NCBI RefSeq assembly: GCF_011065935.2
Contig: NZ_JAAMNH020000001.1
Location: forward strand, 1,658,489-1,690,488
Length of the DNA: 32,000 nucleotides
Source: Clostridium estertheticum
GTDB taxonomy: Bacteria; Bacillota; Clostridia; Clostridiales; Clostridiaceae
Direction: 5' to 3'
Shown: one piece after another, positions 1 through 32,000 of the stretch
How positions within the stretch are numbered: the first letter of the stretch is position 1
Layout of the letters: each line of letters begins with the position of its first letter
Made by a program: the position numbers and the translations under genes
Notes under the pieces: model-generated
Told to the model about the DNA's origin: nothing
The model's database searches: none
Seen by the model: only the letters and a program-made list of their open reading frames with translations

Positions 1-1
1 A

Positions 2-571
2 CAGTTAAATGCTACTATGGCTTTGCCAGGTCATACAGCAGCTTGGGTAGTAAATCAATCTTCAATAAGTTTACTTGGAAAAGTTGGCGGAGTATTAGCT
101 ATACTTGGAGTTGTAGCTTGTCCTATAACTTCTGGAGATACAGCATTTAGAAGTGCAAGATTAACTATAGCTGATGCATTAAAATTTAATCAAGGTCCTA
201 TTAAAAATAGATTTATGATTAGTATTCCACTATTTGTAGTAGGTTTCATATTAACTAAGATGAATTTTGAAATAATATGGAGATACTTTGGATGGTCTAA
301 CCAGGCACTAGCTACTATAGTATTATGGACAGCAGGTATGTACATGGTTCATATAGGTAAAAAACATTGGATGGCAACGGTGCCAGCTGCATTTATGACA
401 ACAGTATGTACTTCCTACATTTTAATTGCACCAGAGGGCTTTCAGCTTTCTAAAGGCATTTCATACACAGTAGGGATTGTAGCAGGAATTGCAGCTATGG
501 CAATTTTCTTAACTGCAGCAAAAAAGGTAGAAGAAAAAAAAGTAGAAGAAAAAAAAGCCGTTAATATGTAA
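2..571 (+). CDS. cstA: Carbon starvation protein CstA, C-terminal portion (5' end lies outside the window)
   Basis: The frame is open from the window edge to TAA 569-571. The product is polytopic membrane sequence with CstA-like stretches (ITSGDTAFRSARL, WRYFGWSNQALA). A hairpin terminator follows. Confidence 0.8.
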   Translation, partial: QLNATMALPGHTAAWVVNQSSISLLGKVGGVLAILGVVACPITSGDTAFRSARLTIADALKFNQGPIKNRFMISIPLFVVGFILTKMNFEIIWRYFGWSNQALATIVLWTAGMYMVHIGKKHWMATVPAAFMTTVCTSYILIAPEGFQLSKGISYTVGIVAGIAAMAIFLTAAKKVEEKKVEEKKAVNM

Positions 572-599
572 AATTCTTTTCAAGTCACTGAAAAATATA

Positions 600-634
600 A
601 AGGCTGTTAACATAAATATTATGTTAACAGCCTT
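600..634. terminator. Bidirectional rho-independent terminator between convergent cstA and the amidohydrolase gene
   Basis: Perfect 14-bp inverted repeat aaggctgttaacat / atgttaacagcctt with a 7-nt loop, flanked by A/T runs. Confidence 0.8.
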
Positions 635-637
635 TAT

Positions 638-1798
638 TTATATATTTTTTATAATTTCACCATTCACCATTACAAATTCTACTTTACTTCTTAAATCAAA
701 AGGATGTCCACTATATATAACAATATCTGCATCTTTTCCAATTTCTAAGCTTCCAACTTTGCCTTCGATACCAAGTATTTCAGCAGCATTTATAGTAATT
801 GCTTTAAGAGCCTCTTCTTCATCCATGCCTTCTCTCGCAGCAATGCCTGCGCATACTGGAAGGTATTGAAGGGGAATAACGGGATGATCTGTCATTATAG
901 CTACCTTTATACCAGCTTTAGAAAGAATGACCGGGGTTTCAAAGGTTAGATTTTGAAGTTCTACTTTTGATCTATTAGATAATGTTGGTCCTAAGATTAT
1001 ACCCTTTTGAATTCCTTCTTTCAAATAATTTACAATTAAGTGGCCTTCTGTGCAATGATCAAGGGTTATATCTATGTCAAATTCCTTTGCAATTCGAAGC
1101 GCTGTAAGGATATCATCAGCTCTATGAGCATGAGCTTTTAGAGGGATTTGTTTTTTTATAACCTTTGCTAGTGCTTCCATTTTCATGTCGAATTCAGGTA
1201 TTTTATCGGGATTTTCTGTGGCTTTATTTTGTTTTTCTATATACATCTTCGCTTTAAAAAGATTTTCTCGAAGTATAGCAGCAGTAGCCATTCTTGTGCT
1301 TGGAGACTTTTTTAGGGCATGGTATACTCTTTTAGGATTTTCACCAAAAGCTACCTTCATAGCAATGCACTCATTTACAATCATATCATCAATTCTATCT
1401 CCATAGGTTTTAATAACTGCAAACTGACCACCAATTACATTAGCACTACCTGGACCAGTTGCAACAGTTGTTATACCAGCTTCTACTGCATCTTTAAAGC
1501 ATATATCTCTAGGGTTAATAGCATCAATTGCTCTTAAATGAGGGGTGACAGGGTCAACAGCCTCATTACCATCAGCACCTTCAAAGCCCATTCCATCTTC
1601 CCACATTCCAAGGTGGCAGTGAGCATCAATCATCCCTGGCATAACAAATTTACCTTTAGCATCAATTATTTCTGCATTGCCCGGTGGCCTTACGTCATTT
1701 CCAATAGCAATAATTTTATCATGATCAACTAAGATCATTCCATTTTCAAAATTTTCCACAGCCATTGTATGTATATTGGCATTTTTAATTAAAATCAT
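638..1798 (-). CDS. Metal-dependent amidohydrolase family protein
   Basis: 386-aa ORF. It has the N-terminal beta-sandwich pattern (ILIKNANIHTM) and the metal-binding motif PGMIDAHCHLG typical of the amidohydrolase superfamily. SD gaggagg lies upstream of the ATG. Confidence 0.85.
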   Translation of the reverse strand: MILIKNANIHTMAVENFENGMILVDHDKIIAIGNDVRPPGNAEIIDAKGKFVMPGMIDAHCHLGMWEDGMGFEGADGNEAVDPVTPHLRAIDAINPRDICFKDAVEAGITTVATGPGSANVIGGQFAVIKTYGDRIDDMIVNECIAMKVAFGENPKRVYHALKKSPSTRMATAAILRENLFKAKMYIEKQNKATENPDKIPEFDMKMEALAKVIKKQIPLKAHAHRADDILTALRIAKEFDIDITLDHCTEGHLIVNYLKEGIQKGIILGPTLSNRSKVELQNLTFETPVILSKAGIKVAIMTDHPVIPLQYLPVCAGIAAREGMDEEEALKAITINAAEILGIEGKVGSLEIGKDADIVIYSGHPFDLRSKVEFVMVNGEIIKNI

Positions 1799-2148
1799 AT
1801 AAAAACCTCCTCAATTATTAAAACTTAAATGTTACTTAAGCAAAACAAGGTGAAACTATTTATTTCGCTTTCCTAATAGTTTTATATTCAAAACATTATA
1901 TTATCAATATTATAACATATTTTTCTAAATAATATTAAAGATTAATTGTTGAATAGACATAACCATTTTTCAAAAAAACATCATGGTGAAATAAGGAAAA
2001 AACGAATCATAGCGTCAAGCTAATGTTTACGCCAGCTCAACAAGGCCTTATGATAGCCATTCACTTTGCTCAAGACAGCTTTGGAATAGCAACGAATATA
2101 ACATGTTATTGTGCTATTGCAATAGTAGTAGACAAAATTTCAAAAGAT

Positions 2149-2200
2149 AAGTAAGAAAAACTGATTAGAAAGTAGACTTTCTAATCAGTTTTTCTTACTT
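2149..2200. terminator. Very long perfect hairpin (about 24 bp) acting as a bidirectional terminator
   Basis: agtaagaaaaactgattagaaagt / actttctaatcagtttttcttact. It sits between the small plus-strand ORF 2023-2154 and the minus-strand gene 2236-2415. Confidence 0.75.
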
Positions 2201-2235
2201 AATTTAAGCCTAAACAAATTCTATTAAAACTTTAG

Positions 2236-2415
2236 TTATCTTCTGTGCTCTACAAGGTCAATGGCTCCTAACACTATATGAGCCAGGCCAAATCCAATAA
2301 CACCTGCTTCAATCATAGGAAGCACATTTTTCTTTCTCATATTATTTCTTGAAAGTGTTGCACCCGCAGCAGTTACAACAGTACCTAACATAGTTGGAAT
2401 TAAGCCTTCGCGCAT
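2236..2415 (-). CDS. Small hydrophobic/membrane protein (59 aa), function unknown
   Basis: Hand translation gives MREGLIPTMLGTVVTAAGATLSRNNMRKKNVLPMIEAGVIGFGLAHIVLGAIDLVEHRR. There is a strong SD (agggagg) 7 nt upstream of the ATG at 2415, and the product has two hydrophobic segments. It falls below the ORF-track length cutoff. Confidence 0.6.
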   Translation of the reverse strand: MREGLIPTMLGTVVTAAGATLSRNNMRKKNVLPMIEAGVIGFGLAHIVLGAIDLVEHRR

Positions 2416-2517
2416 ATTAAAAACCTCCCTTTTTTATTTTATGTTATTATCTTTTACAAATGTGAGATTTTTAATACTGCAAAATATATAGAATATATGC
2501 TTTATATTTCTAACGAA

Positions 2518-3435
2518 TTAATCATTATCAGTCATTTTAACATATTTTACACTCTTATTTTTAGCATCCTTCATGTTGTTTTTGATTTCATTTGAAGAAA
2601 CAAATTTTTTAATGGCAGATGAACTACTATTAGGATTTTTGTTTTCAGATTTATCATTTTTGTTAATTTTATTTTCTTTATTTTTAATTGTTTTATTTTT
2701 AATTTCGGAGGATTTCTCTTTTATTTTATTAGTATTATTCTCTACTGAAGGTTTTTTAAGGGAATCTTTTACAGCATCTTCATTTTTAATAGTGGAACCT
2801 TTTTTTATACTATTATTATTTAAATTAGCAGTATCTATTTTTTTATTATTAATTGTAATATCAATTCGTTTATTATTGCTTGAAGAAGCATTAATTATAA
2901 TTTTTAGATTATTATTATCTATAATATTTTTAAAGTTAGAAATATCTATAGAGTTATCACTATTAACTTTAATATCAACACTAATAATTTTTTTATAATT
3001 TACATATTCAGTGTTTATAAAATTTTCAGCTTTAGATTCTTTAATTAAAAGCTCAAGGCCCGTATCTATAGATTTATTTTTTAGTTTAACATTACGAAGT
3101 ATTAGGGAACCATCTGAATTTAATGCTTTGAAACTAATAATTTTATTCCATCTGTTAGCTTTAAGAGAAACAGATGGGTTAATACTGAGAACTATAGTTG
3201 TAACTGGAGCATAGTAAGCATATGCAAAAGAGCTAGAAATAAGTATAAACATTAGTGAAGCGGCAATTATGGCATACTTGTAGTTAAATAAGTTTTTCTT
3301 ATATAATTCTCCTCTATGGATTGAGCCTATCTTAGGCAATACTTTGCCAATCCTTATATATACGAATTCTCCACGGTCGGTCATAATGCCAGCCTTCTTA
3401 TTAATAATAGATATTACAATACCTGTTTTAATCAT
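2518..3435 (-). CDS. rsgI: Anti-sigma-I factor RsgI-like protein (N-terminal anti-sigma domain, one TM helix, Asn/Lys-rich extracytoplasmic tail)
   Basis: The N-terminus MIKTGIVISIINKKAGIMTDRGEFVYIRI matches the RsgI N-terminal anti-sigma domain pattern. A TM segment follows (AIIAASLMFILISSSFAYAYY). The start overlaps the sigI stop by 8 nt, indicating translational coupling. Confidence 0.75.
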   Translation of the reverse strand: MIKTGIVISIINKKAGIMTDRGEFVYIRIGKVLPKIGSIHRGELYKKNLFNYKYAIIAASLMFILISSSFAYAYYAPVTTIVLSINPSVSLKANRWNKIISFKALNSDGSLILRNVKLKNKSIDTGLELLIKESKAENFINTEYVNYKKIISVDIKVNSDNSIDISNFKNIIDNNNLKIIINASSSNNKRIDITINNKKIDTANLNNNSIKKGSTIKNEDAVKDSLKKPSVENNTNKIKEKSSEIKNKTIKNKENKINKNDKSENKNPNSSSSAIKKFVSSNEIKNNMKDAKNKSVKYVKMTDND

Positions 3436-4177
3436 TTAATTCACCCTCTTTAATATTTAGATAAGATTTTAAATACACATATTCTGGATTTATAAGTATC
3501 AATATTAAAGAAATTATATATATTCGCCATTTTTCAATTAATTTTCTATTTGAGGCAGTTAATATCATTATTTCCTTAGTTGGAAGCCTTCTTTTGGTCT
3601 TTAAATGATTAAGTATTGATTCTTCTCTAGCGCATAAAAAGGCAATATTCAATAAATTGTCTCTAGTATCCTTGTGAGAAGGAGATAAATTAATAAGAGA
3701 ATCAAAATTGATTTTATATTTTAATAACTCTTCTGAAAATAAATTTATTTCATCAGCTCTAAATTCATTCTCAATTTTAATTTCAAAATCGTTAATAGAA
3801 TTTTTCCCATCTATATAATCCACATTGCCCATACTGTTATCAAAGATTAAAATTGGAGAAGTTTTATTTTTTCTGAAAAAATCTATAAGTGCGTTTTTAA
3901 TAATAACTTTACCAAAACCATAAAAATTACCTTTAGTTTTATCATATTTATCACAGGCCATGTTAAAAGCCATAAGAGAGATACTAAGCTCTTCATCATT
4001 TTCCCAAATTAAATGCCTTTTGCAGATTTTACTTGTAGTTGAGTAAATAAAACCTTTGTTCGCCTCAATAAAATTGTCGCGATTTTCGGAAATTAAAGCA
4101 TCTATATTAAAACTTTGTTCTTCATCTAAAACCACGACTGTTTTTTTATTTTTATGAAAAAGAAGTTTTAAGTTCAT
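3428..4177 (-). CDS. sigI: RNA polymerase sigma factor SigI
   Basis: 249 aa with SigI-type region 2 (SISLMAFNMACDKYDKTKGNFYGFGKVIIKNALIDFFRK) and a C-terminal region 4-like HTH. It lies directly upstream of, and is coupled to, an rsgI-like gene. Confidence 0.8.
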   Translation of the reverse strand: MNLKLLFHKNKKTVVVLDEEQSFNIDALISENRDNFIEANKGFIYSTTSKICKRHLIWENDEELSISLMAFNMACDKYDKTKGNFYGFGKVIIKNALIDFFRKNKTSPILIFDNSMGNVDYIDGKNSINDFEIKIENEFRADEINLFSEELLKYKINFDSLINLSPSHKDTRDNLLNIAFLCAREESILNHLKTKRRLPTKEIMILTASNRKLIEKWRIYIISLILILINPEYVYLKSYLNIKEGELND

Positions 4178-4267
4178 TTGTCCACCCCTTATATTCTGTA
4201 TACGTAAATACTATCAATTTTAAGAGGGAAAAGAAACATAAATATATTTTTAAAGGAAATATAAAAT

Positions 4268-4297
4268 ACCCCCTAATAAATATTAAGATGTTTCGTA
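4268..4297 (+). promoter_or_regulatory. Candidate sigma-I-type promoter (C-rich -35 ACCCCC, -10 CGTA) upstream of the DUF5667-like gene
   Basis: ACCCCC lies at 4268-4273 and CGTA at 4294-4297, about 80 nt before ATG 4376. Published sigma-I promoters have a C-tract -35 and a CGWA -10. The 20-nt spacer here may be too long, so confidence is low. Confidence 0.25.
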
Positions 4298-4375
4298 TAT
4301 ATAAGCGAAAAGAAAAATATGGGATAATAATTAATAATTGCTGTCTACATAAGAACAATACGAGGAGGAATTAAA

Positions 4376-5335
4376 ATGAAAAAAGTAGCTATTTTAGTTG
4401 CAGCCATAGCATTTACAGTAAGCATAAATACAAAGGTGTTTGCAACAGGTGTTCAAAATCCAGTTACTACAAGTACTAATACAAACATAAGCGAGGGTGT
4501 TAATAAGGATACAGGAATTATGCCAGATAGTATGTTTTATTTCATTGATAAGGCATTTGATAATCTTAAAGTATTTTTAACCTTTGATGATGCAAAGAAG
4601 GCAGAAATAATTTCACAAATAGCAAATGAAAGAATAGCTGAGTATGACAGTATGACAGAAAAACAGAAATATGATTTGGCACAAAATATAATTAAAGAAT
4701 TAGATAAGTTAAGTGGAAAATTAGATGTGTTACAAGAAGATAATAATAATAATAATAATGAAGTTAATATAGAACATAAGGCAGCAGTAGCTAATATGGT
4801 AGAAAAAAGACATCTATTAAATACAGCAAGACAAGAATATCAATCAGTAATGGTTGATTTAAAACAAGCTAAAAAATCTGGTGATGAAGTGGCTATAAAA
4901 GATGCGCAGGAACTACTAAAAGTAAAAGAAGATTTGTATAAAAAGGCTAAAGAAGCATCCACTACAGCTTTTGAGGAAATGAAAGCAGTTAAAAATGATA
5001 CTGTGAAAAGTGATGAAAAGATAGAAAATAAGAAAGAACAAGTAAAGAAAGTAACAAAAGATAAGATTGAAGTTGAAAAAGTACAAGTAGCCAAAGAAGC
5101 CAAAGAAGCCAAAGAAGCTAAAGAAGTAGAAGAAGCTAAAGATGTAAAAGAAGTAAAAGAAGTAAAAGAAGTTAAAAGTGATGTTAAAGAGAAATTAGCA
5201 AATATAGAAATTAGAAATGAGAATAAAAGAGAAGAAATAAAAGAAAAATTAGCAAATATACAAATTAAAAATGAAAATAAAAAAGAAGAAATAAAAGAGA
5301 AAACAAATGAAATTAAAGAAAATAAAAAGAACTAA
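4376..5335 (+). CDS. Secreted coiled-coil Lys/Glu-rich protein with a DUF5667-like N-terminal domain
   Basis: It has a signal peptide (MKKVAILVAAIAFTVSINTKVFA). The motif MPDSMFYFIDKAFDNLKVFLTFDDAKKAEI resembles DUF5667. The C-terminal half is KEAKEAKE/KEVKEV repeats. SD gaggagg lies upstream. Confidence 0.7.
   Translation: MKKVAILVAAIAFTVSINTKVFATGVQNPVTTSTNTNISEGVNKDTGIMPDSMFYFIDKAFDNLKVFLTFDDAKKAEIISQIANERIAEYDSMTEKQKYDLAQNIIKELDKLSGKLDVLQEDNNNNNNEVNIEHKAAVANMVEKRHLLNTARQEYQSVMVDLKQAKKSGDEVAIKDAQELLKVKEDLYKKAKEASTTAFEEMKAVKNDTVKSDEKIENKKEQVKKVTKDKIEVEKVQVAKEAKEAKEAKEVEEAKDVKEVKEVKEVKSDVKEKLANIEIRNENKREEIKEKLANIQIKNENKKEEIKEKTNEIKENKKN
5090..5179 (+). repeat. In-frame 9-nt tandem repeat (about 10 units; gccaaagaa / gtaaaagaa) encoding (AKE)n/(VKE)n
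   Basis: Read directly from the sequence: gccaaagaa x3, gctaaagaa, gtagaagaa, gctaaagat, gtaaaagaa x3, gttaaaagt. Confidence 0.9.
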
Positions 5336-5384
5336 ATAGAAGATTAGTTATTAGTTATTTAGAATAAAAGTTATCATCTAGGTA

Positions 5385-5425
5385 AAAATAAGATATTGTA
5401 ATAGATTATTACAATATCTTATTTT
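5385..5425 (+). terminator. Rho-independent terminator of the 4376-5335 gene
   Basis: 18-bp perfect stem aaaataagatattgtaat / attacaatatcttatttt with loop agatt. Confidence 0.75.
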
Positions 5426-5451
5426 AAGTTAGAGGAGGAAAATAAAAGTTT

Positions 5452-5610
5452 ATGAGAAAAACAAAATTACCAAAAGGACAGCATGAAGAACAAGTTGAAA
5501 ATGTAAAAAATATGTTACAAAGAGGCATGGGGCTTATTGAAGTTTTAGGCTTAACAAGTTTAAATGAAGAGGAAGTAATAGGAATTAATGATGAACTTAG
5601 AGGTGAATAG
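5452..5610 (+). CDS. Small hypothetical protein (52 aa), possibly HTH-like
   Basis: Hand translation gives MRKTKLPKGQHEEQVENVKNMLQRGMGLIEVLGLTSLNEEEVIGINDELRGE. SD ggaggaa lies upstream of the ATG, and a GC-rich terminator follows directly. I prefer it over the antisense track ORF 5424-5615. Confidence 0.55.
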   Translation: MRKTKLPKGQHEEQVENVKNMLQRGMGLIEVLGLTSLNEEEVIGINDELRGE

Positions 5611-5621
5611 TACAAATTAAA

Positions 5622-5644
5622 ATGACGGGGAGTTCCCCCGTCAT
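5622..5644. terminator. Bidirectional terminator (tgacgggg agttc ccccgtca)
   Basis: GC-rich 8-bp stem flanked by A-run and T-run, lying between convergent genes. Confidence 0.8.
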
Positions 5645-5890
5645 TTATTTATTATTAATCCCTGCAACAAAATTTAATTCCCGAGCAGCGGCTAAAACTT
5701 GTTCCTTATCCACAGTACAAGCAGCAGTGGAAAGACCATGTTTTTCAAGAATTCTAGTTATCTCCTCATGAGTAATGGCAGTAGAAGGAGATTCGCCTTG
5801 TATTCGTAAATCTAAGTCATTATTATCACGTTTAAAAGATACAAAATATTCACCTGCATCATTTTTGTCTATTATAAAACCTTTAGCCAT
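5645..5890 (-). CDS. Hypothetical protein (81 aa)
   Basis: Clean ORF with SD (aaggggg) upstream and a terminator downstream. I do not recognise a family. Confidence 0.6.
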   Translation of the reverse strand: MAKGFIIDKNDAGEYFVSFKRDNNDLDLRIQGESPSTAITHEEITRILEKHGLSTAACTVDKEQVLAAARELNFVAGINNK

Positions 5891-6053
5891 AATTATGCCC
5901 CCTTTTTTTACACAAATAGTACAATTATAGTATAATGCACAGCTAACTAATTTTCAAAGCATTTTATTTGCTAAATAAAATGTATTAAACAAAATATTAT
6001 GTAAAAGATAATAAAGGTAATAAGTAAGTAAAGAAAATTCAGGAGGGAAAATT

Positions 6054-6158
6054 ATGCCGAAAAAAGGAATGAGTAGACCACAAGTTCAGCCTAAAGGGGA
6101 TAATAATAAGAAAATGAAAGATCAGGACGCAAAAAGAGTTCCTGAAGTAGGGAAATAA
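6054..6158 (+). CDS. Small basic hypothetical protein (34 aa)
   Basis: Hand translation gives MPKKGMSRPQVQPKGDNNKKMKDQDAKRVPEVGK. SD aggaggg has a 7-nt spacer, and a terminator hairpin lies at 6167-6197. Confidence 0.5.
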   Translation: MPKKGMSRPQVQPKGDNNKKMKDQDAKRVPEVGK

Positions 6159-6166
6159 AAAACATG

Positions 6167-6197
6167 AAAAAACTGCTTATTTTATAGGCAGTTTTTT
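6167..6197 (+). terminator. Rho-independent terminator
   Basis: Stem aaaaaactgc / gcagtttttt followed by a T-run. Confidence 0.65.
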
Positions 6198-6378
6198 TAT
6201 TATGTTTTAGAATACTTGCTATTTATGAAACCTTTGTTTTCATAGGACGGGCTTTCATACATAGAGTTTAAAACCTTAGACTATTTTAGTTTTTATTTAA
6301 CAAAAATACATTCATTTAGCATTATTACATTGATTTTACATTAAAAAGTAAGTATAATGCGTGGTGGAGGTGTACAAC

Positions 6379-7650
6379 ATGAAAACACATAAAATTACAA
6401 AAGAACTTCTATTTTTTGTCATGATTTTAATATTCTTAATACCTATTAAAGCTTTTGGTGCTGAAGAAAAAAAAATGCAAGAAGTTAACAAGGACAAGAT
6501 ATGGAGTATAAACTTTAATGACTCTGTTTTATTAGATGAAATATCCAAAGAAAGTATATACATATTAGATGATATGGAGAAAAAGGTTGATATTACTTTA
6601 GAATTAAGTAATGATGGAAAAACTATTTTAGTAAAACCACCCAAGCAAGGTTATGAACCAGGGAAAAACTATGTATTACAAATAAACAATCAAATACATA
6701 ATGCTGCTGGTGAAACTATAATAGGACCAATTAGTTTTAAATTTACAATAGAAAGGCCCGTGTACATAGTAAAAGTAAACAATATAAATTTATCTGTAAA
6801 ACAAGGACAAGCATTTACTCTTCAGGAAAAAGTAACAGTAGATCTAAGCAATGGTGGAAGAGTGGATAAAGGTGTTTTATGGAATACTACAAATGTAGAT
6901 ACAACTAAAGCTGGCACATATACATTTGAGGGAAATGTAGAAGGATATGATGATAAGGTAAGCTTAACTTTAAATATAATAATAGACTATAACTATCTTG
7001 TAAAACCATCAATTGTGGTTGCAGAATTAACATGGGATTCGTATTTTTATAATGATATGTCTTTATATTCTCAAAGATTAGGTATAGCTAAAAAAGGAAG
7101 TAAAGTTGAAATTATAGTGGATAAATCCTTTGAATGGTATTATATAAGAACTAAAGAGGGCAAATATGGATGGCTCAAGAGAAATACATTAATAATACCT
7201 AAAGATCCAGAAACGAATACAAAAAAACTAACTAAAATGGAGTTAGAGGGATATGTGAATTTAATGAAATTTAATAGCTCTACTGTATATTTTATTTGGG
7301 TAGACATTAGTCATCAAAATGTTAATGTATTTCAAGGAACCAAGGGCAACTATAAACTCCTAAAAACTATGAGTTGCGCAACAGGAAAAAATATATCACC
7401 TACAATTAGAGGTTCTTTTACTATTCAAGATAGGGGGCCATGGTTCTATACAGGTAAGAGTGGAGCTAGGTATTGGGTACGTTTTAGTGGAGCTTATCTA
7501 TTTCATTCCATAGCTATGGATGCAAATAAAAATGTTAAAGATTATACATTAGGAAAAAGAGCATCTGAAGGATGTGTTAGACTTTCGATTATTGATAGTA
7601 AGTGGGTGTATGATAATATGCCTTATGGTACAAATGTATGGGTTAATTAA
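6379..7650 (+). CDS. L,D-transpeptidase (YkuD domain) with N-terminal signal/anchor, Ig-like and SH3b-like domains
   Basis: The C-terminal YkuD catalytic region has LFHSI...GKRASEGCVRL (His and Ser-x-Gly-Cys-x-Arg). An SH3-like segment is present (KGSKVEIIVDKSFEWYYIRTKEGKYGWL). I prefer ATG 6379, which has SD ggtggagg 7 nt upstream, over the track's GTG 6361. Confidence 0.85.
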   Translation: MKTHKITKELLFFVMILIFLIPIKAFGAEEKKMQEVNKDKIWSINFNDSVLLDEISKESIYILDDMEKKVDITLELSNDGKTILVKPPKQGYEPGKNYVLQINNQIHNAAGETIIGPISFKFTIERPVYIVKVNNINLSVKQGQAFTLQEKVTVDLSNGGRVDKGVLWNTTNVDTTKAGTYTFEGNVEGYDDKVSLTLNIIIDYNYLVKPSIVVAELTWDSYFYNDMSLYSQRLGIAKKGSKVEIIVDKSFEWYYIRTKEGKYGWLKRNTLIIPKDPETNTKKLTKMELEGYVNLMKFNSSTVYFIWVDISHQNVNVFQGTKGNYKLLKTMSCATGKNISPTIRGSFTIQDRGPWFYTGKSGARYWVRFSGAYLFHSIAMDANKNVKDYTLGKRASEGCVRLSIIDSKWVYDNMPYGTNVWVN

Positions 7651-7707
7651 CCCATTGTAAGGTAAATAAGTGTAAACTAATATTTTTTTAAATTGGCTTA
7701 AAGCAAA

Positions 7708-7748
7708 TTAAACACCAGGCTCTAAAATTATCTGAACCTGGTGTTTAA
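7708..7748. terminator. Bidirectional terminator (ttaaacaccagg ... cctggtgtttaa)
   Basis: 12-bp perfect inverted repeat between convergent genes. Confidence 0.75.
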
Positions 7749-7787
7749 CTATCATTAAGGCTTTAATTGCAGCTTTAAAATTAAATG

Positions 7788-8201
7788 TTATTCATATAAC
7801 CCAAATCCAGTAATAACAAGTGTATCCCAATCAGTTTCTTCATTTTTAATCCAATTGTATTCAATGCAAAGTTGCTTTAACCATGCATTAAGGCCACTAC
7901 TTTTTTTACTGGCATTTGGAGCTTGTCTACCGAAACTTTCTTTTATGGTTTCAAGTAATTCTATTTGGTCGTCTTTTTCCATCTCTTTATCTAACATTTC
8001 TTCTATAACATCACAACATTCTTCATAACATTTTTTGTCCTCAGCATACAATTCATCTGCGAGTAACTGACGTTTATTATTTAGTGTATCTCGGACAGTA
8101 TTAATTTCTTCTAAATTTGATAAGTATTTTTTAGCTATGTTCATAGCGGCAATATCATTATCTATTCTAATTATTGCTCTTTCTAATTTTGCATTTCTCA
8201 T
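7788..8201 (-). CDS. Hypothetical protein (137 aa), predicted helical/acidic
   Basis: Clean ORF. I do not recognise a family. Confidence 0.55.
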   Translation of the reverse strand: MRNAKLERAIIRIDNDIAAMNIAKKYLSNLEEINTVRDTLNNKRQLLADELYAEDKKCYEECCDVIEEMLDKEMEKDDQIELLETIKESFGRQAPNASKKSSGLNAWLKQLCIEYNWIKNEETDWDTLVITGFGLYE

Positions 8202-8365
8202 TTTAATCTTCTCACTTTACATTTTTTATTTAGTCATTGATTAAGGCATCTTGAAAAAATAACTAGAAAAATGCTTGTTATTTTCTTCAAGATGCCTAAT
8301 GACAATAAATCAATTATATCATAAATTCACTATGATACAAAACACTCTCTTTATATTCTTATAAA

Positions 8366-8920
8366 TTAAACTAATTTGGATTCTAATTCACTTAATAATT
8401 TAACATATTTATCTTGAAGTCTATTTTTCGTAGCCTCATTTTCTACATCGAAGCATTGAGCATCTATTTCTTCTAACTGCTCTTTACTTAATCTTTTTTG
8501 AGCGAAAGTATAAATAGCGGTATCTTCCTTTTCGATATGCCTATGAAGTAAGTCAGTGTAAGCTATAGCATTGGCAATTATATCAACTCTTGAGTCAATA
8601 TCTCCATCTTTAAATTTACCTAAGGCTACTTCTAGATTTCCCATAAAAAGCCTACCTAAATCATGTTCAACTAGCATTCCCATAATAGGACCCTTTTCTA
8701 TTCGTTCCCCTAAAACTTCACTCATTTTTTTAAAAAGAATAACCTCTTCCTTATTATGATGGTGTTTATCCGCATAATTTCTTACAAAGTCAATAACACT
8801 ATTAAAGTCATTATAATCAACGGCTTCATTGTTAAGTACTTTAATAGAAAATTTTCTAACTACAACCAACATTCTTTTTATAATTTTATGTTCTTCCATC
8901 ATTAGATCTATAGCATTCAT
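8366..8920 (-). CDS. Hemerythrin-like (HHE cation-binding) domain protein
   Basis: MEEHKIIKRML...ADKHHHNKEEVILF...VEHDLGR...LHRHIEKED shows the His/Glu-rich four-helix hemerythrin pattern. Confidence 0.75.
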   Translation of the reverse strand: MNAIDLMMEEHKIIKRMLVVVRKFSIKVLNNEAVDYNDFNSVIDFVRNYADKHHHNKEEVILFKKMSEVLGERIEKGPIMGMLVEHDLGRLFMGNLEVALGKFKDGDIDSRVDIIANAIAYTDLLHRHIEKEDTAIYTFAQKRLSKEQLEEIDAQCFDVENEATKNRLQDKYVKLLSELESKLV

Positions 8921-8964
8921 ATATATCCTGGTTTCTTAAACCTAAACATATCTTAAATTTAAGT

Positions 8965-9126
8965 TTAAAAACCAGTATTCACCTCACTTTCTATTTTTTC
9001 AAGTTCCACTTGCAGATATTTTTTACCTTGCATAACATGCATTGGATGTGTAAGACATAGACTCTTACTTTTAATTTTGGTTAAATATCCATCCATCATC
9101 TGCAACTCTTTGCCAAAAGTTTTCAT
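8965..9126 (-). CDS. Small ORF (53 aa) with its start overlapping the stop of the HNH gene (ATGA)
   Basis: Hand translation gives MKTFGKELQMMDGYLTKIKSKSLCLTHPMHVMQGKKYLQVELEKIESEVNTGF. The ATG at 9126 overlaps the TGA at 9123-9125. It could instead be a frameshifted continuation of the HNH gene. Confidence 0.3.
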   Translation of the reverse strand: MKTFGKELQMMDGYLTKIKSKSLCLTHPMHVMQGKKYLQVELEKIESEVNTGF

Positions 9127-9344
9127 GTGCATTTTTCGCATAGAGTTACACCATTATAAATACTATCTGCTCCACCACTATTTTTGGGTTTAGCGTGGTG
9201 CATTTGAAGTTTGATGTTAGAATTACAGTCTACGCATTTAAAGCCATCTCTCATAAATACAGCTAATCTGATATTATTATCAAGTCTATTTGACTTTTGA
9301 TACTGCCAGTTTGGTAGCTCCTCGTATAATAATTCTAGATGCAT
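9123..9344 (-). CDS. Small standalone HNH endonuclease domain protein (73 aa; C-terminus ends abruptly)
   Basis: RDGFKCVDCNS...LQMHHAKPKNSGGADSIYNGVTLCEKC gives CxxC ... HH ... N ... CxxC, the HNH zinc-finger nuclease signature. The stop falls exactly where the usual His after the second CxxC is expected. Confidence 0.7.
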   Translation of the reverse strand: MHLELLYEELPNWQYQKSNRLDNNIRLAVFMRDGFKCVDCNSNIKLQMHHAKPKNSGGADSIYNGVTLCEKCT

Positions 9345-9375
9345 AAATTGATAATTATTATCAATTATAAATATA

Positions 9376-9510
9376 TCATATAAAATTATCTAGTAAGGTG
9401 ATATCTTCTATAGATTTTAAAAGATATGCCCCTCCACCTCCAGGATTTACATTAACGAGTCCAGCCTTCTTTAGCATTCCAATTACTCTCCGAATAAATA
9501 TTTCATTACA
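9376..9510 (-). pseudogene. Remnant of an Rrf2-family (IscR/CymR-like) transcriptional regulator
   Basis: Hand translation gives CNEIFIRRVIGMLKKAGLVNVNPGGGGAYLLKSIEDITLLDNFI, bounded by stops on both sides. It matches the Rrf2 wHTH core pattern (IRR..g.LkkAGLV...rG.gGG..L....eeITLlD) but lacks the N-terminal roughly 40 aa and the C-terminal dimerisation/cluster region. Confidence 0.6.
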
Positions 9511-9540
9511 TTAGCTATCAATATTTAAAACTCCATATAA

Positions 9541-9573
9541 TTGTTCTTTGTATTTTAATATACAAAGAACAAA
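9541..9573 (-). terminator. Terminator of the suf operon
   Basis: Stem ttgttctttgtat / atacaaagaacaa with a short AT loop, about 20 nt after the sufU stop. Confidence 0.7.
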
Positions 9574-9594
9574 ATAGCATGCTATATTTCTCTT

Positions 9595-10017
9595 CTATTC
9601 TATGCATCCTTTTAAAGTATGCCATGCAAGCACCGCACATTTTACTCTGGCAGGCATATTAGATATATTCTTTAATGCAATAGCATCCTCTAGCTTTTCT
9701 AATTCTTTATCATCTGTTACTTCTCTTTTTATCATTCCAATAAAAGTATTTACAAGTTCTAGTGCTTCAGCCTTGCTCTTTCGTTTAATTAAATCTATCA
9801 TCATAGAAGTTGATGCCTGGGATATTGCGCAGCCAGTTCCACTAAATGCTGCCTCCTCTATAATATCACCATTAAATTTTAACTCTAAAGTGATTTCATC
9901 TCCACAGCTTGGATTATGCCCTACCTCAGAACAATCTGCATGTTCTAAATATCTTCTATTATGACCACTTTGATTATGCTCCATTATAAGCTCTGAATAA
10001 ATTGAATTAAGATCCAT
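9595..10017 (-). CDS. sufU: SUF-system Fe-S cluster assembly scaffold/sulfur acceptor SufU (NifU/IscU-like)
   Basis: GHNPSCGDEITL...GTGCAISQASTSMM...RVKCAVLAWHTL are the conserved SufU Cys/Asp ligands. It is the last gene of the suf operon and overlaps the sufS stop. Confidence 0.9.
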   Translation of the reverse strand: MDLNSIYSELIMEHNQSGHNRRYLEHADCSEVGHNPSCGDEITLELKFNGDIIEEAAFSGTGCAISQASTSMMIDLIKRKSKAEALELVNTFIGMIKREVTDDKELEKLEDAIALKNISNMPARVKCAVLAWHTLKGCIE

Positions 10018-11245
10018 ATCCTAACCACTTCCTCACATTTTTAATACTTTCAACAAATACATCAATCTCCTCTTTTGTATTGTAGAAATAAAAGCTTATT
10101 CTAGAGGATGAATTTAAGTTTAAATACCGCATAAGAGGCTGTGCACAGTGGTGACCTGCTCTAAGAGCCACTCCATAGGTATCCACAATACTTGCCACAT
10201 CATGTGGATGAACTCCTTCTAATGTAAAAGAAATTACTCCACATCTCTTTTCCACATCCTTGCTACCTAATACCGTTATATATGGTAGCTCTCTTAGTTT
10301 CTCTAAAGCATATTCCATTAACTCTTTTTCTCTATACTGAATAAAATCCATGCCTATTTCATTTATATAATCAATAGCTGCTGCAAGACCTACTGCTCCT
10401 TCTACATTTTGCGTACCTGCCTCAAACTTGTATGGTAGCTCTGCAAAAGTGGCTTTATCTTCCCAAACATATTCAATCATATCTCCACCTCTTAAAAATG
10501 GAGGCATTGTTTTTAATAATTCTTCTTTTCCATATAATACTCCTATTCCCATTGGTGCAAGCATCTTATGACCTGAAAACACAATAAAATCTGCATCTAA
10601 TTCTTGTACATCCACCTTCATATGTGGTACGCTTTGAGCGCCGTCCACAATTACTACTGCACCTTTTTCATGGGCATAAGCTGTAATCTCCTTTATTGGA
10701 TTTATAGTACCTAGCACATTAGAAACTTGCGCAACACCTACCAGCTTTGTTTTATTTGTTATTTTCCTTTTTATTTCCTCAAAAGGAATTTCTCCATTTT
10801 GATCTACATACATATACTTTAAAATGGCACCCTTAGAAGCAGCCACATGCTGCCAAGGAAGTATATTACTGTGGTGTTCACTAATAGAAAGAACTATTTC
10901 ATCACCCTCTTCAATAAAGGTCATTCCATAGGAATAAGCCAATAAATTTAATGCCTCGGTAGTGTTTTTAGTAAATATCACTTCCTTTGAACTTCTTGCA
11001 TTAATAAAGCTTGTTACCTTTTCTCTGGCATTCTCATAAGCTTCCGTAGCTGCAACACTTAAATGATGAGCTCCTCTATGAGGGTTAGCATTTATTTCTT
11101 TGTAATATTCTCTTATAGCCTTTATTACTCTTTGGGGTTTATGTGTGGTTGCTCCATTATCTAAATAAACTAAGTTTTTACCGTTAACCTTTTGTGATAA
11201 TATGGGAAAATCACTTCTTATTTTTTCTATACTTATATTATTCAT
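10007..11245 (-). CDS. sufS: Cysteine desulfurase SufS (class II aminotransferase V)
   Basis: LDNGATTHKP, the PLP-Lys region FSGHKMLAPMGIGVLYGK, and the active-site loop RAGHHCAQPL. Confidence 0.92.
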   Translation of the reverse strand: MNNISIEKIRSDFPILSQKVNGKNLVYLDNGATTHKPQRVIKAIREYYKEINANPHRGAHHLSVAATEAYENAREKVTSFINARSSKEVIFTKNTTEALNLLAYSYGMTFIEEGDEIVLSISEHHSNILPWQHVAASKGAILKYMYVDQNGEIPFEEIKRKITNKTKLVGVAQVSNVLGTINPIKEITAYAHEKGAVVIVDGAQSVPHMKVDVQELDADFIVFSGHKMLAPMGIGVLYGKEELLKTMPPFLRGGDMIEYVWEDKATFAELPYKFEAGTQNVEGAVGLAAAIDYINEIGMDFIQYREKELMEYALEKLRELPYITVLGSKDVEKRCGVISFTLEGVHPHDVASIVDTYGVALRAGHHCAQPLMRYLNLNSSSRISFYFYNTKEEIDVFVESIKNVRKWLGYGS

Positions 11246-12344
11246 AAACTAATCTCTCCTGCATTACCGCTTCTATTCTTACCTTCAATTCCTCCACAGG
11301 GATTAAATCTATAATAGGTCTGAAGGAAGCTTCTACTATAATCTTCTTTGCCTCTTTTTCACTGAAACCTCTACTCATAAGATAAAATAGCTTGTTTTCA
11401 TCAATTTTACCAGCACTAGCTGCATGCTTACCTTCTACATCATCTTCTCCACAAATTAGCAGTGGAATAGCATCAGATTTAACATTTTTGTTTAATAGTA
11501 TCGCATACTCCTCTTCTGATCCTTTTGCCCTTGATGCACCCTTTTTAAAATCAATAGTACCTCTGAACACTTTTTTAGCTTCGTCCTTTAAAGCTCCTCT
11601 GCATTCTATATTACTTACACTTCTTCGTCCAAAATGATTCATTATATAACTGATATCTACATAACTTTTCTTATCTGCTAAGTAGATAGATTTAACATTG
11701 GCTTCACTACTTGTTTCTTCTAGGTTTGTTACATAATTTGTTACAGTCTTTTCTCCCCCTAATTCTATTGAAATGTAATTCACCTTCGCTCCATGGCCAA
11801 CATAAGCTACATTAGAATCAAAATGCTGAGAAAATTTATTCATCCTTTGAACCTTTATAACATTTACAACTGCTCCATCTTTTGCATATATCTTCGTTAA
11901 CCCATTATGAAAAACCAAGGTTTCATCCTCTGTTAAATATTCCATAACCACAGTTATTTCACTGTTTTCCTCAGCAATAATTAGGTTATTATCTATTATT
12001 ACCTCATTTTCTTTATCTCCATAAAACTCTATTTGTATAGGTTTTAATAATCTTTCTCCTTGAGGAGCATGTATTAGCACTCCTGTATTATTTGAGTTTC
12101 TTGCTAATAGCACTAATTCTTCTGATACTCCATATTTTTCTTTATTAAAATATGACTCAATAAAATCATAATTAACCTTTTTTATATTTGTTTCTTGTAC
12201 TAAAACACCTGCAAAATCATCCTGTTTAATAACAGCTTTATTGTATTTAGGAACATTAGGCATATGAAAGTCCTTTAATTTATATTCATTTACACCTAAC
12301 CATCTCCAGGTTGTTACCGGCAATTTATTTAATGCTAAATCCAT
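11238..12344 (-). CDS. sufD: Fe-S cluster assembly protein SufD
   Basis: Beta-helix SufB/SufD family protein positioned between sufB and sufS. The C-terminus is EDDVEGKHAASAGKIDENKLFYLMSRGFSEKEAKKII. Confidence 0.88.
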   Translation of the reverse strand: MDLALNKLPVTTWRWLGVNEYKLKDFHMPNVPKYNKAVIKQDDFAGVLVQETNIKKVNYDFIESYFNKEKYGVSEELVLLARNSNNTGVLIHAPQGERLLKPIQIEFYGDKENEVIIDNNLIIAEENSEITVVMEYLTEDETLVFHNGLTKIYAKDGAVVNVIKVQRMNKFSQHFDSNVAYVGHGAKVNYISIELGGEKTVTNYVTNLEETSSEANVKSIYLADKKSYVDISYIMNHFGRRSVSNIECRGALKDEAKKVFRGTIDFKKGASRAKGSEEEYAILLNKNVKSDAIPLLICGEDDVEGKHAASAGKIDENKLFYLMSRGFSEKEAKKIIVEASFRPIIDLIPVEELKVRIEAVMQERLVYE

Positions 12345-12357
12345 GTTTCACCCTCCT

Positions 12358-13776
12358 TTATCCAATTGTTCCTTGTAGCTCCAGCCTAATTAAATTATTC
12401 ATTTCAACAGCATATTCCAATGGAAGCTCCTTAGCGATAGGCTCTACAAACCCTCTTACAATCATGGCCTTTGCCTCTTCCTCACTAATTCCTCTACTCA
12501 TTAAATAGAATATTGTCTCATCACTAATTCTTCCAATCTTAGCTTCATGACCTAGATCAACTTCGTCGTTCAATATATCTATTACTGGAATAGTATCTGA
12601 TTTTGATTTATTATCAAGCATAAGTGACTCACAAGAAACTGTGGATTTGCTGTGATGAGCATTTGATGCTACCTTTACTACCCCTCTATAAAGCGCTACT
12701 CCTCCATCCTTTGAAATTGATTTAGAATTTATATTTGAAGAAGTATATGGCGCAGCATGAAGAACCTTAGCCCCTGTATCAAGGTGTTGACCCTTTCCTG
12801 CAAAAGTAATACCAGTGAACTCCACCCTTGCACCTTCTCCTTTTAAAATACTCATAGGATATAGCATAGATACCTTTGAACCAAAGGAACCTGACACCCA
12901 TTCTATAGTTCCATTTTTCTCAACAATAGCTCTTTTTGTATTTAAGTTATACATGTTCTTTGACCAATTTTCTATAGTGCTATATCTAAGAGTTGCATCT
13001 TCCTTCACATAAAGCTCTACACAGCCAGCATGAAGGTTAGCTACCGAATACTTTGGTGCTGAACACCCTTCTATAAAATGAAGCTTTGCTCCCTTTTCAA
13101 CGATTATTAATGTGTGTTCAAATTGACCTGCACCAGGTGCATTTAAACGAAAGTAAGATTGAAGAGGCATATCCACCTGAACTCCCTCTGGCACATAAAC
13201 AAAGGAGCCTCCTGACCACACAGCGCCGTGAAGAGCTGCAAATTTATGGTCACTCGGAGGTACACATTTCATAAAATACTCTTTTATTATTGGTTCATAC
13301 TCCCTAATTGCCGTTTCCATATCTGTATATACAACACCTTGTTTGGTTAATTCTTCTTTAATACTGTGATATACCACCTCTGAATCATATTGAGCACCTA
13401 CACCTGCTAAAGATTTTCTCTCTGCTTCAGGAATTCCCAATCTCTCGAAGGTATTCTTAATATCCTCTGGCACCTCACTCCACTTATTCTTCATTGATGT
13501 ATTTGGCTTTACATAAGTTACTATATTGTCTATATTTAGCTCGCTTATATCCGGTCCCCAGCTTGGTAGCTCCATTTGATTATATATCTCTAGAGATTTT
13601 AATCTAAAATCCGTCATCCACTTAGGCTCTTTCTTTTCTCTTGATATATCCTTTATTATGTCTGAGGTTAATCCATTATTGGTTTTATAACTATAACGAA
13701 CTTCATTTTTTATATCATAAATACCTCTATCTAATTCCTCTACATATGTTCTTTTTCTTTCTTCCATTTTTCTCAC
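12358..13776 (-). CDS. sufB: Fe-S cluster assembly protein SufB
   Basis: 472 aa with highly conserved SufB stretches (GVVYTDMETAIREYEPI, HTLIIVEKGAKLHFIEGCSAP, LGHEAKIGRISDETIFYLMSRGISEEEA). Confidence 0.95.
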   Translation of the reverse strand: MRKMEERKRTYVEELDRGIYDIKNEVRYSYKTNNGLTSDIIKDISREKKEPKWMTDFRLKSLEIYNQMELPSWGPDISELNIDNIVTYVKPNTSMKNKWSEVPEDIKNTFERLGIPEAERKSLAGVGAQYDSEVVYHSIKEELTKQGVVYTDMETAIREYEPIIKEYFMKCVPPSDHKFAALHGAVWSGGSFVYVPEGVQVDMPLQSYFRLNAPGAGQFEHTLIIVEKGAKLHFIEGCSAPKYSVANLHAGCVELYVKEDATLRYSTIENWSKNMYNLNTKRAIVEKNGTIEWVSGSFGSKVSMLYPMSILKGEGARVEFTGITFAGKGQHLDTGAKVLHAAPYTSSNINSKSISKDGGVALYRGVVKVASNAHHSKSTVSCESLMLDNKSKSDTIPVIDILNDEVDLGHEAKIGRISDETIFYLMSRGISEEEAKAMIVRGFVEPIAKELPLEYAVEMNNLIRLELQGTIG

Positions 13777-13784
13777 ATCCTTTA

Positions 13785-14540
13785 TTAAGAATTTTTTTCC
13801 TTAAGAAACTCATATCCTTTGATCTCTATCTCTTTCGCTAAAGAGAAATCGCCGGTTCTAACTATTTTCCCATCTATAAGCACATGTACATAATCTGGTT
13901 TTAAATAATCTAATATCTTATTATGATGTGTAATAATTAGAAAAGCATTTTCTTCATTAGCCAGCATACTTACACCCTTTGATACTACCTTTATTGCATC
14001 TACATCTAGTCCTGAATCTGCTTCATCTAAAATAGTTAACTTAGGCTCTAGTATAGCCATTTGGAGAATTTCATTCTTTTTCTTTTCTCCCCCGGAAAAG
14101 CCTACATTTAAATATCTGCTAGCATACTCTTCCTTCATATCTAAAAGCTCCATCTTTTCTTTTAGCTTTTTCTTAAATTCCATTAACCTAATAGGTTTAC
14201 CTTCCAAGGAATTTTTAGCTGTTCTTAAAAAGTTTTCTACAGTAACTCCTGTTAGCTCTTCTGGATACTGAAATGATAAAAATATACCTTTTTTAGCTCT
14301 TTCATTAGGCTTTAATTCATTAATGTTTTCACCTTGGAAAATCATTTCCCCATTTGCAATGCTGTATTTTGGATGACCCATAATAGTATTAGCTAAGGTA
14401 GATTTACCTGCTCCATTTGGTCCCATAATTACATGTATTTCGCCCTTATTTATTTCTAAATTTAATCCCTTTAATATCTCTTTTTGTTCAACCTTTGTAT
14501 GTAAAGCTTTTATTTCTAATAGCTTATCTGTCATAACCAC
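13785..14540 (-). CDS. sufC: Fe-S cluster assembly ATPase SufC
   Basis: Walker A GPNGAGKST, ABC signature FSGGEKKKNEI, Walker B ILDEADSGLD. It is the first gene of the operon. Confidence 0.95.
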   Translation of the reverse strand: MVMTDKLLEIKALHTKVEQKEILKGLNLEINKGEIHVIMGPNGAGKSTLANTIMGHPKYSIANGEMIFQGENINELKPNERAKKGIFLSFQYPEELTGVTVENFLRTAKNSLEGKPIRLMEFKKKLKEKMELLDMKEEYASRYLNVGFSGGEKKKNEILQMAILEPKLTILDEADSGLDVDAIKVVSKGVSMLANEENAFLIITHHNKILDYLKPDYVHVLIDGKIVRTGDFSLAKEIEIKGYEFLKEKNS

Positions 14541-14758
14541 ACTCTCCTCACCAATTATTTATAACATTATATATTTAAATTCATACTGTTTTACTCTGAT
14601 TTATACTTATATAATACTATTTTACTCTGAATTAATCAAAAACCATATTTTCTACTCTTACCCTAAAAAAATAGATTTCCACGGTATTTACTCGAATTCT
14701 CTTAATATTACTAATAATTTTCGTTATTTACCTAAGTTTCATACAAACAAAAAAAATA

Positions 14759-14784
14759 GATGTCCCATTTTTTTATGGGACATC
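14759..14784 (-). terminator. Hairpin terminator-like element upstream of the suf promoter region
   Basis: gatgtccca / tgggacatc with an 8-nt loop. The U-run is on the minus-strand side only (aaaaaaaata on plus). Confidence 0.5.
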
Positions 14785-14969
14785 CTCATTTATCATAATA
14801 GTTATGCTAAATTTAGTACTATTGCTTTTAATATTTTAATTATACCAATTGCTATGATTGTATTTAAAGAAAAGGTATCAGTAAAAGAGCTTGAAAGTCA
14901 CTCGGTCAAAATTCCATACATAACTATATATAATACTCATACATGGGCCACCTCAACGTTAATTATAAG

Positions 14970-15013
14970 CACACTAAAAAACAGGAATAACACCTCTTTT
15001 TAGTGTGTTTTTT
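14970..15013 (+). terminator. Rho-independent terminator following a short gene remnant
   Basis: cacactaaaaa / tttttagtgtg followed by tttttt. Confidence 0.6.
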
Positions 15014-15196
15014 ATGTTAGACATTGGTCTAATGGATTTTAGTACTGAAAAATTAAATTCAATAATTTAACAATAAATAACATAAAATAAGGAATATTGA
15101 TGATATAATTTAATTATACTTTATTAATAGTAAAATAGCACTTTAGCTAACAGTTGAGTGCTTTATAAGTAAATTCACGAAAAGGAGGTCGGTATT

Positions 15197-15925
15197 ATGA
15201 CAATTAATTACGCACACAGAGGTGCAAGTGAATATTACCCGGAAAATACAATGCTTTCCTTTGAAAAAGCACTAGAAATGGGAGCTACAGGCATAGAAAC
15301 AGACGTACAGGTAACAAAGGATGGTGTATTAGTACTTATTCATGACGAAATGGTAAATAGGACAACTAATGGAGAGGGATTTGTAAAGGACTATACCTAT
15401 AAGGAACTAAACAAATTAGATGCTGGATCTTGGATGGGCGAAGAATTTGCAGGGGCTAAAATTCCTACAGTTGAGCAGTTAATTTACCTAACTTTGGATA
15501 AAAATATTATTATTAATTTTGAAATTAAAAATGGAATAGTAATATATGAAGATATTGAACAAAAACTTATTGATTTAATTTATAAGCATAAAATAAATCG
15601 TAAAGTTATTTTGTCTAGTTTTAATCACTACTCTATAGCTAAGTGTAATAAAATATCCAAGGGAATTAATACAGGAGTATTGTATATGGAAGGGATTTAT
15701 AAGCCATATAATTATGCAAGCACTGTTGGGGCAAATGCTATTCATCCGTATTTTCTTGCCATAAATGAGGAAGTAATAAAAGAAACCAAAAAGCACAAAA
15801 CTCAAATAAATGTGTTCACAGTGGATGATGAAGAGAAAATGAAGTTTTTCTTAGATATGAAGGTTGAGGGTATTATAACTAATTGTCCTGATAAGCTCCA
15901 TAAAATAATGGCAGACAACTATTAG
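15197..15925 (+). CDS. Glycerophosphodiester phosphodiesterase (GDPD family, cytoplasmic type)
   Basis: INYAHRGASEYYPENTMLSFEKA...GIETDVQVTKDGVLVLIHD are the canonical GDPD catalytic His/Arg/Glu/Asp motifs. SD aaaggagg lies upstream. Confidence 0.9.
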   Translation: MTINYAHRGASEYYPENTMLSFEKALEMGATGIETDVQVTKDGVLVLIHDEMVNRTTNGEGFVKDYTYKELNKLDAGSWMGEEFAGAKIPTVEQLIYLTLDKNIIINFEIKNGIVIYEDIEQKLIDLIYKHKINRKVILSSFNHYSIAKCNKISKGINTGVLYMEGIYKPYNYASTVGANAIHPYFLAINEEVIKETKKHKTQINVFTVDDEEKMKFFLDMKVEGIITNCPDKLHKIMADNY

Positions 15926-16007
15926 CAATTGATATCTGCCAAAGAGTAGATTAATGTACAAAATAATTAGTATTTGTTTTGTACTCTAGATCATCAAAAG
16001 GAGGATT

Positions 16008-17201
16008 ATGAAAAAACTGGATTATAAGAAAGTTTTTTTGCTAGGAATAGGCTTTTTTGCAATTAGTGTTACTTGGTCCATATATAACGCTTTTGTTCCT
16101 AAAATATTAAGTAATTTTATAAGTAGTACCACAATAATAGGATTTATTATGACTATAGATAATTATTTTGCCTTGTTTTTGCAGCCGGCAGTTGGGATAT
16201 TAAGTGATAAGGTTGATACAAAGCATGGAAAGAGAATGCCTTTCATAATGGTAGGTATGCCACTATCCGTAGTATTTATAATACTTGTGGCAAATTATAA
16301 AAATTTGCCTATGCTAATAACATTCATAGTACTTATGAACCTTTCTATGAGTATTTTCAGAGCGCCAGTTGTAGCCCTAATGCCTGATATAACTGCAAAG
16401 GAAAATAGAAGCAAGGCAAATAGCATAATAAATTTAATGGGTGGAATAGGGTCAGTTATAGCATATATTGTAGGGTCTAAGCTGTGGGATATAAACGAAA
16501 AATACCCCTTCTACCTTGCTGCTATATTAATGTGTTTTTCTTTTATTCTACTTTTTAATTCTATAAAAGAGAGACGGGATGTAGCACATTATGAAAAAGA
16601 TGAAGCAGCAAATAAAGGATTTGTACAAAGTATAAAGGAAGCTGTTAAAAATAAGAGTGTACTATTTTTACTATTGGCTATATGTAGTTGGTTTATAGGT
16701 TTTGCAGGGATAGAGACATTATTTACACTGTATGGTGAGAAATATTTAGGTATAAAGACAAGTGCAGCTGCATTTTCATTTACTTTCATTTCAATTGCAT
16801 TCTTGATATCTGCAATTCCAGCAGGAATCTTGGGAACTAAGTATGGAAAGAAAAAAACAATTACGGCTGGTATAGTTGGTATTGTTGTGAGCTTTTTAAT
16901 TATAGCTTTTATGAGAAATATTCTATATATAAGAGGGATGTTTTTAATATGTGGATTTTTCTGGGCTCTAATTAATATAAATTCCTATCCATTTGTTACT
17001 GATATGGCGCCCAAAGGTAAAATAGGCACATTTACTGGACTTTATTATCTTACCGCCTCTGTAGCAGCTATAGTATCACCGCCACTTTTAGGTTTTATGA
17101 TCGATTTATTAGGTTATAAATATATGTTCTTTTATGGAGCTATATTTTTCCTTATAGCTATAATATTTATTAATAAGGTCAAAATTGAAAGTGTGGACTA
17201 G
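16008..17201 (+). CDS. MFS transporter (12-TM, GPH/sugar-like), probably in an operon with the GDPD gene
   Basis: 397 aa, polytopic, with an MFS loop motif (DKVDTKHGKRMPFIMVG). SD aaaggagg lies upstream and a terminator follows. Confidence 0.8.
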   Translation: MKKLDYKKVFLLGIGFFAISVTWSIYNAFVPKILSNFISSTTIIGFIMTIDNYFALFLQPAVGILSDKVDTKHGKRMPFIMVGMPLSVVFIILVANYKNLPMLITFIVLMNLSMSIFRAPVVALMPDITAKENRSKANSIINLMGGIGSVIAYIVGSKLWDINEKYPFYLAAILMCFSFILLFNSIKERRDVAHYEKDEAANKGFVQSIKEAVKNKSVLFLLLAICSWFIGFAGIETLFTLYGEKYLGIKTSAAAFSFTFISIAFLISAIPAGILGTKYGKKKTITAGIVGIVVSFLIIAFMRNILYIRGMFLICGFFWALININSYPFVTDMAPKGKIGTFTGLYYLTASVAAIVSPPLLGFMIDLLGYKYMFFYGAIFFLIAIIFINKVKIESVD

Positions 17202-17229
17202 ATAAAATATTTTTATTAATTGATATTGT

Positions 17230-17273
17230 AAAAGAATGTAGGGTGCAAACATAGTTGTGCAGTACATTCTTTT
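17230..17273 (+). terminator. Rho-independent terminator of the GDPD-MFS unit
   Basis: aaaagaatgta ... tacattctttt followed by a T-run. Confidence 0.7.
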
Positions 17274-17408
17274 TTATTTACTAGAAAATTGTAAAATTTA
17301 AAAAACATGTTAATTAAAATTGTTATTAATATGACACCGTTTATATAAAAAATCATGATATTATATAGATAAAATTGATATCTAAAACAGGAAAGGCTAG
17401 GGGGAATT

Positions 17409-18170
17409 ATGAAAAATAAGGGCAATATTTATTTAGCTTTAGGTCTATTATGTGAAATTTACTTTATAGGAACAATAATATTTGGCGGGAGAGTAACTTT
17501 TGCTGAGTTTTATCTTGGGCTGGGAGTATTATTAATAACAATAGGATTAATTAAACGGAAAAGTAAAAAAGAATATATTTTAATAAGACCAGGAAAGACT
17601 CGAACGGCAATAAAAATTTGTTTTATTATTGGACTAGCTTCTTTTGTAGTTATTGAGGGATGTATAATTCAATCAGCTATATCAAAGCATAGAGACAGAA
17701 GTGATTACCTAGTGATTTTAGGGGCTGGACTTAGAGGAGAAGTTCCGTCAACTGCACTTTATCAAAGACTTTATGCAAGTCTGGAATATATTGAAATCAA
17801 TCCTAAGGTTAAGATAGTAGTTTCAGGGGGGAAGGGTTCTGGCGAAAGTATTACTGAAGCAGAGGCTATGAAAAGATTTTTAATAAAACATGGAGTAGCG
17901 GAGGAACAAATAATAAAGGAAGAAAAGTCCACCAGTACTTTAGAGAATATGAAATTCACAGCGGCGGTCTTAAGTGGATTAGATAAAAGTGGGAATATAG
18001 AAGTAACTATTGTAACAAATAATTTTCATATGTTTAGAGCTAAATTTTTAGCACAAAGACAGGGCTTAAAGGTATATGGGTATCCTGCGCCACTTCATCC
18101 AATGCTAGTACCTACTTGCTTTGTTCGGGAGTATTTAGCAGTGATAAATTCATTTATATTTGATAAATAA
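17409..18170 (+). CDS. YdcF/DUF218 family membrane-anchored protein (SanA/ElyC-like)
   Basis: N-terminal TM helices followed by the DUF218 core: YLVILGAGLRGEVPSTALYQRL...IVVSGGKGSGESITEAEAMKRFL...EEKSTSTLENM. Confidence 0.8.
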   Translation: MKNKGNIYLALGLLCEIYFIGTIIFGGRVTFAEFYLGLGVLLITIGLIKRKSKKEYILIRPGKTRTAIKICFIIGLASFVVIEGCIIQSAISKHRDRSDYLVILGAGLRGEVPSTALYQRLYASLEYIEINPKVKIVVSGGKGSGESITEAEAMKRFLIKHGVAEEQIIKEEKSTSTLENMKFTAAVLSGLDKSGNIEVTIVTNNFHMFRAKFLAQRQGLKVYGYPAPLHPMLVPTCFVREYLAVINSFIFDK

Positions 18171-18184
18171 CTTCGGACTGAAAA

Positions 18185-18231
18185 TTTTTTCTTATATTAT
18201 GGTATTATGAAAAGTATAATATAAGAAAAAA
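18185..18231 (+). terminator. AT-rich 16-bp inverted repeat just after ydcF (probable terminator)
   Basis: ttttttcttatattat / ataatataagaaaaaa with a 15-nt loop. Confidence 0.45.
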
Positions 18232-18775
18232 TTAGTTATTTAATTGTAATTTCAGTTATTGATTATATTATCGTAAACTAAGGTATCTATTGCATAAGCT
18301 ATCATAATTTTAATTTTAATTGTAGAAAATATGCAAATATATGAATAGTTATTCATTAAGATTTATTCAGAAATTAATTTTAATTCAATTACAAGAAAAT
18401 ATCATTGGATTAAATGGCTCAATTACATGATTTTAGAACTTACAAAATTGTTATTATTTTAAAAATATTAAAACAGGCTATTGGCTTATGAATTAAAATG
18501 TAACACGATGTATAAAAGCTAATGATTTATTTGATAATATATTACTTGTAGATAATTTGATTACTAGTGAGGAAGCTAAAAATATTACTTATTATAAAGA
18601 AATTACTAAAATGAAATTACAATGATGTTACCTTCCTTATATCGGTTAAATATGAGATTTCCTATTATCTTAATTCATTCCAAATACATATTCTATTTTT
18701 ATACATTTTTTCATATAGAGTTAATAAATATGACTTTATAGTAGAGAAGATAATATAATAAGGCTCAAAAAAATA

Positions 18776-18801
18776 AAAACCCCAATTTACCTTGGGGTTT
18801 T
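18776..18801. terminator. Orphan strong hairpin terminator inside an ORF-free region
   Basis: aaaaccccaa tttacc ttggggtttt. T-runs lie on both sides and are stronger for the minus strand. No adjacent ORF of 60 codons or more on either strand. Confidence 0.6.
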
Positions 18802-19086
18802 TACTATTTGAAAGAGCTTTTAGAGAATATGATTTAGTATAACTGAGTGAGTTGGAAAATGAAGTTTATTTGTTAGGAGAATAAAATAAAATCCACTTAA
18901 CATTTAATAGTTTCGCCATATTATTTTTATTTAAACATGCGTGAATAATTATTATACAAAAAAATAATTAATATCTATTTCACCTATAACTCTTATTATA
19001 AAAATACATTTATTAAAATTAAAAGTTATACTATAATAAGTTTATATGTATCTGAGTTTTTATACAATTATTAGGAGGGAATAGCT

Positions 19087-20229
19087 ATGAATTTAGATGG
19101 AATAGAAAACAAGGCTTGTTGAGATCCGGATACCAAAAATTCCAGGGTGGGATTGAAAAAAGCCATTAGTACAGAAGTAAAATATATAAATATAGAATAT
19201 TTAGTAGAAGAGGAATTGCAATTATCATTAGGAAAGATAAAAAAGATAAGTACCAGCCTAACTAAAAAAGATATACTAGGTGGTTTGGGAATAAGATTAA
19301 ACATTAACAGAAATAATTATGCTATAGAGCCAGGACTATATGCGATAGGGAGTCCTGATGAAAATTCACCAGTGCTTGTAAGTGCTAATTATAAATTCAC
19401 CTTTGATAAGTTAAGGAAGGAACTCGTGAGTTTAAATTTATGGCTTCTTATTATTGATACAAAGGGCATAAATGTTTGGTGTGCTGCAGGGAAAGGAACT
19501 TTTTCAGAACAGATAATTTTAAAAGCAATGAGAGCAACTAAGCTGGATAAAGTAGTAAAGAATAAGACGCTAATATTACCACAGCTTGCAGCACCTGGAG
19601 TTTCAGCTCATACAATAACTAAATATACGGGTTTTAAGGTTATTTATGGACCGGTAGCGGCAGTTGACATCCCAGAATTTTTGCTAAAGGGATATGAGAC
19701 TACACCTAATATGAGAAAAGTTAAATTTAATATAGTAGATAGGGCTGTTTTAACGCCAGTGGAAACTATTCAAAGTATAAAATATTTTCCCATAGTAATA
19801 TTATTATTTTTAATTACAAACACTATATCCAGCAATAATCTAAGCTTTTTAGAGATATTTAAATTAAGTATGATAAATAGTACTCCATATCTAATAGCTA
19901 TTTTACTGGGCACAGTGATGATACCTATATTTTTGCCTATAATTCCATTTAAATCCTTTGCGCTAAAAGGAGCTATTGTTGGACTGATTTTGTCTATATT
20001 AACAATATATTTTAGTAGTACATTTTTATTTATTGACTCGTTAATGGTGATGGTATCTAACACATTATTATTAACTTCTATAACTACCTATTTAGGCTTG
20101 AACTTCACGGGGTCAAGCACATACACATCCTTTTCAGGGGTATTAAAGGAAACAATTTGGGCAATGCCTATAGTGATTGTGTCTTCAGTTATAGGAGTAA
20201 TACTTATGATTGTTTCAAGCATAATATAA
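19087..20229 (+). CDS. hgcA: Mercury methylation corrinoid protein HgcA. The proposed start is ATG 19087, with an in-frame TGA (19120-19122) read as selenocysteine. The conservative alternative is GTG 19147-20229.
   Basis: The cap-helix signature is GINVWCAAGKGTF. The flanking corrinoid-binding-domain conservation is present (EPGLYAIGSPDENSPVLVSANYKFTFDKLRKEL ... ILPQLAAPGVSAHTITKYTGFKVIYGP). The C-terminal multi-TM domain spans roughly 19770-20229. The only good SD (aggaggg, 7-nt spacer) precedes ATG 19087, which is in frame with the body. Confidence 0.9.
19138..19154 (+). promoter_or_regulatory. Candidate SECIS-like hairpin downstream of the hgcA in-frame TGA
   Basis: AAUUCC-AGGGU-GGGAUU is a 6-bp stem including one G.U pair. 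The loop starts 21 nt after the UGA and is G-rich. Confidence 0.35.
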
Positions 20230-20251
20230 TTGAAAAGGGGGTAGAATAAAA

Positions 20252-20512
20252 ATGAAATATCTAAAGAATGTAGCTTCTATAGTGTTTTATGAGGAGAAAT
20301 GCATTGCTTGCGGAATGTGCATAAAAGTTTGCCCTCATGAAGTATTTATATTTGAAATTAATAAAATAAAATTAGATAAAAGGGACCTTTGCATGGAGTG
20401 TGGAGCTTGTAGTAAAAATTGTCCGGTGTATGCCATTGAAGTAAAACAAGGCGTTGGATGAGCTTATGCTATCCTAAAAGGAATGCTCACTGGTAGTGAG
20501 CCTAGATGTTAA
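20252..20512 (+). CDS. hgcB: Mercury methylation ferredoxin HgcB (2x[4Fe-4S]). The proposed read-through of the in-frame TGA 20459-20461 as selenocysteine gives 86 aa. The conservative alternative is 20252-20461.
   Basis: It has two CX2CX2CX3CP motifs (CIACGMCIKVCP; CMECGACSKNCP), including the HgcB-diagnostic CMECGAC. The TGA falls in GVG-TGA-AYAILKGMLTGSEPRC, where HgcB proteins carry a conserved Cys followed by a tail ending in Cys. The gene lies 22 nt downstream of hgcA. Confidence 0.85.
20485..20501 (+). promoter_or_regulatory. Candidate SECIS-like hairpin downstream of the hgcB in-frame TGA
   Basis: GCUCAC-UGGUA-GUGAGC is a perfect 6-bp GC-rich stem. The loop starts 29 nt after the UGA and contains GGU. 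Confidence 0.45.
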
Positions 20513-20523
20513 CATATAAAAAA

Positions 20524-20560
20524 TAGGAATATAAGAGTAAATCTTATGTTCCTGTTTTTT
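20524..20560 (+). terminator. Rho-independent terminator after hgcB (copy 1 of a repeated terminator)
   Basis: aggaatataaga gtaaa tcttatgttcct followed by gttttttt. Its 3' 31 nt are identical to 24550-24580. Confidence 0.8.
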
Positions 20561-20623
20561 TATATTTAAGATCATTTAATCATTACTAAAAAAATGCAGA
20601 ATCTTTATTTTTTAAACCTTTTT

Positions 20624-20666
20624 CTGTAACACAATAACATAAATAGTAATAGTATATACTATAAAT
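20624..20666 (+). promoter_or_regulatory. Conserved 43-nt upstream box, copy 1 (putative shared promoter/operator of the paralog family)
   Basis: ctgtaacacaataacataaatagtaatagtatatactataaat is 39/43 identical to 23558-23600 and lies 148 nt upstream of ATG 20814. Confidence 0.5.
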
Positions 20667-20813
20667 TACACTATAAATATTACGTTTTACAGAGCGTATC
20701 ACCGCATCTTTAGCATTAAGAGTAGAGTCGGAATGTAGTGGATTTAGTGTAATCGATATATAAAAGATTCACAAATTATATTTTGTTAAATTAAAAGGAG
20801 GATAATATTATTT

Positions 20814-21623
20814 ATGAATATTAATTATAAATATAAAGATAGTAGTGAAGTAAGCAATTGTAATGATTCTCAAACTGCAGTTTGTTCTTTAGAAAGAAAT
20901 GCTTGTGCAACCGTTACTACTCAAGCTGAATCAATAACTGAACAAATGGATGTAACACCTGCTGTTATTGCTGCAGGACATGTAGTAGTTAAAGTCCCTG
21001 TTGTAATAGCAGAGACAAATATAACAATCCCTGTAGAAGCTACTATCACATTAGACCAAACAGTAATGGAAATTAAACGTATTAAAAAGAATGTATTTTT
21101 AACTCAATCTCGTCTTATTCCTTTTTCTCAAGACGGTCGTAATTGTACTGGGATATTATTTATAGCAGGGTTTATTAGAAAGAATATTGAGTATGCAACA
21201 CAAACTTGTCCATCAGGTACAAATGTAAATATATGTGGAGATATAAGGCACTGTACAGTTCAAGTTCCTTTTAATTTCACTACTAGAGTTACTTTCCTTA
21301 GACCACCTATTTTTACTGAAAACACTACTGTAAGTGAACTAGAATTCTTTACAGATAAACTTGAAGGCTGCGATGTTTGTGCAGATCCAGTGCTTGGACG
21401 TAATCCTTGCGATCAAAATTTCTCATTCACAGAATTCTTTAATGAAAAACCTTTTGTTGAATTAGTAAGGGCAGATATTACTGAAATTGATATTCACACA
21501 AATCCAACTTCAGACTGCCATACTCCTACAGAGCAAAGGTTCACGGAACTCACCGAAAAAATAGTAGTTAATTTAACATTAAAAGTTTTACAAAACCAAC
21601 AGATAAGAATTACAGCAGTATAA
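20814..21623 (+). CDS. Cys-rich paralog family protein P1 (269 aa), function unknown; possibly a spore-surface/coat-type protein
   Basis: SD aaaggagg lies upstream. It has 11 Cys, is about 80% identical to P3 (23677-24495), and shares its core with the C-terminus of P2. The beta-strand-rich pattern is VVVKVPVVIAETNITIPVEATITL...EIKRIKKNVFLTQSRLIP...GILFIAGFIRKNIEYA. Confidence 0.8.
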   Translation: MNINYKYKDSSEVSNCNDSQTAVCSLERNACATVTTQAESITEQMDVTPAVIAAGHVVVKVPVVIAETNITIPVEATITLDQTVMEIKRIKKNVFLTQSRLIPFSQDGRNCTGILFIAGFIRKNIEYATQTCPSGTNVNICGDIRHCTVQVPFNFTTRVTFLRPPIFTENTTVSELEFFTDKLEGCDVCADPVLGRNPCDQNFSFTEFFNEKPFVELVRADITEIDIHTNPTSDCHTPTEQRFTELTEKIVVNLTLKVLQNQQIRITAV

Positions 21624-21662
21624 TCATTAGTTAGTTTAGATACTAATTAATTTATATGCTCT

Positions 21663-21696
21663 AGACCCAAAGCTTACTAAGAGTGGTTTTGGGTCT
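21663..21696 (+). terminator. Rho-independent terminator of P1
   Basis: agacccaaa ... tttgggtct followed by gtttctt. Confidence 0.75.
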
Positions 21697-21790
21697 GTTT
21701 CTTAGGAAGATGAAAATATTGTCACATACGAAAGAAATAATACCTTTAAAGTGTTTTAAATTTTAGCATTTTTAATAAGGAGGAGAAGTT

Positions 21791-23551
21791 GTGTCCAGAA
21801 TAAACCATTCATTGGAATATGATGATATCCGACATAAGAGAAAATGTGATGAAGAACAACATAAAAAGGAGCACAATGATGATCAGCATAAGAGGAAAAA
21901 AGATGAAAAACAACATAAAAAGGAGCATAATGATGATCGGCATAAGAGGAAAAAAGATGAAGAACAACATAAAAAGGAACATAATGATGATCGGCATAAG
22001 AGGAAAAAAGATGAAGAACATCATAAAAAGGAGCATAATAATGATCTGCATAAAAGAAAACATCTCGAAAAAGATCATGACGAAGTAGATCAAAAAAAGA
22101 ATCATGATAAAAATTATTTTATAGAAAGAGATCTATTTAATTTTTTTAAAACGTTTATTGCAGAAAATAATAACTATGTTCCCTTAGATAATAATTTAAA
22201 AGACAAAAACCGTAATTTATCCAAGGAGGATGACTTAGAAAATAATGTAGAAGACGAAAACTGTAATTTAACTAAGCAGGATGGCTTAGAAAACAATGTG
22301 GAAGATAAAAACTGTAATTTATCCAAGGAGGATGACTTAGAAAATAATGTAGAAGACGAAAACTGTAATTTAAGTAAGCAGGATGGCTTAGAAAACAATG
22401 TAGAAGATAAAAACTGTAACTTATCCAAGGAGGATGACTTAGAAAATAATGTAGAAGATGAAAACTGTAATTTAACTAAGCAGGATGGCTTAGAAAACAA
22501 TGTAGAAGATAAAAACTGTAACTTATCCAAGGAGGATGACTTCGAAAATAATATAGAAGATGAAAATTGCAATTTAGCTAAGCAGGATGGCTTAGAAAAC
22601 AATATAGAAGATAAAAACTGTAATTTATTCAAGGAGGATGACTTAGAAAATAATATAGAAGATGAAAATTGCAATTTATCCAAGGAGGACGGTCTAGAAA
22701 ATGACAATTATACTTGTTTTGAAGATCTATATAATGAAGAGTTCCTAGAAGAAAAGTATAATACCATTGCAAAAGAAGAGTTATCTAAAGAAACCTATAA
22801 AAATCAAGTGGATGAGGTTAGAATTATGAATTGTAAAACAACGGTTATTTCTGAAACTCTTCCCCTTTGTGAAAATATTACTCATACTTCTGAAGTCACT
22901 GTAGAGCCTGTAACAGTAAAAATTCCAGTAGTGTTAACAGAATGTACTGTAACTATTACTATTGAGTCTTCTCTTAAGCTAGAGGATGTTGTATTAGAAA
23001 TTAAACACATTAGAAAAAATGTATATTTAAATCAGTGCGAACTTATTCCTAACTCTGAAGATGGCAAACCCAATACGGGAATACTATTTATAGATGGATT
23101 TATTAGTAAGAATATAGAATACACCACTAAAGACCATAATGATAATGGAGTATCATGCGGAATGGTTAAACATGCTACAGTTAAGGTTCCTTTTAAATGC
23201 ACTACTAGAGTTACGTTCAAGACCCACCCTAAGTTTAAACATAATACTCATCAAGATGAAATGAAAATACTACAAACTAGCATTAAAATTTTCGATACCT
23301 GTGAAGAAGATATAATTGGAGGAGATATTCGAGAACAAAGTTTTAAAATCATGGAATATTTCAATGAAAAAGTTTTCTGCGAATTAATTAGTGCTGAAAT
23401 TGTTGAATCTGACATTCTTGAAAATCCAATAAAGGGGGAGGGTAAAATACCTTTAGAACAAGGATTTCATGACATTACTGAAAAGGTAGTGCTATCTCTA
23501 ACAATAAAATTATTACAAAATCAACATGTAGATATTGCAAAAAAAGATTAG
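21791..23551 (+). CDS. Paralog family protein P2 (586 aa): His/Lys-rich repeats, then acidic Cys-containing repeats, then the family core domain
   Basis: The GTG start has SD aaggaggag at a 7-nt spacing. The N-terminal region holds two tandem repeat arrays. The C-terminal roughly 240 aa align with P1/P3 (VKIPVVLTECTVTITIESSLKL...EIKHIRKNVYLNQCELIP...GILFIDGFISKNIEYT...EKVVLSLTIKLLQNQ). Confidence 0.8.
   Translation: MSRINHSLEYDDIRHKRKCDEEQHKKEHNDDQHKRKKDEKQHKKEHNDDRHKRKKDEEQHKKEHNDDRHKRKKDEEHHKKEHNNDLHKRKHLEKDHDEVDQKKNHDKNYFIERDLFNFFKTFIAENNNYVPLDNNLKDKNRNLSKEDDLENNVEDENCNLTKQDGLENNVEDKNCNLSKEDDLENNVEDENCNLSKQDGLENNVEDKNCNLSKEDDLENNVEDENCNLTKQDGLENNVEDKNCNLSKEDDFENNIEDENCNLAKQDGLENNIEDKNCNLFKEDDLENNIEDENCNLSKEDGLENDNYTCFEDLYNEEFLEEKYNTIAKEELSKETYKNQVDEVRIMNCKTTVISETLPLCENITHTSEVTVEPVTVKIPVVLTECTVTITIESSLKLEDVVLEIKHIRKNVYLNQCELIPNSEDGKPNTGILFIDGFISKNIEYTTKDHNDNGVSCGMVKHATVKVPFKCTTRVTFKTHPKFKHNTHQDEMKILQTSIKIFDTCEEDIIGGDIREQSFKIMEYFNEKVFCELISAEIVESDILENPIKGEGKIPLEQGFHDITEKVVLSLTIKLLQNQHVDIAKKD
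21833..22085 (+). repeat. 54-nt in-frame tandem repeat, about 4.5 copies (HKRKKDEEQHKKEHNDDR units)
   Basis: Units start at 21833, 21887, 21941, 21995 and 22049 (the last degenerate). They are near-identical at the DNA level. Confidence 0.9.
22208..22717 (+). repeat. 51-nt in-frame tandem repeat, about 10 copies, alternating two subtypes (102-nt super-unit)
   Basis: It encodes NCNLSKEDDLENNVEDE / NCNLTKQDGLENNVEDK alternately, with one Cys per unit. It generates spurious ORFs on the opposite strand (22174-22707). Confidence 0.92.
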
Positions 23552-23557
23552 CAGGGT

Positions 23558-23600
23558 CTGTAACGCAAAAACATAAATTGCAATAGTATATACTATAAAT
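23558..23600 (+). promoter_or_regulatory. Conserved 43-nt upstream box, copy 2
   Basis: ctgtaacgcaaaaacataaattgcaatagtatatactataaat lies 77 nt upstream of ATG 23677. Confidence 0.5.
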
Positions 23601-23676
23601 CTTTTATTTTACCAGTAGTTCACGAACTCTTCAACCATACGTACACTTTCGTTAATTCAAAGGAGGGTAATTTATT

Positions 23677-24495
23677 ATGAATATTAATTCTAAATCAAAT
23701 CAAGATAATCAAATTAACACAGGTAATGATTCTTACATTGCAGATATTGCAGATTGTTCTTTAAAAAGCAATCAATGTGCTACGGTTACTACTCAAGCTG
23801 AAACAATAACTGAAGAAATTGATGTAACTCCTACTGTTATTTGTGCTGGAAATGTAGTTGTTAAGCTACCAGTTGTACTAGCAGAGACAAAAATAGTAAT
23901 TCCTGTTGAAGCTACTATAACATTTGACCAGGAAGTTATAGAGATTAAACGTACTAAAAAGAATGTATTTTTAACTCAATCTCGTTTAATTCCATTTTCT
24001 CAAGACAGCCGTACTGGCACTGGGATATTATTTATAGCTGGTTTTGTTAGAAAGAATATTGAGTATGCAACTCAAACTTGCCCGTCAGATACAAATATAA
24101 ATGTATGTGGAGATATAAGGCACTGTACAGTTCAAGTTCCTTTTAACTTCACTACTAGAGTTACTTTCCTTAGGCAACCTGTTTTTAATGAAAACACTAC
24201 TCCAAGTGAAATAGAATTTTTTACAGATAAACTTGCAGGCTGCGATGCTTGTGAAGATCCAGTACTTGGACGTAATCCATGCGATCAGAGTTTCTTTATT
24301 ACAGAATTCTATAATGAGAAACCTTATGTTGAATTAGTAAGGGCAGATGTTACTGAAGTTGATATTCACACAAATCCAAGGTCAAGGTGCGAAACTTCTA
24401 CAAAGCAAAGTTTTACACAGCTCACTGAAAAAGTAGTGGTAAATTTAACACTTAAAGTATTACAAAATCAACAGGTAAGGATTTCTGCAGTCTAA
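23677..24495 (+). CDS. Cys-rich paralog family protein P3 (272 aa)
   Basis: SD aaaggaggg lies upstream. It has 10 Cys and is collinear with P1 at high identity, including at the DNA level in the central region. Confidence 0.8.
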   Translation: MNINSKSNQDNQINTGNDSYIADIADCSLKSNQCATVTTQAETITEEIDVTPTVICAGNVVVKLPVVLAETKIVIPVEATITFDQEVIEIKRTKKNVFLTQSRLIPFSQDSRTGTGILFIAGFVRKNIEYATQTCPSDTNINVCGDIRHCTVQVPFNFTTRVTFLRQPVFNENTTPSEIEFFTDKLAGCDACEDPVLGRNPCDQSFFITEFYNEKPYVELVRADVTEVDIHTNPRSRCETSTKQSFTQLTEKVVVNLTLKVLQNQQVRISAV

Positions 24496-24540
24496 TACAT
24501 GTCTACCATAACTACATGATATTGGTAGAATACAAAAAAA

Positions 24541-24580
24541 ACAGTAAACATAAGAGTAAATCTTATGTTCCTGTTTTTTT
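24541..24580 (+). terminator. Rho-independent terminator after P3 (copy 2 of the repeated terminator)
   Basis: aacataaga gtaaa tcttatgtt within acag...cctgt, followed by tttttttt. Positions 24550-24580 are identical to 20530-20560. Confidence 0.8.
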
Positions 24581-24653
24581 TGAAGAGCCTGTAAAAATTC
24601 TTTCTGTAATTCATGGATACACCTTATTTTTGTACAATGTTAATAAAGATTTA

Positions 24654-25220
<567 letters not shown>

Positions 25221-25604
25221 AGAAAAATACTCCTTTCTTATAGAAATTATTCTTTAAATTTGTTATGTATTTAACTATAATTAAAAATCTACTAAGGACG
25301 CTTAATTAAAGACTTCAAAAGTCCCAATAATTACTATAAGGGCGAGAGTAGTTTTGTTTATTTTCCAAATGTAATTTCTCTTTTTATTTAGGCATTAAGG
25401 CCTACTTTATAATATGTGGAAAATAAAAAAAGAGTTACTTTAAATATGGAAACATTCTAAACTTCAAATAAGGAAGATAAAAGTATAGAATAGTTGAAAT
25501 AATATAGGTAAATGCAGTAATATATAAACAAGTAGTATATAATAGTCTTGTAGTAATTCGCAGAAAATAAAATAAACTTGATTAAAACAGTGGAGTTGGT
25601 AATT

Positions 25605-25922
25605 ATGTCAGAGCAAAATATTTTTGATGAAAAAGTTAATATTAAAGAAAAGGTAGAAATTAACATTAAGGAACCTAATAAGTACAACGTAATCATTCAT
25701 AATGATGATTATACAAGCATGGAGTTTGTTGTGCAGGTTTTAGTTGGAGTTTTTAAAAAACAGGTTGTGGAAGCCACAAAAATTATGTTTGATGTTCATA
25801 AAAAAGGTAGAGGCATTGCAGGAATATATAGCTATGATGTAGGCGTAACAAAAATCATCCAAGCTATGGAGATGTGCGAAGAGAGTGGTTTCCCATTAAA
25901 ATTAACCCTAGAAGAGGAGTAA
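25605..25922 (+). CDS. clpS: ATP-dependent Clp protease adaptor ClpS
   Basis: NVIIHNDDYTSMEFVVQVLVGVFKK...ATKIMFDVHKKGRGIAGIYSYDV is the ClpS core. I prefer ATG 25605 (SD ggag upstream) over the track's TTG 25578. Confidence 0.9.
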   Translation: MSEQNIFDEKVNIKEKVEINIKEPNKYNVIIHNDDYTSMEFVVQVLVGVFKKQVVEATKIMFDVHKKGRGIAGIYSYDVGVTKIIQAMEMCEESGFPLKLTLEEE

Positions 25923-25924
25923 TT

Positions 25925-28222
25925 ATGCAATTAGATAATATAGTAAATGAGATTATTACTGCAGCTTATAATGAAGCTCAAATGTCCAATCATGAATATT
26001 TTACACCAGAACATATTCTTTATGCCTCTTTATTTTTTGAAGAGGGAATTGATATAGTTGAGAATAGTGGTGGCAATGTTAAAAGACTAAAAAAACAGAT
26101 AATTAAATTTTTAAAGGAAAACATAGATGTTGTAGAAGATGCAGAGCCAATACAAACAATTGGAATCCAAACAATTTTATCCTCAGCGGAAGATCACGTT
26201 ATGCTTTCAGGCAAAGAGCTAGTTAAAATAGGTGATGTGATTGTAGCTATGTATGATGATGAGGAAAGCTTTGCTTCATATTTCTTGAGAAAACAGCAAA
26301 TGAAGAGACGGGATCTTCTCAATTACATAGCTCATGGTATATCTGTAGTAGATACTTTTGACTTTTCAGGCATAACAAATCATGAGGAAGAAGAACCAGC
26401 TGAATTTGAGGAAGAGGAAGAAAATGCAGAACACACATATGACGAGGAAATAAACAATCCGAAGGGGGAAGAAAATTTTTTAAGGAATTTTACTGTGGAG
26501 TTAACAGAAAAAGCAAGTAGAGGGGAAATGGATCCTCTTATTGGGAGGCAAGACATTCTGCAAAGAACGCTACAAGTACTATGTAGGAGACTTAAAAATA
26601 ATCCAGTGCATGTAGGAGAACCAGGGGTAGGCAAAACAGCTATCACAGAGGGACTTGCGCAATTAATTGTAGAAAACAAAGTACCTAAGATATTACAAGG
26701 GAGTAAGATATATTATTTGGATATGGGATCTCTCTTGGCAGGAACAAAGTATAGAGGAGATTTTGAAGAACGTATAAAAAGAATATTAAGGGAAATCAGT
26801 AAAGAAGAAAAGCCCATAGTATATATTGATGAGATTCATACCATAGTAGGAGCTGGGGCGGTTTCTGGCGGGTCTATGGATGCTTCTAATATTTTAAAAC
26901 CCTTTCTTGCAGATGGTAAGGTAAGATTTATTGGCTCAACTACTTATGATGAATATAAGAAGCATTTTGAAAAAGATAGTGCACTAGCTAGAAGATTCCA
27001 AAAAATTGAAGTGCCGGAGCCATCGACTGAAGATACTTTCGACATTCTTATGGGACTAAGGGATAGATATGAAGCTTACCATAAGGTTACGTACATTGAA
27101 GAAGCTTTAAAAACAGCAGTAGAATTATCTAGTAAGTATATTAAAGATAGATATCTTCCAGATAAAGCTATAGATATTATGGATGAAGCAGGCGCTTATG
27201 CAAGGCTTAATGCTCAGGATAGTGAAGAGAATATTATTATAACTGTGAGCGCAGTGGAAAAAATAGTTGCTTCTATCGCGAAAATTCCAGAGCAAAGTGT
27301 ATCAAATAATGAGACTTTAACATTGAAAAATCTAGATCACAATTTAAAGAAACAGGTTTTCGGGCAAAGCGCCGCTATAGAAACTCTAGTAAGAGCTATA
27401 AAGAGATCTAGGGCAGGGTTTAATGAAGAAGAAAAGCCCATAGCATCTCTCCTTTTTGTAGGTCCTACTGGAGTCGGAAAGACAGAAGTAAGTAAGCAAT
27501 TATCAAAGAGCCTCGCTATTCCACTTATCAGATTTGATATGAGTGAATACCAAGAGAAGCATACTGTGGCTAGACTTATTGGTTCGCCACCAGGATATGT
27601 AGGTTATGAAGAGGGCGGACTATTAATTGAAGCCATTAAAAAAAACCCTCATTGTGTGCTACTCCTTGATGAAATTGAAAAAGCCCACCCGGATGTATAT
27701 AATGTACTATTGCAGGTTATGGACTATGCAACACTTACAGATAATACTGGTAAAAAGGCGGATTTCAGAAATGTGATTTTAATAATGACATCTAACGCAG
27801 GAGCAAGAGAAGCTAGCAAAAATATAATTGGATTTGGCGATAGAATAGAATCAGGGGGAGCAGTTACTAAAGAAGTGGAACGAGTGTTTTCTCCAGAATT
27901 TAGAAATAGATTGGATAATATAATTGTATTTAATAAAATTGACGAAGCCATGGCTCTTCAAATAGCTAAGAAAGCTATGAAACAGTTTGAAGAAAAGCTT
28001 TTAACTAAAAATATAAAATTAGTGGTAACAGATGATTTATATGCTTGGTTAAGTAAAAAAGGTTTTTCAGAGGCTTACGGTGCTAGAGAAATCAATAGAG
28101 TAGTTCAACAAGAGATAAAGACCTATTTTGTTGATGAAGTTCTATTTGGTGATCTTTCCACAGGGGGTAGTGCAATAGTAGACATTGTGGATGGTAATCT
28201 TAAAATTATTAAAGAAAATTAA
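25925..28222 (+). CDS. clpA: ATP-dependent Clp protease ATP-binding subunit ClpA
   Basis: It has two AAA+ modules (GEPGVGKTA; GPTGVGKTE) and a ClpA-type N-domain, and no ClpB-like middle domain. I prefer ATG 25925, 3 nt after the clpS stop with SD gaggag, over the overlapping track start 25874. Confidence 0.9.
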   Translation: MQLDNIVNEIITAAYNEAQMSNHEYFTPEHILYASLFFEEGIDIVENSGGNVKRLKKQIIKFLKENIDVVEDAEPIQTIGIQTILSSAEDHVMLSGKELVKIGDVIVAMYDDEESFASYFLRKQQMKRRDLLNYIAHGISVVDTFDFSGITNHEEEEPAEFEEEEENAEHTYDEEINNPKGEENFLRNFTVELTEKASRGEMDPLIGRQDILQRTLQVLCRRLKNNPVHVGEPGVGKTAITEGLAQLIVENKVPKILQGSKIYYLDMGSLLAGTKYRGDFEERIKRILREISKEEKPIVYIDEIHTIVGAGAVSGGSMDASNILKPFLADGKVRFIGSTTYDEYKKHFEKDSALARRFQKIEVPEPSTEDTFDILMGLRDRYEAYHKVTYIEEALKTAVELSSKYIKDRYLPDKAIDIMDEAGAYARLNAQDSEENIIITVSAVEKIVASIAKIPEQSVSNNETLTLKNLDHNLKKQVFGQSAAIETLVRAIKRSRAGFNEEEKPIASLLFVGPTGVGKTEVSKQLSKSLAIPLIRFDMSEYQEKHTVARLIGSPPGYVGYEEGGLLIEAIKKNPHCVLLLDEIEKAHPDVYNVLLQVMDYATLTDNTGKKADFRNVILIMTSNAGAREASKNIIGFGDRIESGGAVTKEVERVFSPEFRNRLDNIIVFNKIDEAMALQIAKKAMKQFEEKLLTKNIKLVVTDDLYAWLSKKGFSEAYGAREINRVVQQEIKTYFVDEVLFGDLSTGGSAIVDIVDGNLKIIKEN

Positions 28223-28224
28223 AA

Positions 28225-28255
28225 AAAAGATGTTGCTATTAATGCAACATCTTTT
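28225..28255. terminator. Bidirectional terminator between clpA and motB
   Basis: aaaagatgttgc tattaat gcaacatctttt. Confidence 0.8.
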
Positions 28256-29004
28256 TATTTAATATTCTCTGTTTTTGAAAATTTACTACTTAATATAATA
28301 ATATCTACAGTTCTATTCTTGGCTTTTCCTATTTCAGTTGTATTATCTGCCACTGGCCTATTTTCCCCATAGGCTACTGCTGATATTCGCTTAGGATAAA
28401 TTCCTGCTTGTGAAATAAGCACCTCTGTAACATTAGTTGCCCTAATAGCAGAAAGCTGCCAATTTGAGCTAAATTCATAATTGTTAATTGGAGTACTATC
28501 TGTGTGTCCTTCTATTCTTACATAATTATCAACTTTATTTAGTATTTTCCCTATACTAATTAGTTTTTTTATTGATTCCGCTTTAACCTCTGCTTTACCA
28601 ATGTCAAAGAGCAATGTGCTTTTAAGACTTACTTGAAGCCCTCTTTCATCAATTTTAGTGGATACGTCAGCACTTAATCCATTTTGGTTTAAATACTTGT
28701 CCACATTTTTTTTAATAGCTTCCATTTGATTTTCTTCTGCTGTTTTACTTTCTACGGTTGGCGTATCAATTACTTTAGTACTTGGGTCTGAGATACTTAT
28801 AGCTGAGTCATTTCCGATGATAGTTTTACCGCCACCACTATCAAAAGCTGCACTGAGTGATTGTGATAGTTTTTTATATTTATCGGTGCTTACATTGCTT
28901 GAAGCATACATAACAACAAAAAATATCATAAGCAAAGTTATTAAATCAGAGTAAGTTAAAAGCCATCGCTCATGATTGGGTTCTTTTTCTTCCCTTCTTT
29001 TCAT
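28255..29004 (-). CDS. motB: Flagellar motor stator protein MotB (OmpA-like C-terminal domain)
   Basis: The N-terminus ERWLLTYSDLITLLMIFFVVM is the plug/TM with the conserved Asp. The C-terminal OmpA/MotB peptidoglycan-binding region is present (RIEGHTDSTPI...SNWQLSAIRATNV). Confidence 0.88.
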   Translation of the reverse strand: MKRREEKEPNHERWLLTYSDLITLLMIFFVVMYASSNVSTDKYKKLSQSLSAAFDSGGGKTIIGNDSAISISDPSTKVIDTPTVESKTAEENQMEAIKKNVDKYLNQNGLSADVSTKIDERGLQVSLKSTLLFDIGKAEVKAESIKKLISIGKILNKVDNYVRIEGHTDSTPINNYEFSSNWQLSAIRATNVTEVLISQAGIYPKRISAVAYGENRPVADNTTEIGKAKNRTVDIIILSSKFSKTENIK

Positions 29005-29006
29005 TA

Positions 29007-29792
29007 TTACGCTCCTCCATTATTCATTTCATTAAATCTTTTTATTTGCTTCTTATCAAGGAATCCTTTTAATTTTTCTGCTAAGATATTAGGATTTGCA
29101 CCTTCTTGCATAAGAAGTACAGCTTCAATAATTAGTTGTTTCTCTTTGATTTCTTCATTATTTAAGTCCTTTAATCTTCCAGCCATAGGAAGCCATAATA
29201 AGTTGGCAGAGCCAACACCATAGAGAGTAGCAATAAATGCAACAGCGATTTTTTCTCCAAGTACAGCTGGGTCAGAAAGGTTACTTAAAACTTGCACCAA
29301 ACCCATAACAGTACCTATAATACCCATGGTTGGTGCAAATCCACCCGCTGCGTCAAAGATTGCAGCACCCTCTTTATGCCTATCATAGGTTGATTCAAGT
29401 TCAAACTCTAATATAGTTTTTACCATTTGAGGTTCTACGCCATCCACCACTAGTTGCAAGCCTTTTTTTATAAAAGGGTCTAATGCATCAGTTATTTCTC
29501 CTTCAATGCTAAGTAAACCTTCTTTTCTAGTTTTAAAAGATAAGTTTTTAAAATAGCTGACAATTTCAACTAAATCTTTATCTTTTGCTGTAAATATAAG
29601 TTTAAGCATTGCTGGGATGTTCTTTAATTTTTTAGCAGAAAATCCAAGCCCTACGGATCCGATGGTACCTCCAAATACAATTATAGCAGCACTAGTAGCT
29701 GCCAGCATACCAGGGCTTCCACCTTCTAAAAGGAATGCACCTATCAACGAACCAAAACTTATTAATACAAATATAATTGAAAAAATATTCAT
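29007..29792 (-). CDS. motA: Flagellar motor stator protein MotA
   Basis: It has four TM segments and the conserved C-terminal MotA/TolQ/ExbB channel region (APTMGIIGTVMGLVQVL...AFIATLYGVGSANLLWLP). It lies directly upstream of motB. Confidence 0.88.
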   Translation of the reverse strand: MNIFSIIFVLISFGSLIGAFLLEGGSPGMLAATSAAIIVFGGTIGSVGLGFSAKKLKNIPAMLKLIFTAKDKDLVEIVSYFKNLSFKTRKEGLLSIEGEITDALDPFIKKGLQLVVDGVEPQMVKTILEFELESTYDRHKEGAAIFDAAGGFAPTMGIIGTVMGLVQVLSNLSDPAVLGEKIAVAFIATLYGVGSANLLWLPMAGRLKDLNNEEIKEKQLIIEAVLLMQEGANPNILAEKLKGFLDKKQIKRFNEMNNGGA

Positions 29793-29972
29793 AAATTCCC
29801 CCTATTCTTGTAGTTACATAATTTTCATTTAATGTAACAACATGTAAAACTCTTTAGTATTTTCGATAAATAAAATAATATCATACAATAATCTTCGGAG
29901 AAACTTATTTTTTATTTAGACTTAAAAATAAATATTCATAAGAATTTTATTTTGTATTGAAGTTTATTAGGA

Positions 29973-30341
29973 CTATTTTCTAGGAATAATCTCTATCCAG
30001 TAGCCATCTGGATCCATAATAAAATATATTCCCATAGGCTTATTTTCAAAACAGATGCATCTCATTTTTTTATGATGCGCATAGGCTTCATCAAAATCAT
30101 CCGTAACTACAGCAAGATGAAACTCATTTTCGCCTAGATTGTATGGTGTGGTTCTATCCTTTAGATAAGTGAGTTCTAACTTATGATCAGTAGTTTCATC
30201 ACCTAAAAATATAAGGGTAAAACTATCGTCGGGGGCATTGAATCGCCTAGTTTCTGCAAAGCCCAGTGCCTCCTTATAAAATTTCGCGCTTTTTTCTAAG
30301 TCCAATACATTTATATTATTATGATCAAAAGAAAACTTCAT
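29973..30341 (-). CDS. VOC family protein / glyoxalase I-like (lactoylglutathione lyase family)
   Basis: FDHNNINVLDLEKSAKFYKEALGF...HKLELTY...FHLAV...GYWIEI is the paired beta-alpha-beta-beta-beta VOC fold with its metal ligands. Confidence 0.8.
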   Translation of the reverse strand: MKFSFDHNNINVLDLEKSAKFYKEALGFAETRRFNAPDDSFTLIFLGDETTDHKLELTYLKDRTTPYNLGENEFHLAVVTDDFDEAYAHHKKMRCICFENKPMGIYFIMDPDGYWIEIIPRK

Positions 30342-30471
30342 TTAATATAACCACCTTTTCAAAAAATTTAATATATATCATATACTATATCATCATTATA
30401 TATTTGTGGTAAAATAAGGGCAACAGATTTATTATTTACTTGAAATATTTTAAATATAAGGAGACATAATT

Positions 30472-31209
30472 ATGGAAAAAATAAAAGCGAAAATATACTA
30501 TATATATCATAGCGGCTTTGCAATTAAAACTGAAAATCATTTTTTAATATTTGATTATTATAAAGAGCCAATAGAAAATGATGTGACTCATAAACCGTTA
30601 GCGGTACTGGCCCCGGAAAATATTAAACAGATGAAAAATGTGTATGTGTTTGCATCTCATAGTCATGAAGATCATTTTAACTCTAGTATTTTGGAGTGGG
30701 AGAATTATAACAGTAATATAAAATATATATTTAGTAGCGACATAACAATAAATAAAAATAGACCCAGCTATACATTTATAGAGGAAGGTCAAGAAAGAAC
30801 ATTTGATGACCTTTATGTAAAAGCTTATGGTTCAACAGATATTGGTATATCTTTCTTAGTAAAGGTGGATGGATTAACTATTTTTCATGCTGGAGATCTT
30901 AACTGGTGGCGTTGGAAAGAGGATAGCTTAGAGGAACAGTCCTTAGCGGAGTCTTTATTCAAAGCTCAAATAGATATGTTAAGCGTAGAAAAACCTATAG
31001 ATATAGCTTTTTTTCCTGTAGATCCAAGGCTACAAGAATATTACTATATAGGCGGAGAATATTTTGCAAAAAAAATTCAACCTAAATTACTTATACCTAT
31101 GCATTTCGGAGAGTTGGTAAGTATTACTAGGGAATTTGCAGAAAAAATGATAAAACAGAGCATAAATGCAGTTCAAATAAATTATTCAGGACAAGAGATA
31201 ATATATTAA
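30472..31209 (+). CDS. MBL-fold metallo-hydrolase
   Basis: YHSGFAIKT...VFASHSHEDHFN (HxHxDH motif) ...FHAGD...PMHF. SD taaggag lies upstream. Confidence 0.8.
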   Translation: MEKIKAKIYYIYHSGFAIKTENHFLIFDYYKEPIENDVTHKPLAVLAPENIKQMKNVYVFASHSHEDHFNSSILEWENYNSNIKYIFSSDITINKNRPSYTFIEEGQERTFDDLYVKAYGSTDIGISFLVKVDGLTIFHAGDLNWWRWKEDSLEEQSLAESLFKAQIDMLSVEKPIDIAFFPVDPRLQEYYYIGGEYFAKKIQPKLLIPMHFGELVSITREFAEKMIKQSINAVQINYSGQEIIY

Positions 31210-31483
31210 AAATTATTTTTATTATAGTTGAATAAATATAGTGATTTATGTCAATGATTTAAGTAAACCAAATAAAAAAGCACTTGATGCAGTATTTTTT
31301 TTAGTCCCCCTAAATTAATATTGCATGAGGTGCTTTTTATATGGGCATAAATAATATCATATTTATAATATACTAAAAACAAGGTATAGTGTTTTTTTTA
31401 TTTACACAATTTAATAAATGTGATACTTTATTAAGTGGAAATTAGAATATAATAAGTAAAAAAAAGAAAGCAGGAAATATGAA

Positions 31484-32000
31484 ATGAGACGAGAAACTAA
31501 AAATGAAAATATTTTAAATTATATCTATATTATCATTGGAACTACAATCCTAGCAGCAGGGGTAAATATGTTTTTGGCAAAAATAAAATTAGTAACAGGT
31601 GGGTTATCAGGGCTTGCCATTATTATTCAGTATATTACAGAAAAGAATTATGGAAGAGGAATACCGTTATGGTTTACTAATATTGTTGTTAATATACCAT
31701 TGATTGTCATTGCTATAAAACTTAAAGGAAGAGAATTTGTGGGTAAATCCATATTTGCTGCAGCATATTTATCTTTTGCCTTGTTCTATACAAGCTTTAT
31801 ACCAGCACCAGAGGTGGATTTTTTGCTTTCAAGTATATTTGGTGGCATATTTGTTGGTACAGGCTTAGGCTTTGTATTAAGAGCATCTGCTAGTACTGGT
31901 GGCACGGATTTGGCTGCAAATATTATAAAGGTTTATTTGAAAAATGTGCCAATAGCTAGGATTATGTTGGTAATTGATTCGACTATAGTAATAATAGGGG
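31484..32000 (+). CDS. YitT-family membrane protein, N-terminal portion (runs off the window end)
   Basis: Hand translation from ATG 31484 gives MRRETKNENILNYIYIIIGTTILAAGVNMFLAKIKLVTGGLSGLAIIIQY...STGGTDLAANIIK, typical of YitT/DUF161 repeats. There is no stop before the window end, so it is absent from the ORF track. Confidence 0.75.
   Translation, partial: MRRETKNENILNYIYIIIGTTILAAGVNMFLAKIKLVTGGLSGLAIIIQYITEKNYGRGIPLWFTNIVVNIPLIVIAIKLKGREFVGKSIFAAAYLSFALFYTSFIPAPEVDFLLSSIFGGIFVGTGLGFVLRASASTGGTDLAANIIKVYLKNVPIARIMLVIDSTIVIIG

Follow-up and report, generated by a model that had tools for sequence, protein, structure and literature searches.

The hgcB gene in the Clostridium estertheticum DNA analysed here very probably encodes an 86-residue selenoprotein form of HgcB, in which the UGA at residue 70 would be decoded as selenocysteine (Sec) by means of SelB and Sec-tRNA(Sec) acting at a downstream hairpin. 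This interpretation, put forward in an initial annotation of the window (the whole 32-kb stretch of DNA that was analysed), is supported by the alignment of the UGA with a conserved Cys, by the coding character of the extension that follows it and by a hairpin specific to the TGA forms of the gene. It is also already published. Sec at this residue of HgcB has been known since 2022, when Haft et al. (bioRxiv 10.1101/2022.07.06.499078) counted 17 HgcB selenoproteins among 266 (6.4%), Sec taking the place of the ninth invariant Cys, at residue 73. Our analysis makes some small additions to that work, namely a tested candidate for the HgcB SECIS, the grouping of the TGA forms in a single clade, their linkage to a CU-type HgcA and a tail with a single Cys. 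The hgcB features of the window are the following:

20252-20461, + strand: hgcB ORF with TGA taken as the stop, 69 aa, ending ...AIEVKQGVG-TGA
20252-20512, + strand: predicted complete hgcB coding sequence, 86 residues and TAA when UGA is decoded as Sec; U70, C86 at the C-terminus
20459-20461, + strand: candidate Sec codon UGA (residue 70), aligned with Cys73 of ND132 HgcB
20462-20509, + strand: C-terminal extension of hgcB, AYAILKGMLTGSEPRC, 16 codons
20510-20512, + strand: predicted true stop TAA of hgcB, shared in position by the Clostridium and Natronincola clades
20518-20560, + strand: intrinsic-terminator-like stem-loop with a T run, 3' of the TAA, at the end of the hgcAB operon

The UGA codon and the conserved cysteine of HgcB

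The start of hgcB (20252) lies directly 3' of hgcA, which ends at 20229. The HgcB translation contains two [4Fe-4S] motifs (C17-x2-C20-x2-C23-x3-C27-P28 and C47-x2-C50-x2-C53-x3-C57-P58), and in a profile search the protein matched Pfam Fer4 families. With Sec entered as Cys, the read-through product scored 116.9 bits over residues 2-86 on the NCBIfam model NF040864 (equivalog cutoff 99), whereas the 69-aa product, with 97.8 bits, fell under that cutoff. The tail of the read-through product has one Cys, C86, which is its last residue, and the usual Cys-Cys pair is absent. All coordinates of the initial annotation proved correct: translation confirmed that the ORF stops at the TGA after GVG and that reading through adds the 16-codon extension before the TAA at 20510-20512, giving 86 instead of 69 aa. 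The real terminator had been placed after the TAA and not after the TGA, and the site at 20518-20560 was indeed the only terminator-like one on the + strand in a scan of positions 18700 to 20900.

Based on a protein search, 44 HgcB homologues were collected, and the full-length ones carry GVG-C-A at the site of the UGA (alignment A1). A set of HgcB entries 69-72 aa long, also from this search, all stop at GVG. The UGA aligns with the near-invariant Cys of GVGC-A, that is, Cys73 in ND132, about 12 residues past the second [4Fe-4S] motif. The 69 residues encoded ahead of the UGA are identical to C. estertheticum WP_187356049.1, deposited as a 71-aa '4Fe-4S binding protein', and the hgcAB region shows about 92% DNA identity to that of Clostridium sp. 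CF012. We looked at the aligned codon in 96 HgcB loci, made up of the DNA for the short HgcB entries, genome relatives found through HgcA and 80 unbiased metagenome loci. The codon was TGT in 43 loci and TGC in 33 (Cys codons in 76/96) and TGA in the other 20, with no other codon at this position and hence neither TAA nor TAG among the 96 loci; in the unbiased metagenome set alone, TGA was found in 4 of 80 loci (5%). This distribution of Cys and TGA among orthologues, together with the GVG-C-A alignment, bears out the earlier proposal that the TGA stands at the conserved HgcB Cys.

The TGA forms that could be read further all run through AYAI[IL]KGx[LF]TG[SR][EK]PxC to a TAA, which in a third clade is preceded by three extra codons (...CDCC or ...CDRC). 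Fourteen TGA forms with the common 16-codon tail were compared pairwise over regions of 48 nt. The extension showed 61/67/271 differences by codon position and a mean identity of 0.91, against 118/109/563 and 0.82 for the 48 nt upstream of the TGA and 744/896/928 and 0.41 for the 48 nt after the TAA. Synonymous codon differences outnumbered nonsynonymous ones by 256:104 in the extension (20462-20509), which is the coding-type pattern expected from the initial annotation, and the conservation extends across clades with HgcB only 60-65% identical and ends exactly at the TAA. The 16 codons downstream of the TGA are a coding sequence kept under purifying selection.

These results bear on the possibility that the TGA is a genuine stop, leaving a 69-residue HgcB with neither an equivalent of Cys73 nor the Cys tail (a decaying gene or a plain ferredoxin), so that the downstream likeness would be a leftover. 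Public annotations do end there, with proteins of 69-71 aa that include those of close relatives (WP_216300236.1 from Clostridium sp. CF012 and WP_187356049.1 from C. estertheticum, still deposited as truncations of this kind). Besides, the group does include a case of decay, Clostridium sp. KNHs214, with a visibly broken hgcA and a divergent hgcB extension. However, a genuine stop is highly improbable in view of the coding-type pattern of the extension across divergent clades, with its sharp limit at the TAA, and of the 96 loci, in which no lineage has replaced the TGA by TAA or TAG. Moreover, the 69-aa product scores below the NF040864 cutoff and misses the residue whose loss abolishes methylation.

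Translation of the UGA as Sec also has to be weighed against read-through without selenium, either as Trp through an alternative code or through suppression by a near-cognate tRNA or Cys-tRNA, so that the 86 residues would include W or C at position 70. Several public gene calls (P0001, P0002, P0052, P0056 and P0058; loci L003, L015 and L016) have W at the Sec position, yet their DNA has TGA wherever it was checked: translation of the P0002 loci with table 11 does not give the query protein, and the W of P0001 corresponds to TGA in the otherwise identical L003. We infer that genetic code 4 was used for these calls on short AT-rich metagenome contigs, and that they represent full-length HgcB with the wrong residue. 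The stop codons of the 28 window ORFs are 22 TAA, 5 TAG and 1 TGA, the last being that of hgcB; since this sole TGA 'stop' is the predicted Sec codon, no ordinary gene of the window ends in TGA. The 27 other ORFs of the window have TGG in frame 52 times and never TGA, and TGA serves as the stop of 7 of 33 long ORFs in the related loci. Decoding of TGA as Trp (genetic code 4) is ruled out by these codon counts, by the TGA stops of related loci and by the TGA underlying the W calls. As the homologues have Cys at this site and never Trp, and a conserved SECIS-type hairpin would be unnecessary for it, selenium-free read-through of either kind is scarcely credible. No tRNA gene or sel gene lies within the 32-kb window, where some indirect support for Sec machinery in the genome comes from the second conserved in-frame TGA, in hgcA of the same operon; a literature search on Sec use in C. 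estertheticum found nothing relevant.

One of the calls with W, P0056, clusters with the HgcB described here and ends in ...MLTGSEHKS instead of ...MLTGSEPRC. The lack of a terminal Cys in this close relative may be genuine or come from an assembly error.

The hairpin downstream of the UGA

The putative signal for Sec insertion in hgcB lies within the extension:

20485-20501, + strand: SECIS-type hairpin GCUCAC-UGGUA-GUGAGC, with stem 20485-20491/20495-20501 and GGU loop 20492-20494

The initial annotation described it as a perfect 6-bp hairpin with a GGU loop 30-31 nt after the UGA. Its position, loop and spacing (30 nt) stand, but the stem has 7 bp when the closing U-A pair is counted. With a predicted energy of -8.4 kcal/mol, a 3-nt GGU loop, 7 bp and 30 nt of spacing, the hairpin agrees with the bSECIS model (PMC13188914, Fig. 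2) on all four of its criteria, which include an upper stem of 4-16 bp, a spacing of 16-37 nt and an energy of -7.5 kcal/mol or lower. A bSECIS-type hairpin follows 10 of the 1002 TGA trinucleotides of the window (about 1%). The stem is built from minority codons (CTC, 3% of Leu codons, and GAG, 27% of Glu codons, in a window of 30.5% GC), and the probability of a codon combination giving the seven pairs is about 0.01 given the LTGSE peptide and the local codon usage. These two frequencies, and the fact that hgcB is the only one of 28 ORFs to end in TGA, speak against chance as the origin of the hgcB TGA and its hairpin.

Because the peptide downstream of the UGA aligns without gaps, the same seven pairs could be scored in every locus. 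The TGA forms had a mean of 6.88 out of 7 pairs (seven in 14 of 16 distinct sequences and six in the other two), whereas the mean for the Cys forms was 3.51 overall and 4.11 for those with the identical LTGSEP peptide. In 14 distinct TGA-form sequences from three clades the helix is 98% paired. One stem pair is compensatory, being C-G in seven of these sequences, U-G in three and U-A in four, and the U-A state accompanies a Glu-to-Lys change; this covariation is thin, as it concerns one pair only and the TGA forms make up one clade, so that their 20 instances are not independent. Variability at third codon positions was 0.17 in the stem, compared with 0.41 in the rest of the extension and 0.51 upstream. 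At the single variable site of the stem all changes preserve the pair, and the loop is free to vary at its third base (0.51). In sum, this is a conserved hairpin of the bSECIS type, and its conservation is specific to the TGA forms.

Local folding energy did not separate Sec from Cys forms (-8.5 kcal/mol for TGA forms and -8.1 kcal/mol for Cys forms with the same peptide) and was replaced for that purpose by register-specific pair counts and the analysis of synonymous sites. In Cys-type hgcB (loci L019-L096, codons 8-14 after the Cys), genes with W/M-LTGSEP often form another hairpin in a GGCU...AGCC register, with similar energy. Since such Cys forms often form a hairpin of this kind, the peptide may have made it easier for a SECIS to evolve at this spot.

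The same local folding in Cys-type homologues could be taken to mean that the hairpin is not a SECIS at all and is a by-product of LTGSEP or an element of the opposite strand, recoding then depending on another signal, which would still be compatible with Sec insertion. Its loop GG is fixed by a Gly codon in all forms, and a terminator-like site was flagged on the minus strand at 20501-20485. On the other hand, no minus-strand gene ends there, and the seven-pair register sets the TGA forms apart from Cys forms that encode an identical peptide. The need for minority codons and the synonymous sites, either frozen or changed in a pair-preserving manner, also argue against a by-product. We regard this alternative as unlikely and favor a SECIS function for the hairpin.

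A second predicted helix, around the UGA itself (20456-20474), was rejected as a conserved element because it is 82% paired and broken in other clades. A scan of 18900-20700 against Rfam with E values up to 10 gave chance matches only (E above 1) and no SECIS family.

The partner gene hgcA and the clade of TGA forms

The gene upstream in the same operon has its own in-frame TGA:

19087-20229, + strand: hgcA, corrinoid protein, 380 codons and a stop when its one in-frame TGA is read through
19120-19122, + strand: in-frame TGA of hgcA, candidate Sec codon, in the N-terminal C-U motif ...ENKAC-U-DPD...
19138-19154, + strand: candidate hgcA SECIS AAUUCCA-GGG-UGGGAUU, 22 nt after the UGA

The HgcA translation includes INVWCAAGK and scored 400.4 bits on the NCBIfam equivalog NF040863 (cutoff 275). 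Its UGA would be a second Sec codon in the operon. The initial annotation had claimed two TGA codons at thiol-ligand positions in the partner proteins, each followed by a GG-loop hairpin. This stands for hgcB. In hgcA, the TGA is located in the N-terminal CU motif and not at the position of the cobalt ligand Cys93, and the hairpin in the window is weak (-3.8 kcal/mol), short of the -7.5 kcal/mol of the bSECIS model. Within the Clostridium clade this hairpin is conserved, and a different one is similarly placed in the other clades.

The two TGA codons go together. Among the TGA-type hgcB loci, the HgcA N-terminus could be read in 13, and each of these has C-TGA in hgcA; none of the Cys-type hgcB loci of the sample does, 35 of them having CC instead. 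A neighbour-joining tree built from 60 distinct HgcA sequences placed these 13 loci in one exclusive clade, which indicates a single origin of the TGA in the sample and its retention through deep divergence.

The hgcAB genes of Clostridium sp. KNHs214 (L005, 2980-4420) appear to be decaying. About 64 residues are missing from hgcA, including the NVWCAAGK cap helix, and a stop and a change of frame interrupt the gene. In hgcB the TGA is kept after ...KKAVG; the extension, VLAILRALFMSILHTNPCKSVG, has diverged and overlaps a convergent MFS gene, and no equivalent of the conserved hairpin was seen in this hgcB.

Mercury handling, known systems and genomic surroundings

Concerning the mechanism, the hairpin 30 nt downstream of the UGA at 20459-20461 would act as a bacterial SECIS on the arriving ribosome, recruiting SelB with Sec-tRNA(Sec) for the insertion of selenocysteine as residue 70. 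Translation would go on for 16 codons and end at the TAA at 20510. Sec70 would replace the strictly conserved Cys73, and its selenol may serve as a Hg ligand, U70 and C86 handling Hg(II) or CH3Hg+ in this protein. In ND132, methylation is lost altogether in the C73A variant and full activity requires one or more C-terminal Cys, and the model derived for that system has the tail cysteines fetch Hg(II) and pass CH3Hg+ to Cys73 (PMC7305189; PMC11588087).

The HgcB of Pseudodesulfovibrio mercurii (Desulfovibrio desulfuricans) ND132 shares with the one described here the two CxxCxxCxxxCP motifs, a Cys-bearing tail, a gene placed directly 3' of hgcA and a conserved position for a thiol or selenol that follows GVG where the C-terminal helix begins. 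The two differ in the residue at that position, Cys73 in ND132 and predicted Sec70 here, and in the tail, which is longer in ND132 and ends in C94-C95 but here has 16 residues and one Cys, C86. The Sec-HgcB of Haft et al. agree with ours in family, Sec position, GVGU motif and database entries truncated at the UGA. However, nearly all members of the HgcB family end in Cys-Cys according to that work, whereas this protein and most of its own clade have a single Cys (...EPRC). The same preprint (bioRxiv 10.1101/2022.07.06.499078) describes most HgcA as carrying an N-terminal CU motif. The partner hgcA of the window likewise has C-TGA near the N-terminus, but in the context ...NKAC-U-DPD... in place of the PCUGP reported there for 20 HgcA homologues, ND132 and G. 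sulfurreducens included. According to the preprint, reference data were added to NCBI's annotation pipeline; text searches of it found no description of an HgcB SECIS. The idea of Sec in HgcB was also mentioned in PNAS in 2024 (PMC11588087), and the HgcB motif GVGU (NF040864) is listed in a 2026 review (PMC13188914). As for the hairpin, it resembles the SECIS of Gram-positive SaoC and the bSECIS consensus in its perfect 7-bp stem, its GGU loop, its location within the coding sequence 3' of the UGA and a spacing within 16-37 nt. The spacing itself differs, being 17 nt in SaoC (our own count from the quoted sequence) and 30 nt in the predicted HgcB SECIS.

The HgcAB proteins make neurotoxic methylmercury, and Cys73 of HgcB is among the few residues shown to be essential. 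Selenols bind Hg more tightly than thiols do and are more nucleophilic. For these reasons, a selenol at this position could alter the kinetics of methylation and tie methylation capacity to selenium supply. A broader and rather doubtful possibility is that in one clostridial lineage the Hg-handling thiols of HgcAB were turned into selenols as a set (C-U in HgcA, GVG-U in HgcB and a tail with usually one Cys), the SECIS having perhaps come from the hairpin tendency of LTGSEP. If this were so, the usual relay of Cys73 plus Cys-Cys would give way to one of the Se-Hg-S type from U70 to C86, and selenium supply would gate the functional methylation complex, because termination at the UGA would give an inactive 69-residue HgcB. 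In practical terms, the truncated deposits and the Trp calls mean that hgcAB surveys using length, the conserved Cys or HMM cutoffs as filters can overlook this lineage or score it wrongly.

Directly downstream of hgcAB, the window contains four paralogous genes between 20814 and 25220, three on the + strand (20814-21623, 21791-23551 and 23677-24495) and one on the - strand (24654-25220). The product of the first (20814-21623) matches the CsxC family (NF045794, 250.9 bits), and the other three are similar by eye; the 586-aa paralogue contains long tandem peptide repeats, HKRKKDEEQHKKEHNDD and NCNLSKEDDLENNVEDE. In related loci, DUF7852 genes are located at the same place as these paralogues. 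About 5 kb upstream of hgcAB, on the - strand (9595-14540), there is an apparently complete suf-type Fe-S assembly cluster (SufC, SufB, SufD, SufS and SufU-like), recognized by eye from the translations.
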